A stretch of DNA of 64,000 bases. It comes from Gemmatimonadales bacterium. Its GTDB lineage: Bacteria > Gemmatimonadota > Gemmatimonadetes > Gemmatimonadales > GWC2-71-9. Location of the stretch: the NCBI GenBank assembly GCA_041613315.1, contig JBFJHJ010000008.1:1-64000 (forward strand), written 5' to 3'. The position numbers and the translations under genes were made by a program. Below, piece by piece: positions 1 to 64,000 of the stretch (position 1 is its first letter; each line of letters starts with the position of its first letter). A model generated the notes under the pieces. It was given only the letters and a program-made list of their open reading frames with translations. It was not told the origin of the DNA and did not search any database.

Positions 1-827
1 GCGACAGCGCGGGCGCGTTCCGTCTCCCGGGCGTCACCGCGGGTGCGCATCGTCTCCATCTGCGCAAGCGCGGCTTCACCCCCCGCGCCTTCGATTTCGA
101 GGTACCGGACGGGCTTGGACCGCTGCGCCTCCCAGCCGTACGCCTGGCGGCCGGCACGCCGCCTCGAGTGACGCTGACGGGGACGGTGGTGGACCCGGCC
201 GGCGAGCTACCGATAGAAGAGGCAGACGTCGCGTTCAACGGCGCCGTGGTGGCGACGACCGATGCGCGTGGGAAGTTCCGCGTGGAGGGCGTCGCAGCCG
301 ACTGGGGGAGCAACGTCGTGGAGGTGCGCCGGATCGGCTACGCACCGATGACCGACGAGGTGTGGGTGCAGGAACCCGTCACCACCTTCGACGTCGAGAT
401 CACGCTGCACAAGCTGCCCGTGGGGCTCCCGCCCGTGGTGGTCATCGCCGACCCGGGGCAGGTGGCGGGCCGGATGCGGGCGTTCTACCAGCGGCGGCGT
501 CAGGGCTTCGGCCACTTCCTCACGCGCGAGGAGATCGCCCAGCGCAATACCACCAGCACCACGGAGCTGCTGCGGCAGATGCCGGGCCTGTCGATCCGGC
601 GCACGTCCTCGGGTCTGGAGATCCCGGTGATCCCGCAAGGCGGGCGCGTGTGCTCGCCGAAGATCTTCGTGGACGGGCTGCCGCAGTCCGGGTCCATCGA
701 CCTGAACAGCAAGCTCAACACGGAATGGTTGGAAGGGATCGAGGTGTACACCCGGCCGTCCGACGTCCCGCCTGCGTACAACAGCAGCGGGGCGGTGTGC
801 GGCGCCATTCTCGTCTGGACCCGCTGA
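1..827 (+). CDS. Carboxypeptidase-regulatory-like (Ig-like) repeats plus TonB plug-like domain protein, 5'-truncated by the window
   Basis: The frame is open from position 3 (DSAGAFRLPGV...LRKRGF). A second repeat reads TTDARGKFRV...RRIGY. The C-terminus is plug-like (LTREEI...LLRQMPG...IEVY...CGAILVWTR) with no beta-barrel. Confidence 0.75.
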   Translation, partial: DSAGAFRLPGVTAGAHRLHLRKRGFTPRAFDFEVPDGLGPLRLPAVRLAAGTPPRVTLTGTVVDPAGELPIEEADVAFNGAVVATTDARGKFRVEGVAADWGSNVVEVRRIGYAPMTDEVWVQEPVTTFDVEITLHKLPVGLPPVVVIADPGQVAGRMRAFYQRRRQGFGHFLTREEIAQRNTTSTTELLRQMPGLSIRRTSSGLEIPVIPQGGRVCSPKIFVDGLPQSGSIDLNSKLNTEWLEGIEVYTRPSDVPPAYNSSGAVCGAILVWTR

Positions 828-974
828 GTGGAGAACCCAGCGATGGCCCCACACGCGCGCCCGGGTATACTTTAGCACCTTCCGGCACCGTGCCGCCGCT
901 GGTAGACTGGCGGGACCCGACTCGCGGGGCGGCACGACGGCCCGCACGACACCCACAACGCAAGGAGCAGGCGG

Positions 975-1220
975 ATGGCGGCGATCAGCCTCGAGCGGTT
1001 CGTCACGGAAATGGAGAAGCTGAAAGAAGAGATGACTGCTGGCCGGCTCAAGCACGGTGAGTACGACCAGCGCCTCTCCCGCATCATCCACGAACTGCGG
1101 GAGCGCAAGCTCGACGCGGAGCGCCCGCAGCTCACAGCCAAACTGAACGACCTGCTGAAACGCGGCGTCATCACCGACTCGGTCAAGTCGCATCTCGAGA
1201 AGCGGTTAGGCCTCGAATGA
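975..1220 (+). CDS. Small helical hypothetical protein with SHOCT-like motifs
   Basis: 81-aa ORF with an AAGGAG RBS. Motifs GRLKHGEYDQRL and LLKRGVIT resemble SHOCT. A TATACT -10 lies near 867. Confidence 0.7.
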   Translation: MAAISLERFVTEMEKLKEEMTAGRLKHGEYDQRLSRIIHELRERKLDAERPQLTAKLNDLLKRGVITDSVKSHLEKRLGLE

Positions 1221-1329
1221 GGGCGGGGGCCGCGAGCGCGATTCCGCCCACGCAATATCCCGCGACATCTGCAGGATTCTGCGGCACGCTTGAGCACCGA
1301 GGCCTTGCCACGCCGTCGTAGGAGTCATG

Positions 1330-1354
1330 TAAGCCCTTACTAATAAACAGCTTA
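1330..1354. promoter_or_regulatory. 25-bp AT-rich imperfect palindrome, IHF-like site
   Basis: TAAGCCCTTACTAATAAACAGCTTA fits TAA-N4-TT-N7-AA-N4-TTA. It sits just upstream of a sigma-54 motif. Confidence 0.5.
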
Positions 1355-1380
1355 ACCTACCGCCATGCCTCGTCCCGCCA

Positions 1381-1396
1381 TGGCATGTGTCTTGCC
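1381..1396 (+). promoter_or_regulatory. Sigma-54 (RpoN) -24/-12 promoter
   Basis: TGGCATGTGTCTTGCC matches TGGCAC-N5-TTGC with exact GG-N10-GC spacing. Confidence 0.65.
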
Positions 1397-1445
1397 GCCT
1401 TTGTAACAGCCGTTCGTGCGTACCCCGGGTTGGGGGGGCGCACGG

Positions 1446-1539
1446 GTCCGTTCAGGGCTGCCGACGGGCGACCGTCGCACACCATGCCACCGATCTCCGC
1501 CGCCCCAGAGGCGCCGGAAGACTGCCGGGCTGCCGGAGG
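1446..1539 (+). ncRNA. Degenerate c-di-GMP-I (GEMM-I)-like RNA
   Basis: GGC..CGACGG-GCGA-CCGTCG (GNRA-capped P2), then GCC, a P3 stem and 3' GCCGGGCTGCCG. Junction residues are altered. It overlaps the GGAGG RBS of the kinase gene. Confidence 0.4.
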
Positions 1540-1546
1540 GCACGAC

Positions 1547-3331
1547 GTGACGAAGCCGACCGACATCGCACGGTCAGCAGATTCCTGCCCCGCCCCACGG
1601 GCCGCGGGGGCTCCGGAGGAGCGCGCGCCGGAGGCCCGCGCTCCAGCCGTCCCGGCCAGCGGCGGCGGGGGGGACCCGTCGCAGCCGGCGCTGGACGATC
1701 TCACGCGCGCTCTCGAGCACATGCAGCTCGGTGTCACGATTACGGACCCCGAGGGACGCATCCTGTATACCAATCCGGCCGAGGCGGCGATGCACGGCTA
1801 CACGATCGAGGAGCTGCTCGGCCAGGACATCGGCATCTTCTCCGACCCGGAAGACCGGCGCCGCCTGACGCAGGAGGATCTCCGGACCCTGCGGAGCTGG
1901 CGCCGCGAGAGCGTCAACATCCGCAAAGATGGGTCGCCGTTTCCCGTCCAGCTCCTCTCCGACGTCGTCCGCGACGGGCGGGGCGAGCCCATTGGCGTGG
2001 TCACCACCTGCGAAGACATCACCGCCCGCAAGGACTCGGAGCGGGCGCTCAAGGTCTCCCGAGACGAGCTCGACCACCGGGTCATGGAGCGCACCAAGGA
2101 CCTGTACGCGGCGATCACGCGTCTCCAGGAGGAGATGGCACAGCGCCGACAAGCCGATGAACAGCGCCTCGCGCTCGAGGCGCAGCTCCGTCATGCGCAG
2201 CGGCTCGAGGCGATCGGCCAGCTCACGGGCGGGATCGCGCACGACTTCAACAACCTGTTGTCGGTGATCCTGGCCAATGCGGAGTTGGTCGCCACCGCCC
2301 TCCCGGCGGGCCGGAGCGAGCTGCGGACGAGCCTCGACGACATCATTGCCGCCGCACGAAGCGGCGCGACAATGGTGCACCAGCTCCTAGGCTTCTCCCG
2401 GCAGGTGGAGTTGACCCTCGTACCCACGGATCTCCGGATCGTGGTCGTGAACCTCGCCGACATGCTGCGGCGCGTGATCGGCGACGACATCGATATCCAG
2501 ACGTACGCCGAGCCTCCGGTGGGCGTCGTCCGGGCCGACCACGGCGCGATCCAGCAGATCCTGATGAACCTGGTCACGAACGCCCGGGATGCGATGCCCA
2601 CGGGCGGCTCCATCCGGATCGCGCTGCGGCGTGCCTGGCTGGACAGCCAGTACCGCCAGACACACCCCTGGGTGGAACCGGGCGAGTACCTCTGCCTGTC
2701 GGTCAGCGACAACGGCGTCGGGATGGATGCGGAGACGAAGGACCGGATCTTCGATCCCTTCTTCACGACCAAGCCGCCGGGCAAGGGGACGGGCCTCGGC
2801 ATGGCGATGGTGTACGGCTTGATGAAGCAGCACCGCGGGCACGTGCACGTCTACAGCGAGCCCGGCGAGGGGACGACGGTGAGCCTCTACTTCGCCGCGA
2901 TAGAGGAGACCATCGAAGAGGTGACGCCTCCGGCCGACCTCGAGCGGCCGCCGCGCGGGGGCGAGACGATCTTGCTGGCGGAGGACGAGGAGGCGCTCCG
3001 GCGCACGGCACAGCGCGCCCTCGAGAAGTTCGGCTACCGTGTGCTGACGGCCGCCACCGGGGCGGAGGCGCTGGCCTTGTTCCGGAAGCATCGGGCGGAC
3101 ATCAGCCTCGTCGTGTCGGATCTCATGATGCCTAAGATGGGGGGCCGGGAGCTGCACGACGCCATCCGGCGCGAGGGGTCCACGGTCAAGTTCGCCCTGG
3201 CCAGCGGTTATACGGCGCGCGACGTGGAGATGCGCACGATGCTGGGCGCCGAGATCCCCGTGGTGACCAAGCCCTGGACGTTGCGCGAGCTCGCCGAACA
3301 GGTCCGCGCGATTCTGGACGAGCCCGTGTAG
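1547..3331 (+). CDS. PAS-domain hybrid sensor histidine kinase/response regulator
   Basis: PAS ([14 protein letters not shown]...RKDGS), H-box AHDFNNLL, HATPase (NARDAM, DNGVG, FFTTK..GKGTGLG) and REC (SDLMMP). Start chosen at the GTG behind GGAGG. Confidence 0.92.
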
Positions 3332-3362
3332 CGCTCACGCACGCCGCGCCCCGATCACGTCT

Positions 3363-3401
3363 CGCGCCCCGCCACACCCAACGTGGCGGGGCGCGGTGTT
3401 T
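3363..3401 (+). terminator. Hairpin, probable terminator after the kinase gene
   Basis: CGCGCCCCGCCAC-loop-GTGGCGGGGCGCG followed by GTGTTT. Confidence 0.55.
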
Positions 3402-3537
3402 CCACCTGCATCGTGAAGGGGTCTTCACGACCCTTTGGTCATGAGGAAAGAAACCCGACACTAGGGTTCGGCGATCCCCGGACCCGAGCAATCCGGGCCG
3501 GCTCACGTCGTCTCGAACCGCGGAACCCGACTCCATC

Positions 3538-5715
3538 ATGACACTCTTCGTGCTTCTTCGCCGAACGCTCGCGATCGCCATTCCACTGGCCGTCGTCCCA
3601 TCCACGACCCCAGCCCAACAGGCGAACCCTTCGGACAGCGCGGCGGCGCGGGAACCCATCCAGCTCAGCCCCGTCACGGTCACCGCGACCCGTACGGCCA
3701 AGCGGGTGTTCGAGACCCCGAGCCCCGTGAGCGTGATCGGGGCCCGCCACCTCTCGCACCAGGCCCCGAACGGCGTCGCCGATCTGTTCCTCGAACTGCC
3801 GGGCCTCGATGTGACGGGCGTGGGGGTGAATCAGGTTCGGCCCATGATCCGCGGGCAGCGCGGTCAGCGGATCCTCGTGCTTGAGGACGGGATGCGGCTG
3901 AACAATTCCCGGCGTCAGCAGGACTTCGGCGAGCTTCCCGCGCTGGTGGATGTGACCGGTCTGGAGCGCGTCGAGATCGTGCGCGGCCCGTCGTCGGTGC
4001 TGTACGGGAGCGACGCGATCGGCGGGGTCGTGAACCTGATCACCCGCACGCCCGACGCCGACGGCGTCCACGGCGGCGCCGGCTACCGCTACAGCGGCTC
4101 CGACGATCAGCACCGCGGCACCGGATGGCTGTCGGCGCGGTCGGGACGCGTCGCCCTGTTCGCGCGGGGGACCGCGCGCACCGCCCGCCCGTACGACGCA
4201 CCCGCCGGCGCGTTCGGGAACATCCGGCTCGCGGACGACACGCCGGTGCACGACACCGGCGTGGAAGACGCGAGCGTGGACGTGTCGGCGAGCTACTTCC
4301 CGTCGCCCCGGTCGCGCGCGTGGGTCAAGTACGAGCGCTACCGCGCCGACACCACGGGCTTCGGCTACGTGGATCCCGCCGCGTACGCGCCCGAACTCCC
4401 GTTCATCCAGATCCTCTATCCGTACCAGCACTTCGACAAGGTGACGGCCGGCTATCGGGCGACGAGGCTCGGGCATGTGTTGGCGGACCGGTTCGAGGTG
4501 GTCGCCTACTACCAGGACAACGAGCGGCGGCTCGATCTCAACGTGTTCGCGCCGTTCGGGCCCACGGCGCCGCCGGGCGCAGGCGTCCGGGTCGAGACCG
4601 AGAACTTCACCGACCTGGAGACGTTCGGCGTGCGGGCGGAGGCCACCAAACTGGTCGGCAGCCGACTCCTCCTCACGTACGGCGTGGACCTCTTCCGGGA
4701 CGGGTCCGACAATACCGACGCCAGCACGGTGACGGTCGTGGGCTTCGGTCCGCCGATGTCGCAGGAGAGCGCGGTGCCGCTCGTGCCCAACGCCGCGTTC
4801 AGGAGCATCGGGACGTTTCTCCAGGGCGACGTCCAGCTCACGAGCCGCGCGTCGCTGATCCTCGGGGTCCGCTACCAGGACGTGCACGCCGGCACGCGGG
4901 CCACGCGGGGGGTGGACGCGCCAGCGACCGCGCACACGGACCGCACACTCGTGGGCGCCGCCAACGCCATCGTCCGGATCACCGACCAGCTCGCCGTCGT
5001 CGGCACCCTCGGCCGCGCGTTCCGCTCGCCGAACCTGGTCGAGCGGTTCTTCAACGGGCCCACCCCCGAGGGCGGCGCGTACCAGGCACCGAACCGGGAC
5101 CTCAAGCCCGAGACAAGCCTCAATGCCGACCTCGGCCTGCGGTACCGGAGCCGCCGGTTCTCGGCCGAGGGGTTCGTGTTCCGCAACGACATCCGCAACG
5201 GGGTCCGCGTGGCGCCCACCGGCGAGGTGGTGAACGGGCTGCGGGTGTTCCAGAACGTGAACGTGGACCGGCTGCGCTTCACGGGCGTCGAGCTGTCCGG
5301 CGAGGCGTACCTGCCGCTCGGGTTCGAGCTGGGCGCGACGTTCACGCACCTCTCTTCCAAGGACGTGCTCGATCCGCTGAACCCCGTGGGCGACACCTTC
5401 TCCGAGCGGGTGACCGCGCGGGTCGGCTACCGTGACCCCGCGGACCGCTTCTGGGTGGGGTATGACGTGCGGCATAACGGCGAGCGCAAGGACGTGAACC
5501 TGGGAGTGAACCCGGTCGGGGCGATCCTGCCGCCGTTCACCGTGCACGCCGTCCGTGGCGGGGTCACCGTGATTCGGCGCGGGGCGCACCGCCAGCAGGT
5601 GGGGATCGCGGTCACCAATCTGACGAACGCGCTGTACGCCGAGGCCGCGAACGTGAGCTTCTTCCGGCCGGCGCCCAAACGGAGCATCATGGTCACGTGG
5701 GACATGACGTTCTGA
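3538..5715 (+). CDS. TonB-dependent outer-membrane receptor
   Basis: Signal peptide, TonB box VTVTATR, plug motif RVEIVRGPSSVLYGSDAIGGVVN, NRDLKPE, and a C-terminal Phe. Confidence 0.93.
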   Translation: MTLFVLLRRTLAIAIPLAVVPSTTPAQQANPSDSAAAREPIQLSPVTVTATRTAKRVFETPSPVSVIGARHLSHQAPNGVADLFLELPGLDVTGVGVNQVRPMIRGQRGQRILVLEDGMRLNNSRRQQDFGELPALVDVTGLERVEIVRGPSSVLYGSDAIGGVVNLITRTPDADGVHGGAGYRYSGSDDQHRGTGWLSARSGRVALFARGTARTARPYDAPAGAFGNIRLADDTPVHDTGVEDASVDVSASYFPSPRSRAWVKYERYRADTTGFGYVDPAAYAPELPFIQILYPYQHFDKVTAGYRATRLGHVLADRFEVVAYYQDNERRLDLNVFAPFGPTAPPGAGVRVETENFTDLETFGVRAEATKLVGSRLLLTYGVDLFRDGSDNTDASTVTVVGFGPPMSQESAVPLVPNAAFRSIGTFLQGDVQLTSRASLILGVRYQDVHAGTRATRGVDAPATAHTDRTLVGAANAIVRITDQLAVVGTLGRAFRSPNLVERFFNGPTPEGGAYQAPNRDLKPETSLNADLGLRYRSRRFSAEGFVFRNDIRNGVRVAPTGEVVNGLRVFQNVNVDRLRFTGVELSGEAYLPLGFELGATFTHLSSKDVLDPLNPVGDTFSERVTARVGYRDPADRFWVGYDVRHNGERKDVNLGVNPVGAILPPFTVHAVRGGVTVIRRGAHRQQVGIAVTNLTNALYAEAANVSFFRPAPKRSIMVTWDMTF

Positions 5716-5735
5716 GTCCGGTCGTGCGACAACCC

Positions 5736-6470
5736 GTGCACTTCCTTCCGATCGCGACGACGCTCGTCGCGCTGGTCTTCGCGATCGTCGTGTTCCTCCG
5801 GTACCGCGAGCGGCGCTCGGGGCCCCATCTGCTCTGGTGGGCGGGCGGCATCCTGGTGTACGGGGCGGGCACGTTCACCGAAGCGGCGGTCACGCTCGCC
5901 GGCTGGCACGAGCCGCTGTTCCGGGCGTGGTACATCTCCGGGGCGCTACTCGGCGGCGCGCCGCTGGCGCAGGGCACGGTGTACCTCCTCTTCTCCCGGC
6001 GAGCGGCGAACCGGATGGCCGCCGCGTTGATCACCGTCGTCGCCATCGCGGCCACCTGCGTGCTCCTGACGCCCCTCAATCACGCGCTCGTCGAGCCGTA
6101 CCGCCTCACGGGCGCGGTGATCGAGTGGCGCTGGGTACGGATGTTCAGTCCGTTCATCAACACGTACGCCGTGATCTTCCTCGTGGGCGGCGCCGTGGTC
6201 TCGGCGCTCCGCTTCCGACGGAGCGCCGAGACGCACCACCGCTTCGTCGGCAACGTGCTGATCGCGGTCGGCGCGATCCTGCCGGGGATCGGCGGGATGG
6301 CCACGCGCTTCGGGTACACCGAGGTGTTGTACGTGACCGAGTTCGTGGGGCTCGCCCTGATCTGGTGGGGCTACCGCTGGAACGTCCGGGCGCCGGCGAC
6401 CGCAGTCAGCGCCATCCGAACCGCCGCGTCCCTTCCCGCGTCGGTGCCGTCGACCCGAGCGCTCCGCTAG
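5736..6470 (+). CDS. Multi-pass (~7 TM) membrane protein of unknown function
   Basis: Several hydrophobic helices. It directly follows the TonB receptor. The start is uncertain. Confidence 0.75.
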   Translation: MHFLPIATTLVALVFAIVVFLRYRERRSGPHLLWWAGGILVYGAGTFTEAAVTLAGWHEPLFRAWYISGALLGGAPLAQGTVYLLFSRRAANRMAAALITVVAIAATCVLLTPLNHALVEPYRLTGAVIEWRWVRMFSPFINTYAVIFLVGGAVVSALRFRRSAETHHRFVGNVLIAVGAILPGIGGMATRFGYTEVLYVTEFVGLALIWWGYRWNVRAPATAVSAIRTAASLPASVPSTRALR

Positions 6471-6561
6471 GCGACACAACCCGCGGTGTCGCGGCAGCGT
6501 CCGCGCAGCGTTCGCGCGCGACGCTTGGCGTGCTCCGCACCTCCCTGCAGGCACGGCCAAC

Positions 6562-6579
6562 CCGTGACATGTGTCACGG
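6562..6579. promoter_or_regulatory. CRP/FNR-family-like palindromic operator
   Basis: CCGTGACA-TG-TGTCACGG, i.e. GTGA-N6-TCAC, upstream of the riboswitch and protease. Confidence 0.45.
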
Positions 6580-6644
6580 AGGCGCCGTGTGCGCTACGGC
6601 ACTTTGCGATCAACATCACGGCATGATCGCCCTCCTTTCGGAGG

Positions 6645-6747
6645 ACGCGACAAAGGCAAACCCGTCGAAAGGCGGGGACGCAAAGCCACGAGGCTACCGC
6701 CGGGCACGCGATGGGGCGTGCCGGCCAGGCCGGTCGGGTTGCCGAAC
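6645..6747 (+). ncRNA. Cyclic di-GMP-I (GEMM-I) riboswitch
   Basis: AAAGGCAAACCCGTC-GAAA-GGCGGGGACGCAAAGCC...GGGTTGCCGAA is the canonical consensus. G at the G20-equivalent position indicates the c-di-GMP rather than the cGAMP class. Confidence 0.92.
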
Positions 6748-6764
6748 GGACCGAAGGAGGGCCC

Positions 6765-8261
6765 ATGTCATCCCAGCTTCGCGGCCGGCGGACCGCCGTT
6801 GGCGGCCTCCGGGTGCTGCTCTGCGTCGGCGCCGTCACCCTCGTCGCCTGCCAGGACCGCACGCTCCTCGACCCCACGCCCCCGGACGACCAGCCGGGCG
6901 ACGTGAACGCGCAAGTCATTCCGGACCGCTTCATCGTCGTCTTCAAGCCGGACGTGCAGGACGCCCCCGGATTGGCCCGGCAACTGGTGGCGGGCAACGG
7001 CGGCGCCCTACGTCGCACCTATGGGGCGGCGATCAAAGGATTCGCGGCCGACCTACCGGTAGAGGCGGTGGAAGCCCTCGAGCGCAATCCCAACGTCGCC
7101 TACATCGAGCCTGATCTCCCAGCGTCGCTGGTGGACGCGCAGCCGAACCCGCCGTGGGGACTCGACCGGATCGACCAGCCCACGCTGCCGCTGGACGGGA
7201 GCTATGCCTATGACGCCACCGGCAAGGGCGTGCACGTCTACGTGATCGATACGGGCATGCGGATCACCCACCAGGAATTTGGGGGACGGGCGTCCGGCGG
7301 CTTCACGGCGATCGACGACGGGAGAGGAACCGACGACTGTCACGGGCACGGCACCCACGTGGCCGGGACGGTGGGCGCCGCCACGTACGGGGTGGCGAAG
7401 GGCGTTTGGCTCTACGCGGTGCGTGTTATGGACTGCGCCGGATCCGGCAGCCTGAGTGGCGTGATCGCCGCGGTGGACTGGATCACCGCGAACCGCGAGC
7501 TTCCCGCCGTGGCGAACATGAGCCTCGCCGCTGGGGCGCCCTCGTCACTGAACGCGGCGATCCAGCGCTCGATCGATGCGGGTGTGACGTACGTGGCGGC
7601 CGCGGGCAACAAATCGGCGGATGCCTGCAACTACTCGCCCTCCGGCACACCCAACGTGCTGACCGTGGGCGCGAGCGACAAGACGGACACCAAGGCCTCG
7701 TGGTCCAACTGGGGCACTTGCCTCGAATTCTTTGCACCGGGGACGTCCATCCCCTCGGCGTATCACACGAGCGACGAGGCCACGGCTACCAAGAGCGGCA
7801 CGTCGATGGCCTCGCCCCACGGTGCGGGGGCGGCGGCGCTCTACTTGGAGACGCATGTGACCGCCAGCCCGTACGAGGTGGCCGACGCGCTCATCAGCAG
7901 TGCCACGAGCGGTGTCTTGAGCGGTATCGGGCCGGGATCGCCGAACCTGCTGCTCCGGACTTCGGGCACGCCGAGCGCCAATCCCCCGGAGCCCGTGGAC
8001 CAGCCTCCGGTGGCGAGCTTCAACTCCAACTGCCCCAAGGGGAGCTGCACGTTCGACGCCAGCGGCTCCACCGACGATCACGGCATCGTGAGTTACTGGT
8101 GGGACTTCGGCGATGGGTCGGCGCCCGTCACCGAGTCCGGGCCCGTGACGTTCCACCGGTACACGGCTCCCGGGGTGTACGTCATCACGCTGATCGTGAC
8201 CGATACCGCCGACCAGACGGGGCAAACCCAGCGGACCCGGAACATTCGCAAGGTCGGATAA
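6765..8261 (+). CDS. Subtilisin-family S8 serine protease (proteinase K/aqualysin-like) lipoprotein with I9 propeptide and PKD domain
   Basis: GGAGG RBS, lipobox LVAC, catalytic VIDTG / HGHGTHVAG / GTSMASPH, and a C-terminal PKD motif WDFGDG. Confidence 0.93.
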
Positions 8262-8300
8262 GACCCGAGCGGTTAGCGATGTCGCGGCTGGGTGGATACA

Positions 8301-8330
8301 GCAGGGGCTCTCCCGAGGGAGAGCCCCTGC
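8301..8330. terminator. Bidirectional terminator-like hairpin between convergent genes
   Basis: Perfect 13-bp stem GCAGGGGCTCTCC-CGAG-GGAGAGCCCCTGC. Confidence 0.7.
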
Positions 8331-8401
8331 GTCGTTCGGTCCTGCGTCGCGATGCCCCGGCAACGGCCGGCGCGGTCAGCGGACCGGCCGGCCCTCAGCC
8401 G

Positions 8402-9685
8402 TCAGCCGCCCAGGGGGCACCCGAGGTTGTTATCCGCATCGAGCGCCGCCGCCAGGTTCAACATCGTCTGGCGGTGGTTGCTGTCGATGGCCGCGTTCAC
8501 ATCCGAGAGGATGGCGGCCGCGTTCCGCGGGTAGTTCACGTCCGGGTGTGCGGCGTTGAGGAGCGCCGCCACGCTTGCCCGAAGCAGAATCTGCGCCGCG
8601 CCGTTCAGCGTCTTCCCGCCCTGGAAGCTCAGGGCCTGGAGTAGCGACGCATTGGCAAGGCTCGAGCCGCTGGAGCCGTCACCGAACGTGGCCGGTAGGA
8701 CGAACCCGGCGCTGGCCACCGTCTGGCCCGGCGAGAACCCGGAGGGGTCCCACGCGTTCGTGTGGTTCTTCCAGAAGCCGGGGGAGCAGCCCTCGTCCAC
8801 TTCGACCGGGCAGATCCCCGTGGTGATCGTCACCGTCGCCGAGGCGGTCCGCGCCTGACCGCTCTCGATCTCGGTGAGGGTCACCGTGTTGTTCAGCTCG
8901 AAGCTCTCGGCGCACGGCGCCGACACATTGGCGACGGTCACCTCGATGTGCTCTTCGGCCGAGTCCTCGAAGTGGAAGGACCCGATGCCGGTGCACACGA
9001 AGCCGGTCGGGCAGATCTGCGCGTCCGCAACGTCCGCCGCGGCGTCGATCTCGACGATCGTCGGGGAGGCTGGGAGGCTGAAGTCGGCCTTGGGCTCAGG
9101 GCCTTTGGGGGTGCCGAGGCTGCCCGAGTGGTTGGTGATGGTCACCAGCGAGGTGTTTCGGTACGTCGCTCCAGCGACGGGCGTGAACTCGATCTCGTAC
9201 GGGTAGCACGCGGACTCGCCGGCGCCAAGCTCGTCCGGCGTGATGGTCTGCGACGCCCCGGCCAGGTCCTGGAACTGCCCGGCGCCGGTCTTGAACTCGA
9301 CCTGATCCACGATCATCAGGCCCTCAGTCGCCCGTTCTCCGCCATTGGTGACGCAGACGTCGCCGCGGACGCCGATCTTGTCGACGAGCGACACTTGCGT
9401 CCGGGTGGCGCTGATCCAATACGTCACCACACCACTCTCTCCCGGCTTGATCTCGATCTCGGCCGGGTCGACCGACTTGGCGATGTCCCAATCATACGTG
9501 ATGGTGCGTTCGAAGAACCCCTCCGCCGTCTTCACGGCGCTGAGCGTGGTGCCGGCCTGACCGCCGCCGGGGTTGTGGTTCGGGTTGTGATTGAGCAGCG
9601 GCCCGTTGATGGCCGAGCTGGGATCGTCCTTACATGCCCCGAGCAGGGCGGCTAGGACGAGGGGGAACACTAGTGCGCGTTTCAC
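8402..9685 (-). CDS. Secreted lipoprotein with Ig-like/pilin-like beta domains and a C-terminal GCSPGFWKNH domain
   Basis: GTG start behind GGAGG, lipobox LGAC, Thr/Val-rich beta regions with paired Cys. Confidence 0.8.
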   Translation of the reverse strand: MKRALVFPLVLAALLGACKDDPSSAINGPLLNHNPNHNPGGGQAGTTLSAVKTAEGFFERTITYDWDIAKSVDPAEIEIKPGESGVVTYWISATRTQVSLVDKIGVRGDVCVTNGGERATEGLMIVDQVEFKTGAGQFQDLAGASQTITPDELGAGESACYPYEIEFTPVAGATYRNTSLVTITNHSGSLGTPKGPEPKADFSLPASPTIVEIDAAADVADAQICPTGFVCTGIGSFHFEDSAEEHIEVTVANVSAPCAESFELNNTVTLTEIESGQARTASATVTITTGICPVEVDEGCSPGFWKNHTNAWDPSGFSPGQTVASAGFVLPATFGDGSSGSSLANASLLQALSFQGGKTLNGAAQILLRASVAALLNAAHPDVNYPRNAAAILSDVNAAIDSNHRQTMLNLAAALDADNNLGCPLGG

Positions 9686-9744
9686 GACGACCTCCAGAAA
9701 GTGTTGATGTGTGCCTGTCGCCTGCGTGCAGACCGTCGTGTGCT

Positions 9745-9825
9745 CCTGCGGCAGCCCGGCTTTCTCCGATCGAGATCCTGGGGCGTTGCGGACCGGGCTC
9801 ACACCCGGGGTGCCTTAGTCAGCGG
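9745..9825 (-). ncRNA. Variant c-di-GMP-I (GEMM-I) riboswitch
   Basis: Minus strand reads AAGGCACC-CCGGGT-GTGA-GCCCGG-TCCGCAACGCC-CCAGGATCTC..GAGA-AAGCCGGGCTGCCG, about 60 nt before the lipoprotein start. Confidence 0.7.
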
Positions 9826-10148
9826 ATGCCAACGATCGCGCGATTCCGGCCGGCGCTCGCACCGACGCAGCGTCGGCCCCGAATCGCAGAACGCATGTTA
9901 GGGCCGCCCCGACCCGCGCACCATTTACGGCAGGGTGGATTTTCCTATAACCTTCGTTGAGTAGGGGAGCGGCGACGTCTTGTTGGTTCCGAAAGAGGAG
10001 CCCTCACGCGAACAGTTTTGCACGTCCACGGGCAGCGCTTTGCAGTCATAGGTGGCCGCCCGACCCCAAGGAAACAGAAAACGGGTCCCGGAGAACCCCC
10101 GAGACCCGTGGACCGCTGGCGACCGACCGCCGGCGCCGCCGCGCTCGC

Positions 10149-10478
10149 TCAGTTGTGGGAGTGCGCGCTCCCCGCGGTGGCCAGGTTGTAGGAACCGATC
10201 GTGGCGGCCACCCCAACCCGCTCGTCCGAGGGCTCCACCCGCACGACCTGCCCCCGGCACCGTACCTTCATGGGGGCGTCGGGATTCGCTTCCTCGAACA
10301 CGATGGTGAAGTCGATGGCCGTACCGACGATGTAGGGCCGGTCCGTGAAGAAAAACACGCCGATCGCGCTCACGTCGCGGGTAACCCCCGTGCCGTGCGG
10401 CAATTCGACGCGGAGCTCGAGCGCGTAGCGCCGTGCCCGGCGGACGTGGGGCCCGTTGATCGGCGTCACAGGACGCAC
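10149..10478 (-). CDS. Stand-alone PilZ domain protein (c-di-GMP receptor)
   Basis: RxxxR (RRARR) and DxSxxG (DVSAIG) motifs, followed by a beta-barrel pattern GQVVRV. Confidence 0.85.
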   Translation of the reverse strand: MRPVTPINGPHVRRARRYALELRVELPHGTGVTRDVSAIGVFFFTDRPYIVGTAIDFTIVFEEANPDAPMKVRCRGQVVRVEPSDERVGVAATIGSYNLATAGSAHSHN

Positions 10479-10794
10479 TCTAGGGGCAGTGCCGCAACCA
10501 GCGCCATATCATCTCGGTTCGAGTACCGTCTACCGTTCGATAGAGGCCGGGAGCGGCACCGCCCCCGGTGGTCCAGGATATCCGGCCCCCCACCCCCCGG
10601 ACTGTGACGGAGGGTACACTCCCTAGCTGCCATCTTGACCTTCCGCCGCTCCCTTCGGGGCGGTATTTTGGCTCCCTCCTCTTGCCCAACCTGCGACGAC
10701 TGGCGCGCAAGTGGCGTCGCCCTGTGCCACCTGCTGCGCATGGTCACGGCAGTCGGGATCGCGGGTAGCGCGGGGGAGTAGGACGGCGCCCGCG

Positions 10795-12513
10795 ATGCCC
10801 ACCGCCCGATTCATCCACCCCACCTATGCGCCGCGCATCCGCGCGGAGCGTACGATCGCGGTTGGCCGTGTCGTGCTTGCGCAGTTCTCGCTCCTCGCGA
10901 TCTGGCTGGACCCCGCGACCCCCGCACACAACATCACGGCCACCTACCTGCTGCTCAGCCTGTACACGGCGGCGGCGGTCGCGTTGGCCATCGTCGTGTG
11001 GTGGTCGCCGTCCCCGCTCCGCCGGCTACACCTCGTCACGCATTGCACCGAGTTGGGGTTGTTCCTGGTCTTCATGTACCTGACGGAGGGGCCCACCAGC
11101 CCCTTCTTCGTGTATTTCACGTTCTCCCTGGTGGCGGCCACGCTGCGATGGGGGTGGCGCGGCGTCGTGTGGACGGCGGCCGTTATCCTCGTGGCGTTCA
11201 ACGGCCTGGGCCTCTACACGTCGCGCGTGGCGCGGGATCCCGCTTTCGAGCTCAACCGCTTCATCATCCGGAGCGTCTACCTCACCGTGATCGCGGTCCT
11301 GCTTGGCAACCTCGGCGCCTACGAGCGGCGCTGGCGCGGTGAGGTGGCGAAGCTCGCCGCGTGGCCCCGTACCGTGCCGCAAGACATGACCGACGTGGTC
11401 CGGAACGTCCTGGAAAACGCCGCCGCCACGCTCGACGCGCCCCGGATGCTCATCGTGTGGGAGGACCAGGACGAGCCCTGGCAGCGGCTTGCCGTGTGGT
11501 CGGGCGGGGTCCTCGAGGGCCACCGGGAGCCGCCCGGTACCTACGATCCGGTGGTGCCGGCGCCGCCGGGGCGGGCGCCGTTTCTATGCGATGACCTCGG
11601 CGCATCGACTCCCGCGGTGCTCGTCGCCTCGGCCGGTGGACCGCGACCGTGGTCGGGTGCGTCGATCCACGAAGGGCTTACGTCCCGCTTCGCGATCGGT
11701 TCGGTCTTGTACGTCCCCGTGCAAGGCGAATGCGTGGACGCCCACCTCTTCGCACTCGACCGGACGAACCAGACCGCCGACGATCTGACGCTGGGACTGG
11801 TAGTCGCGCGGCAGGCTGCGGACGCGATGGACCATTTCCTCCTGTCGCGGCGAGTCCGCCAGGCCGCGGCAACGGAGGCCCGAGTGCGACTCTCCCGCGA
11901 CCTGCACGACGGCGTACTGCAGTCGCTGACCGGGGCCGCGCTCAAGCTCGAGACGGTCGACCGGCTCTGGGACCGCGATCTCCGGCTGGCGCGCGACCGC
12001 CTAGAGGAGGTCCGTCGCCTCGTCGCCGCCGAGCAGCGCGATCTGCGCGCGCTGGTGCGCGAGCTGGGACCGTCACCCTTGGGGGTCACACCCGACCGGA
12101 TCGACCTGCGGACATCACTGGAGGAGCTGGTGCAGCGCCTGAGCGGTGTCTGGGGCCTCCGCGTGCGGCTGCTGCTCGACGCGCCGGTGGGCGACGTACC
12201 GTCGGCCGTCGCCTACGAGACCTATCGCATCGTGCAGGAAGCCCTCGTCAACGTCGCGCGACACGCTGCCGCGTCCGAAGCCCGCGTGACGATCACGCGC
12301 CGCAACGGAGAGCTGCACGTGGTGGTGGTGGACAACGGCCGGGGGTTCCCGTTCCGCGGCCGCTACGATCATGCGACCCTCACCGGCCTCGAGATCGGGC
12401 CGGCGACGTTGCGCGGCCGCGTGGCTACCCTGGGCGGGAGCCTCGACATCGACTCGAGCGACGCGGGTGCCCGGCTCGATATCCACCTTCCCTTGGCCGG
12501 GACGGAAGCCTGA
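10795..12513 (+). CDS. Membrane sensor histidine kinase (HisKA_3, NarX/DesK-like)
   Basis: N-terminal TM helices, RLSRDLHDGVLQ, QEALVNVARHA and DNGRG. Confidence 0.9.
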   Translation: MPTARFIHPTYAPRIRAERTIAVGRVVLAQFSLLAIWLDPATPAHNITATYLLLSLYTAAAVALAIVVWWSPSPLRRLHLVTHCTELGLFLVFMYLTEGPTSPFFVYFTFSLVAATLRWGWRGVVWTAAVILVAFNGLGLYTSRVARDPAFELNRFIIRSVYLTVIAVLLGNLGAYERRWRGEVAKLAAWPRTVPQDMTDVVRNVLENAAATLDAPRMLIVWEDQDEPWQRLAVWSGGVLEGHREPPGTYDPVVPAPPGRAPFLCDDLGASTPAVLVASAGGPRPWSGASIHEGLTSRFAIGSVLYVPVQGECVDAHLFALDRTNQTADDLTLGLVVARQAADAMDHFLLSRRVRQAAATEARVRLSRDLHDGVLQSLTGAALKLETVDRLWDRDLRLARDRLEEVRRLVAAEQRDLRALVRELGPSPLGVTPDRIDLRTSLEELVQRLSGVWGLRVRLLLDAPVGDVPSAVAYETYRIVQEALVNVARHAAASEARVTITRRNGELHVVVVDNGRGFPFRGRYDHATLTGLEIGPATLRGRVATLGGSLDIDSSDAGARLDIHLPLAGTEA

Positions 12514-12514
12514 C

Positions 12515-13153
12515 GTGACGATCCGCGTCGTCCTGGCCGACGATCACCCGATCGTGATGGACGGCCTCGAGAGCCTGTTCCGGCTCGAGCCTGATTTCCA
12601 GATCGTGGCGCGATGCCAGAACGGCGACGAAGCCCTGCACGCGGTGCGCCGCCACCGCCCGGACGTGCTCATCGTCGACCTCCGGATGCCGAAGCTGGAC
12701 GGCATGGCCGTGGTCCGCTCACTCCACGAGGAAAAGCTGCCGACGCGGGTGATCCTGCTCGCGGGAGCGATCGACCGCACCGATGCCCTCGAAGCCCTCC
12801 GGCTGGGGGTGCGCGGCATGGTGCTGAAGGAGCTGGCCCCGCGGCTCCTGATCCAGTGCGTCCGCAAGGTCCACGCGGGCGAGACGTGGGTGGAGAAGAG
12901 CTCCGTCACCGGCGCGCTCGAGACCCTTCTGCGGCGCGAAGCGGCCATGCGCGAGGTGGGGGCCCACCTGACGCCGCGGGAGATCGAGCTCGTGCGCATG
13001 GTGGCCGGCGGGCTCCGCAACAGGCAGATGGCCCAGCAGCTCTCGATCACCGAGGGCACGGTCAAGATCCACCTGCACAACGTGTACCAGAAGCTCAAGG
13101 TCGAGAACCGGGTGCAGCTCGTGCTCTACGCCCAGTCCAAAGGCCTCGTCTGA
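12515..13153 (+). CDS. NarL/LuxR-family response regulator
   Basis: LADDHP, VDLRMP, and HTH LTPRE...TVKIHLHNVYQKL. Confidence 0.93.
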   Translation: MTIRVVLADDHPIVMDGLESLFRLEPDFQIVARCQNGDEALHAVRRHRPDVLIVDLRMPKLDGMAVVRSLHEEKLPTRVILLAGAIDRTDALEALRLGVRGMVLKELAPRLLIQCVRKVHAGETWVEKSSVTGALETLLRREAAMREVGAHLTPREIELVRMVAGGLRNRQMAQQLSITEGTVKIHLHNVYQKLKVENRVQLVLYAQSKGLV

Positions 13154-13214
13154 GCCTGGCCGGAACCGGCGTTACCTTTCCGCAGAACCAAGGAATCCAG
13201 GATCTGGAGGGGCG

Positions 13215-14204
13215 ATGCCGAAGGCCGGGAGCGGCGGCAAGAAGAAGGCGGCCAAACCGGGTGCCAAGCGCACCCGCAAGAAGAAAGCGGCCGAGCCCAA
13301 GTCCCGCGGGCTCACCGCGGCCCAGGTGGCCTCGGGCACAGCACCCGCCGCCGTCGAGCAACTGACCGAGGCGATCGCCGCCGACGGCGGCACCGTGCTC
13401 GGGACCTACAAGGACCCGCTGGGCGGCAAGTGGCAGGTGCTCGCGGGGCTCCCGATCGACCGGGTCGAGCCCACCCCGTTCCAGCGCGACCTCTCCGACG
13501 CCCACGTGGCCCGCCTCGCCGACGCGATCGACAAGCTGGATCGCTATCTCGACCCCGTGATCGCCGTGCGGACCGACGAGGGGCAGTACTGGGTCCCGAA
13601 CGGGCACCACCGCCTCGGGGCGCTCAAGCGGCTCGGGAGCAAGTCCATCGTGGCGCTCGTCGTGCCCGAACGCGAGGTGGCCTATCGCATCCTGGCGCTC
13701 AACACCGAGAAGGCGCACAACCTCCGGGAGCGCGCCCTGGAGGTGATCCGTCTGGCGCAGGCGCTGGCGGAGCTGGACGCGCGCCCCGAGAAGGATTTCG
13801 CGACCGAGTTCGAGGAGCCGGCCCTCCTCACGCTGGGGCTGTGTTACCAGCAGAAGGGCCGCTTCTCGGGCGGCGCTTACCACTCGGTGATCAAGCGCGT
13901 GGACGCCTTCCTCGCGGCCAAGCTGCCCGCCGCGCTCGAGACCCGCGGCGCGCGCGCCACCCGTGTGCTCGAGCTGGACGAGACCGTGAACGCGGCGGTG
14001 GCGCAGCTCAAGGAGCACGGGTTCCAGAGCCCGTACCTCAAGGTCTTCGTGGTGGCGCGGATCAACCCGCTACGTTTCAAGCGCGGCGCCACGGGGGAGT
14101 TCGACGAAACGCTCGACAGGATGCTGGCCGCCGCTCAACGGTTCGACGCGAGCAAGGTGCGGGCGGACCAGTTGGCGGGGGCGTCGGGGCCACCGGAGGA
14201 CTAG
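13215..14204 (+). CDS. ParB N-terminal (ParB/Srx) domain protein with a Lys-rich N-tail
   Basis: PTPFQR, DPVIAV and NGHHRL (GxxR) motifs. No parA is adjacent. Confidence 0.8.
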   Translation: MPKAGSGGKKKAAKPGAKRTRKKKAAEPKSRGLTAAQVASGTAPAAVEQLTEAIAADGGTVLGTYKDPLGGKWQVLAGLPIDRVEPTPFQRDLSDAHVARLADAIDKLDRYLDPVIAVRTDEGQYWVPNGHHRLGALKRLGSKSIVALVVPEREVAYRILALNTEKAHNLRERALEVIRLAQALAELDARPEKDFATEFEEPALLTLGLCYQQKGRFSGGAYHSVIKRVDAFLAAKLPAALETRGARATRVLELDETVNAAVAQLKEHGFQSPYLKVFVVARINPLRFKRGATGEFDETLDRMLAAAQRFDASKVRADQLAGASGPPED

Positions 14205-14217
14205 GGCGCCAAAGCCA

Positions 14218-14245
14218 AGGGCGCGCCGAAATGACGGCGCGCCCT
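14218..14245 (+). terminator. Terminator-like hairpin
   Basis: AGGGCGCGCCG-AAATGA-CGGCGCGCCCT after the stop codon. The U-tract is poor. Confidence 0.45.
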
Positions 14246-14532
14246 CAGGTCGGCGGAGCGAAGAGTCTTATTGAATCCCGACACCACACGGCTGCGGTGT
14301 CCGCCTCGGTTTCGGTCGTCCCCGTCCCGGGTCGGGGCGTGACGTCAACAGAGGCCGCAACACCCTCGTTTGCCTCTGCTGGTCAATGAAGAGCCTCTGC
14401 GCTCCGCGTCCCAAGCAGAAACCTAGCGGGCGCCCGGCCGGCGTCAAGCGCGGGCGAACGCCCCCTCGCCGGTCTCGCGAACCCCCGCCGCCGCCGCCAT
14501 CTTGAGACCGAACGCTTCAGCCAGGAGACCTC

Positions 14533-15000
14533 ATGCGACCTCGAGCGGTGTGCGCCATCCTTGCGATCGCGGCCGGCGCGGCCTGTATGGTGTCCGCCTC
14601 CGATCCCGCCACGCTCCGCACCGAATTGATGGAGCGGGACCGTGCGTTCAATCGCGCCACGCAGGAGCGCGGTGCCGACGCATGGCCCGAGTACTTCGCC
14701 GACGACGGGGCCATGATCCGTGCCGGTGAAGGCGAGATCCGCGGCGCGCACACGATTCATCAGGCGATCGCCGCGACCCTGGCCGACGGGAAGGCGAGCC
14801 TCACCTGGGAGCCGATCCGCGCCGACGCGTCGGCGGGCGGCGACCTCGGCTACACCGTGGGGAGCTACGTCTACCGCGGGCCCGGGCCGGAAGGCACGCC
14901 GGCCGAACAGCGCGGCCTCTACGTCACGATCTGGAAGAAAGATCGCGCCGGCCGGTGGAAGATCGTGATGGACCTGGGAAACCCCACGGACGGGACGTAG
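14533..15000 (+). CDS. NTF2-like / DUF4440 (YybH-like) secreted protein
   Basis: Signal peptide, ASAGGDLGYTVG and YVTIWKK..G.WKIVMD. Confidence 0.85.
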   Translation: MRPRAVCAILAIAAGAACMVSASDPATLRTELMERDRAFNRATQERGADAWPEYFADDGAMIRAGEGEIRGAHTIHQAIAATLADGKASLTWEPIRADASAGGDLGYTVGSYVYRGPGPEGTPAEQRGLYVTIWKKDRAGRWKIVMDLGNPTDGT

Positions 15001-15031
15001 CACCGGGCTCCCTCACCCGACCCGACCGCCC

Positions 15032-16021
15032 ATGGGAACGCCCCCGGATCGCAACATCGGCCTCGAGCTGGTCCGGGCGACCGAGGCCGCCGCCCTGGCC
15101 GCGGCGCGCTGGGTGGGACGCGGCGACAAGCACGCCGGGGACCAGGCGGCCGTGGACGCGATGCGGCTGCTCCTGAGCCGGGTGGACATGAACGGCGTGA
15201 TCGTGATCGGCGAGGGGGAGAAAGACCGGGCGCCGATGCTGTACACCGGCGAGAAGGTCGGCGCTGGGGCGGGGCCGACGGTGGACGTCGCGGTGGACCC
15301 CGTCGAGGGTACCAACCTGTTGGCGAAGGGTCTCCCCAACGCGATCGCCATCGTGGGGCTCGCGCCGTCCGGCGGGATGTGGCGGTGCGGCGCATCGTTC
15401 TACATGGACAAGCTCGTCACCGGACCGGAGGCGGCAGGCCGGGTGGCGCTCGACCACCCGGTGGACGAGACGCTTGCCGTCGTGGCCGACGCCAAGGGGA
15501 TGCGCGTCGAGGAACTGACCGTCGTGCTCCTCGACCGGCGGCGCAACGCCGACAAGATCGCGGCGATCCGGCGCGCGGGGGCGCGGGTCCGGCTGATCAG
15601 CGACGGCGACGTGGCGCCGGCGCTCATGACGTGTCTGCCCGGCACCGGCATCGACGTCGTGATGGGCATCGGCGGGACGCCCGAGGGCGTGATCACCGCC
15701 TGCGCCATGCACGGGCTGAACGGCGAGCTGCAGGGACGGCTGGCGCCCCAGTCCGAGGAGGAGCGCGCCCGTGTCGAGCGCGAGGGGCTCGACCTCGACC
15801 GCACGCTCACCCATCGCGACCTGGTGACCGGCGAGGACGTGTTCTTCGCCGCCACCGGCGTCACGCAGGGCGACTTCCTGCGGGGCGTCGCCTACACCCG
15901 GGACGGCGCGATCACGCACTCGCTCGTGACCCGATCCCGTTCCGGCACCTGGCGGGTGATCGAGTCGCACCACCGCTGGGAGAAGCTGGTCCCCTTGAGC
16001 GCGGTGTCGTACCGGGAGTGA
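15032..16021 (+). CDS. glpX: Class II fructose-1,6-bisphosphatase
   Basis: ELVRATEAAA, IGEGEKDRAPML, DPVEGT, SDGDV, GGTPEGV and FAATGVT. Confidence 0.95.
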   Translation: MGTPPDRNIGLELVRATEAAALAAARWVGRGDKHAGDQAAVDAMRLLLSRVDMNGVIVIGEGEKDRAPMLYTGEKVGAGAGPTVDVAVDPVEGTNLLAKGLPNAIAIVGLAPSGGMWRCGASFYMDKLVTGPEAAGRVALDHPVDETLAVVADAKGMRVEELTVVLLDRRRNADKIAAIRRAGARVRLISDGDVAPALMTCLPGTGIDVVMGIGGTPEGVITACAMHGLNGELQGRLAPQSEEERARVEREGLDLDRTLTHRDLVTGEDVFFAATGVTQGDFLRGVAYTRDGAITHSLVTRSRSGTWRVIESHHRWEKLVPLSAVSYRE

Positions 16022-16117
16022 GCCGGACGCGGCCAATGGGAAAACCACCCGCGCCTAGCCCCGGCGCGTCCCGAACGATATTCTACCGGCCCCACCTTTA
16101 ACGACGAGGAACGTACC

Positions 16118-18841
16118 ATGTCACGACGCTCGTGCGCACGACGGGCGGGGTGCCGCTCGCCGATCCTGCTCGCCGCGGCGACCATGACGCTGGCCGCGCC
16201 GGCGGCGGCGCAGGCGCCGTCGCCGCCGCCCCATCTCGCCATCGTCAACGCCCGCATCGTTACCGTCTCCGGCCGTACGCTGGAGCGCGGCACGATCGTG
16301 ATGAACGACGGGCTGATCACCGCGGTGGGGCCGAACGTGGCCGTGCCGCCCGGCGCCTGGGTGATCGACGGCGCGGGCCTCACCGTCTATCCGGGCCTCG
16401 TGGACGCGCTCTCCACCGTGGCGCTTCCCCAGTCGCTCAAGCAGCCGGAAGGCCGCGCGCGGGGAGGCGGAGCGCGCGGCGGCGCCGGCGATGATGAATC
16501 GTACTCGCGCGGTCCCGAGGATCGACCCGGGACGTTCACGTGGGTGAGCGCGGCCGACCAGTTGAACGCGGGCGACGACGCCGTCGCCACGTGGCGCAAC
16601 GCCGGATTCACGACGGTGGTCGCCGCGCCGGAGCGCGGGTTCTTCCCCGGGCAGGCGTCGGTGATCAACCTCGCCGGCGACCGGCCCAACGACATGGTGG
16701 TCGCGACCCCGGTGGCGGTGCGGGTGAACTTCCAGTCCGGCCCCGGATTCCCGGGGTACCCCAACTCGCTCATGGGCGCGATCGCCTACGTGAAACAGGT
16801 GTTCTTCGACGCCGCGTACTACGACCGGGCATGGACGCGTTACGCCGCGGGGCCCACGGGGATGGAGCGGCCGGCCTACGACCGCGCGCTCGAGCCGTTG
16901 CGACTGACGCTCACGGCGCGCCGGCCGGTGCTCTACCCGGGCAACCTGGACAAGGAGATTCGCCGCGCGCTCGACATCGCGGCGGAGACGAACACCGCAC
17001 CGGTCATCTACGGCGCGCAGGAGGCGTACCGCACGGCGCCACTCCTCGCCCAACGCGGCGTGCCCGTGCTGGTGAACGTCGATTGGCCGGAGCGGCCCAG
17101 CGACGGTGACCCCGACGCCGAGCCTCCGCTCTCGACCTTGCGCTTCCGCGACCGGGCGCCGACGACGCCGGCCGAGCTCGAGAAGGCGGGCGTCGCGTTC
17201 GCCTTCTACTCGGGGGACGCCGACCCCGCGAAGGTGTTCGTCAACGTGCGCAAGGCCATCGCCCTCGGCCTCCCGGCGGACGTCGCGGTGCGGGCCATGA
17301 CGCTCGCCCCCGCGCGGATCTACGGCGTGGCCGATCGGCTCGGCAGCCTCGAGGTGGGCAAGATCGCCAACCTCGTCGTCACCGACGGCGACCTGTTCGG
17401 CGAGAAGACCACGGTGAAGATGGTGTTCGTGGACGGCCGGAAGTTCGACGCGGCGCGCCGCGAGGGCCGGGCGGCCCGCGCCGGTGCCGACTCCGCGCGG
17501 GCGGCCACGACCGCCGCCGCCGTGCAGCCGCCCACACCGATGACTCCGGATCGCGGCCCCATCGGGACGGAGCGCGCGACGCTCATCCGCAACGCCACGA
17601 TCCTGACGGTCGCCAACGGTACGATCGAGAACGGCGCGATCCTGATTCGGAACGGGAAGATCGCCGCGGTCGGCGCCGACGTGAGCGCGCCCCGCGACGC
17701 GACCGTGATCGACGCCGCCGGGAAGTACGTCATGCCCGGCATCATCGATGCGCACTCCCACATCGCGACGGACGCGGTCAACGAGGGGAGCATCTCGGTC
17801 TCCGCCATGGTGGGGATTCCCGACGTGATCGATCCGGACGACATCGGGATCTACCGCGCCCTGGCCGGCGGTGTGACCACCATCAACGTGCTGCACGGCA
17901 GCGCCAACCCCATCGGCGGCAAGAACGCCGTGCTCAAGCTGCGATGGGGCGCCGACGCGAAAGGGCTCGTCTTCGACGGCGCGCCTCCCGGAATCAAGTT
18001 CGCGCTCGGCGAAAACACCAAGCGCGACCGCAATCCGGACCGCTACCCGGCGACCCGGATGGGCGTGCAGGACGTGATCCGGCAGGCCTTCATCGACGCG
18101 CAGCAGTACCAGCGCGAGTGGCGGGCATACAACGCGCTGTCCGACCGGGCGAAGCGGACGGCCGTCGCGCCGCGCCGCGACCTCAAGCTCGAGTCGCTGG
18201 CGGAGATCCTGGAGGGCAAGCGCCTGGTGCACGCCCACTCGTACCGGGGAGACGAGATTCTGCAGCTCATCCGCCTCGCCGACGAGTTCGGATTCCGGAT
18301 CGCCACCTTCCAGCACGTGCTCGAGGGCTACAAGGTCGCCGACGAGATCGCGGCGCACGGCGCGGGCGCGTCCACGTTCTCCGACTGGTGGGCTTACAAG
18401 GTCGAGGCGTACGACGCGATTCCCTACAACGCCGCGCTGATGACGGAACGCGGCGTGGTCGCGTCGATCAATTCCGACAGCGGGGAGGAGATGCGGCACC
18501 TGAACCAGGAGGCCGCCAAGGCCATGAAGTGGGGTGGCCTGTCCGAGACCGAGGCGCTCAAGCTGGTGACGCTCAACCCCGCCCGGCAACTCGGCGTCGC
18601 CGACCGCGTCGGGTCCATCGAGGTCGGGAAGGATGCCGATCTCGTGATCTACGCCGGGCACCCCCTCAGCATCATGGCCGTGGTGGAGCAGACGTTCGTC
18701 GACGGCCGGCTCTACTTCGACCGCGATCACGACCGCGAGCTGCGGCAACAGCTCGCGTCCGAGAAGCAAGCGCTGCTCGACAAGTCGAAGAGCGAGGCCC
18801 CGACGCCCCGGGTCACCACCGACACCGGCGCGGGGAGGTAA
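16118..18841 (+). CDS. Secreted double-domain amidohydrolase
   Basis: Two amidohydrolase repeats. The first has DALS (no HxH); the second has DAHSH. GSLEVGK and GSIEVGKDAD are present. Confidence 0.9.
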   Translation: MSRRSCARRAGCRSPILLAAATMTLAAPAAAQAPSPPPHLAIVNARIVTVSGRTLERGTIVMNDGLITAVGPNVAVPPGAWVIDGAGLTVYPGLVDALSTVALPQSLKQPEGRARGGGARGGAGDDESYSRGPEDRPGTFTWVSAADQLNAGDDAVATWRNAGFTTVVAAPERGFFPGQASVINLAGDRPNDMVVATPVAVRVNFQSGPGFPGYPNSLMGAIAYVKQVFFDAAYYDRAWTRYAAGPTGMERPAYDRALEPLRLTLTARRPVLYPGNLDKEIRRALDIAAETNTAPVIYGAQEAYRTAPLLAQRGVPVLVNVDWPERPSDGDPDAEPPLSTLRFRDRAPTTPAELEKAGVAFAFYSGDADPAKVFVNVRKAIALGLPADVAVRAMTLAPARIYGVADRLGSLEVGKIANLVVTDGDLFGEKTTVKMVFVDGRKFDAARREGRAARAGADSARAATTAAAVQPPTPMTPDRGPIGTERATLIRNATILTVANGTIENGAILIRNGKIAAVGADVSAPRDATVIDAAGKYVMPGIIDAHSHIATDAVNEGSISVSAMVGIPDVIDPDDIGIYRALAGGVTTINVLHGSANPIGGKNAVLKLRWGADAKGLVFDGAPPGIKFALGENTKRDRNPDRYPATRMGVQDVIRQAFIDAQQYQREWRAYNALSDRAKRTAVAPRRDLKLESLAEILEGKRLVHAHSYRGDEILQLIRLADEFGFRIATFQHVLEGYKVADEIAAHGAGASTFSDWWAYKVEAYDAIPYNAALMTERGVVASINSDSGEEMRHLNQEAAKAMKWGGLSETEALKLVTLNPARQLGVADRVGSIEVGKDADLVIYAGHPLSIMAVVEQTFVDGRLYFDRDHDRELRQQLASEKQALLDKSKSEAPTPRVTTDTGAGR

Positions 18842-18843
18842 CC

Positions 18844-20145
18844 ATGCGACCCACACGAATCATCTCGACCGTCGTGGCGCTCGCCGCGCTGCCCGTCGCC
18901 CCGCTCGCCGCGCAGGGGGGCGGGTCGGTCCTCGCCATCCGGGGCGGCACGGTGCACACGCTCGCCGGCCCACCGATCGCGAACGGCACGGTTATCGTGC
19001 AGGACGGCAAGATCGCGGCGGTGGGCGCCGACGTGAGCGTGCCGGCCGGCGCGCGCGTGATCGATGCCACCGGCAAGCACGTCTACCCCGGCCTGTTCGA
19101 CGCGATCACACGGCTCGGGCTCACCGAGATCGGGCAGGTCACCGTCACCAACGACTATCTCGAGCTGGGGACCTTCAACCCCCACCTGCTGGGCGCCACC
19201 GCCGTCCATCCGGCGAGCGAGCACATCCCGGTGGCGCGCGCCAACGGCATCACGCACGCCGCCGCGGCGCCCAACGCGCGGAGCGGCGGCATCGGCGGCC
19301 AGGCCTCGCTCATCGATCTGGACGGCTGGACCATCGAGGAGATGCTGATCGCGCCGTCGGTCGGGATGATCGTCGACTGGCCGAGCATCCAGACCCGTGA
19401 GTTCGACGTCTCGACGTTCTCGATGCGCGAGCGCTCGTACCGCGAGGCCAAACAGCAATACGAGGAGCGGCGGGACTCGTTGGCGGCCTGGCTCGAGGCG
19501 GCACGGCGCTATCAGCGCGCGACCGCCGCGGGAGAGAACGTCAAACGCGATCTCAAGCTCGAGGCCCTGGCGCGCGTCACGCAGGGCGCGCTGCCGTTCC
19601 TCGTCATGGCCAACACCGATCGCGAGATCAAGGAAGCCGTCGCGTTCGCGGACTCGCAGCAGGTGAAGATCGTGATCCTCGGCGGGCGCGAGGCTCGGAA
19701 GGTGCGGGAGCTGCTCGCCGAAAAGAAGATCCCCGTCATCTTGGGAGCGTCGCAACAGCTCCCGTCCGGGGAGGACGAGCCCTACGACGAGCAGTACGCT
19801 CAGCCCGGGATGCTGCATGCCGCGGGCGTCACGTTCGCCATCTCGACGTTCAACGCCTCGGCGAGCCGCACTCTCCCGTACGAGGCCGGCACCGCCGTGC
19901 CGTACGGGCTCCCCGCGGAGGAAGCGCTCAAGGCCGTCACGCTCTACCCGGCGCAGATCCTGGGCGTCGCCGACCGGCTGGGCACGATCGAGGTGGGCAA
20001 GCTCGCCAACCTCTTCGTGGCGGACGGCGACCCGCTGGAGATCCGCACACAGGTCACGAACGTGATCATCAAGGGCCGGGACGTCGGCGTGCGCGACAGG
20101 CACCTCGAGCTGTACGAGAAGTACCGGGCGCGACCGAAGCCGTAG
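18844..20145 (+). CDS. Secreted amidohydrolase-family protein, metal site degenerate
   Basis: Signal peptide, PGLFDAIT (no HxH) and GTIEVGKLAN. Confidence 0.88.
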   Translation: MRPTRIISTVVALAALPVAPLAAQGGGSVLAIRGGTVHTLAGPPIANGTVIVQDGKIAAVGADVSVPAGARVIDATGKHVYPGLFDAITRLGLTEIGQVTVTNDYLELGTFNPHLLGATAVHPASEHIPVARANGITHAAAAPNARSGGIGGQASLIDLDGWTIEEMLIAPSVGMIVDWPSIQTREFDVSTFSMRERSYREAKQQYEERRDSLAAWLEAARRYQRATAAGENVKRDLKLEALARVTQGALPFLVMANTDREIKEAVAFADSQQVKIVILGGREARKVRELLAEKKIPVILGASQQLPSGEDEPYDEQYAQPGMLHAAGVTFAISTFNASASRTLPYEAGTAVPYGLPAEEALKAVTLYPAQILGVADRLGTIEVGKLANLFVADGDPLEIRTQVTNVIIKGRDVGVRDRHLELYEKYRARPKP

Positions 20146-20263
20146 CACGGCCCTCCGGCGCCCCCGTCGGACCGCGCGTCCGGGTCGGGAACCCCCGACG
20201 CGGACGCGCGGTTGCACGGGGGCGCACGTTTTCTTTACACCCTCATGGAGCGATGAGGCAGGC

Positions 20264-21010
20264 ATGACACTGAGCAAGCGACAGACCACGCTGTGTAACG
20301 ACAGCACGTGGGACTTCTCCGACCTCAAGGCACTGTTCATCAACTGCACGCTGAAGCCCACGCCGCAGCGATCCCACACCGAGGGGCTCATGAAGATCTC
20401 CATGGAGATCATGGAGAAGAACGATGTCGCGGTGGAGTATCTCCGCGCGGTGGATCATGACATCGCCCCGGGCGTGTACGGCGACATGACCGAGCACGGC
20501 TTCGCCACCGACGAGTGGCCCACGCTGTTCGGCAAGGTCGAGACCGCGAACATCCTGGTGCTGGGCTCACCCATCTGGCTGGGGGAGAAGTCCTCCGAAT
20601 GCACCAAGGTCGTCGAGCGGCTCTATGCGATGTCCAGCCAGCTGAACGACGCCGGGCAGTACGCCTACTACGGCCGCGTGGCGGGGTGTCTCATCACGGG
20701 GAACGAGGACGGGGTCAAGCACTGCTCGATGAGCATCCTCTACGCGCTCCAGCATATCGGCTACACGATCCCACCGCAGGCGGATGCCGGGTGGATCGGC
20801 GAGGCCGGCCCCGGCCCGTCCTACCTCGACGAGGGCTCCGGCGGGCCCGAGAACGACTTCACCAACCGCAACACCACGTTCATGACGTGGAACCTGCTCC
20901 ACCTGGCGCGCCTGCTCACGGACGTGGGCGGGATCCCGGCGCACGGCAACCAGCGCTCGCTGTGGGACGCGGGCTGCCGGTTCGACTTCGAGAATCCGGA
21001 GCATCGATAA
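20264..21010 (+). CDS. Flavodoxin-like NAD(P)H-dependent FMN reductase family protein
   Basis: NCTLK..SHT, GSPIWLG and ITGNEDG. Confidence 0.88.
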   Translation: MTLSKRQTTLCNDSTWDFSDLKALFINCTLKPTPQRSHTEGLMKISMEIMEKNDVAVEYLRAVDHDIAPGVYGDMTEHGFATDEWPTLFGKVETANILVLGSPIWLGEKSSECTKVVERLYAMSSQLNDAGQYAYYGRVAGCLITGNEDGVKHCSMSILYALQHIGYTIPPQADAGWIGEAGPGPSYLDEGSGGPENDFTNRNTTFMTWNLLHLARLLTDVGGIPAHGNQRSLWDAGCRFDFENPEHR

Positions 21011-21325
21011 CCGGAGCCGGCGCACCAGAACGGGACCGGTGCGCCGAAGGAATCCGCCGGAGCTCATGCAAGACGCACCGCGCTTTCACACGGGCGGGGC
21101 GGCCGTGACGCTCGAGGACCGTTACAACTTCGGGGTGTCCGACCTGGACAAAGACCCGATCGTCAGCGCAAGGGCCGAGTGATCGCGATCTTGGGCGGTA
21201 TATCGTTTCAGCCTGCCGACACAGAGGTAGGACGGGAACGCGATTCCCACCGGGCGCGCCGCGATCGCGCGCTCGCCGGTCCGCGACCCCGCCCCCGACG
21301 CCGGGAAGTGGCGTGGTCGCTCGGC

Positions 21326-21541
21326 TTACAGCGACGCGCCAGGCGGTCGGTTGTGGGGTCCTGGGACGATGCCGATGAGGTCGGGGTCTTCCCCCGGGTC
21401 AACGGGCCGCGCCGCGTTCTGCGCCTGCTGCTCCTTCTGCTCCTTGCGCAGGGCACGGCGTTCGGCCTTGGCCTGGCGTTTCTCCTGCTTGGCGCGTTCG
21501 CGCCGGCGTTTCGCTTGGGTCGCAGGTCCGGGTCTGGCCAT
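21326..21541 (-). CDS. Small basic hypothetical protein (71 aa)
   Basis: GGAGG RBS. MARPGPATQAKRRRERAKQEKRQAK...EDPDLIGIVPGP resembles a small-protein family seen in diverse bacteria. Confidence 0.7.
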   Translation of the reverse strand: MARPGPATQAKRRRERAKQEKRQAKAERRALRKEQKEQQAQNAARPVDPGEDPDLIGIVPGPHNRPPGASL

Positions 21542-21634
21542 GGGTCGCCCTCCGTATCGTTGGCACGAGATAGGAAAGATAGCACCGAAGCGGAGATTTC
21601 GGTTGAAACTCGCGCTTCTGGCACGTCGGCGCCC

Positions 21635-21877
21635 GATCCCGCCGCACGCGGACGCCGGGTAGATCGGCGAGGCCCGGCCCCGGCCCGTCCTATCTCGACG
21701 CGGGCTCCGGCGGGCCCCGCGAACGATTTCACCAACCGCGACACCACGTTCATGACGCGGAACCTGCTCCACCTGGCGTGTGGTGAAGGACGCCGGCGGG
21801 GCCCCGGCGCACGGCAACCAGCGCTCGCTGTGGGATGCGGGTGCCGGTTCGACTTCGAGAACCCGGAGCATCGGTAG
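21635..21877 (+). pseudogene. Decayed copy of the 3' third of the flavodoxin gene (about 20767-21010)
   Basis: Collinear nucleotide similarity with TGG>TAG and several indels. It ends in the same RFDFENPEHR*. Confidence 0.85.
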
Positions 21878-22081
21878 GGCGGTCGGGGCTCTCCCGCGCG
21901 CGGCCCGTAGCCGGCTTCGCCGTCTGACTGGCCGAAGAGCGCGACCCGACAATATCTTGACTCAGCAGCATGAGAGGGCTTCGTCACCGCGAAGCCGTCG
22001 TGCGCGAAGCCGATCGGTCGCGTCCACGACAGCCGACCATGCGCACGAGGGCTGTCAGGTCCGCCCCGGGGAGGTGGCATC

Positions 22082-22984
22082 GTGCAGCAGCTCACGAGGG
22101 GCCTGGTCCCCGTTTCTTGGGCGTTCCTTGCCATCAGCTCGTGCAGCGCCGACGGGGTCCCCGGGCCGGCGCAGCCGTGGGAAGTGGCCGGTGGCCCCAT
22201 CGCGTTCACCTCGGGGCGGAACGGGAATTACGACATCTACATCATGGAGGCCAACGGCAGCGCTCCCAGGCGCCTGACCAGCGACACCGCCGTCGACCAG
22301 AGCGCCGACTGGTCCCCCGATGGCTTTCGCATCGCGTTCATGTCGACGCGGGACGGGGACTACGAGATCTTCGTCATGCTCGTGAACGGCCGCGGCCTAC
22401 AGCAGCTGACCCATAATGGCGCGGCCGACGGGTTCCCCCGATGGTCCCCCGACGGCTCGCAGATCCTGTTCACGTCGAACCGGGACGGGAATTTCGAGCT
22501 GTACGTCATGCGGGTGGACGGCACCAACCCGACCCGCCTGACCTGGAACCCCGGGGACGACCTCGGCGGCGCCTGGTCGCCCGACGGGTCGCGGATCGCG
22601 TTCGCGTCGGGACGCGACGGCAACCGCGAGCTCTACGTCATGCAAGCGGACGGGACGGACGTCGTCCGGCTGACGCACAATGCCGCCTCCGAAGGGAACC
22701 GGGTGGCGTGGTCGCCGGACGGCACCTGGATCGCGTTCCATGCTTATCGCGACGGCAATGCCGACATCTACGTCGTGAATGCCGACGGGACCAACGAGAT
22801 CCAGCTCACGCACGATCCCGCGCGGGATCGGTTTCCGATGTGGTCGCCGGACGGGCAGCGCCTGGGGTTCACCAGCGATCGCCACGGCGATGATGAGATC
22901 TACGTGATGGCCGCGGACGGGAGTGGTCCCGTGCGCCTCACGAGCCGCGCCGGCCTGGACGTGCTCGACGCCTGGCGGCGCTGA
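22082..22984 (+). CDS. TolB-like PD40 beta-propeller lipoprotein
   Basis: Repeated WSPDG..IAF.S.RDG motifs and lipobox ISSC. Confidence 0.9.
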   Translation: MQQLTRGLVPVSWAFLAISSCSADGVPGPAQPWEVAGGPIAFTSGRNGNYDIYIMEANGSAPRRLTSDTAVDQSADWSPDGFRIAFMSTRDGDYEIFVMLVNGRGLQQLTHNGAADGFPRWSPDGSQILFTSNRDGNFELYVMRVDGTNPTRLTWNPGDDLGGAWSPDGSRIAFASGRDGNRELYVMQADGTDVVRLTHNAASEGNRVAWSPDGTWIAFHAYRDGNADIYVVNADGTNEIQLTHDPARDRFPMWSPDGQRLGFTSDRHGDDEIYVMAADGSGPVRLTSRAGLDVLDAWRR

Positions 22985-23542
22985 GCGCCTGGGCGGGGCG
23001 GCGCCCCACCGAACGGCTCTCGGGGCGATGACCGGCGTGGCGCCGGGGGGGTGACGCCGAGCCCCCGTGTCGGCTGGCCGGCGGCGCCCCCAGGTTGACC
23101 GTTTCCTTCCCGCAATTGATGCCGTATTACCAGAACAACGGCATCACCCGGGCTCAGCGGGACAGCCACTTCGACCAGCGGATCCCCTGACTGGCCGGCC
23201 CCATCGCGATCGCCGCGGCGCGACTCCGTCGGTGCTGACCCGTGCGATCCGTCGCGGTCACCGCGCGAAACCGCGCCACAAGGCGACGGTGATCGCATTC
23301 TTCACCTCAACCCTGGATAGAAGGGACGCGTCTGCTGAAGCCCGGCGCGCCTCGAGCGTCGGCGCAACTCGCCCTGGAGCCCGCCGCCGAAGACGGGAAG
23401 TTGCCGGCGACTTCAACGGGCGAGCGAAAGCCCGACCATCGAGGCTCCTGCACTCGACGATCGGGCTTTCGTGAACACTCATCCTCAAACACGGACGAGG
23501 ACTGCCTTGCCGGCGCCCGTCCGGTCGCGGTGTCGTCAAGCC

Positions 23543-25780
23543 TTACGCCCGGGGCGGACCCAGGGTGTTAATACGGTGAAGGATGCGCGTCTGCTCCTTG
23601 ATCTGGGCCGTGGTGGCACCGGCATCCCTGCGAACCGTTTCGGCAGCGGTGACCAAATCGACGAACGACGCATCGACGACGCCATCGCGGTCGATGTCGA
23701 GCATCTCCGTATAGCCAAAGACGCCGTTGGCCCAGTTCAGCCACACGACCAGCAACTCCCGATCGAGCTGCTCCCTTTCGGAGCCACGGTTCTGCTTCAG
23801 GAACATGACGTCGTGTGCCTGCTCGATCGTGGAGGCGTCACGCACCTCATTGAAGACCGGGCTCATGTGGCCGACGATGGCGAGTAGGCATTCCAGGGCC
23901 GCATCATCGAAATCGGTCTTGCCATTACGGCGTAGCTGGTGTTGCCAGTACCCTTCCTGGCGCGCTGCGTTGCTGCCTGCGACGGGCGTGTTGACGACCG
24001 TCACCTGATCCTCGCCGAACGCTCCGTCGTCATCCACGGCGTTGAAGGTTGTCTCGCGCAGGCAGGCGTCGCCGAACGTGTGGGCCTGCATGTCCACGAT
24101 CTGGTTGGGTCCGACGGGGGCACCCAGCGGATAGTCCGTGGAAACACCGCCGCCGTCGCCGAAGTCCCAACTCGCGGTGAGGTCGTCGCGGCCCGGGTCG
24201 AAAGAGCTCCCCGTGAACATGTGGGGTATGCCGGACTCGACCAGGAACGTGGGGACGCCGTTGACCAGCGTGGTTGACGAGAGGTCGATCTCCGCGGTCG
24301 GCGCGACGTTGTCAATCGTGACGGCGGTGCCGACCGTGGTCGGGCTGCTGCCGGCGTGGAGCCCCACGGCCAGATCCGGCACGATGGAACTCAAATTGAA
24401 ACTGGTGATGGGGATCCCAAAGCGCCACGTTTCCTCGCCGAAGATCCCCGCGTCCACTTCCAGTTGCACAAACAGACCCAGGGCGATCCGGAACTGGGTG
24501 AAGACATACTCGAAGTCATCCAGCCTGAGATTGGCAGATCCGGGCCCATCGATGGCGAGCACCGAGCCAAGGTTCCTCGAAACGCCCGAGGTTGAATAGA
24601 CCACGGCACCGCTGCCGGACGCCTCGCCGGCAGCCAGCCAGTCGGCGGTGAACCGGTCCGAGCCCGCCTGCGGCGTCGCGTCGAACCCGATCGAGAAACT
24701 GGCCGGGCCGGCGCTCCGGCTAAAGATCGGGAGGTCGATCGTTGGGAGGTTGAAGACCTGGCCGGGTCCCAGGGGTGTGGTAAAGCTACTCGATTCGTCG
24801 ATGTCTACGTCGGGACCGAGCGAGAAGACGGTGAACCCGAGGACCTCCACATTGATACCGAGGAAGAATTCGAATTCCATGAGGAACTCGTTGCCCTCGC
24901 CGGGGAGGATGCCCGCGTTCGTGAAGTCGGCGGCCGTCCAGTCGAGACCGCGAGCGATGCTCGTTGGGACGAAGCTCGAGCCCTCGAGCACGGAATTGGG
25001 CCCGGTCACGCTGACCGCCATAGGAAGCCGGACGCCGAACGCCCAATCCATCGCGAAACCGAATCGGATGGAGGCCACATCCACCGACGCGATCTCCAGG
25101 GTCTCGTCGAGCGTATAATCGAGCCCCGGCCCCGGGATGCTGAACCCATTGACGACCTCTCCGGTCGCGCTCACCGCAGCTACCCCCTGGAGCGCCCCGG
25201 AAGCGTTGTCCTCGACATGGGTAAACGTGATGGTCTCGGTGTACGTGTAGGTTCTCGGTTCCTGGCCGAACGTGTGCGTCTGCCAGAATCCGGGCGCTTC
25301 CCGCTCGACGGCGTCCTTCACGGCCTGCGTATAGTCCCCTTCTTGGATGGAGCCCTCCACGCCGGGAGGCACGGTGCCTTCGATCACGAAGGCCGGCCAC
25401 TCGCTCTGCCGCGCTTGTTGGGGGTTGTCGTAGCGTATGACGGTCGTCGCGACGATGGTGACTTCCTGGCCCGGCTCGAGTCCTTGTGCTTGCAGGGTGG
25501 CAAGCGGGACCCCCGCATCAGACTCGTACTGGAAAGACAACGACGGCGCCGGGAGCCCCGCGGCTCGGCGCTCCGCTAGCGCGTTCTCGATGGCGAGCTG
25601 GAAGTCCGTTCGCGCGTCACCGCTCTGACTACTGATGACGCCAGGGTCTTGAGGTGGGGGCGCAGCCAGCGGCGGGGGCGCAAGCGGCTGCGTTGGCATG
25701 GTCGGCGTGTCGTCGCTGCAGGCTGACGCTAGCAACACGGCAACTGCCACGACCGGCATTCCTATCCTAACGGGGCGCAT
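23543..25780 (-). CDS. Large secreted lipoprotein with a PKD domain and a C-terminal GYWxH domain
   Basis: TAAGGAG RBS, lipobox ASAC, NVAP..WDFGDG (PKD), and EGYWQHQ...RELLVVWLNWANG. Confidence 0.82.
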   Translation of the reverse strand: MRPVRIGMPVVAVAVLLASACSDDTPTMPTQPLAPPPLAAPPPQDPGVISSQSGDARTDFQLAIENALAERRAAGLPAPSLSFQYESDAGVPLATLQAQGLEPGQEVTIVATTVIRYDNPQQARQSEWPAFVIEGTVPPGVEGSIQEGDYTQAVKDAVEREAPGFWQTHTFGQEPRTYTYTETITFTHVEDNASGALQGVAAVSATGEVVNGFSIPGPGLDYTLDETLEIASVDVASIRFGFAMDWAFGVRLPMAVSVTGPNSVLEGSSFVPTSIARGLDWTAADFTNAGILPGEGNEFLMEFEFFLGINVEVLGFTVFSLGPDVDIDESSSFTTPLGPGQVFNLPTIDLPIFSRSAGPASFSIGFDATPQAGSDRFTADWLAAGEASGSGAVVYSTSGVSRNLGSVLAIDGPGSANLRLDDFEYVFTQFRIALGLFVQLEVDAGIFGEETWRFGIPITSFNLSSIVPDLAVGLHAGSSPTTVGTAVTIDNVAPTAEIDLSSTTLVNGVPTFLVESGIPHMFTGSSFDPGRDDLTASWDFGDGGGVSTDYPLGAPVGPNQIVDMQAHTFGDACLRETTFNAVDDDGAFGEDQVTVVNTPVAGSNAARQEGYWQHQLRRNGKTDFDDAALECLLAIVGHMSPVFNEVRDASTIEQAHDVMFLKQNRGSEREQLDRELLVVWLNWANGVFGYTEMLDIDRDGVVDASFVDLVTAAETVRRDAGATTAQIKEQTRILHRINTLGPPRA

Positions 25781-26063
25781 GACGGATCTCCTTAGGTAAG
25801 AATGAAGTGGGTTAGCGGTACGAAAGAGCAGGTATGGAATGGAACTCGCAGTCGCCCCCGTGCTGGGCTCGGGCGATGGATCGCCGTCGAGGGTCTTCGT
25901 GCAGGCTCCATCGTGGTTCTCCGATGTGATTCGAGCATGGGTCGTAACACATTCGTCGCAGGCAATCAAGGGGACGCTCTTGGGGAACGTGAAGAACACG
26001 ATAACAACACGACGGCGGTCATCGCCTCGACCCACGCGCCACACTCCCTCGCCGAGACGACGA

Positions 26064-26097
26064 AGCCCCGGCACCCAACCAACTGGCTGCCGGGGCT
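26064..26097 (-). terminator. Hairpin downstream of tRNA-Ile
   Basis: AGCCCCGGCA...TGCCGGGGCT inverted repeat. Confidence 0.6.
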
Positions 26098-26111
26098 GTT
26101 GTTCGCCCTCA

Positions 26112-26185
<74 letters not shown>

Positions 26186-26336
26186 CATCCCGCCCAGAGA
26201 CGAGGATCTGCAATCTAGGTCATCGCCGCCCGCCCCTCCACCCCACTCCCTCACGGGCAGAGGGCAGCGCCGGGGCGGTGCGCCTCGATTGCCTGCCCAG
26301 GCTGCCCCCCTCTGCCCCGCCTGCCACCGCCTTCAC

Positions 26337-26564
26337 TCAATCCCAATCCGACTTCCGTTTCCCACCCCGACGCGGCTCGTCCTCCTCCTCCTCCTCTTCG
26401 AACTCTTCCTCGTACTCCTCGTAGTCGTCGTCGTCTTCATCGTCGTCGTCGTCCAACTCCTCGTCCTCCTCGAAGTCGTCGTACGCGCCGTCGGAGTCGT
26501 CCTCGTCGTCGTCGCCGAACGCCAGCACCACCACAGGCGCGACCGACGTGTGCCAGGGCCACAT
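26337..26564 (-). CDS. Small, extremely acidic protein
   Basis: GGAGGA RBS; 39 of 75 residues are D/E. It lies between typA and the tRNA on the same strand. Confidence 0.65.
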   Translation of the reverse strand: MWPWHTSVAPVVVLAFGDDDEDDSDGAYDDFEEDEELDDDDDEDDDDYEEYEEEFEEEEEEDEPRRGGKRKSDWD

Positions 26565-26600
26565 CGCTTCCTCCCGCTCTCCCGAGCTTACGGTTGAGTC

Positions 26601-28508
26601 CTACGACTCGTTCGCCGCGCGCCGAGCACGCGCAGCCTTCTTGCGCGCAATGGCCTCGAGCGCGCGCTTCCGGAGCCGAATGGCCTCCGGGGTGACCTCG
26701 ATCAGCTCGTCGTCCTCGATGTACTCCAGCGCGAACTCGAGCGTGATCCGGCGCGGTGGCTCGAGCTGAATGTTCTCGTCGGACGCCGTCGTCCGCATGT
26801 TCGTCAGCTTCTTTTCTTTCGTGACGTTCACGTCCAACTCGCCCGGCCGGACATGCTCCCCCACGATCATCCCCTCGTACACCGGCTCCCCGGGCGCCAC
26901 GAACATCGTCGCGCGCTCCTGCAGGTTGAACAGCGCGTACCCCACGGCCGCCCCCTCGCGATCCGCCACGAGCACGCCTCGGCTCCGCCCCGCCAGCGGG
27001 CCGGCCCACGGCCCGTACTCGAAGAAGCGATGATGCAAGATCCCCTCGCCGCGCGTGTCCGTGAGGAACTCGGACCGGTACCCGAACAGCCCGCGCGCGG
27101 GCACCCGGAAGCGCATCCGCACCCGCCCGAACCCGGTGTTCTTCATGTCGAGCATGTCGGCGCGCCGGGGACCCAGCGACTCGATCACCGTCCCCAGCAT
27201 CCCCTCCGGTACGTCAACCACCAACTCCTCGTACGGTTCCAGCCGCTCGCCGTCCGGCCCCTCCCGCGTGATCACGCGCGGCCGACTCACCTGAAACTCA
27301 TAGCTCTCGCGCCGCATCGTCTCCATCAGGATCGCCAGGTGGAGCTCCCCGCGGCCCGACACCGTGAGCACGTCCGGCTGGGCGGTGTCCTCCACGCGCA
27401 GCGCCACGTTGCGCTCCAGCTCCCGATAGAGCCGGTCGCGCACCTGCCGCGTGGTCACGAACTTCCCGGCGCGCCCCGCGAAGGGCGAGTTGTTCACCAT
27501 GAAGTCCACGGAGATCGTGGGCGCCTCCACCGCGATCCCGCGGAGCCGCTCGCGCCGCGCCGGATCGGTCAAGGTCTTGCCGATCTCCACTCCCTCGAGC
27601 CCGGCGATCGCCACGATGTCACCGGCCACGGCCGCCTCCACCTCGACCCGCTCCAGCCCCTCGAAGGCATACAATCTGAGCACTCGCGCCGGTTGCTCTT
27701 CGTCCTCGGCGACGGGGCCCGGCTCGCCCAACGGCAGGAGCGCCACCGACTGGCCGACCCGTAGCCGGCCGCGCTCGATCCGCCCGATCGCCAAGCGCCC
27801 GATGTAGGGCGAGAAGTCGAGGGTCGAGACCAACATCTGGAATGGGGCGTCCGGCGTGCCGCGGGGCTCCGGGATATGGGACACGATCGCTTCGAACAAC
27901 GGCGTCAGATCCCCGCCGCCCCACCCCGCCTCGGCGGTCGGACGGTCGGATGGTCGGGCGGTCGCATCGCCGCCCCACCCCTCCCCGACCTCATTAAACG
28001 CCACCCCATCCCGCGCCGATGCATACACGAACGGCGCATCGAGCTGCCGCTCGTCGGCCTCGAGATCCATCAGCAGCTCCAAGACGTCGTCATGCACCTC
28101 CTTGGGACGCGCATCCGGCCGATCGATCTTGTTGATCACCACCACGGGCAGGAGCCCCAGCGCCAGCGCCTTCCGGGTGACGAACCGGGTCTGGGGCATC
28201 GGCCCCTCCGCGGCATCCACCAGGAGCAGCACGCCGTCCACCATGCGCAACACGCGCTCCACCTCACCACCGAAATCAGCGTGGCCCGGCGTGTCCACCA
28301 GGTTGATCTTCACGGCGCCCCAGCGCACCGAGGCGTTCTTCGACAGGATCGTAATGCCGCGCTCCCGCTCCAACGGGTTCGAGTCCATGACCCGGTCCTC
28401 GACCTGCTGGTTTGAGCGAAAGACGCCGGCCTGGCGCAGCATCTTGTCCACGAGCGTAGTCTTGCCGTGGTCGACGTGCGCGACGATCGCGATGTTGCGG
28501 ATGGGCAA
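26601..28508 (-). CDS. typA: Translational GTPase TypA/BipA
   Basis: [30 protein letters not shown], and C-terminal KKLTNMR...DDELIEVTP. Confidence 0.97.
27914..27981. repeat. Four GRYGGTCG octamers flanked by 14-bp direct repeats, in frame inside typA
   Basis: CGCCGCCCCACCCC at 27914 and 27968; octamers at 27933-27964. Confidence 0.75.
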
Positions 28509-28512
28509 CTTC

Positions 28513-28537
28513 TAAGCCCTTTATTTACAATGTGTTA
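28513..28537. promoter_or_regulatory. 25-bp IHF-like imperfect palindrome
   Basis: TAAGCCCTTTATTTACAATGTGTTA, immediately upstream of typA. Confidence 0.45.
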
Positions 28538-28710
28538 GTATTCGCGCGCCTGGGTGCGACATGCTCAAGTGGGCCAGTATAGACGGGGGCGGTACGGAAC
28601 GCAAGCGGCGGCCGTCACACACGGCTCCGTGCGTCCGAGATGGGGAGCCCGTCTGCCGGGGACGGCGTCGGTCGAGGGGAGCGTTCCCCTCCAACGGCGG
28701 GGCAACGCGG

Positions 28711-29664
28711 CTACGGATCGGTCCGGTCGGCCGCGCGGTCCTCGCCGTCCGGGCATCCCTCCCCAGCCCGCTCGATCTGCATCGTCACGTGGTGGATGCC
28801 CAGGTCGGCCATGCGGTGCTGCACGGCACCCAGCACCCGCTGGTTCTGCCCCGGGTCGCCCACCACGGCGTGCCCGCTCATCGCCACGACGCCGCTGGTC
28901 ACGGTCCACACATGGAGGTCGTGCACGTCGGCGACGCCGGGGATGGACGCGATGTGCCGCTCGACGTCGCCCAGCGCGATGTGTTGCGGCGTCGCCTCGA
29001 GCAACACGTCCACGCTCTCCCGGAGGAGCCGCCACGCGCCCACGAGGATGAGGAGCGCGATCGCGACCGAGATCAACGGATCGGCCAGCGTCCAGCCGGT
29101 GAGGAGGATGATCGCACCGGCCGTCATGGCGCCCACCGAGCCCAGCAGGTCGCTCAGGATGTGGAGGTACGCCCCCCGCACGTTGAGCGACTGCCGGTGC
29201 CCGCCGTGCAGCAGGCGCATGCCGACGAGATTGACCACGAGGCCGGCGCTCGCGACCCCGAAGAGGATGCGCGGCTCCACCGCGGGCGGCGCGGCCAGGC
29301 GGCCCACGGCGTCCCACACGATGAGGCCCGCGAGCACGAACAGCGCCGCCCCGTTGACCAGCGCCGCGAGGATCTCGAGGCGGAGGTACCCGTAGGTCTT
29401 CTCGGGTGTCGCCGGCCGCTGGGCGATCCACCCGGCGAAGAGCGCCAGCGCGAGCGCGGCGACGTCGGTGAGCATGTGGCCGGCGTCGGCAAGGAGGGCC
29501 AGGGAGTTGGCGATCACGCCGCCGGCGAACTCCACGACCATGAACGTGGCGGTGAGGATGAGCACGAATCGCAGGGGGCGCCCGTGGCCCGCCAGCGCGG
29601 GCGTGCGGTGGGCGCACTCCAACGAGCGCTCGGGAGCGGCGGCGGGCGGCGCGCGTTCAGGCAC
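28711..29664 (-). CDS. Cation diffusion facilitator (CzcD/ZitB-like)
   Basis: SLALLADAGHMLTD, TYGYLRLE, HILSDLLGS and HDLHVW. Confidence 0.93.
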   Translation of the reverse strand: MPERAPPAAAPERSLECAHRTPALAGHGRPLRFVLILTATFMVVEFAGGVIANSLALLADAGHMLTDVAALALALFAGWIAQRPATPEKTYGYLRLEILAALVNGAALFVLAGLIVWDAVGRLAAPPAVEPRILFGVASAGLVVNLVGMRLLHGGHRQSLNVRGAYLHILSDLLGSVGAMTAGAIILLTGWTLADPLISVAIALLILVGAWRLLRESVDVLLEATPQHIALGDVERHIASIPGVADVHDLHVWTVTSGVVAMSGHAVVGDPGQNQRVLGAVQHRMADLGIHHVTMQIERAGEGCPDGEDRAADRTDP

Positions 29665-29732
29665 GCGCCGGTCCGGCCCGGCCGTGTTTGGCGGCGGCCA
29701 TCCAAGCGTTTAGCTTACCCGGTGACTTCCCT

Positions 29733-31064
29733 ATGGAAGACATTTCCCTCCAATCGGTGCTCCTGCGGGCGGTCGCGGCCCTCGGTCTTGTAGCCGCGAA
29801 CGCTTTCTTCGTCGCCGCCGAGTTCAGCCTCGTGGCGGCGCGCCGCACCCGTATCGACGCCATGGTGCGCAGGGGCGACAGAAAAGCTAAACTCGCGCAG
29901 AAGGCCATTCAATCGCTCGACCGCTACATCTCGGGCACGCAGCTCGGCATCACGGTCGCGAGCATCGGGCTGGGGTGGATCGGCGAGCCGACCATCGCCC
30001 GCGTCATCGAGGGCCTGTTCCGCGGCCTGCCGGAGCCGCTCAACGTGGTCGCGACGCACGTCGTGGCCTCCACGATCGCGTTCATGATCATCACGTTCCT
30101 CCACGTGGTGCTGGGCGAGCTCGCGCCCAAGGCGGTGGCGCTGCTGCACCCGGAGGCCACGAGCCGCTGGGTCGCCGCCCCCCTCATCGCCTTCACCGAG
30201 GCGACCAACCCGTTCATCTGGGTGCTGAACGGCTCGGCCAACGCGCTCCTCCGGCTTTTCGGCATGCGCCCGGCCAGCGAGGCCGAGCGGGTGCACCAGC
30301 CGGAGGAGCTCGTGATGCTCGCCCGGCAGACGCAGCGCGCGGGCCAGCTCGCGACCCAGGACGTGCGCATGATCGAGGGGGTGTTCGAGTTCACCGAGAA
30401 GAACGCCCGAGACGTCATGACGCCGCGCACCGACGTGGCCGCCTTACCCGCGACGCTGACGGTGGGCGAGGTCGTCTCTCGGGTCGCCGAGGCCGGCCGG
30501 TCGCGCTACCCGGTCTACGGCGAGTCGCTGGACGACGTCGTGGGCATCGTGCACGTGAAGCAGATCCTGACCGCCCTGGCGGCGACGCCGGACGCGCCCC
30601 TCAGCACGATCATGCGCGCGCCCTTGTTCGTGCCGGGGACGCGCGAGGTGGAGGACGTGCTCACCGACATGAAACGCCTCAAGTTGCAGATGGCGGTCGT
30701 CCTGGACGAGTACGGCGGGACCGCCGGGATCGTCACGATGGAAGATCTTCTCGAGGAGATCGTGGGCGAAATCTACGACGAGTACGATGCGACGGCGCCG
30801 GCACCCGAGGTGAGCGCGGACGGGGTGATGTTGCCCGGCGACACCGACATCGAGGACGTGAACAAGCGCTATAGCTTGAAGATCAGCGACGAGGCCTACC
30901 AGACGATCGGCGGCTACGTCTTCGGACAGCTGGGGCGGCTCCCCCGACGCGGCGACCGCGTGCACGTCAAGGGCGCCACGTTCGTCGTGACGGAGATGGA
31001 CGGGCGGCGCGTCGGGAAGGTCAAGATGACCGCGACGCCGCCCGCGAAAGTGGCGGGACGGTAG
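29733..31064 (+). CDS. Hemolysin-family CNNM/CBS/CorC transporter-associated protein
   Basis: NAFFVAAEF, GELAPK, SRYPV, LDEYGGTAG and QTIGG. Confidence 0.93.
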   Translation: MEDISLQSVLLRAVAALGLVAANAFFVAAEFSLVAARRTRIDAMVRRGDRKAKLAQKAIQSLDRYISGTQLGITVASIGLGWIGEPTIARVIEGLFRGLPEPLNVVATHVVASTIAFMIITFLHVVLGELAPKAVALLHPEATSRWVAAPLIAFTEATNPFIWVLNGSANALLRLFGMRPASEAERVHQPEELVMLARQTQRAGQLATQDVRMIEGVFEFTEKNARDVMTPRTDVAALPATLTVGEVVSRVAEAGRSRYPVYGESLDDVVGIVHVKQILTALAATPDAPLSTIMRAPLFVPGTREVEDVLTDMKRLKLQMAVVLDEYGGTAGIVTMEDLLEEIVGEIYDEYDATAPAPEVSADGVMLPGDTDIEDVNKRYSLKISDEAYQTIGGYVFGQLGRLPRRGDRVHVKGATFVVTEMDGRRVGKVKMTATPPAKVAGR

Positions 31065-31104
31065 ATCACGGCGGTCCGCGGCACGAGCCGTCCGCCTGTC
31101 CGTC

Positions 31105-32070
31105 CTACCGTCTGTCCGCCGTTCCCGCCCTCTTTCCCGCCAGCCTCACCGCCAACGCCACCGCCTCGCGCATCGAGCCGGGATCGGCGACCCCTTTCCC
31201 GGCGATGTCGAACGCGGTGCCGTGATCCGGCGCCGTCCGGACGAACGGCAACCCCAGCGTCACGTTCACACCCTTGCCGAAACCGGCCACCTTGACGGCG
31301 GTCATGCCCACGTCGTGGTAGGGGGCGAGCACCGCGTCGAACTCGCCGCGAAGCGCGCGTACGAACACCGTATCCGCCGGCAGCGGCCCGGCCGCGCCCA
31401 GCGCCCGGGCCGCCGGCGCCAGGACGCGCTCGTCCTCGTCGCCGAACAGCCCGCCCTCCCCGGCGTGGGGGTTCATGGCACAGACGGCCAGCGTGGGCTC
31501 CGCGAGGCCCCACCACTGCTCGAGCGCCCGCCGGGCGATCCGCCCGACCGCGACCACCCGCTCGAGCGTCACGGCGGCTGGCACCTCGCGGAGCGGGAGG
31601 TGCGTGGTGACGAGCACGACCCGCAGGCGGCCGGCCGTGAGCATCATCGCGACCTCGACCCCGCCCGAGAGCTCCGCGAGCCACTCGGTAAGCCCGGGGT
31701 GGCGATACCCCGCGAGGTGCAGGGCCCGCTTCTCCACCGGGGCGGTCACGACGGCGTCGACCTCGCCTCGAAGCGCCAGCTGGACGGCGGTCTTGACCGA
31801 CTCCGCCGCGAGGCGGCCTCCTTCGGCGGGCGAGAGACAGGTGAACTGTGAAAAGTGCAACGCCCCTGCCGCGTGGCCGCTGTTCACCTTTCCCTTCTCA
31901 CCTTTCACATCGAGCGGAATCCGCTCCGCCGCCGGCATCTCGTCGACGAGTCCGGCGGGTCCCACGACGACGAACTCGGCCTCCGCCGGCGGGTCCGCGA
32001 GCGTCTTCGCCACCACTTCGGGACCGATGCCGCGGGGATCACCCAGGGTGACGGCCACGCGCGGGGGCAT
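31105..32070 (-). CDS. pdxA: 4-hydroxythreonine-4-phosphate dehydrogenase
   Basis: GDPRGIGPE, TAPVEK, TTHLPL, NPHAGE, YHD and RTAPDHGTAFDIAG. Confidence 0.95.
   Translation of the reverse strand: MPPRVAVTLGDPRGIGPEVVAKTLADPPAEAEFVVVGPAGLVDEMPAAERIPLDVKGEKGKVNSGHAAGALHFSQFTCLSPAEGGRLAAESVKTAVQLALRGEVDAVVTAPVEKRALHLAGYRHPGLTEWLAELSGGVEVAMMLTAGRLRVVLVTTHLPLREVPAAVTLERVVAVGRIARRALEQWWGLAEPTLAVCAMNPHAGEGGLFGDEDERVLAPAARALGAAGPLPADTVFVRALRGEFDAVLAPYHDVGMTAVKVAGFGKGVNVTLGLPFVRTAPDHGTAFDIAGKGVADPGSMREAVALAVRLAGKRAGTADRR
31841..31910. repeat. Heptamer-repeat inverted element in frame inside pdxA
   Basis: GTGAACT-GTGAAAA-GTGCAA ... TTCACCT-TTCCCTT-CTCACCT-TTCACAT. Confidence 0.65.
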
Positions 32071-32073
32071 GGG

Positions 32074-33417
32074 TCAGAGACGGATGTCGACGTACGTGGA
32101 TCGGCGCAGCTGCTCGAGATACCGCTCCATCGCATTGCGGTCGGTGAGCACGCGGCGGATGTTGTCGCGCAGGTCCTCGTAGGTGAGATCGCCGGGCGGG
32201 CGCTCCCCGATCAACAGGATGGCCGCGTAGCGCGGCGGCTGGCCCGGCTGCGAGGCCAGCTCGACCGGCGCCACCGCGTCCCCGGTCTGCGCTCCGGCCA
32301 GCGCCTCGCGGTACGTGACCGGCAGGCTGTCGCGCGGGACGTCTTCGAGCAGCGACGCTTCCCGCTGATCGTGCACGTTCCGGACCAGGGAGTCGAAGCG
32401 GGTGCCGGTCCGCAGGATCTCGGCCACCTCTTCCGCGCGCGCCCTGGCTCGCGCCAGGTCGTCCGGCGTGAGCTCGGGAATGAACAGGATGTGCCGCACC
32501 AGCACCTCCGCCGGCTGCGCGCGATCCACCTTGATCACGTGGAAGCCGAACGGCGACCGGATCGGCGGCGACACGACGCCCGGACGCATGCGGAAGGCCA
32601 CGGCCTCGAACTCCGGCACCAGCTGGCCTCGCCGCACCCAGCCGATCAGCCCGCCCTGTTCGCGCGATCCGGGATCTCCGGAGAAACGGCGCGCCGCGGC
32701 GGCGAAGTCGCCTCCTCGGCGCAGCGCCTGGGTTACACTGTCGGCGAGCCGGAAACTGGTCATCAGCGCCGCGCTGTCCGGTTCCGGCCGGATGGTGATC
32801 TGGCGCAAGGTCACGGTGGCCGGGCGCCGCGGCTGGCGGCCCTTATTAGCCTCGTAGAACGCCCGCATCTCCGACTCCGTGGGCGGAAGCGGCGTGATCT
32901 TTCCCGTCTGGCGGAGACGCTGGAGCAGACTCTCGCGAAGCAACTCGCGGCGTTTCTGATCTGTCAGCCAGCGGCGGTATTCCTCCGCCGTGCCGAACCC
33001 CGCTTGGCGCAGCTCGCGCTGGTAGTCGCTCTCGGAGGCGAACTGGCGCCGCACCTGCTGGATCGCCTGGTCCACCTCGATCTGGATGTCCTGCTCCGTG
33101 ACCTTGACGTTGGTGTCCCGAGTCGCCGCCTGAACGATCAGCTCGTCATCGATGATCTGGTCGAGGAGGTCGCGACGCAGCTGCGCGAGCGCTGCGGAGT
33201 CGGTCGGGAAGTCGCCACCCCGCTGGGCGCGCAGGACATTCAACTCCTCGTCCACGCGCGACCGCGCAATCGGCGTACTCCCCACGACCGCCACGATCCG
33301 GTCGACCAGAACGAAGCCGGAATCGCGGGCCGCGGGAGGGCCGATGCTGTCCTGCGCCGCCGCGGGGGTGGCGGTCAGGGCGATGACGCCCGCGAGCAGC
33401 GTGGCGCTACGGACCAC
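32074..33417 (-). CDS. surA: SurA-like parvulin peptidyl-prolyl isomerase/chaperone
   Basis: Signal peptide, VDRIVAVVG, two PpiC domains, and the usual surA-pdxA synteny. Confidence 0.8.
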   Translation of the reverse strand: MVRSATLLAGVIALTATPAAAQDSIGPPAARDSGFVLVDRIVAVVGSTPIARSRVDEELNVLRAQRGGDFPTDSAALAQLRRDLLDQIIDDELIVQAATRDTNVKVTEQDIQIEVDQAIQQVRRQFASESDYQRELRQAGFGTAEEYRRWLTDQKRRELLRESLLQRLRQTGKITPLPPTESEMRAFYEANKGRQPRRPATVTLRQITIRPEPDSAALMTSFRLADSVTQALRRGGDFAAAARRFSGDPGSREQGGLIGWVRRGQLVPEFEAVAFRMRPGVVSPPIRSPFGFHVIKVDRAQPAEVLVRHILFIPELTPDDLARARARAEEVAEILRTGTRFDSLVRNVHDQREASLLEDVPRDSLPVTYREALAGAQTGDAVAPVELASQPGQPPRYAAILLIGERPPGDLTYEDLRDNIRRVLTDRNAMERYLEQLRRSTYVDIRL

Positions 33418-34807
33418 CGGGACCTCCCGGTACCGCGGGCGCGGCGCCCTGCGTCGCGCGGAGCGAACGGGCGCGCTCCCGCGCCTGTTCGAGGCCGGCG
33501 AACGACACCGACCAGCGCCCGTCGTCTTTGAGTCGCGCGGCGAGCGACGGCTCGACCACCTTCGCGTCCTGCAGGTTCGTCGCGAGCCGCGCCATGTAGC
33601 GATCCGCCGCGTCCGTGGCGGCCGCGAGTCGCTGAGCGGGATCGGTGACGCCGGCCAGCACCGAGTCGAGCCCCAGGGTCTGCCGCAGCTGTCCGACGAC
33701 CTCGGCGAGCTGCGTCTTCAGCGCCGCGTACGTGGAGTCGTGGAGCCGGATCCCCCCCGCGCGGGCCTCGCGGAGCAGCACCTCGTTGCGGATCAGGGAG
33801 CGCAGGAAGTCATCGAGCTGTTCGTCGTCCGCGACCTGGACGAGCTGCTGGTCCCGCGGGGGCCGCGTCTGCAGCCAGCGGACGAAGTCGGCGACCGTGA
33901 AGGACCCGCCGCGATAGGTCCCGAGGGTCTTGCTCGAGCCGGCGGCGAGGTCGGGCACGAGGGCCGCCTCGCGCATCGCGGGCGGGGCCCCACCCTTCAC
34001 CCGGATCCGCCAGTCGGTCTCGAGCTGCGCCAGGTACGTCGAGTCCACCTGCTGGATCAGCGTGCGCTCGACCGCCTGCGCGAAGTCGTCGCGCACGCTC
34101 TCCAGAAACGGCCGTTGAATGACGTGAAAGCCGAACTGCGTCTGCGTCACTTGGGAGATCTCACCGGGGCGGAGCGCGAAGGCGACGGACTCGAACTCGG
34201 GCACGGTCTGTCCGCGGCGGATGACGCCGAGGCTGCCGCCCCGCTGCCGGGCGCCGGGATCTTCGTTGCGCTCGTTCTCCCTGACCCACGGGCCGCCGTT
34301 CACGAGCCGGCCCCAAATGGCCTCCGCCGAGCGCTGCGCTGCGAGCCGCTGGGCCGGCGTCATCTCGGGCTGGGTGCGGATCAGGATGTGGCGGATCACG
34401 CGAAGCTCACCGGCGACGTATGCGCTGTCGACCGCGCGCGCCAGGTCGAGGCGCTCATCCAACAGCCGGTCGTGCAGCTCCCCCACCAGCGCGCGATAGA
34501 CGCCGGGCCACATGACATCGATGACGGTGGCCGAGTCGAGCAACGAGTCGCCCCGGGCGACCCGCTGAGCGAAGAGCGAGTACTCGACCCAGCGGTGCGT
34601 CCATCGCGTGAGGACCGGGCGGTCCGTCGGGATCGCCCGCCCCGCGGCGACCGTTTCCGCCAGCCGCTCGACGGTGAGGTGGTGGTCGTCGGCCCGAGCG
34701 ACGACCGTCACGGTGCCGCTCAACGCGTCGCGCAGGTTGCACCCCGCGAGCGTGACAACCGCGAGCACCGTCAGCACGAGGCGTGCGTCGTTCCGTGTGC
34801 GTGTCAT
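33407..34807 (-). CDS. PpiC-type peptidyl-prolyl isomerase lipoprotein
   Basis: Lipobox LAGC and RHILI...GGSLG...PEFESVAF...TQFGFHVI. Confidence 0.85.
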   Translation of the reverse strand: MTRTRNDARLVLTVLAVVTLAGCNLRDALSGTVTVVARADDHHLTVERLAETVAAGRAIPTDRPVLTRWTHRWVEYSLFAQRVARGDSLLDSATVIDVMWPGVYRALVGELHDRLLDERLDLARAVDSAYVAGELRVIRHILIRTQPEMTPAQRLAAQRSAEAIWGRLVNGGPWVRENERNEDPGARQRGGSLGVIRRGQTVPEFESVAFALRPGEISQVTQTQFGFHVIQRPFLESVRDDFAQAVERTLIQQVDSTYLAQLETDWRIRVKGGAPPAMREAALVPDLAAGSSKTLGTYRGGSFTVADFVRWLQTRPPRDQQLVQVADDEQLDDFLRSLIRNEVLLREARAGGIRLHDSTYAALKTQLAEVVGQLRQTLGLDSVLAGVTDPAQRLAAATDAADRYMARLATNLQDAKVVEPSLAARLKDDGRWSVSFAGLEQARERARSLRATQGAAPAVPGGPGGP

Positions 34808-37800
34808 GACTCCTCGTCACCCAGGGCGGTTCGCAACGCCCGCACCAGTCCCGGACCGATGGCCACGCCTCCCAGCCGCCGCAACCGCAGCGCGAGCGGC
34901 ACCGTCTGCCGCACCTCAGCCGCGAACTGTACTTCATCCAGCGCGGCGGTGAGCCGCATCAGCCGGGGGACCGCGTCCCCCCGAAACTTGAGCCGCGCGT
35001 CGTCCTCCCGGATCAGCACCGTTTCCAGGCCGAGCCGGACGCCGAGCGCGCGGAGCTCCGACAGCACGAGGAGACGTTCCGCCTCGGGCGGCAACGGGCC
35101 GAAGCGGTCGCGCAGCTCCTCGCGCACCGTGGCAATGTCGCACAGTCCCGAGGCCTGCGCCAGCCGCCGATAGACGTGCAGCTTCGCGTCCTCGTCGGGC
35201 ACGAACCGGTCGGGGAGATGCGCGGGACCGTCCAGGATCACCTCCGGCGGCGGCCGCTCGGCGGTGGCGCCGTCGCCCTGGAGCGCCCGCACCGTCTCGC
35301 TCAGCCAGCGCATGTACAGATCGTAGCCCACCGCGTGAGCGTGCCCCGACTGCTCCGCCCCCAGCAGGTTGCCCGCCCCCCGGATCTCGAGATCCCGCAG
35401 CGCGATGCGATACCCGGCGCCCAACTCGGTATGATGCTCGAGCACCTCCAGCCGTTGCTCCGCGTCCGATTCCACCACGTCGGGCACGAGCAGATAGCAG
35501 TACGCCCGCCGGTGGCCGCGCCCCACCCGCCCGCGCAGCTGGTACAGCTGCGCGAGGCCGAACTGCTGGGCGTCGTGCACGATCATCGTGTTGGCGTTCG
35601 GCACGTCGAGTCCGGATTCCACGATCATCGTGGAGACGAGGACGTTCACGTGTCCTTCCACGAAGCCCCGCATCACGTCGTCGAGCTGCCGCTCGCGCAT
35701 CCGGCCATGCGCGACCGCCACCGCGGCGCGCGGCGCGAGCCGCCGCACCCGCTCGGCGACGGTCTCGATCGTCTCGATCCGGTTGTGGACGAAGAACACC
35801 TGCCCGCCGCGGTCCAGCTCCCGGGCCATCGCCTCCTCCAGGAGCTCGTCATCCCAGGGCTCGACGAACGTGAGCACCGGAGAGCGGTCGCGCGGCGGCG
35901 TCTCCATGATCGTGAGGTCGCGCAGTCCCGCGAGGGCGAAGTGCAGCGTGCGGGGGATCGGCGTCGCGGTGAGCGTGAGCACGTCCACGGACAGCCTGAG
36001 CGCCTTGAGCCGCTCCTTGTGACGGACCCCGAAGCGATGCTCCTCGTCCACGACCAGGAGCCCCAGGTCACGAAACGTCACGTCCCGAGAGAGCAAGCGG
36101 TGGGTGCCGATCACGATGTCCAGCGCGCCCGACCGGAGCCGCCCGAGGACCTGCCCCTGCTCGTGTGATGTGCGGAACCGCGACAGCACCTCCACCGTGA
36201 CCGGATAATCCGCCAGGCGATCGCGGAACGTGCGCCCGTGTTGCTCGGCCAGGATCGTCGTGGGCACGAGCACCCCCGCCTGCTTCCCGGCCTGGACCGC
36301 CTTGAACGCCGCGCGCAGGGCCACCTCCGTCTTGCCGTACCCGACGTCGCCCACGATGAGGCGGTCCATGGGGCGGGCACGCTCCATGTCGCGCTTCGTC
36401 TCCTCGGTCGCGATCCGCTGGTCCGGCGTGTCCTCGTAGAGGAACGACGACTCGAGCTCCCGCTGCCAACGGGTGTCGGGCGGATACGCGTAACCGGGCG
36501 CGACCGACCGGCGCGCGTACAGCTCGAGGAGCTCGGCCGCCATCTTCCGAATCGCCGCCTCGGTTTTCTGCCGCTGGCGCCGCCACCGCGTGCCGCCCAA
36601 CCGGTCCAGCTTGGGCGGCGGCGCCCCGTCGCCGCCCGTGACCGTGCGGTACGGCTCGATCTGCTCGATCCGATAGAGCGGCACGTTCAGCCGGTCGCCG
36701 CCCTCGTACTCGAGCACCGCCACCTCGAGCGTCGTGCCGTCCTCGCCCACGCGGATCGTCTCGATCCCGCGGTAGATCCCGATGCCGTGCTCCAGGTGCA
36801 CCACGTAGCTGCCCACCGTGAGCGATCCCGCCGTCTCGCCAGCGAGCGCCTGCCGGTAGCGCCGCGGCCGGCGGATCCGCCGCGCGCGCCGGAAGATCTC
36901 GTGGTCGGTGAGCACGACCAGCTCGGGCGTCGCAAACCCGCCACCCAAGGCGCCGAGCGCCAGGGTCACGTTCGGCGGAAGGCGGCCGCCCGGGTCGAGC
37001 AGCTCCTCGAGGCGCTCGAGCTGACCCGTGTTGTCGCACAGCACGAGGGTGGGCCGCGCCGCCGCGATCCGAACGAGCTGCGCCACCTTCCGCTCCACCG
37101 GCGGCGGCGGTGTGAGACGGAAGTCGTGCTCCGCGCCGTCCACCCCGATCCGGACGCGGGCCAAGCGCCGCCACTGCGCCTGCCATCCCTCCGGATCGAG
37201 AAAGACCGCCTCCCGGCCGGGAACGTCCTCCCCGCGCCGCCGCGCCACGTCGAGGTGGTGCGCCGCCTCCTGCCACACGCGCCCCACCTCGTCCTCGCTC
37301 GCCCCGGCGTCCACCAGCAGCAGCGCGTCCACGGGCACGAGGTCGAGCAGCGACTGTCGGTGCGGTTCCCCCTCCCCCGTGCCCCCGTCCGCCCCGGCGG
37401 ACAGCCTGACCGCCGGTGGCGCCGCGGGGCGGATGGGCAACACCGTTACCTCGGCGATCTCCCCGTGCGACCGCTGTGTGTCCAGATCGAACGTCCGGAT
37501 CGAGATGATCTCGTCTCCCGACCACTCGACCCGAGCGGGCGCGGCCATGCCGAAGCCGTACACGTCTACGATCCCGCCGCGCACGGCGAACTGCGCCACG
37601 TCCAGCACCGTGGGGCGTCGCTCGTAGCCAATCGCCGCGAGCCGGTCCACCAGCGCCCCGAGCGTCGGTTCCGCTCCCCGCCGGACGGTGAGCCGGCCGG
37701 CGGCGAGGGCACGCGGCATACGGGTCAGCTCCTGGGTCGCCCGCAGCGTTGTCACGAGCACGCGCACGCGCCCCGCCAGCATCGCCTCGAGCGTCTCCAC

Positions 37801-38109
37801 CCGCTCGCCCGCGATCTCGTAGTGCGGCTCCTCCTCACCCAGCGCCTCGCGCTGCGGATAGAGCCGCGCGACATCGCCGAGCAGCACGTCGAGATCGGAG
37901 AGCCATTGCTCCGCCGCGGCCGGCGAGGCCGTCGCCACCACGATCACGCGCTGTGGCAGATCCTCCGCCAGGGCCGCCGCCAGCACCGCCGGGCTCGAGC
38001 CGGGAAGCCCACCCACCGCCTGCACGGCACCCTGCCCCGGCGCGGCGGCCCGAAAGGCGCGGTACGCCGGGAGGCTCCTCACCGCCTCGACCACGAGCCG
38101 CAGCGTCAC
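34804..38109 (-). CDS. mfd: Transcription-repair coupling factor
   Basis: VRGGIVDV, VVHLEHGIG, GDVGYGKTE, DEEHRFG, TATPIPRT and QLRGRVGR. Confidence 0.97.
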   Translation of the reverse strand: MTLRLVVEAVRSLPAYRAFRAAAPGQGAVQAVGGLPGSSPAVLAAALAEDLPQRVIVVATASPAAAEQWLSDLDVLLGDVARLYPQREALGEEEPHYEIAGERVETLEAMLAGRVRVLVTTLRATQELTRMPRALAAGRLTVRRGAEPTLGALVDRLAAIGYERRPTVLDVAQFAVRGGIVDVYGFGMAAPARVEWSGDEIISIRTFDLDTQRSHGEIAEVTVLPIRPAAPPAVRLSAGADGGTGEGEPHRQSLLDLVPVDALLLVDAGASEDEVGRVWQEAAHHLDVARRRGEDVPGREAVFLDPEGWQAQWRRLARVRIGVDGAEHDFRLTPPPPVERKVAQLVRIAAARPTLVLCDNTGQLERLEELLDPGGRLPPNVTLALGALGGGFATPELVVLTDHEIFRRARRIRRPRRYRQALAGETAGSLTVGSYVVHLEHGIGIYRGIETIRVGEDGTTLEVAVLEYEGGDRLNVPLYRIEQIEPYRTVTGGDGAPPPKLDRLGGTRWRRQRQKTEAAIRKMAAELLELYARRSVAPGYAYPPDTRWQRELESSFLYEDTPDQRIATEETKRDMERARPMDRLIVGDVGYGKTEVALRAAFKAVQAGKQAGVLVPTTILAEQHGRTFRDRLADYPVTVEVLSRFRTSHEQGQVLGRLRSGALDIVIGTHRLLSRDVTFRDLGLLVVDEEHRFGVRHKERLKALRLSVDVLTLTATPIPRTLHFALAGLRDLTIMETPPRDRSPVLTFVEPWDDELLEEAMARELDRGGQVFFVHNRIETIETVAERVRRLAPRAAVAVAHGRMRERQLDDVMRGFVEGHVNVLVSTMIVESGLDVPNANTMIVHDAQQFGLAQLYQLRGRVGRGHRRAYCYLLVPDVVESDAEQRLEVLEHHTELGAGYRIALRDLEIRGAGNLLGAEQSGHAHAVGYDLYMRWLSETVRALQGDGATAERPPPEVILDGPAHLPDRFVPDEDAKLHVYRRLAQASGLCDIATVREELRDRFGPLPPEAERLLVLSELRALGVRLGLETVLIREDDARLKFRGDAVPRLMRLTAALDEVQFAAEVRQTVPLALRLRRLGGVAIGPGLVRALRTALGDEES

Positions 38110-39908
38110 GGCTCGCCAGCCTTCAGCCGGCGTCCGGCGGTCGCGAGCACCAACTCGATGAGCGCGGCCACGAGCGCTGCCGCGATCAGGAGCCCCGTCA
38201 GGTCCGCGCGCCTGGCGCCCGTGAAGAGTTCGCGATCCATCGCCCGATCGGTCAGCAGCAGCGAGTGCGGTCCGAACGCGGCGCGCACGGCGCGGGCGTC
38301 GGCCGGTGCGAGGCGGGACTCCCGCCGATCGTGGTTCACCGCGACCGCGCCCACCGTGTCCCCGCGCGCGCCGGTCAGGAAGTAGACCCCGGGGGCGAGG
38401 GGCGCCACGAGCCGGCGATCTCCCGCGAGGCCTATGGGCCCGCCGGGGAGGAGCAGCGCCTCCGCACCAGCCGGCGGGACGACCACCTCGCCCGGCCGGG
38501 CGCTCACGACCCAGGCCTCGCCGGCGGTGATGCGGTTGATCATCAGGTCCAAGAACGGGATGAACGCGGCCGACACCGGGAGGTCGGTCCATTCGTCTTC
38601 CATGCGGCTCGCCACGATCACGTGTTCGCCCCCGCGCACCATCCACGGCTCCCCGCCGGCGGTGGCCAGCACCGGGCCACTGCCCACGAGGCGGTAGCGC
38701 CGCACGATCGTCGCCCCACGCGCCGCACCCACCGCGCCGTCGAGTTGCCACTCACCCTCGACGAGCTCGCCCAGCCGCCAGCCGAGACCGGCGTCGGCCA
38801 GCGCGCGGTTCACGGCCCCCGCGAGCGACGGATCCGCCGGGGGAAACAGCACCATCGCCCCCGACGTCAGGCGGTCCGCCAGCACCACGTCGGGGCCCTC
38901 GCGCACGCGGCCACCGGCGCGCAGCACCCCCACCCCCTCGCGCACGAAACGCCCGGCCCCGGGAGCCACCGTGACCGGCGTGGGCTCGCGCACCAGCGCC
39001 GTGAACCACCAGCGGTCATCGGCGCTCAACTCGTCGGGGTCGAGCTCCACAAGGCCAGCCAGCCAGCCCCGCCGCACGGCGGAAGCCGGAAGCGCCACCT
39101 GGTCCCCGGGGGCCGCGACGGCGCGAGCGACGACGCGTCCGTCCAGCGTCAGGCGCACGGCAGCCTGGCCCCCGGTGCCGCCGCCGACGGCGACCACGAC
39201 CGTGCCGTCCGGTGACCACACGGCGGGCTCGGCGGCCGCTGAATCCACACTTCGGTTGGGGGGTGGTGGCGCGGGCTCCCAGACGAGCACCCGCACCGAC
39301 GGTTCCGCGCCGGGCGAGAGCGCCGTCGCCTGAAGGTCACTCACCACGACCACCTCCCGGCCGGCGAGCGCCTCGCTGGCCACGGCCGCCGCCGCCGCGC
39401 GCACGGCTCCTCCGAGGTCGAGTCGCACCGGCCAGGAACCCAACGAGTCGAGCAGCGCCCTCGCCTCCGCGGGCGACAAGCGGCGCGGGATCCCGTCCGC
39501 GAGCACGAGCCAAAGCTGGTCGCCGGTCGCGGTCCGCTCCAGTACCCGCCGGGCGCGCTCGACCAGCAGGTCGAGCACCCGGCGCCCGCCCACCACGGCG
39601 CCGGCCGAGAGGGAGTTGTCGAGGACGAGCCCCACCGCGGTGGGCGGGTGCCCACTCCCCACGGGCCCGCGCGCGACCGGCCGCGCGGCGGCGAGCACGA
39701 TACAGACGATGATCGCGGTGCGCAGGAACAAGAGCAGCAGGTTGCGCAGCTTGAGCCGCCGGCTCTGCTCCCGCTCCGTGGTGGTCAGATAGCGCACGGC
39801 CGGGAACACGACGGTGGGCGGGAGCCGCCGACCGAGGAGGTGCAGCAGCGGCGGGATCGCGGCGGCGGCGAGCCCCAGGAGCACCAGCGGCTGGAGAAAC
39901 CCGATCAC
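38106..39908 (-). CDS. BatA N-terminal plus vWA domain membrane protein
   Basis: FLQPLVLLGL..IPPLLHL...LAAARP, LDNSLS and VVVSD. Confidence 0.85.
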   Translation of the reverse strand: MIGFLQPLVLLGLAAAAIPPLLHLLGRRLPPTVVFPAVRYLTTTEREQSRRLKLRNLLLLFLRTAIIVCIVLAAARPVARGPVGSGHPPTAVGLVLDNSLSAGAVVGGRRVLDLLVERARRVLERTATGDQLWLVLADGIPRRLSPAEARALLDSLGSWPVRLDLGGAVRAAAAAVASEALAGREVVVVSDLQATALSPGAEPSVRVLVWEPAPPPPNRSVDSAAAEPAVWSPDGTVVVAVGGGTGGQAAVRLTLDGRVVARAVAAPGDQVALPASAVRRGWLAGLVELDPDELSADDRWWFTALVREPTPVTVAPGAGRFVREGVGVLRAGGRVREGPDVVLADRLTSGAMVLFPPADPSLAGAVNRALADAGLGWRLGELVEGEWQLDGAVGAARGATIVRRYRLVGSGPVLATAGGEPWMVRGGEHVIVASRMEDEWTDLPVSAAFIPFLDLMINRITAGEAWVVSARPGEVVVPPAGAEALLLPGGPIGLAGDRRLVAPLAPGVYFLTGARGDTVGAVAVNHDRRESRLAPADARAVRAAFGPHSLLLTDRAMDRELFTGARRADLTGLLIAAALVAALIELVLATAGRRLKAGEP

Positions 39909-40807
39909 CCGAGCCGCGACCGTCGCGCCGTCGCCCGCCGCAGCACGTAGCCGAACGGCGTATCGGTCAACACGTGCTGGTAGTCGATGCCGCCACCACG
40001 GCAGGCGGCCCGCCAGGCGACGATCGTCGCCCGCACGGTTTCCTCGTAGGCCGCCCGGAGCTCGCGCGGGCGCGCGACGACGCTCGCGCCGGTCTCGGGA
40101 TCCTCGAATCGTGCTTCGGGCGGCCCCCCCAAGACCAGCTCGGACGGATCCATGATGTGGAACACCATGACTTGATGACCGCGGTGCCGGAGATACTGGA
40201 GCATGAGGAGGGCGAGGTCGCGGTCGAGCAGCAGGTCCGAGACGAAGATCACGAGGCCCCGCCGCCGCAACAGCCCCGTGACGCGCCGCAACGCGGGCTC
40301 GGCGGCGGTGCCGCTCCCGGCGTCGAGCGCCGCCACCGCGGCGGCCAGCGTCCACCAATGCTGCGAACGCGCGCGAGCCCTGACCACGGTCCGCACCCGA
40401 TCGTCGAAGCCGATCAGGCCCGTGGCGTCGCGCTGTCGAAGGAGGATGAGCGACAGCGCCGCGACCAGCCGCTTGGCATACTCCAGCTTCGTCAACCGGC
40501 GCTCGTCGCCCCGCCAGTCCATCGAGCGGCTCACGTCGAGGACGATCATCGAGCGGAGGTTCGTCTCCTCCTCGTACTGCTTCACGAACAGCCGATCGGC
40601 CCGAGCGAGAATCGTCCAGTCCAGGTAGCGCAGCTCGTCACCCGGCTGGTACGGGCGATGCTCCGCGAACTCCACGGAGAACCCGCGGAACGGCGAGCGG
40701 TGCAGCCCCGCCAGGTATCCCTCCACGACGCCGCGGGCGACCATCTCGATCCCGCCCAGCTGGGCGACGTCGTACGGATCGAGAAGGTCAATGCGGCGCT
40801 GCGTCAT
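39905..40807 (-). CDS. DUF58 protein (MoxR-associated vWA-like)
   Basis: GLHRS..GFSVEFAEHRPYQPGDELRYLDW and DVSRSM. Confidence 0.92.
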   Translation of the reverse strand: MTQRRIDLLDPYDVAQLGGIEMVARGVVEGYLAGLHRSPFRGFSVEFAEHRPYQPGDELRYLDWTILARADRLFVKQYEEETNLRSMIVLDVSRSMDWRGDERRLTKLEYAKRLVAALSLILLRQRDATGLIGFDDRVRTVVRARARSQHWWTLAAAVAALDAGSGTAAEPALRRVTGLLRRRGLVIFVSDLLLDRDLALLMLQYLRHRGHQVMVFHIMDPSELVLGGPPEARFEDPETGASVVARPRELRAAYEETVRATIVAWRAACRGGGIDYQHVLTDTPFGYVLRRATARRSRLG

Positions 40808-40967
40808 CGGCTGAGGCACTCGGCATGTTGGGCGTCGGACCATCGGGGCACCGCGGCGGCACCCGGTGCTCTGCATCGTACCCAGGCGACAGGGGGCCGG
40901 TCAAACGGGCGACGCTGTCCCCAAAACAGGACGAAACCGGCACCGCGCTGGCGCACCTATCGTAGCG

Positions 40968-41024
40968 TAAATAGCTAAGCGACAAATGGTTACAGCCACC
41001 CGTAGGCGTGGCACGCCCCCTGCT
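40968..41024 (+). promoter_or_regulatory. IHF-like 25-mer followed by a sigma-54 promoter
   Basis: TAAATAGCTAAGCGACAAATGGTTA (40968-40992), then TGGCACGCCCCCTGCT (41009-41024, GG-N10-GC). Confidence 0.55.
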
Positions 41025-41081
41025 CTTCTTCGCCGTGGCCTCGGCACCCGTCCGGGGCCGATCGGAGGCGAGGAGGCGACG

Positions 41082-42446
41082 ATGATTGCGACAATCCTAG
41101 CAGCGCTTGTGCTCACCCCGGTGGTCGCCGAGGGCAGCGCCGCACCGGCGGCGGTTCTGCGGCGTGCCCTGGCGGAGCACAATGTGTCCATCGTCGTGTG
41201 GACCGATCAGTCGGACATCTACCGCCGCGGCGAGCGGGTGAGGGTCTACTTCAAGGCGGAGACGGATGCCTACGTCACGATCCTCCGCGTGGACACCGAC
41301 GGTCGCGTGCGGGTGCTGTTCCCCGGGCGTCCCTGGGACGACAATTACGTCCGGGGCGGCCGCCGCTACGAGGTGCGGAGTCCCTACGGCGACCGCGGCC
41401 GGTACGCCTTCACGGCAGACGACTACCCCGGGCAAGGGTACCTGTTCGCGGTCGCGAGCATCGAGCCGTTCGCGTACCACGCGTTCGTCTCGAACGGCCG
41501 GTGGGACTACTACCAGGTCGGACACCGCGGTCGGATCACCGGCGATCCGTACGTGGCGCTGACCGATCTGATCGACCGGCTCGTGCCGCTGGGCTACGAC
41601 GACTACGGCTATGACATCTACCCGTACGACGTGGAACACCGCTACGAGTATCCCCGGTTCCTGTGCTACGACTGTCACGGGTACCGCGCCTACCCGGCGT
41701 GGGATCCCTACCGGCACTGGTGCGCAACGTTCCGGATCGTGATCTACGACGATCCCTATCCCATCTATCCGTACACCGGCCGGGTGTACGGTCCGACGCG
41801 GGTCGTCTATCGGCGCCCCGTGCGACTCGAGCCACGGTTTGTGTTCGAGCCGCGCACGACCGGGACCCCGTATGTCACGCGGGCGCACCGGCCGGCCGAT
41901 GGACGGACGGGCGGTCAGGGTGAGACTCGGGGCAGCGGCCGCGTGCGGACTCCGGCCGCAGAGCACCCCACACCCGTGCGGGAGCGCGAGCCGGCGGGCC
42001 GCGTGCCGGCGCCTCGCGTGCAACCGCCCTCCAGCCGTTCGGGGGCGGAGCCCGCGGCACCGGAGCCTCGCCGGCGTGCGCCGGCGGAGACCACGCCGCG
42101 GCGCGAGACGTCAGACGACGAGAGCTGGTCGCGGCCGCAGCTCGAGCGGCGTCAGCCCCGTGAGATCGACCGCGTGCCGGTACGCGACCCGAGCGTGCAG
42201 CCGGTCGAGCCGGCCCGGCGCGACGAGCGGCCGGAGGCGCGGCGACCCACACCGGACCGTGAGCCGGCGGCACGGGCCGATTCGACACGGTCCGCCGGGC
42301 CGGCCAACCCCGTGAGGGCGGTCCCCGGCCGCCGTCCGGCCCCGCAGGCGGGTAAGACGCCGGACCGACGGCCGGCGCCGGAGAAGAAGCCGGAGAAGGA
42401 CGACAAGAAGAAGGAAAAAGAAAAGGAAAAGGACAAGAAGCCCTAG
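41082..42446 (+). CDS. DUF4384-domain exported protein with a CxxCH motif and a disordered Pro/Arg-rich tail
   Basis: YRRGERVRVYF..DAYVTIL.VD.DG.V.VLFP, CYDCH, and a GGAGG RBS. Confidence 0.8.
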   Translation: MIATILAALVLTPVVAEGSAAPAAVLRRALAEHNVSIVVWTDQSDIYRRGERVRVYFKAETDAYVTILRVDTDGRVRVLFPGRPWDDNYVRGGRRYEVRSPYGDRGRYAFTADDYPGQGYLFAVASIEPFAYHAFVSNGRWDYYQVGHRGRITGDPYVALTDLIDRLVPLGYDDYGYDIYPYDVEHRYEYPRFLCYDCHGYRAYPAWDPYRHWCATFRIVIYDDPYPIYPYTGRVYGPTRVVYRRPVRLEPRFVFEPRTTGTPYVTRAHRPADGRTGGQGETRGSGRVRTPAAEHPTPVREREPAGRVPAPRVQPPSSRSGAEPAAPEPRRRAPAETTPRRETSDDESWSRPQLERRQPREIDRVPVRDPSVQPVEPARRDERPEARRPTPDREPAARADSTRSAGPANPVRAVPGRRPAPQAGKTPDRRPAPEKKPEKDDKKKEKEKEKDKKP

Positions 42447-42666
42447 CTGGGGTGCGGCGCTCCCCCTGCTGACCATGCGACGCCGTTGTTCCCGATGCCG
42501 TTCCGCCTCCTGTCTCCCGCGGCGGGTGGCATCACGGAATGACGGCGTCGCGGCTGGTGGTCGTCGACCTCCCGCCCCGCACCCGTCCGGCGTTCCCGGG
42601 TACTATCTTTCGCGACTGCCACGCTGCTGGTGTTCGATTCGTTCCGTCGGCTAGAGGAGCTCGTCC

Positions 42667-44175
42667 ATGCGTCTGTCCCCGCTCGTGCTCGCCCTCGTGT
42701 TTCCCGCCGCGCTCGCCGCCCAAGATGGCGCCGCCCGCGCCGCAGCCTCCATCACGCCCGACGATCTGCTGCGGCGCCTCGGCGTGATCGCCGATGACTC
42801 GATGGGGGGCCGCGACACTCCGAGTCCCGGCCTCGAGGCAACGGCACAGTACATCGCTACGGAGTTCCGGCGGGTCGGCTTGAAGCCCGGGGGGGACGCC
42901 GGCGCGTACCTCCAGCGCTTTCCGCTCTATCGCATCAAGCTGGATGTCGCGAGTTCGGGGGTCGCGGTGACCGGCGGCCCCACTTGGACGTTCGGTACGG
43001 ACGCGGCGCGCTTCACCGGAAGCGGGAGCCGGGCCGGGCGGGCGGTGGTCGTCTGGGGCGCTCCGGCGACCGCCGACGAGATGGCGTCACTCCCCCTCAG
43101 GGGCGCGGTCGTGCTCATCGTCGCGCCGATGACGCCGCAGGGCAGGTTCCAGCCCGCCCTCCAGACCTTGTTCGAGGGGGCCGCCGCTCAGGAACCTCAG
43201 GCGATCGTGCTCATCACCCAGCGGAGCGCCGCGGGCTGGAACGTGCGGGCGAGCCGCGAGGAGCGGCCCCGGCTCGCCCGCGGCTGGGAGTCCGACGACG
43301 GCACACCGATCATCGAGGTGCGCGGCGACGCCGCGGCTCCCGTGCTCGCGCGGCACGGTGTGGACCTGTCCGAGCTCCGCGCCCGCGCCGACGCCCCGGT
43401 CGGGGCGCGCGCGTTGCCCGATCTCGAGGTGTCGCTACGCGTCGCCATGGACACCGTCGAACGTTTCTCGGCGCCGAACACGGTGGGGATCCTGGAGGGG
43501 AGTGATCCCGCCCTCAAGAACCAGTACGTGGTCTACAGCGCGCACATGGATCACGTGGGCATCGGCCGGCCGGAGAACGGGGACAGCATCTACAATGGTG
43601 CCGACGACGACGCGTCGGGGACGGTGGCGGTGGCAGAACTGGCCGAAGCGTTCGCGATGCTGCGTCCGCGCCCCAAGCGGTCCATCATTTTTCTCACGGT
43701 GAGCGGCGAGGAGAAGGGGCTCTGGGGCAGCGACTATTTCACGAGCCGCCCGCCGGTGCCGATCGAACAACTCGTGGCGAACCTCAACATCGACATGATC
43801 GGCCGCAACTGGACCGACACCGTCGTGGCGATCGGCAAGGAGCACTCGGACCTGGGAGCGACGCTCAACCGGGTGGCGGCGGCGCACCCCGAGCTGCGCA
43901 TGACGCCGATCGACGACATCTGGCCGGGTGAGCGGTTCTACTTCCGCTCGGACCACTATAACTTCGCGCGCCGCGGGGTGCCGATCCTCTTCTTCTTCAC
44001 CGGCACCCACGAGGACTACCACAAGCCCGGCGACGAAGTCGGCAAGATCGACGTCGAGAAGCAGTCACGGATCGTGAGGTTGCTGTTCTATCTCGGGCTG
44101 GAGGTCGCGGACGCGCGCGAGCGGCCGCGATGGGATCCTGCGAGCTACGCGGAGATCGTGACGGAAGGTCGGTAG
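42667..44175 (+). CDS. M28-family aminopeptidase
   Basis: SAHMDH, NGADDDASG, GEEKGL, NIDMIG and SDH...YH. Confidence 0.92.
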   Translation: MRLSPLVLALVFPAALAAQDGAARAAASITPDDLLRRLGVIADDSMGGRDTPSPGLEATAQYIATEFRRVGLKPGGDAGAYLQRFPLYRIKLDVASSGVAVTGGPTWTFGTDAARFTGSGSRAGRAVVVWGAPATADEMASLPLRGAVVLIVAPMTPQGRFQPALQTLFEGAAAQEPQAIVLITQRSAAGWNVRASREERPRLARGWESDDGTPIIEVRGDAAAPVLARHGVDLSELRARADAPVGARALPDLEVSLRVAMDTVERFSAPNTVGILEGSDPALKNQYVVYSAHMDHVGIGRPENGDSIYNGADDDASGTVAVAELAEAFAMLRPRPKRSIIFLTVSGEEKGLWGSDYFTSRPPVPIEQLVANLNIDMIGRNWTDTVVAIGKEHSDLGATLNRVAAAHPELRMTPIDDIWPGERFYFRSDHYNFARRGVPILFFFTGTHEDYHKPGDEVGKIDVEKQSRIVRLLFYLGLEVADARERPRWDPASYAEIVTEGR

Positions 44176-44235
44176 GGGCGTCGGAGTTCCGGGGTCCGGG
44201 GTCCGGCGTTCCCAGACCCCGGACCCGCACGCCAC

Positions 44236-44910
44236 CTACCCCGTCGCCTCGTACGGATCTTCCTTGCGCAACCCGCCGGCCCGCGCGATCCGAAACGCGG
44301 TAAAGACGGCCAGCGCAAAGAACACGATGTCGAGCAGGCCGAAGGTTCCGACGAACCCGGCTCTCGACATCGCGTTGCGCAGCTCGGCGGCAGACGCCTG
44401 GATCTGCGCCTCGAGCCCGGCCCGAAACGCCAACTGGTCTTCCGCGCGCATCCGGTTCCAGCGCGCCAGCGCCTCCGCCCAGATGGCCGGCGGATAATCC
44501 GCCTCCTCGGCCGGCTGGAGCGAATCCGCGCCCGCAGGCCACACTACGGCCCGGCCAGCGTCCCCATACTCGGCGACGACCTCGTCGGCGACATACGAGA
44601 CGAGGAGCTCGGTGTCGTCGAGGCTCGCGACGGCATTCGACACCAATTCCGTCTCGTTGGGCAGCATCAGCTGCACGGTCGCGTATTTCCCGACCACGAC
44701 CGAGCCCGCCGCGAGCGCTGCCGCGAGGACGCCCGCCGGCAGGGACCCCTCCCCCTCATTGCCGACTGCGACACCCACACCCACCGCCAGCCCGACACCC
44801 CACGCGATCCAGCCGATTTCCATGTTGGCGAGATACGCGATCGCGGCCCACAGGGCGGCACCGGCCGCACCGGCGAGCGCGCCATACAGCATGGCATGCA
44901 TGCGATACAT
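44236..44910 (-). CDS. Hypothetical membrane protein
   Basis: Three N-terminal Gly/Ala-rich TM helices and one C-terminal TM. Confidence 0.7.
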   Translation of the reverse strand: MYRMHAMLYGALAGAAGAALWAAIAYLANMEIGWIAWGVGLAVGVGVAVGNEGEGSLPAGVLAAALAAGSVVVGKYATVQLMLPNETELVSNAVASLDDTELLVSYVADEVVAEYGDAGRAVVWPAGADSLQPAEEADYPPAIWAEALARWNRMRAEDQLAFRAGLEAQIQASAAELRNAMSRAGFVGTFGLLDIVFFALAVFTAFRIARAGGLRKEDPYEATG

Positions 44911-44988
44911 CGTCGCCCCCTTACGGTTCAGCGCCGTCGCCCGCTCGTGGGCGGCCCGACGGCACCGGCAGTGGGGCGCAAGGTAGGG

Positions 44989-45215
44989 CGACCGATGACC
45001 GGCGACCGTGCAGTGGATCACACAGGCGGTCGGACGGTAGGGCGGTCAGGCGGTCTTGCGCTCCGCAGCTGCCCATCCCGCCTGCGGCACACACGGTGGA
45101 ACTCACGGTCGTTCGGCCTCGCCGGCTGGCCGTCCGACGCTCCTATCGCCTAACCCTGCTACCACCTTGCTCTACCTGCCCGTCTGCCCGCCCGTCCGTC
45201 TGTCCGCCGGTCCGG
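44989..45215. repeat. Cluster of 7/8-mer tandem repeats in both orientations upstream of lepA
   Basis: GACCGAT/GACCGGC/GACCGTG; GGCGGTCG-type x4 (45025-45056); complementary CCGTCYG-type arrays near 45176-45215. Confidence 0.6.
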
Positions 45216-45254
45216 CCCGAGAAGGGAAGGGTGGCCGGGTTATATTGATTGCCC

Positions 45255-47051
45255 ATGCGCCAGGACCGCATTCGCAATTTCTGCATTGTCGCGCACATCG
45301 ATCATGGGAAGTCCACGCTCGCGGACCGCCTGATCGAGGCCACGGGCACGCTCGAGAAACGCCAGATGCGCGACCAGGTCCTGGACACCATGGACCTCGA
45401 ACGGGAGCGCGGCATCACCATCAAGCTCAACGCGGTACGCATGCACCATCGGGCGGCGGACGGCGAGCTCTACGAGTTGAACTTGATCGACACGCCCGGG
45501 CACGTGGACTTCACTTACGAGGTGTCCCGCTCGCTCAACGCCTGCGAGGGTGCGATCCTGGTGGTGGATGCCAGCCAGGGCATCGAGGCGCAGACGCTGA
45601 GCAACCTCTTCCTGGCGATGGACGCGAACCTCGAGATCCTCCCGGTGCTCAACAAGATCGATCTGCCGGCGGCCGAGCCGGAGCGCCGGGCGGCCGAGTT
45701 GGCCGAGTTGATCGGGGCGGGCGACGGCGAGATTCTCCACGTGTCGGCGAAGGAAGGGACGGGGATCCCGGCGCTCCTCGAGGCGATCGTGCAGCGCGTC
45801 CCGCCCCCGGCGGGCGACCCCGAGGCGCCGCTCCGGGCGCTGATCTTCGATTCCTACTACGACCGTTATCGCGGCGCGATCCCCTCGATCCGCGTGGTGG
45901 ACGGCCGGATCCGCAAGGGCACGGCGATCGCGTTCGGCACGCACGCCGACGACCGCTACGAGGTGGCCGAGGTCGGGTACCTCCAGCTGGGCCAGCGACC
46001 GACCGGCGAGCTCGAGGCCGGCGAGGTCGGCTACGTCGTGGCGAACGTCCGCGGCGTGCAAGACACGCGCGTCGGCGATACCGTGCTCGACGCCGACCGC
46101 CCGGCCACCACGATGCTCCCGGGCTACCGCGAAGTGCACGCGATGGTCTTCGCGGGGCTCTACCCGACCGACGCGGGTCAGTACGAGGAGCTGCGGGACG
46201 CCCTCGCGAAGCTGCAACTCAACGACGCCGCGTTGTTGTACGAGCCGGAGACGTCCGTGGCCCTGGGATTCGGCTTTCGGTGCGGCTTCCTCGGGCTGCT
46301 CCACCTGGACATCGTCCGCGAGCGCCTGGAGCGGGAGTTCAGCCTGGACCTCATCACGACCGTGCCCAACGTGGAGTACCACGTGTACCGCACGGACGGC
46401 ACCATGGAGCTGATCGAGAACCCCACGCGCATGCCCACCGGCTCCGGGATCGACCGCGTGGAGGAGCCCTACGTCCGGGCGCGCGTCACGGCGCCAGCCG
46501 ACTACATCGGGGTGATCATGAACCTGGGGCAGGAGCGGCGGGGGGAGTACCTGGGGATGCACTACCTGGACCCGTCGCGGGTCCAGTTCGAGTGGGAGTT
46601 CCCGCTGGCGGAGATCGTGCTCGACTTCTACGATCGCCTGAAGACCGTGACCCGCGGCTACGCGGCGCTGGACTACGAGTTCGCCCGCTACCGGCCGAAC
46701 AACCTCGTCAAGCTGGACATGCTGATCAACGGCGATTCGGTGGACGCCTTCAGCGTGATCATTCACCGCGACAAGTCTTACGAGTGGGGCAAGAAGGTCG
46801 CGGAGAAGCTCCGCGAGCTGATCCCCCGCCAACTCTTCGAGGTGGTGATCCAGGCCGCCGTCGGCTCCAAGATCATCGCCCGGGAGACGATCCGGCCGCT
46901 GCGAAAGAACGTCACCGCCAAGTGCTACGGCGGCGACGTGACCCGGAAGCGCAAGCTCCTGGAAAAGCAGAAAGAAGGAAAGAAACGCATGAAGCAGGTG
47001 GGGTCCGTGGAGATCCCGCAGGAAGCGTTTCTGGCCGTGTTGCAGGTGTGA
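45255..47051 (+). CDS. lepA: Elongation factor 4
   Basis: [30 protein letters not shown] and [18 protein letters not shown]. Confidence 0.98.
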
Positions 47052-47156
47052 CACACTCGGCGCAGTCCGCCACGCGCGGGGCGCACCCCGGACGGCTGAG
47101 GACACCCGACGCCCCACGGCGTTGGGTCGGGCAACGGGCATCGGACAACTGAGATC

Positions 47157-48164
47157 ATGAACCCGCAAAGCGGCTCGACGAACATGAAGCTCATCGTGGG
47201 CGTCGACGTCGGCGGCACCAACGTCGTGGTGGGGACCGTGCCGGTCGACGGTAGCGCGGTCTACGGACTGCTGAGCGAGCCGACGCGCGCGACGGACGGC
47301 GCGGACGGCGTCGTCCGGCAGATCGGCGGCCTCGTCGCCCGATCCTTGGACGCGACGCGGGAGGAAGCGACCGGAAAGCCGGACGTGATCGGCGTGGGCA
47401 TCGGGGCGCCGGGCCCAATCGACACCTCGAGCGGCGTCGTGCACCTCACCCCCAACCTGGGCTGGCGCGATTTCCCCCTGCGCGATCGGGTGAGCGCAGC
47501 CGTCGGGCTCCCCGCGTCCCTCGACAATGACGCGAACTGCGCCGTCCTCGGCGAGTGGTGGCGCGGCGCGGCGCAGGGGGGCTCCGTCGTCATCGGCTTC
47601 ACGATCGGCACCGGCATCGGCGGCGGCATCGTCCTGGACGGGAAGATCTTCCACGGCGCGACCGACGTCGCCGGCGAGTTCGGCCACATGACGATTGACT
47701 CCACCGGCCGGCGCTGCAAGTGCGGGAACTACGGCTGTCTGGAGGCGTATGCCTCCGGCCCCGCGATCGCCGCCCGGGCGGTCGAGGGTGTGGAGAGCGG
47801 GGTCTCCACCCGGCTGGCCGACTATGTGCAGCAGGATCTCCGGGCCATCACCGCCCAGGTGGTCTACCAAGCGGCGCGCGACGGCGACGAATACGCCCGC
47901 GAGGTCATTCGGGACACCGCGCGCTTCCTGGGTGCCGGCGTCGCGAACCTGGTGAACATCTTCAATCCGGAGATCGTGGTCGTCATGGGCGGCGTCACGC
48001 TGGCCGGCGAGCGGCTGTTCGTCCCCCTCATCGAGGAAGTACGTCGCCGGGCGTTCCGGCCCGCCGTGGAGGCGTGCCGGATCGTGCCGGGCACGCTCAC
48101 CGGGAGCGCCGGCGTCTATGGGGCCGTCGCTGCCTTCCAGGCGCAGCACGGGATGGGACCGTGA
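47157..48164 (+). CDS. ROK-family glucokinase-like sugar kinase
   Basis: GVDVGGT, NDAN, GTGIGGG, GEFGH and CKCGNYGCLE. An alternative start exists at 47184. Confidence 0.92.
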   Translation: MNPQSGSTNMKLIVGVDVGGTNVVVGTVPVDGSAVYGLLSEPTRATDGADGVVRQIGGLVARSLDATREEATGKPDVIGVGIGAPGPIDTSSGVVHLTPNLGWRDFPLRDRVSAAVGLPASLDNDANCAVLGEWWRGAAQGGSVVIGFTIGTGIGGGIVLDGKIFHGATDVAGEFGHMTIDSTGRRCKCGNYGCLEAYASGPAIAARAVEGVESGVSTRLADYVQQDLRAITAQVVYQAARDGDEYAREVIRDTARFLGAGVANLVNIFNPEIVVVMGGVTLAGERLFVPLIEEVRRRAFRPAVEACRIVPGTLTGSAGVYGAVAAFQAQHGMGP

Positions 48165-49111
48165 AACGGCTGGGCGTCGTCGGGACCATGGTGTGGGATA
48201 CGATCCACCGGGGTGCCGCGGCGCCGACGGACGAATGGGGCGGGATCGCCTACTCGCTGGCGGCGCTGGAAGCGGGCCTGCCGCCGGAGTGGGCCATCGT
48301 GCCCCTCATCAAGGTGGGGCGTGACCTCGGCCCGCAGGCCAACGCGTTCCTGCGCGGCCTCACCCGCCGCGCCGGTGCCGCGCGCTTCGTGGAGGTCCCC
48401 CAGCCCAACAACCGGGTGACGCTCCACTACTCCGGGCCCGTACGCCGCTGCGAGCGGCTGACCGGCGGCGTGCCTCCCTGGTCGTGGACCGAGCTGGGCC
48501 CCATGGTCCGGGACCTCGACGCCCTGTACGTGAACTTCATCTCGGGCTTCGAGTTCGACGTGGAGACCGCCGCGCTGCTGCGCCGCGGCTTCCCCGGTCC
48601 GATCTACGCCGACCTGCACAGTCTCTTCCTGGGTGTCGCGCCGGACGGGATGCGCGTGCCACAGCCGCTCGACCGCGTGGCCGAGTGGTTCGCCTGCTTC
48701 GACGCCGTGCAGCTCAATGAAGACGAATTGGCGCTCATCGGCGGCGACCCGATGGCAGTGGCGGCCCGCGCGGTGGCGCAGGGCGTGCGGCTCATGATCG
48801 TCACCGTGGGCGAGCGGGGCGCGGTGTATTTCACGGTCCCCCCGTTTCGGTTTCTCGCAGGGCGGTCGGACGCCGCCGCCACCGGCGGGACGATCCGGAC
48901 GGCGCGCATCCCGCCCACGACGGCGGCCGTGCCGGAGGACCCGACGGGCTGCGGTGACGTGTTCGGGGGAACGCTGGTCGCGGAGCTCATCCGGGGGCAC
49001 GACGTGGAAACCGCTATCCGCGCGGCCAACCACGCCGCGGGACGCAACGTCACGTACCGCGGCGCCACGAACCTGCAGTACCACTTGCGGGGCGAGATCG
49101 TGCCGCGATGA
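48161..49111 (+). CDS. PfkB-family carbohydrate kinase
   Basis: NEDE, VTVGERG and DPTGCGDVF. Confidence 0.88.
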   Translation: MKRLGVVGTMVWDTIHRGAAAPTDEWGGIAYSLAALEAGLPPEWAIVPLIKVGRDLGPQANAFLRGLTRRAGAARFVEVPQPNNRVTLHYSGPVRRCERLTGGVPPWSWTELGPMVRDLDALYVNFISGFEFDVETAALLRRGFPGPIYADLHSLFLGVAPDGMRVPQPLDRVAEWFACFDAVQLNEDELALIGGDPMAVAARAVAQGVRLMIVTVGERGAVYFTVPPFRFLAGRSDAAATGGTIRTARIPPTTAAVPEDPTGCGDVFGGTLVAELIRGHDVETAIRAANHAAGRNVTYRGATNLQYHLRGEIVPR

Positions 49112-49998
49112 CGCGCATCGTGGAGGTCCCCGTCAGCTTCGACGACCGGTCGTTCGACCAGTTCGCCAAGTCGATGGGCCAACCGGGGAACGGCCGCCTG
49201 CTGTTCGACGCGCATGCGAACAAGTGGGCGTCTCCCTACGGGCTCGTGAACCTGCTGGCCGCCGGGCAGGCGGCGGCCGAGCACGGAGAACGGCCGCTCC
49301 TCACGATCCCCGACGACCGGGATGTGGCGCACTACTGGGCGCGCGCGGGGTTCTTCGAGCTCGCGGGCCAGTGGTTCGAGGTGCATGGGCGCCCTCCGCG
49401 CGTCACCCTCACCCACTCGTCGGACGTGCTGCTCGAGATCACGCCGGTGCGAGGCACCGACGACGTGCACGGGGTGGTGAACCACATCCAGGACCGCGCG
49501 AGCGCCATCCTCTCGGGCGAGCTGGGCCTGCGAGCAACGGCCACCCTCGGCTTCGCTATGGCGCTTTCGGAGGCGTGCCAAAATATTGTAGAGCATGCCG
49601 GTACCTCCGGCTGGGTGGCCGTGCAGTCGTACACCTGGCGACGGCGGCTGGGACGCCGCGTGGTGGTGATCGCGGTGGCGGATGCCGGCGTCGGTTTTCG
49701 ACGATCCCTGGAGGGGACGCAGGCCAGCCGCTACGGCGACCGCTGGAGCGACGCCACCGCCCTCGAAGCGGCGCTGTTCCAGGGCGCGAGCCGCTACCGC
49801 GACCCGGGGCGGGGCCAGGGCCTCCAGGGCATCTCCCGGTATGTGAGCCGGTGGTCCGGCAAGCTCAGCGTGCGAAGCGGGGCGGCCCGCATTGCGGTTG
49901 TCCCGGCATGGGACGACGACGTGCCTCTGACCGACGGCCTGCCCCCGTTCCCGGGCAGCCAGGTGCTCATGATCATCCCGGCCCAGACCGCCGGATAA
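49108..49998 (+). CDS. STAS-like plus HATPase_c (GHKL) protein, anti-sigma/Ser-kinase-like
   Basis: SEACQNIVEHA (N box), VADAGVG (G1) and GRGQGL (G2). No HisKA domain. Confidence 0.8.
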   Translation: MTRIVEVPVSFDDRSFDQFAKSMGQPGNGRLLFDAHANKWASPYGLVNLLAAGQAAAEHGERPLLTIPDDRDVAHYWARAGFFELAGQWFEVHGRPPRVTLTHSSDVLLEITPVRGTDDVHGVVNHIQDRASAILSGELGLRATATLGFAMALSEACQNIVEHAGTSGWVAVQSYTWRRRLGRRVVVIAVADAGVGFRRSLEGTQASRYGDRWSDATALEAALFQGASRYRDPGRGQGLQGISRYVSRWSGKLSVRSGAARIAVVPAWDDDVPLTDGLPPFPGSQVLMIIPAQTAG

Positions 49999-50002
49999 GG
50001 CG

Positions 50003-50536
50003 ATGCGACGGATCGATCTCAAAACCATCCTGCAGCACACTGTCTCGAGTCTCTACGGCGACCTGGTCACCCGTCCCACCGGCCAGAAAGTGCGGAACGG
50101 GGTCGAACGGGAGCTGGCCTCTCTGGACGGCGAACAGGTCGTGGTGATCGACTTCGGCACCGTGCGCTGCCTCGACATCTCGTGCGCCGACGAGATCGTG
50201 GGCCGCATACTGCTCGATCACGGCCACGCCCGCACCATCGTGCTCCAGGGCGTCGACACGTCCCACTGCGATGCGATCGAGCAAGTGCTCGAGCGCCACC
50301 AGATCGCGGTGGTGGCGCGCGACCGGACCGGTCGGATCCGCGTGCTGGGCCCGGTCCAGGAGACGGCGCGGCGCGCCTTCGGCGAATTGACCCGACGCGG
50401 CGCGGCGGCGCCGGAGGAGTTGGCCGCGCGCCTCGAGGTGTCGCCGGACGTGGCGCGGCGCGCCCTGGCAGAGCTGCTGGCGCGGCGCCTCGTCCGGGCG
50501 TGCCATGACGGTGCGGTCGCTGTCTCGGCGCCATGA
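50003..50536 (+). CDS. STAS-like (DUF4325-like) plus winged-HTH protein
   Basis: LVTRPTG...VIDFGTVRCLDISCADE, with a C-terminal EELAARLEVS..VARRAL. Confidence 0.7.
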   Translation: MRRIDLKTILQHTVSSLYGDLVTRPTGQKVRNGVERELASLDGEQVVVIDFGTVRCLDISCADEIVGRILLDHGHARTIVLQGVDTSHCDAIEQVLERHQIAVVARDRTGRIRVLGPVQETARRAFGELTRRGAAAPEELAARLEVSPDVARRALAELLARRLVRACHDGAVAVSAP

Positions 50537-51696
50537 CGCAGCGTCCCTTCGGCCGCTCCACGACAGCGGTCCACGGGATCCCGCAGGCGGGGGCGGACCG
50601 CTCCCCGGTGGCCACGCCGATCTACCAGAGCACCACCTTCCGCAATCCGGTGGGCTCGACCGATGAGGTGCTCTACACCCGCTACGGCAACAACCCCAAC
50701 CAGATTCGCCTAGGCGAGAAGGTGGCGCGCCTGGAGGGGGCGGAGCGGGCGATCTTCACGGCCAGCGGGATGGGCGCCACGGCGCTCGCGCATCTCGCCA
50801 TCCTCCGGCCCGGCGACCACCTCTTGTCCAGCCAGTGGGTGTACGGCGGGACGCGGCGGCTCTTCGGCGAGGAGTTCGGCAAACTCGGCATCGAGGTCAC
50901 GTTCGTGGACCCGTCCGAGTCGCGCAACTGGCGGCGACACCTCACGAAGAACACGCGCGCGATCTTCCTCGAGACGCCGACCAACCCGCTCGTGCGGGTG
51001 ATCGATCTCGAGCCGCTGGCCTCCCTTTGCAGCGAGCAAGGCATCGCGCTGATCGTGGATTCGACGTTTGCGTCGCCCATCAACTTCCGGCCGCTCGAGC
51101 ACCGGGCCGACGTCGTGATCCACAGCGCCACCAAATACCTGAACGGGCACTCGGATGTGATCGGCGGCGCGGTGGCCGGCTCCGAGGCGGTGATTGAGGA
51201 GGTGCGCCGCCTGATGCAGGTGTGGGGCCAGTCCGCCGACCCGCACGCCACGTGGCTCGTGGAACGGGGGCTCAAGACCCTGGCGGTGCGCATGGAGCGT
51301 CACAATGCCAACGGGATGGCGTTTGCCCGTTGGGCGTGCGACCACCCCGCCGTGGCCGCGGTGCACTACCCCGGCCTCGAGACCCACCCCGACCACGAGC
51401 TGGCCGCCCGCGTGCTGGAGGGCTTCGGGGGGATGTTGGGGATCACCCTCGCCGGGGGCGCGGCGGCGACCGAGCCCGTGCTCCGGCGGCTGCGGCTCGC
51501 CACCCACGCGCCGAGCCTCGGCGGCGTCGAGACGCTCGTGTCCGAACCACGGTTCACGTCGCACGCGGGACTCTCCACCGAGGCGCGCGTGGCGGCGGGC
51601 ATCCCCGACGGCTTCCTGCGGGTCAGCCTCGGGATCGAGGACGTCGAGGACATCATCGCGGACTTCGACGCCGCGATGAGCGCGCACTCGCCGTGA
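50533..51696 (+). CDS. Cys/Met metabolism PLP enzyme (cystathionine gamma-synthase/lyase family)
   Basis: YTRYGN, SGMGA, ETPTNP, DSTF and HSATKYLNGHSD. Confidence 0.92.
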   Translation: MTQRPFGRSTTAVHGIPQAGADRSPVATPIYQSTTFRNPVGSTDEVLYTRYGNNPNQIRLGEKVARLEGAERAIFTASGMGATALAHLAILRPGDHLLSSQWVYGGTRRLFGEEFGKLGIEVTFVDPSESRNWRRHLTKNTRAIFLETPTNPLVRVIDLEPLASLCSEQGIALIVDSTFASPINFRPLEHRADVVIHSATKYLNGHSDVIGGAVAGSEAVIEEVRRLMQVWGQSADPHATWLVERGLKTLAVRMERHNANGMAFARWACDHPAVAAVHYPGLETHPDHELAARVLEGFGGMLGITLAGGAAATEPVLRRLRLATHAPSLGGVETLVSEPRFTSHAGLSTEARVAAGIPDGFLRVSLGIEDVEDIIADFDAAMSAHSP

Positions 51697-52394
51697 TTCG
51701 CTTTGCCAAAGTCTTCAAGGCCTTCCCGAAGGGCTCGCTCGCGCTCAAGGACGTGACCTTTCACGTGGCGAAGGGCGAGTTCGCCTTCCTCACCGGCCAT
51801 TCGGGTGCGGGCAAGTCCACCGTGCTCCGTCTCGTCTACGCCGACGAGCTGCCCACGTCCGGCGACGTCCGCGTCTCGGGGTTCGTGACCAGCCAACTCA
51901 GCGGCCGCGAGATCCCCAGACTGCGGCGGCGGCTGGGGATCGTGTTTCAGGACTTTCGGCTGCTGGAGGACCGCACGGCCGAGGAGAACGTCGCCTTCGC
52001 GCTCGAGGTCACGGGGACGCGCCGCAGCATGATCGGCCCCAAAGTGATGCGGGTGCTGGCGCAGGTGGGCCTCGCGGCCAAGGCGCGAGCCTACCCGCGC
52101 GAGCTGTCCGGGGGCGAGCAGCAGCGCGTCGCCATCGCCCGGGCCCTGGTCAACGACCCCCTGGTCCTGCTGGCCGACGAGCCGACCGGCAATCTCGACG
52201 AGCGCGCCACGCGCGGCATCTTCCAGCTGCTGCGTGACATCAACGCGACGGGCACCGCGGTGATCATGGCGACGCACGACCTGGACCTCGTACGCTCGGC
52301 GAGCTACCGCTCGATCGAGCTGCGCGACGGCGCCGTGGTCTACGATTCCGCCGAGGAGATCGAGGAGAGCGACGAGGAGGTCGAAGCCCGATGA
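51693..52394 (+). CDS. ftsE: Cell-division ABC ATPase
   Basis: GHSGAGKST, VFQDFRLL and LSGGEQQR, adjacent to ftsX. Confidence 0.93.
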   Translation: MIRFAKVFKAFPKGSLALKDVTFHVAKGEFAFLTGHSGAGKSTVLRLVYADELPTSGDVRVSGFVTSQLSGREIPRLRRRLGIVFQDFRLLEDRTAEENVAFALEVTGTRRSMIGPKVMRVLAQVGLAAKARAYPRELSGGEQQRVAIARALVNDPLVLLADEPTGNLDERATRGIFQLLRDINATGTAVIMATHDLDLVRSASYRSIELRDGAVVYDSAEEIEESDEEVEAR

Positions 52395-53248
52395 GGTTCG
52401 TGCTGCGGGAGGCGCTCGCCTCGTTTCGGCGCCAGCCGGTCCTGTCCACCCTCGCGATCACCACCATCGCATTCGCCTTGTTCGTGCTCGGGCTGTTCAG
52501 CCTCGTGGTCCTCAACCTCCAGGGAGCGCTGCGCACGGTCGAGGAACGGGTCGAGATCGTGATGTATCTGGTGCGCGGCACTCCGGTCGAAGCGGTCACG
52601 ATGGCCATGGCGGACATCGAGGCGTTCCCCGAAGTGCTCGCGGTGAACTACGTGACCGAGGAGCAGGCCCTGGAGCGGGCACGGCTGGAGCTGGCGGAGT
52701 TCCAAGGCGTCTTCGACGACCTCACGACCAACCCCCTGCCGGCGTCGCTCGAGATCCGCCTCCGACCGGGCTTCCGGCAGAGCGATCAGGTGGACGCGGT
52801 GGCCCGCCGGCTGCGGGGCTTCCGTTTCGCCGAGGACATCCGCTTCGGGCGCGACTGGGTCGAGAAACTGGACCGCCTGCGGGATATCGCGGCGGTCGTG
52901 GGGCTCGTGCTGGGCGCGGGGTTCGGCGCGGCCGCCGTGATCATCATCGGCACGACGATCCGCATGACCGTGCTCGCCCGCAGCAGGGAGATCCAGATCA
53001 TGCGGCTGGTCGGCGCCACCGACGGGTTCATCCGCCGGCCGTTCATCCTCGAGGGCGCGCTCAAAGGAGCGGTCGGGGGCGTGAGCGCCGTCATTCTCTG
53101 TTACATCGCGTACCTCGCGGTCAACTCGGAGCTGTTCCTCGGCGCGTTCTTCAGCACCGAGCAAGCCGGGCTCGTCGTCGGCTTCGGCACGGCGCTCGGC
53201 TTCGTCGCGAGCTCCGTCAGCGTCGGCCGCCATTTGGGGCAGGTATGA
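52391..53248 (+). CDS. ftsX: Cell-division permease
   Basis: NPLPAS, TIR..V.AR.REI.IMRLVGAT..FIRRPF. Confidence 0.93.
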   Translation: MRFVLREALASFRRQPVLSTLAITTIAFALFVLGLFSLVVLNLQGALRTVEERVEIVMYLVRGTPVEAVTMAMADIEAFPEVLAVNYVTEEQALERARLELAEFQGVFDDLTTNPLPASLEIRLRPGFRQSDQVDAVARRLRGFRFAEDIRFGRDWVEKLDRLRDIAAVVGLVLGAGFGAAAVIIIGTTIRMTVLARSREIQIMRLVGATDGFIRRPFILEGALKGAVGGVSAVILCYIAYLAVNSELFLGAFFSTEQAGLVVGFGTALGFVASSVSVGRHLGQV

Positions 53249-54426
53249 TCCCCCGCGTCGCTCTCCTCGTCGGAGCCGCGCTCGTCCTGGCGCCCGCCGG
53301 CCTCGCCGCGCAGCAAAACGTCGAGCGACAGATCCGCGACAACCAGGAACGCCTTCGGAATATCCGCGACGAGCGGGCGAGCCTCGAGCGCGAGTTGGAG
53401 CGGCTCCGCGGCCAGATGCACAACATCCGCAGCGAGCTCGACAACCTGGAACGCCAGAAGACGATCACCACCCGACTGGTCAACGAGCTGGACCGGCAGA
53501 TCGGCGGCCTCAACGCGCAGCTCGACTCCACCACGTTCGACCTCATCCTGACCGAAGACGCCCTCGCCGAGAAGCGCGCCGTTCTGCGCCAGCGGTTGGT
53601 GGCGATCTACAAGCGCGGACCGCTGTGGACGTTCCAGGTGTTGCTGGCCGCGGAGAGCTTCGGCGACCTACTCTCCCGCTACAAGTACTTGTACCTGGTG
53701 AGCCGCCAGGACCGCACCCTGGTAGACGAGGTGGAAGAGCTGCGCGACCGCATGGCACAGCGACGTGGCCAGCTCGTGGCGATCCACTCGGAGCTGGGGG
53801 CGCGCCGGGACGAGCGCGGCCGCGAGCTCGACCGCTACGTCACCCTCGAGCGCGGCCGTCAGCGGGCGCTGCGGCAGACGCGGGCCTCCGAGCGCCGCGC
53901 CAATACCAGGCTCGATTCCCTCGCCCGCGACGAAGAGCGCCTGGCCGACATCGTCGCGCGCCTCGAAACCGAGCGGCGGCGCGCGGTCGCGGGCGGCGCG
54001 CCCCGGGCCGGGTCGATCACCACGGCGAGCCTCGGGGCTCTGGAGTGGCCCGCGGACGGCGACCTGTTGTACCGCTTCGGGCCGGCCCAGGGACCCGACA
54101 ACACCGTGATCCGGCGCAATGGGATCGGCATCCGGCTCCCGGTGGGGACGACCGTCCGGGCCGTGGCCCCTGGGACCGTGGAGATCGCCGGACTGATGGG
54201 CACCTACGGTCCGAGCGTCCTCGTCGACCACGGGGGCGGGTTCTATACGCTGTACCTCTACCTGACGCGGTTCGACGTCCGCCCCGGCCAGGTCGTGGGC
54301 GAGGGACAGGCCATCGGCCAGTCCGGCGGCGCCACATCCGACGTCGGACCGCATCTCGAGTTTCAGATCCGTGGGGAAGGCGGCATCGCGCTCGATCCGT
54401 TGAGCTGGCTCAAGCCGAAGCGCTGA
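53245..54426 (+). CDS. envC: EnvC-like coiled-coil plus degenerate M23 amidase activator
   Basis: Long coiled coil. The LytM domain lacks the HxxxD/HxH Zn ligands (NGIG, HLE). ftsEX synteny. Confidence 0.8.
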   Translation: MIPRVALLVGAALVLAPAGLAAQQNVERQIRDNQERLRNIRDERASLERELERLRGQMHNIRSELDNLERQKTITTRLVNELDRQIGGLNAQLDSTTFDLILTEDALAEKRAVLRQRLVAIYKRGPLWTFQVLLAAESFGDLLSRYKYLYLVSRQDRTLVDEVEELRDRMAQRRGQLVAIHSELGARRDERGRELDRYVTLERGRQRALRQTRASERRANTRLDSLARDEERLADIVARLETERRRAVAGGAPRAGSITTASLGALEWPADGDLLYRFGPAQGPDNTVIRRNGIGIRLPVGTTVRAVAPGTVEIAGLMGTYGPSVLVDHGGGFYTLYLYLTRFDVRPGQVVGEGQAIGQSGGATSDVGPHLEFQIRGEGGIALDPLSWLKPKR

Positions 54427-54553
54427 ACCGCCTCGCAGCGCGCCAGCGTGGTACCGCCCATCGTCGGCCTGCCGGCGTTGTTCGCCAACGTGGCCACACG
54501 CTGCTCGGCCACCATTGCCGCCCGACGCCCCACCGCGTGGTACCTTGCATTCC

Positions 54554-55042
54554 ATGACCGGCCGGCCCCAAGAGCCCAATGCGATCCAACGGCTTGCCCG
54601 CAGCGCCGCGGGGATGACGACCCTGGCGCTGGCGATCGGCCTCTCGCTGGGGTTCGGCGCCTTCACGTTCATCTACGGCCGAGGCGCGTCGTACCTCACC
54701 AACAACCCGGCCGCCTGTGCGAACTGTCACGTCATGCAGGGGCACTTCAACGGCTGGCTCCAGGCAAGTCACCGATCGGCGGCGACGTGCAATGACTGTC
54801 ACACGCCGCCGGGACTGATCGGCAAGTACGTCACGAAGGCGAGCAACGGCTTCTGGCATTCGGTGGCTTTCACGAGCGGTACATTCCAGGAGCCGATCCG
54901 GATCAAGGCCGGCAATCTCGTCGCGACCGAACGGCGCTGTCGCACGTGCCACGCCGAGGTCGCCTCGGTCGTGGACGGACCGGACGGAGCCGAAGCCAGG
55001 AGTTGCGTCCCGTGCCACCGATCCGTGGGTCACCGGCGCTGA
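54554..55042 (+). CDS. nrfH: Cytochrome c nitrite reductase small subunit
   Basis: One TM and four CxxCH motifs (CANCHVM, CNDCH, CRTCH, CVPCH). Confidence 0.93.
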   Translation: MTGRPQEPNAIQRLARSAAGMTTLALAIGLSLGFGAFTFIYGRGASYLTNNPAACANCHVMQGHFNGWLQASHRSAATCNDCHTPPGLIGKYVTKASNGFWHSVAFTSGTFQEPIRIKAGNLVATERRCRTCHAEVASVVDGPDGAEARSCVPCHRSVGHRR

Positions 55043-55087
55043 GGCCGGTGGCGCCCGGCACATTTCGAGGAGCCCCGAGACAGAGCG

Positions 55088-56533
55088 ATGACCGCACCGA
55101 ACGAGCCCGGCCCCACTCCCACCGACCGGCATTGGCCCTGGCGCCGCTTCGTGCTGCTGACCCTGGCGGCTGCCGCCGTGAGCGCCGGGGTGCTGGCGCT
55201 GCTGGTGACCATCTTCGAGCGCAAGCAAGAGGCGCGAACGCCGTTCTTCCGGGTCGTGGAGCTGAGCGATACGACCGAGGACCCCGAGGTGTGGGGCCGC
55301 AACTTCCCTCACCAACTCGATGCGTACCGCCGGACGGTGGATCAGGTGCGCACGCGCTTTGGCGGCAGCGAGGCCATTCCCCGCACACCGGACGACGTCG
55401 ATCCACGATCGGTCGTCGCGCAATCCCGGCTGGAGGAGGACGCTCGGCTTCGGACGATGTGGGCGGGATACGCGTTCAGCCAGGACTTCCGCGAGGATCG
55501 CGGCCATGCGTACATGCTCGAGGATCAGACGTTCACGGAACGTCAGCGCGCCGCGCCCCAGCCGGGGACCTGCGCGCACTGCCACGCCTCGGTCTACGTA
55601 CCCTATCTTCGGCTCGGAAACGGGGATCTCGTCGCGGGGTTTGCGAAGATGAACCCCATGCCGTACGCGGAGGCGCGACGCCATGTACAGTACCCCATCG
55701 CGTGCATCGACTGTCATGACCCCACCAGCATGCGGTTGCGGATCACACGGCCCGCCTTCATCGAAGGCATACGGGCGTACAAGGTCACGCAGGGTGTCCC
55801 CAACTACGACGTCAACCTCCAGGCGTCCCGACAGGAGCTGCGGACGTACGTCTGCGCCCAGTGCCACGTGGAGTACTACTTTCGGGGCGCCGAGAAGCGG
55901 CTCGTCTATCCGTGGGCCACGGGACTGAAGGTCGAGCAGATCTACGGGTACTACGATTCGGTCGGCTTCCGCGATTGGATGCACGCTGAGACGGGTGCCC
56001 CGGTCCTCAAGGCGCAGCATCCAGAGTTCGAGCTGTGGAGCCAGGGCGTCCACGCGCGCTCGGGCGTGGCGTGCGCCGACTGTCACATGCCGTACCAACG
56101 GGTCGGCGCACTCAAGGTGACGGACCACCACGTGCGGAGCCCACTGCTCAACATCAACAATGCCTGCCAGACCTGTCACCCGGTGCCCGAGCAGGAGCTG
56201 CGGAGCCGCGTGGAACTGATCCAGGAGAACACTCACTTGTTGCGAAACCGGGCGATGGACGCGCTGGTGGCGCTCATCGCAGATCTCCGCGATGCGCAGC
56301 GCGCCGGGCGCTCCGCCGCGTCGCTCGGCCCGGCACGGGAACTGCAGCGCCGGGCCCAGTTCTACATCGACTTCGTCGAGGCCGAGAACTCGACGGGCTT
56401 CCACGCGCCACAGGAGGCGGCACGGATCCTGGGAGAAGCCATGGACTTCGCGCGCCAGGGGCAGGTGGCCGTGCGCGACCCCGGCTTCCGACCGACGGTC
56501 CCGCGCTCCCGGTCCGCGACGAGCACCCCGTAA
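55088..56533 (+). CDS. nrfA: Ammonia-forming pentaheme cytochrome c nitrite reductase, CXXCH-type
   Basis: WAGYAFS.DF...RGH; hemes CAHCH, CIDCH, CAQCHVEYY, CADCH and CQTCH; KAQHPE; AENSTGFH. Confidence 0.95.
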   Translation: MTAPNEPGPTPTDRHWPWRRFVLLTLAAAAVSAGVLALLVTIFERKQEARTPFFRVVELSDTTEDPEVWGRNFPHQLDAYRRTVDQVRTRFGGSEAIPRTPDDVDPRSVVAQSRLEEDARLRTMWAGYAFSQDFREDRGHAYMLEDQTFTERQRAAPQPGTCAHCHASVYVPYLRLGNGDLVAGFAKMNPMPYAEARRHVQYPIACIDCHDPTSMRLRITRPAFIEGIRAYKVTQGVPNYDVNLQASRQELRTYVCAQCHVEYYFRGAEKRLVYPWATGLKVEQIYGYYDSVGFRDWMHAETGAPVLKAQHPEFELWSQGVHARSGVACADCHMPYQRVGALKVTDHHVRSPLLNINNACQTCHPVPEQELRSRVELIQENTHLLRNRAMDALVALIADLRDAQRAGRSAASLGPARELQRRAQFYIDFVEAENSTGFHAPQEAARILGEAMDFARQGQVAVRDPGFRPTVPRSRSATSTP

Positions 56534-56709
56534 CGCTCGGGGATCCGGCGAGTCGACGTCGCCCCTGACACCGGTCCGCCCCGGGCGCGCTGCGGCGCCG
56601 TCTGCCGGATCGAGTGCGCCGCGCACTCCACGACACACGTCCGCGATCTGTCTACCACTTCCGATGTCGTCCACCGACCCCTTGTGGAGCCGGTGCTGAT
56701 GGAGTAGTA

Positions 56710-56725
56710 ATTCATACGTATGAAT
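56710..56725. promoter_or_regulatory. Perfect 16-bp palindrome, probable TetR operator
   Basis: ATTCATACGTATGAAT overlaps the TetR ATG. Confidence 0.65.
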
Positions 56726-57337
56726 GATGCCGCAACGGACACGCCTGCTCTGCTCCTCGAGGCCGGTACGACCCTCTTCGCCGAGCGGGGCTACGATGGC
56801 ACGTCCATCCGCGACCTCACGCGACTCGCCGGCACAAACCTGGGCGCCGTTACGTACCACTTCGGCTCCAAGGAAGCGCTCTACGAGGCCGTCATGGCCG
56901 CGGTCGCCGAACCGCTTCGTGAGCGGCTGGCTGGTGCCGCAGCCGCACCCGGCGCGCCGCTCGACCGCATCGAGCAGGTCGTCCGCACTTTCTTCGACCA
57001 CCTGAGCGACCACCCCGAGCTCCCCCGGCTCATCATCCAGCAGTTCGCGTCGGCGCGCCCGATGCCCCAGACGGCGCTCCGCGTCATGCAGGGCAATCAC
57101 CAGACCCTGGCGACGCTCATCGCCGAGGGCCAGCGCAACGGCACGATCCGCCCCGGCGACCCCCGCCTCATGGCGCTCTCCATCGGTGCGCAGCCGGTGT
57201 TCCTCACCCTCGTTCGCCGGGCCCTCCAGGAGGCCGTGGCGATCGATCAGGCCGACCCCGACATGCGCGCACGACTCGTGGACAGCGTTGTGGCGTTCGT
57301 GCGCGCGGGCCTTGGGGCGGACGGGAGATCCAAGTAA
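56720..57337 (+). CDS. TetR/AcrR (CecR-like) regulator
   Basis: LFAERGYDGTSIRDL...YHFGSKEALY. Confidence 0.93.
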   Translation: MNDAATDTPALLLEAGTTLFAERGYDGTSIRDLTRLAGTNLGAVTYHFGSKEALYEAVMAAVAEPLRERLAGAAAAPGAPLDRIEQVVRTFFDHLSDHPELPRLIIQQFASARPMPQTALRVMQGNHQTLATLIAEGQRNGTIRPGDPRLMALSIGAQPVFLTLVRRALQEAVAIDQADPDMRARLVDSVVAFVRAGLGADGRSK

Positions 57338-58707
57338 TGACATCATCGCGCCATCATATGGTCATCATAGCGGCACTTGCCATGCTTCCGGGCGCATTGC
57401 CAGCTCAGGCGCAGGGGCCCGACCGCGGCGGAGATCGTCAGGCGCCGCTCACGCTGCACGGGGCGGTCCAGCGGGCGCTCGAGACGCACCCGGCCCTCTC
57501 GGCGGCCCGCGCCGCTCACGACGCGGCCGGCCAGGCGGTCGGGATCGCCACTGCCGAGCGCTTCCCACAGCTCACGGTCCAGGCGGGGCTCACGCGGTTC
57601 GAAGAGCCGATGATCGTGGCACCGCTGCATGGCTTCGATCCCGCGCGGCCTCCCGAGTTCTCCCGCACGCTGACGGGTGGCGCCCTCGGCTTCAGCTACG
57701 CGCTGTTCGACGGCGGCGCGCGGGGAGCGCGGGTCGCGGGCGCTCAGGCCGACGCGCGGGCGGCGGCGGCGGCGCTGGGCGCCGCGGAGTCCGAACTCAT
57801 GGCCGTCGTCGCCCGCACGTACCTCGCAGCGCTCAGCGCCCGGGACGTGCTCGACGCACAGCGGCAGGGGGTTGCGGCGCTCGAGGCCGAGCGCGACCGC
57901 GTGCAGCAGCTCCTGGCTGCGGGAAGCGCCGCCCAGGTACAGCTCCTGCGCGTGCGCGCGGCGCTGGCCGAGGCGGAAGCAGCCCGCGTCTCGGCGGCCG
58001 CCGCGCTCGACCTCGCCGAGCGCGGTCTCGCCCGGCTGCTCGGGGTCGATGCAGCGACGACCCGGACCGACCGTCTCGCGGCCGTGACGCTCGCCGACAC
58101 GATCCCGGGTGAGCGCGACGATCTGCTCGTCCGCGCCGGTGCATCGAACGATCGGATCGAGCAGGCCCGGTGGCGGATGGACGCGGCACGGCGCGACCAC
58201 CGCGCCGCCGTGGCCGCGTGGTTCCCGCGGCTCGATGTGGTGGGGGGGTATCAGGGGTTCGGCACGACGGCCGAAGTCACGGCGGAGTGGCAGGCGGGCG
58301 TGCGGCTCAGCTATGCGCTCTTTGCCGGCGGCGGCCGGGCGCGCCGTGTGGCCGCCGCCACTGCCCGGCAGCGAGCGGCGGAAGAGCGGCTCCGGCTCAC
58401 CGAGCTGGAGACCGCCCAGGCGGTGGACGGGGCGCTCTCGGCGGTATGGGAGTCCCGAGCCCGCGTCGCGGCCCACGAGTCCGCCGTGCGACATCTCACC
58501 GAGGTCGCCCGTATCGAGCTGCTGACCCTCGAAGCTGGGGCCGGCACCGAGGCCGACTTCCTCCAGGCGGAGGCGGCGGCCCGCCGCGCACGGGCCGCGC
58601 TCGCAGACGTGCGCCACGCGGAGATCGGCGCTCGCGTCGAGCTCGCGCGCCTCACGGGCGAGCTCACCCCCGCCTGGCTCACGCGCGTGCTGGAGAACCG
58701 ACCATGA
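57337..58707 (+). CDS. TolC-family outer-membrane efflux protein
   Basis: Signal peptide, LTL..AV..AL..HP and two OEP repeats (FP.L). Confidence 0.9.
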   Translation: MTSSRHHMVIIAALAMLPGALPAQAQGPDRGGDRQAPLTLHGAVQRALETHPALSAARAAHDAAGQAVGIATAERFPQLTVQAGLTRFEEPMIVAPLHGFDPARPPEFSRTLTGGALGFSYALFDGGARGARVAGAQADARAAAAALGAAESELMAVVARTYLAALSARDVLDAQRQGVAALEAERDRVQQLLAAGSAAQVQLLRVRAALAEAEAARVSAAAALDLAERGLARLLGVDAATTRTDRLAAVTLADTIPGERDDLLVRAGASNDRIEQARWRMDAARRDHRAAVAAWFPRLDVVGGYQGFGTTAEVTAEWQAGVRLSYALFAGGGRARRVAAATARQRAAEERLRLTELETAQAVDGALSAVWESRARVAAHESAVRHLTEVARIELLTLEAGAGTEADFLQAEAAARRARAALADVRHAEIGARVELARLTGELTPAWLTRVLENRP

Positions 58708-59714
58708 CCAGAGCACGGCGGCTCGCCATCGCCGGCGGCCTGCTGGCGGCGATCGCGGGCGTGTTCATCGGCACCCGGATTCTCTCGGGCAACGCCGACC
58801 AGGTGATTCTCGCCTCCGGCACCGTCGAGGCGACCGAAGCGGATCTGGGTTTCCAGACCCCGGGGCGGATCGACAGCATCGCCGTCCAGGAAGGCGCTGC
58901 CGTCACGCCGACTCAGGAGCTGGCCTGGCTGGACCGAGCGGAGCTCCGCGCCCGGCGGCAGGCCGCGGCCGCGCAGGCGGCAGCGGCCCGGGCGCGGCTG
59001 GCCGAGCTGGAGCATGGGTCCCGGCCTGAGGAGATCGCGCAGGGCCGGGCGGCGCTCCGGGCGGCTGAGCAGCGTCTCGAGGACGCCCGGCGCGACCTCG
59101 AGCGGATGCAGCGGCTGTACGACGGTGGCGCCGCCAGCCGGCAACAACTCGACCACCAGCAGACCACGTACGAGCTGGCAATGTCACAGCACGACACCGC
59201 CAAGGAACAGCTCGCGCTCCTGGAGCAGGGTCCCAGGGCCGAAACCATCGCCGCCCAGCAGGCAGCCCTCTCCCAGGCCGTCGCGGCGGTGGCCCAGGTC
59301 GATGCGGCGCTCGGGCAGGCGGTGATCCGGGCGCCGATGCCCGGGATCGTGACCCTGCGCCACCGGGAGCCCGGCGAAACCGTGCCCGCCGGCTTGCCGG
59401 TCGTCACGGTGATGAACCCGGACGATCGCTGGGTGCGGATCTACGTGCGGCAGGATCAGGTTGGCCGCCTCGCGATCGGACAAGCGGCCTCGATCACGGC
59501 AGACGCGTACCCGGAGCGGCGCTACGGCGGCGAGGTCGTCTTCATCGCTCGAGAAGCGGAGTTCACCCCGCGCAACGTGCAGACGGCGGCGGAACGGGTG
59601 AAGCTGGTCTACCGGGTGAAAGTGCGCGTGACGGACGATCCGGGATACGACCTCAAGCCGGGCCTTCCCGCCGACGTGCGGCTCGAGCCTGCCCTACCCA
59701 GAACCCCCAGGTGA
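58704..59714 (+). CDS. HlyD-family membrane fusion protein (YbhG-like)
   Basis: SGTVEA, IRAP..G and AEFTPRNVQT..ERVKLVYRVK. Confidence 0.92.
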   Translation: MTRARRLAIAGGLLAAIAGVFIGTRILSGNADQVILASGTVEATEADLGFQTPGRIDSIAVQEGAAVTPTQELAWLDRAELRARRQAAAAQAAAARARLAELEHGSRPEEIAQGRAALRAAEQRLEDARRDLERMQRLYDGGAASRQQLDHQQTTYELAMSQHDTAKEQLALLEQGPRAETIAAQQAALSQAVAAVAQVDAALGQAVIRAPMPGIVTLRHREPGETVPAGLPVVTVMNPDDRWVRIYVRQDQVGRLAIGQAASITADAYPERRYGGEVVFIAREAEFTPRNVQTAAERVKLVYRVKVRVTDDPGYDLKPGLPADVRLEPALPRTPR

Positions 59715-60643
59715 CACCCGCCGTCGCCGTCTCCGACCTCACCCGCCACTTCGGCGCGATCCGCGCGGTCGAGCGGCTCACGTTTGACGTCGCCCCCGGT
59801 GAGCTGTTCGGGATCGTCGGCCCGGACGGCGCCGGCAAGACGACGCTTCTCAGGATGCTTGCCGGCGTATTGCGCCCGTCCGCGGGCGACGCGGCCGTGC
59901 GGGGCGTGAGCGTTGCCCGGGATCCCGAGGGCGTGAAGCGCCACATCGCATACATGGCGCAGCGCTTCGGGCTGTACGCGGACCTCACGGTGCGCGAGAA
60001 CATCGAGTTCTATGCCGACCTCTATGGCGTTTCACACGCCGACCGGCCCGGCCGGCGGCAGGAGCTATACGCCTTCTCAGGCCTGGGCCCGTTCGAAGAC
60101 CGGCTGGCCGGGCGCCTCTCCGGCGGCATGAAGCAGAAGCTGTCGCTCTGCTGCGCGCTGATCCACCAACCGGACATCCTGATTCTGGATGAGCCGACGT
60201 TCGGCGTGGATCCGATCTCGCGACGGGAGCTCTGGCTGATCCTCCACGAGCGGGTCGCGGGCGGCATGACGGTCGTCGTGGCGACGGCGTATCTCGACGA
60301 GGCAGAGCGCTGCGATCGGGTGGCGCTCCTCCACCAGGGCACGCTCCTCGCGCTGGACCGCCCGCAGGAGTTGCAGAACCGGTTGCGGGAGCGGATTCAC
60401 ACCGTACGAGCCGACCGGCCCCGGGCCGCGCGCGACCTCCTGCGCCAGCAGCCTCACCAGTGGCACGCGGCACTCTTCGGCGACCACATCCATCTCACGC
60501 TCGAGGACGCGGCGCGCGATTGGCCTCGAGCCAAAGCGGTGCTCGACGCCGGCGGCATCACGATTCTCGAAGAGGGCGTTGCCGAGCCCTCGCTCGAGGA
60601 CGTGTTCATCGGGCTGGTCCGGGAGGCCTCGACCAGTGGCTGA
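59711..60643 (+). CDS. ABC transporter ATP-binding protein (YbhF N-half-like)
   Basis: GPDGAGKTT, LSGGMKQK and DEPT. Confidence 0.93.
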   Translation: MTPAVAVSDLTRHFGAIRAVERLTFDVAPGELFGIVGPDGAGKTTLLRMLAGVLRPSAGDAAVRGVSVARDPEGVKRHIAYMAQRFGLYADLTVRENIEFYADLYGVSHADRPGRRQELYAFSGLGPFEDRLAGRLSGGMKQKLSLCCALIHQPDILILDEPTFGVDPISRRELWLILHERVAGGMTVVVATAYLDEAERCDRVALLHQGTLLALDRPQELQNRLRERIHTVRADRPRAARDLLRQQPHQWHAALFGDHIHLTLEDAARDWPRAKAVLDAGGITILEEGVAEPSLEDVFIGLVREASTSG

Positions 60644-61574
60644 GGCGATCGCGGTGCGGGAGCTGACTCGCGCCTTCGGTGACTTCGTCGCCGTGGACCA
60701 CGTGAGCTTCGCGGTGCCGAGCGGCGAGATCTTCGGTTTCCTGGGTCCCAACGGCGCGGGCAAGACCACGACCATCAAGATGCTGACCGGCCTCCTCCGC
60801 CCTACGGCCGGCACCGCGCTCGTGGCCGGCATTGATGTCGCGGCGCACCCGACGCGCGTCAAACACCAAATCGGCTACATGTCGCAACTCTTCTCCCTCT
60901 ACGCGGACCTCACGGTCGGCGAGAACATCCAGCTGTTTGCCGGTTTGTACGGCGTCACGGGGGAACGGGCGCGCGACCGCACGGCCTGGGTGCTGGAGAT
61001 GGCCGGCCTCACCGGCGAGGCGCGGCGGCTCACCGGCGAGCTGCCGCTCGGCTTCAAGCAGCGCCTCGCGCTGGGCTGTGCCGTGCTGCATCAGCCCTCG
61101 GTGCTGTGCCTGGACGAGCCGACGTCCGGTGTCGACCCGCTCTCGCGGCGCGCGTTCTGGGACCTCATCTACGAGTTGGCCGGGGGCGGGACCACCGTGC
61201 TCGTGAGCACGCATTACATGGAAGAGGCGGAGTACTGCCACCGCCTCGCCCTCATGAACCGCGGTCGCCTCATCGCCCTCGACCGGCCGGCCGCGCTGAA
61301 GCGCGCGCTGCACCAACCCATCCTCGAGATCCGCACCGCGGACGCGCCGCGCACGGTCGAGGCGTTACACGGCGTCCCCGGTGTCAGGGACGCCGCGCTG
61401 TTCGGCCGCGCCGTCCACGCGGTGGTCGCGGACGAGGCGGCCGCCCTGCGCGACCTGCCCCCGCTCCTGGCGGCGACGGGGCTCCCCGCCGAACGGATCC
61501 AGTTGGTCGAGCCGTCGCTCGAGGACGTGTTCGTGGCACTGATCCAGCGTGCCGGAGGAGCGGTCGCCGGATGA
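60636..61574 (+). CDS. ABC transporter ATP-binding protein (YbhF C-half-like)
   Basis: GPNGAGKTT, degenerate signature LPLGFKQR and DEPTSGVDP. Confidence 0.93.
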   Translation: MAEAIAVRELTRAFGDFVAVDHVSFAVPSGEIFGFLGPNGAGKTTTIKMLTGLLRPTAGTALVAGIDVAAHPTRVKHQIGYMSQLFSLYADLTVGENIQLFAGLYGVTGERARDRTAWVLEMAGLTGEARRLTGELPLGFKQRLALGCAVLHQPSVLCLDEPTSGVDPLSRRAFWDLIYELAGGGTTVLVSTHYMEEAEYCHRLALMNRGRLIALDRPAALKRALHQPILEIRTADAPRTVEALHGVPGVRDAALFGRAVHAVVADEAAALRDLPPLLAATGLPAERIQLVEPSLEDVFVALIQRAGGAVAG

Positions 61575-62686
61575 CGGCGCACCGCCTCTGGGCCATGGCC
61601 CGCAAGGAGGCGATCCAGCTCCGACGCGACCCCCGGAGCCTGGCGCTCGCGTTTCTGCTCCCGCTCGCGCTCGTGCTCTTCTTTGGATACGCCATCTCGT
61701 TCGACGTGCGCAACATCAAGCTCGCCGTGCTGGACGAGAGTCGGACACCGGAGAGCCGCCAGCTCGTGGACGCGTTCGAGCGATCCGGCTACTTCGTCGT
61801 GGCCGAACGCCTCGCGCGCCGGAGCGAGGTCGACGGAGCCCTGGGGGCGGGCCGCGTGCGGCTCGCCCTCGTGATCCCACCTTCCTTTCGCCGCGACCTC
61901 GCGGCCGGCCGGCCGGCGTCGGTCCAGCTGCTCCTCGACGGCGGGGACGCCAATACCGCCACCATCGCGCAGAACTATGCCGAGGCGATCGTCGCGGGCT
62001 ACGCCACCGATGTCGTACTCCAGGGCCGCCGCGTGCGGCTCCCCGTCGTCGGCGAGTCGCGCGTGTGGTACAACGAAACGCTTGAGAGCCGCAACATGAT
62101 CGTGCCGGGCCTCGTGGCCGTCATCATGTCCATCATCGCGGCGATGCTCACGGCCCTCACGATCGCGCGAGAATGGGAGCGGGGCACCATGGAGCAGCTC
62201 GCCGCCACGCCCGTCCGTCGCGTCGAGGTGGTCCTGGGAAAGCTCCTGCCGTATGTGGCGATCGGCCTGTTCGATGTGGCGGTGGCGGTGCTCGTCGGTG
62301 TGCTGGTGTTCCAAGTCCCCCTGCGCGGGAGCATCCTGCTGTTGGCCGGGCTCACCCTGCTGTTCCTGACCGGCGCCCTCGGTCTCGGGATGTTCATTTC
62401 GGCTGCCGTGAAATCCCAGGTCCTGGCGACGCAGTTCGCCATCATGACGACCTACCTCCCCGCCCTGCTCCTCTCGGGATTCATCTTCTCGATCGCCGCC
62501 ATGCCGCTCGCCCTGCGCGTCGTGACGTACGCGGTCCCGGCCCGTTACTACGTCACGGTCACCAAAGGGATCTTCCTCAAGGGCGTGGGGGCGGGTGTGC
62601 TCTGGGGTGACGCCCTCGCCATGGTGATCTTCGCGGCCACCGGCCTCGGCCTCGCCATGGCGGCGTTCCGCAAGGAGGTCGGGTGA
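61571..62686 (+). CDS. ABC-2 permease (YbhS-like)
   Basis: KE..QL.RD, and AREWERGTMEQL. Confidence 0.92.
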   Translation: MTAHRLWAMARKEAIQLRRDPRSLALAFLLPLALVLFFGYAISFDVRNIKLAVLDESRTPESRQLVDAFERSGYFVVAERLARRSEVDGALGAGRVRLALVIPPSFRRDLAAGRPASVQLLLDGGDANTATIAQNYAEAIVAGYATDVVLQGRRVRLPVVGESRVWYNETLESRNMIVPGLVAVIMSIIAAMLTALTIAREWERGTMEQLAATPVRRVEVVLGKLLPYVAIGLFDVAVAVLVGVLVFQVPLRGSILLLAGLTLLFLTGALGLGMFISAAVKSQVLATQFAIMTTYLPALLLSGFIFSIAAMPLALRVVTYAVPARYYVTVTKGIFLKGVGAGVLWGDALAMVIFAATGLGLAMAAFRKEVG

Positions 62687-63798
62687 CGGGCGGCGCGCTC
62701 CTGCGGATCCGTGAGATGGTGACCAAAGAGCTGCGCCAGCTCTTCCGGGATCCCCGCACCCGGGTCGTCATCTTCGTCGCCCCCATGATCCAACTGGTCA
62801 TGTTCGGCTACGCGGTGAACACCGACATCCGGCACACCGCGACGTGGGTCGTGGACTTGGACGCGACGCCCGAGTCGCGGCGGCTCGTCGACAGCTTCAG
62901 CGCCACCGGGTACTTCGAGATCACGGGACGGTCGACGCGTCCCCGCGACCTCGTCGAGGCGCTGGACAAGGGGGACGCCGTCGTGGGGATCGAGATCCCC
63001 GCCGGGTTCCGCCGGCGGCTCGCCAACGGCACGGCGACGGTGCAGATCCTGCTGGACGGCACCCACTCCAACACCGCGACCGTGGCGCAAGGGTACGCTC
63101 AGCGAATCGTGCAGCGCTTCGCCCTAGAGCGCGTATCGGGGCCTCCCCCCGGCGGCATCGACGTGCAGAGCCGCGCGTGGTACAACCCCAATCTGGAGAG
63201 TCGGGTCTACAACGTGCCGGGGGTGATCGGGGTGCTGATTCTCCTGATGAGCCTCCTCCTCACGGCGCTCGCCGTCGTCCGCGAGCGGGAGCTCGGCACC
63301 CTCGACCAGCTGATGGTGAGCCCGTTGCGACCCGAGGAGCTGATGCTCGGCAAGACGCTCCCGGTCGCCCTGATCGGCCTGGTGGACCTGGTCCTCATCA
63401 CGGGCATTGCCATCCTCTGGTTCGGCATCCCGATGCGCGGCTCGGCCCTGGCCCTGCTCGCCGCGGCCCTGCTGTTCATCTTGGCGGGTCTCTCGATCGG
63501 CCTCCTCATCTCGACGATCTCGCGGACGCAGCAGGAGGCCTTCATGTCCATGTTCCTGTTCCTGCTCCCGGCCATCATCCTCTCGGGGTTCTTCTATCCC
63601 ATCGAGAGCATGCCGCTGGGATTCCAGTGGCTCACGCTGCTGAACCCGGTCCGCCACTTCCTCGAGATCGTCCGGGCGATCTTCCTGAAGGGGGAGGGTC
63701 CGCTCGGCCTGTGGCCCCAGTACCTGGCCCTCGGCGTCACGGCCCTGTCGGTGCTCCGCCTCGCCGTCCTCCGGTTCCCCAAGACGATCGGCATGTAG
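62683..63798 (+). CDS. ABC-2 permease (YbhR-like)
   Basis: KELRQLFRD, WYNPNLES and RERELGTLDQL. Confidence 0.92.
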   Translation: MTGGALLRIREMVTKELRQLFRDPRTRVVIFVAPMIQLVMFGYAVNTDIRHTATWVVDLDATPESRRLVDSFSATGYFEITGRSTRPRDLVEALDKGDAVVGIEIPAGFRRRLANGTATVQILLDGTHSNTATVAQGYAQRIVQRFALERVSGPPPGGIDVQSRAWYNPNLESRVYNVPGVIGVLILLMSLLLTALAVVRERELGTLDQLMVSPLRPEELMLGKTLPVALIGLVDLVLITGIAILWFGIPMRGSALALLAAALLFILAGLSIGLLISTISRTQQEAFMSMFLFLLPAIILSGFFYPIESMPLGFQWLTLLNPVRHFLEIVRAIFLKGEGPLGLWPQYLALGVTALSVLRLAVLRFPKTIGM

Positions 63799-63842
63799 CG
63801 GCCCTCCTGCCCCTCCTCCCCGTTGTTGCTATCTTGCGATTC

Positions 63843-64000
63843 ATGCATCCTGACGCCGCTCCGCCGGAGGGCCCCCTCTACACCCTCCGCGACATCGCCC
63901 GCGAGCTCGGGCTGCCGGAGTCCACGGTGCGCTACTACCGCGACGCCTTCGCCGGCCACCTGCCGGCCGTCGGCAGCGGACGCCGCCGCCGCTACCCGCC
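63843..64000 (+). CDS. MerR-type HTH protein, 3'-truncated by the window
   Basis: MHPDAAPPEGPLYTLRDIARELGLPESTVRYYRDAF...GRRRRYP. It is absent from the ORF track. Confidence 0.8.
   Translation, partial: MHPDAAPPEGPLYTLRDIARELGLPESTVRYYRDAFAGHLPAVGSGRRRRYP

Follow-up and report, generated by a model that had tools for sequence, protein, structure and literature searches.

A candidate c-di-GMP riboswitch-controlled pair of convergent protease and Ig-like lipoprotein genes in Gemmatimonadales

Introduction

In a Gemmatimonadales bacterium (assembly 2.63 Mb, 82.9% complete), a protease gene and a surface lipoprotein gene converge on one another, each behind an RNA resembling the c-di-GMP-I (GEMM-I) riboswitch. 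The locus (Table 1) lies in a window of 64,000 nucleotides, the whole stretch of DNA that was analysed. It raises the question of whether the two genes form one circuit in which c-di-GMP decides between keeping a surface protein and cutting it, and whether the neighbouring PilZ gene and two-component pair, which the initial annotation had counted in the same module, belong to it.

Table 1. Features of the locus (positions in the window)
Feature	Position	Strand	Basis or content
Palindrome CGTGA-N6-TCACG, CRP/FNR-family box-like	6562..6579	.	2 mismatches to consensus
Conserved 5′ leader of RS1	6619..6650	+	Covariation, folding
RS1, canonical c-di-GMP-I (GEMM-I) aptamer, GAAA tetraloop	6645..6747	+	RF01051 match
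Shine-Dalgarno GGAGG of protease gene, complementary to 5′ anti-SD	6756..6760	+	
S8A protease with lipoprotein signal, 498 aa	6765..8261	+	Inhibitor_I9, Peptidase_S8, PKD
14-bp hairpin between converging genes	8301..8330	.	100% complementary
Lipoprotein, 427 aa	8402..9685	-	Tether, two Ig-like domains, linker, C-terminal domain
RS2, variant c-di-GMP-I aptamer, GUGA tetraloop, ACC/UCC internal loop	9747..9824	-	
Terminator-like hairpin with T-run, PilZ/RS2 leader boundary	10081..10109	-	Terminator scan
Stand-alone PilZ protein	10149..10478	-	PF07238
Membrane HisKA_3 sensor kinase	10795..12513	+	Domain match
NarL/LuxR-type response regulator, kinase partner	12515..13153	+	Domain match

The riboswitch of the protease gene

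The RNA heading the protease gene (RS1) is a canonical c-di-GMP-I aptamer, as first annotated. It scores 72.3 bits with the Rfam model RF01051 against a gathering threshold of 35 (6645-6746, + strand), and the equivalents of G20, C44, A47, G83 and C92 (G6655, C6679, A6682, G6733 and C6742) are all intact, the ligand-contact positions (G20, A47, C92 and C44-G83) being those given in the available text of PMC4744006. The Rfam search proposed as a check on both RNAs returned RS1 and, at 29.8 bits, the RNA of the lipoprotein gene (RS2) as the only two RF01051 matches of the genome.

The conserved leader comprises an anti-aptamer element (6619-6623), the segment AUCGC (6626-6630), an anti-Shine-Dalgarno (anti-SD) sequence (6629-6641), a hairpin 3′ arm (6640-6644) and GCGA (6647-6650), which contains the 5′ strand of P1. 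Across 16 RS1-type RNAs, leaders form stronger duplexes with their cognate SD than with non-cognate ones (-21.4 vs -18.4 kcal/mol, permutation p 5e-5), also when one RNA per genome is taken (n=10, p 0.009) and when the test is repeated on nine held-out RNAs (p 0.007). The cognate test for covariation of the anti-aptamer element is borderline (p 0.054). Folding calculations link formation of the pocket to closure of the SD; this coupling exceeds that obtained when the leader is shuffled in 15 of the 16 RNAs, and in seven of the nine held-out ones it does so by a margin above 2 kcal. The coupling of RS1 itself is +7.8 kcal with a leader of 36 or 46 nt (0 of 80 shuffles as high) but only +3.5 at 60 nt, where 5 of 80 shuffles are as high. 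Covariation and folding make for a strong and well-supported prediction that RS1 is a translational OFF switch. This sign would not be specific to proteases, since Big_2 Ig-like lipoproteins, too, are found behind switches of the RS1 type.

At equilibrium, the SD of RS1 is closed even in the ligand-free fold, and opening it costs 5.6-15.3 kcal across the 16 RNAs; the ON state would therefore need kinetic trapping. In the absence of ligand, the nascent leader would form a structure of its own that sequesters the anti-SD along with the two strands of P1, and the SD would stay accessible. Ligand bound during transcription would lock P1, and the leader, now free, would lengthen P1 into an extended helix covering both the SD and the start codon. 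RS1 resembles Vibrio cholerae Vc2, also of RF01051, in its aptamer, in G20, A47, C92 and the interhelical C-G pair, and in predicted translational OFF control (PMC4744006; 10.1101/617340). As described in the available text of these sources, however, the anti-RBS of Vc2 lies downstream of the aptamer, whereas RS1-type leaders are predicted to place a covarying anti-SD upstream, clamping around the aptamer, which would be new. A literature search confined to papers outside subscription, supplementary riboswitch tables excluded, found no paper on a c-di-GMP-I riboswitch whose anti-SD precedes the aptamer, on Gemmatimonadota GEMM-I regulons or on riboswitch-led subtilase lipoproteins.

The riboswitch of the lipoprotein gene

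RS2 falls under the RF01051 threshold of 35 (E 7.4e-4 on a single genome), yet it keeps the five ligand-contact positions (G20, A47, C92 and C44-G83), P2 with a GNRA loop, and P3. Its P2 is retained across a double change and a single one, and the 32 RS2-type relatives used for comparison were selected by a pattern that demands P2 pairing. The Rfam score is lowered by a GYGA loop and an ACC/UCC internal loop, and close relatives of the variant exceed clan-model cut-offs (e.g. 63.4 vs 59). A decayed or chance match is ruled out, as the variant recurs across the phylum, and the second GEMM-I-like RNA thus survives its sub-threshold score as a conserved c-di-GMP-I variant that the Rfam cut-off can overlook. 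A serine is part of the Hypr signature of GGDEF proteins, and it occurs in none of the eight GGDEF matches of the genome. In addition, an A at position 20 marks the c-AMP-GMP variant, GEMM-Ib (PMC9481103), and both RS1 and RS2 carry G there; cGAMP sensing is accordingly not favoured.

The sign of RS2 is harder to read. Its own coupling is -1.7 to -2.2 kcal, with 3-6 of 80 shuffles equally low, and 16 of 25 RNAs of its class lean ON, but shuffled sequences lean likewise. The cognate anti-SD covariation test fails for this class (p 0.17). RS2 is weakly predicted to be a translational ON switch, in which ligand might free the SD.

The protease, the lipoprotein and their modelled contact

The annotated lipid-anchored S8 protease-PKD gene was borne out by domain matches and by a lipobox-like LVAC at Cys29, a predicted anchor read from the sequence, as was the catalytic triad D162/H195/S347. 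The Peptidase_S8 domain, the Asp/His/Ser triad and the I9 propeptide place the enzyme in the S8A proteinase K subfamily, and its closest PDB match is aqualysin-1 (4dzt, E 5e-104). It has the I9 propeptide, catalytic domain and triad in common with aqualysin I and proteinase K, while adding a lipoprotein signal, a C-terminal PKD domain and a riboswitch leader to the aqualysin I plan. Aqualysin-type enzymes have broad specificity. A second S8 protease is encoded elsewhere in the genome (C25:23116-24162).

The lipoprotein consists of a disordered 23-residue tether, two Ig-like domains, a linker and an unnamed helical domain (GxWKNH...AAxLN...NN). A structure model (pLDDT 94) contains two Ig-like sandwiches, which justifies the label 'Ig-like'; the accompanying fold search covered residues 29-274. 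No sequence family for the protein was found in Pfam, NCBIfam or PDB, and no full-length orthologue among 60 relatives. GEMM-I was absent from 12 loci with homologues of the lipoprotein. The interdomain linker is not conserved among homologues, its loop differing in length and sequence. The unnamed C-terminal domain is widespread, from Chloroflexota to archaea.

A predicted complex of the two proteins scores 0.76, against 0.00 for the best of three controls, and passes a mark that was attained by 116 of 157 complexes of solved structure and by 2 of 215 mismatched pairs. Between runs, at least 97% of the contacts are the same, and the partner pLDDT is 88 or more. Lipoprotein residues 290-296 (273-279 in model numbering) contact H195, S347 and the substrate strands as one extended loop, with Cys at P3 and Pro at P2, a geometry also seen in Streptomyces subtilisin inhibitor. 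The model, computed with the tether left out, supports contact of the interdomain linker with the protease active site and nothing beyond contact, and its score may reflect solved structures of subtilisin-loop complexes that the prediction method had memorised.

Recurrence in relatives

The pair of a riboswitch-led protease gene and a convergent riboswitch-led lipoprotein gene recurs in Gemmatimonadales. RS2-type sites number 23, in 16 of 201 family genomes; seven face an S8 orthologue within 6 kb, where 0.027 would be expected by chance, and 16 face no S8 of the locus protease's group. Four of the seven facing pairs also have an RS1-type switch on the S8 gene and three lack it; three of the seven are one homologous locus, so that kin are not independent. 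Viewed from the other side, eight S8 genes led by an RS1-type switch have their downstream DNA in view, and seven of them face a gene for a secreted protein or a lipoprotein. The C-terminal domain of the lipoprotein is matched in six of ten partners at E <= 1e-10 and in one more weakly. The synteny check therefore upholds the two-gene core and not the PilZ gene or kinase pair as fixed members. Joining contigs C101 and C18 of genome G003 into the same gene order was also tried; the contigs do not overlap, and this order is not claimed.

The PilZ protein matches its model as annotated (28.1 bits vs a cut-off of 22.5), with RxxxR (RRARR) and DxSxxG (DVSAIG) intact, and is predicted to be a c-di-GMP receptor; it is the only PilZ match of the genome. 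Both members of the HisKA_3/NarL pair are likewise confirmed by domain matches. Conserved linkage was searched for in relatives and not found: the PilZ query had one weak match among 150 family genomes. Kinase orthologues occur in six of 150 family genomes and in none of 300 phylum-sample genomes at E <= 1e-60 (four candidates scored per genome), and at two of the six loci, both in genus g87, they precede an RS1-type switch. Both the PilZ gene and the kinase pair are likely local additions, the kinase being loosely associated.

A proposed circuit and its alternatives

The claim that both genes are co-regulated by c-di-GMP-sensing RNAs is supported in that both are riboswitch-led and the pairing recurs, but the signs are predicted to be opposite. 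We consider it nearly an even chance, and slightly less than that, that c-di-GMP represses the S8 protease and induces the Ig-like protein, and that the protease cuts the surface protein at low c-di-GMP, when the opposite signs would leave it on. The predicted cut lies in the linker that follows the second Ig domain, with Val294 as P1, and would release the 133-residue C-terminal domain from its lipid-anchored stalk.

The main alternative, which we hold to be possible but clearly less probable, is that the genes are independent neighbours in a broad c-di-GMP riboswitch regulon of lipoproteins, brought together by a shared terminator or insertion site, and that the protease is a general scavenger. 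Of 120 family genomes, 103 contain GEMM-I, which leads the genes of many unrelated lipoproteins and pilins; partners vary, three of ten lacking the C-terminal domain; and the protease is aqualysin-like, with most S8 orthologues lacking a switch (3 of 20 have one at cut-off). The excess of convergent pairs, which involves several different partner families, speaks against mere neighbourhood, as do the C-terminal domain common to most partners and the passing complex model. A module of all five genes, with PilZ as a c-di-GMP adaptor on a kinase and regulator that drive both genes, is unlikely. The only PilZ and the only two GEMM-I matches of the genome do lie within 4 kb (about 0.006 by chance), and kinase orthologues adjoin RS1-type switches in the two g87 genomes and face secreted-protein genes elsewhere. 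Against this, PilZ is found at none of the six kinase-orthologue loci, none of 31 PilZ loci has a kinase orthologue or GEMM-I motif within 1.5 kb, the kinase orthologue is rare in the family, and a terminator-like hairpin separates PilZ from RS2.

Two further readings change the roles of the proteins, and we regard each as improbable. The lipoprotein could be a canonical substrate-like protease inhibitor, in which case high c-di-GMP would silence the protease twice, through RS1 and through the inhibitor induced by RS2. The inhibitor-like loop in the modelled active site and the reciprocal signs fit, but the loop varies among homologues, such inhibitors are usually small, and most outside homologue loci lack an adjoining S8 gene. 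Alternatively, the protease could be a maturase that detaches the lipoprotein from the lipid tether or shortens it so that it can be assembled into a fibre or matrix, both genes being expressed together. The disordered tether, the prealbumin-like SpaA domains on partners and the uncertain sign of RS2 are compatible with maturation, whereas the strong OFF prediction for RS1, the opposite lean of RS2 and the docking of an internal linker are not; the omission of the tether from the complex job bears on this last point.

Comparison with known systems

The arrangement was at first thought to be undescribed and reminiscent of LapA/LapG, but published precedents exist that, by analogy, are a closer match. 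In Clostridioides difficile, adjacent genes for a protease (ZmpI/PPEP-1, CD2830) and an adhesin (CD2831) are each under a c-di-GMP riboswitch, the two acting inversely (PMC4591827). High c-di-GMP turns the protease off and its substrate on, with release by cleavage, a scheme shown there and predicted here. As far as the available text of that source goes, the C. difficile system combines a zinc Pro-Pro endopeptidase, a sortase-anchored substrate and transcriptional class I and class II switches in a monoderm, whereas the present locus has an S8A serine protease, two lipoproteins, two class I switches predicted to be translational and a variable partner in a diderm phylum. It would thus resemble PPEP-1/CD2831 in its working without being a member of that system. 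Paenibacillus PPEP-2/VMSP likewise has c-di-GMP riboswitches on a protease and the adjoining substrate, both non-homologous to the pair described here; among PPEP loci, that study found switches of this kind in C. difficile and a single Paenibacillus group and nowhere else (PMC8610288). In Pseudomonas LapA/LapG/LapD, a surface protein is lost to proteolysis when c-di-GMP is low, as predicted here. That system uses the protein receptor LapD, the cysteine protease LapG and a giant adhesin secreted by a T1SS, with no riboswitch in the system as set out in the available text of PMC3032545; the partner at the present locus is a lipoprotein of 427 aa. A search of the 82.9% complete genome for a LapG-type C93 cysteine protease gave no PF06035 match.

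More broadly, and tentatively, Gemmatimonadota may have independently built a riboswitch-only attach/release module from two new c-di-GMP-I subtypes of opposite translational sign, one with a 5′ anti-SD clamping the aptamer, and a subtilase that sheds exchangeable Ig-stalk lipoproteins with a GxWKNH helical tip at an interdomain linker; this is a doubtful proposal as a whole. If true, the inverse-riboswitch protease/adhesin circuit of Clostridioides and Paenibacillus would have arisen again, out of unrelated components, in a phylum that is widespread and hardly studied. RS1 would offer a testable riboswitch architecture that accounts for the conserved leader block, and the widespread C-terminal domain would gain a first functional handle.

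Genomic context

The hairpin annotated between the two genes is present and is likely their common terminator. It lacks a U-run on both strands and is not called by a terminator scan, and similar hairpins occur at the converging junction in four relatives; a repeated REP-type element is ruled out, as it is single-copy in the genome. The genome has 8 GGDEF, 1 EAL and 7 HD_5 matches, in line with the proposed circuit. A sigma-70 promoter scan returned no sites. Near the CRP/FNR-like palindrome lies a further box-like site (6605-6620); boxes of the CGTGA-N6-TCACG type with at most two mismatches number 295 genome-wide, and a genome search found two CRP-family genes scoring over the cut-off.

The locus and its two switches

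Every feature named in the initial annotation is present at the locus (see table), and the identities of the PilZ, kinase and regulator genes are confirmed. On Rfam model RF01051 (cut-off 35), RS1, the c-di-GMP-I (GEMM-I) aptamer heading the S8 protease gene, scores 72.3 bits. RS2, which heads the facing lipoprotein gene and had been called GEMM-I-like, is matched (29.8 bits, E 7.4e-4) but stays under the cut-off. These are the only matches in the genome (2.63 Mb, 82.9% complete). Equivalents of G20, C44, A47, G83 and C92 of Vc2, the Vibrio cholerae reference riboswitch, are intact in both, with ligand contacts positioned as in the accessible text of PMC4744006; c-di-GMP is the likely ligand. 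Domain matches genome-wide comprise 8 GGDEF, 1 EAL, 7 HD_5 and 1 PilZ. The S8 gene encodes I9, S8 and PKD domains, and its protease is closest to aqualysin I among PDB entries. Between the converging genes lies a 14-bp hairpin, single-copy in the genome and without a U-run. A second aqualysin-like S8 gene (58% identity) has no GEMM-I match near it and provides a natural control.

Features of the window's locus and of related loci (G, sampled genome, G000 being the source; C, contig; L, locus; plain coordinates refer to the window)
Feature	Location	Strand
RS1 aptamer	6645-6747	+
S8 protease lipoprotein gene	6765-8261	+
Hairpin	8301-8330	
Ig-like lipoprotein gene (427 aa)	8402-9685	-
Unnamed helical C-terminal domain, GxWKNH...AAxLN...NN	8402-8794; also L035, L042, L045, L191, L267	-
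RS2 aptamer	9747-9824	-
PilZ gene	10149-10478	-
HisKA_3 kinase gene	10795-12513	+
NarL-type regulator gene	12515-13153	+
Flavodoxin-like gene 3' end, partly duplicated	20264-21010, 21620-21877	
Second aqualysin-like S8 gene	G000:C25:23116-24162	
Pairs with RS1 on S8	G000, G117:C96, G473:C28, G083:C4	
Pairs, S8 without switch	G034:C69, G118:C34, G491:C14	
SurA_N/DsbA-like lipoprotein gene	L234:3745-4833, L266:3606-4685	
Tandem GEMM-I pairs	L007:1315 and 1511; L010, L013, L015, L065, L067, L275, L276	
CRP-like/sigma-54-like motifs upstream of aptamer	L012, L014, L016, L020, L024, L028, L033	
GEMM-I, terminator and TTCTAGGGCGCAC block	L016, L019, L024, L028, L033, L108, L118, L123, L132	

RS1 falls in a different subclass from RS2. 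GEMM-I RNAs are present in 103 of 120 family genomes, and the 117 distinct aptamers collected among the matches listed (150 of 280) comprise 17 RS1-type, 50 A20-type and 50 others. The genes behind RS1-type RNAs encode S8 or Big_2 lipoproteins. These RNAs have a common 5' leader, whose C-rich arm is complementary to the Shine-Dalgarno sequence (SD) 3' of the aptamer. Leader and SD covary: across 16 RNAs, cognate duplexes average -21.4 vs -18.4 kcal/mol for non-cognate ones (p 5e-5), an advantage retained in 10 one-per-genome RNAs (p 0.009) and 9 held-out RNAs (p 0.007). Forcing the ligand pocket raises the computed cost of SD opening by a mean of +5.2 kcal vs +0.7 with shuffled leaders, and coupling exceeds the shuffled mean in 15/16 RNAs. 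The excess over the shuffled mean is more than 2 kcal in 7 of the 9 held-out RNAs, both misses lacking the AUCGC block. The window's RS1 couples at +7.8 with a leader of 36 or 46 nt (reached by 0/80 shuffles) and at +3.5 with 60 nt (5/80).

When the RNA ends before the SD, P1 never forms; in 12/16 RS1-type RNAs the leader captures the 5' strand of P1 with a pairing probability >0.5. Full-length equilibrium folds keep the SD closed even without ligand; the ON state would therefore have to be a co-transcriptional trap that holds it open. At least six tandem cases carry another switch upstream of the RS1-type leader, implying transcription of that leader. The layout differs from that of Vc2, because the anti-RBS of Vc2 lies downstream according to the accessible part of 10.1101/617340, whereas the predicted anti-SD arm of RS1 lies upstream.

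RS2 is no decayed remnant; it represents a conserved variant. With a pattern built on its unusual internal loop, one sequence type is recovered repeatedly in a set of 401 genomes of the phylum. P2 is paired in 33/33 aligned RNAs (32 relatives plus the window's RS2), partly by construction, as relatives had to pass a P2-pairing filter; in RS2 itself, the P2 pairing survives a double change and a single change. A loose lipobox pattern matches 30/32 downstream ORFs, and 11 of 25 scanned have Pfam matches (HYR, Big_9, SdrD_B, SpaA_4, curlin, M8, A8, S8). The computed sign of RS2 is -1.7 to -2.2 kcal in the ON direction, with 3-6 of 80 shuffles equally low. In the class, 16/25 lean ON and 2/25 OFF, shuffles leaning likewise (seven of the 32, with no P1 or motif, were dropped), and the cognate anti-SD:SD test fails (p 0.17). 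In six of 31 RS2-type aptamers, position 92 is U and position 15 is A (L155, L158, L163, L166, L185, L194), and position 20 is C in L234 and A in L197 and L266; ligand specificity is possibly altered in these variants.

Recurrence of the pair

Across the 201 family genomes scanned, 25 sites (18 genomes) match the RS1 pattern and 23 (16 genomes) match the RS2 pattern. Synteny bears out the convergent riboswitch/S8 pair but not its linkage to PilZ: an S8 orthologue lies head-on within 6 kb of 7/23 RS2-type sites (chance expectation 0.027), a count inflated by kin, G083, G118 and G491 having one homologous locus in common. About five partner types are left after kin grouping. The other 16 sites have no facing S8 of this orthologue group, and a switch at cut-off occurs in only 3/20 S8 orthologue loci. 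Ten RS1-led S8 genes were seen; downstream DNA is visible in eight, seven of which face a secreted or lipoprotein gene. A similar hairpin occurs at all four junctions inspected. In G083 and G118 a DsbA-like gene separates partner and S8. At L234 and L266 a SurA_N/DsbA-like lipoprotein gene stands between a Cys-rich partner and S8, perhaps serving disulfide formation.

Sequence-family searches, with a Pfam release lacking PF27764, return no family match for the lipoprotein. Its structure is predicted with confidence (pLDDT 94): a disordered tether and a helical C-terminal domain flank two sandwiches of Ig-like type, whose best structural match is generic (Z 11.8, rmsd 2.5 A across 103 residues). 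The profile of this domain matches six of 10 partners at E <= 1e-10 and one at 4e-4, and none of three small ones. The domain also occurs in secreted proteins of Chloroflexota, Thermoplasmatota, Gammaproteobacteria and Gemmatimonadota; a precomputed PF27764 annotation is attached to some homologues. No full-length orthologue was found in 60 relatives, and none of 12 loci with lipoprotein homologues, mostly in other phyla, has GEMM-I; S8 is near a homologue in only one outside locus type, divergently oriented.

Proposed mechanism and alternatives

Ligand in the RS1 pocket would make SD opening harder and shut off protease translation; the folding calculations make RS1 a likely OFF switch. At RS2, ligand would favour lipoprotein expression, the computed sign pointing weakly to an ON switch. 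At low c-di-GMP, the protease would plausibly cut the lipoprotein linker and shed the C-terminal domain. An adhesive role for the lipoprotein is suggested by analogy only. Taken jointly (ligand, both switches, cleavage and adhesion), this mechanism is tentative, its likelihood somewhat short of even.

Mature S8 modelled with lipoprotein residues 41-427 scores 0.76 (best of three controls 0.00); the score mark is reached by 116/157 solved complexes and 2/215 mismatched pairs, a rough comparison since custom alignments were used. Contacts agree between runs by at least 97%, with partner pLDDT of at least 88. In the model, H195, S347 and the substrate strands contact the linker that follows Ig domain two, Val294 being closest to the catalytic serine. 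This is the pose of any subtilisin substrate or canonical inhibitor and, because many such complexes have been solved, the pass may come from the predictor's knowledge of them. The linker varies among lipoprotein homologues. That the lipoprotein inhibits the protease is improbable, as is, to the same degree, that the protease is its maturase. That the two genes are independent, co-regulated neighbours is a rather unlikely reading, if an appreciable one.

The arrangement had been taken as undescribed, yet adjacent protease and substrate genes with c-di-GMP switches are already published: in the accessible text of PMC4591827, a class I switch represses Clostridioides difficile ZmpI/PPEP-1, a class II switch induces CD2831, and the substrate is cleaved at low c-di-GMP. 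That system is the closest known in the sources available, and Paenibacillus PPEP-2/VMSP resembles it (PMC8610288, accessible part). If the predictions hold, the locus would work like both; judged by sequence, it is not a member of the PPEP-type systems because no part is homologous. The locus is not a Lap system: its protease is of the S8 type, and the genome (82.9% complete) yields no PF06035 (LapG) match. In the literature, supplements and subscription papers aside, nothing was found on these Gemmatimonadota RNAs or the RS1 5'-leader platform.

PilZ and the kinase pair

A search with the PilZ protein finds a single, weak match among 150 family genomes (PF07238 occurs in 14/71), and none of 31 PilZ loci has a kinase orthologue or GEMM-I motif within 1.5 kb. 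PilZ looks genome-specific, although chance would seldom place it this close to the genome's sole pair of switches (about 0.006). Of the 120 best kinase homologues, three carry a Gemmatimonadales name, the ground for assigning the genome to this order. Kinase orthologues occur in six of 150 genomes, none beside PilZ or the lipoprotein. In two genomes of one genus (g87), an RS1-type switch comes directly after the kinase pair, with S8 next wherever the contig extends far enough; a loose link of the pair to the module is therefore possible. A five-gene module with PilZ and the kinase pair as integral parts, compatible with the other readings, is quite unlikely.

Other GEMM-I RNAs in relatives

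In tandem arrangements, an A20-type GEMM-I with a terminator comes first, and a translational switch of the RS1 type (G20) lies between it and a Big_2 lipoprotein gene. Two-input or band-pass logic is possible, and the arrangement is absent from the logic-gate table in the accessible part of PMC9481103.

Other loci have GEMM-I, a terminator and then a non-coding block, TTCTAGGGCGCAC, which is conserved and lacks a nearby sense ORF; this is possibly a riboswitch-derived small RNA beside another structured RNA. Many other aptamers lie downstream of CRP-like boxes and sigma-54-like GG-N10-GC motifs; some of these RNAs precede PilX/FimT pilin genes, and others have no obvious gene behind them. At L083 (G119:C59), the gene behind an A20-type GEMM-I encodes a REC-GGDEF protein whose GGDEF domain is degenerate, a possible case of feedback. 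Elsewhere in the window, the partly duplicated flavodoxin-like 3' end lies beside a short basic ORF.
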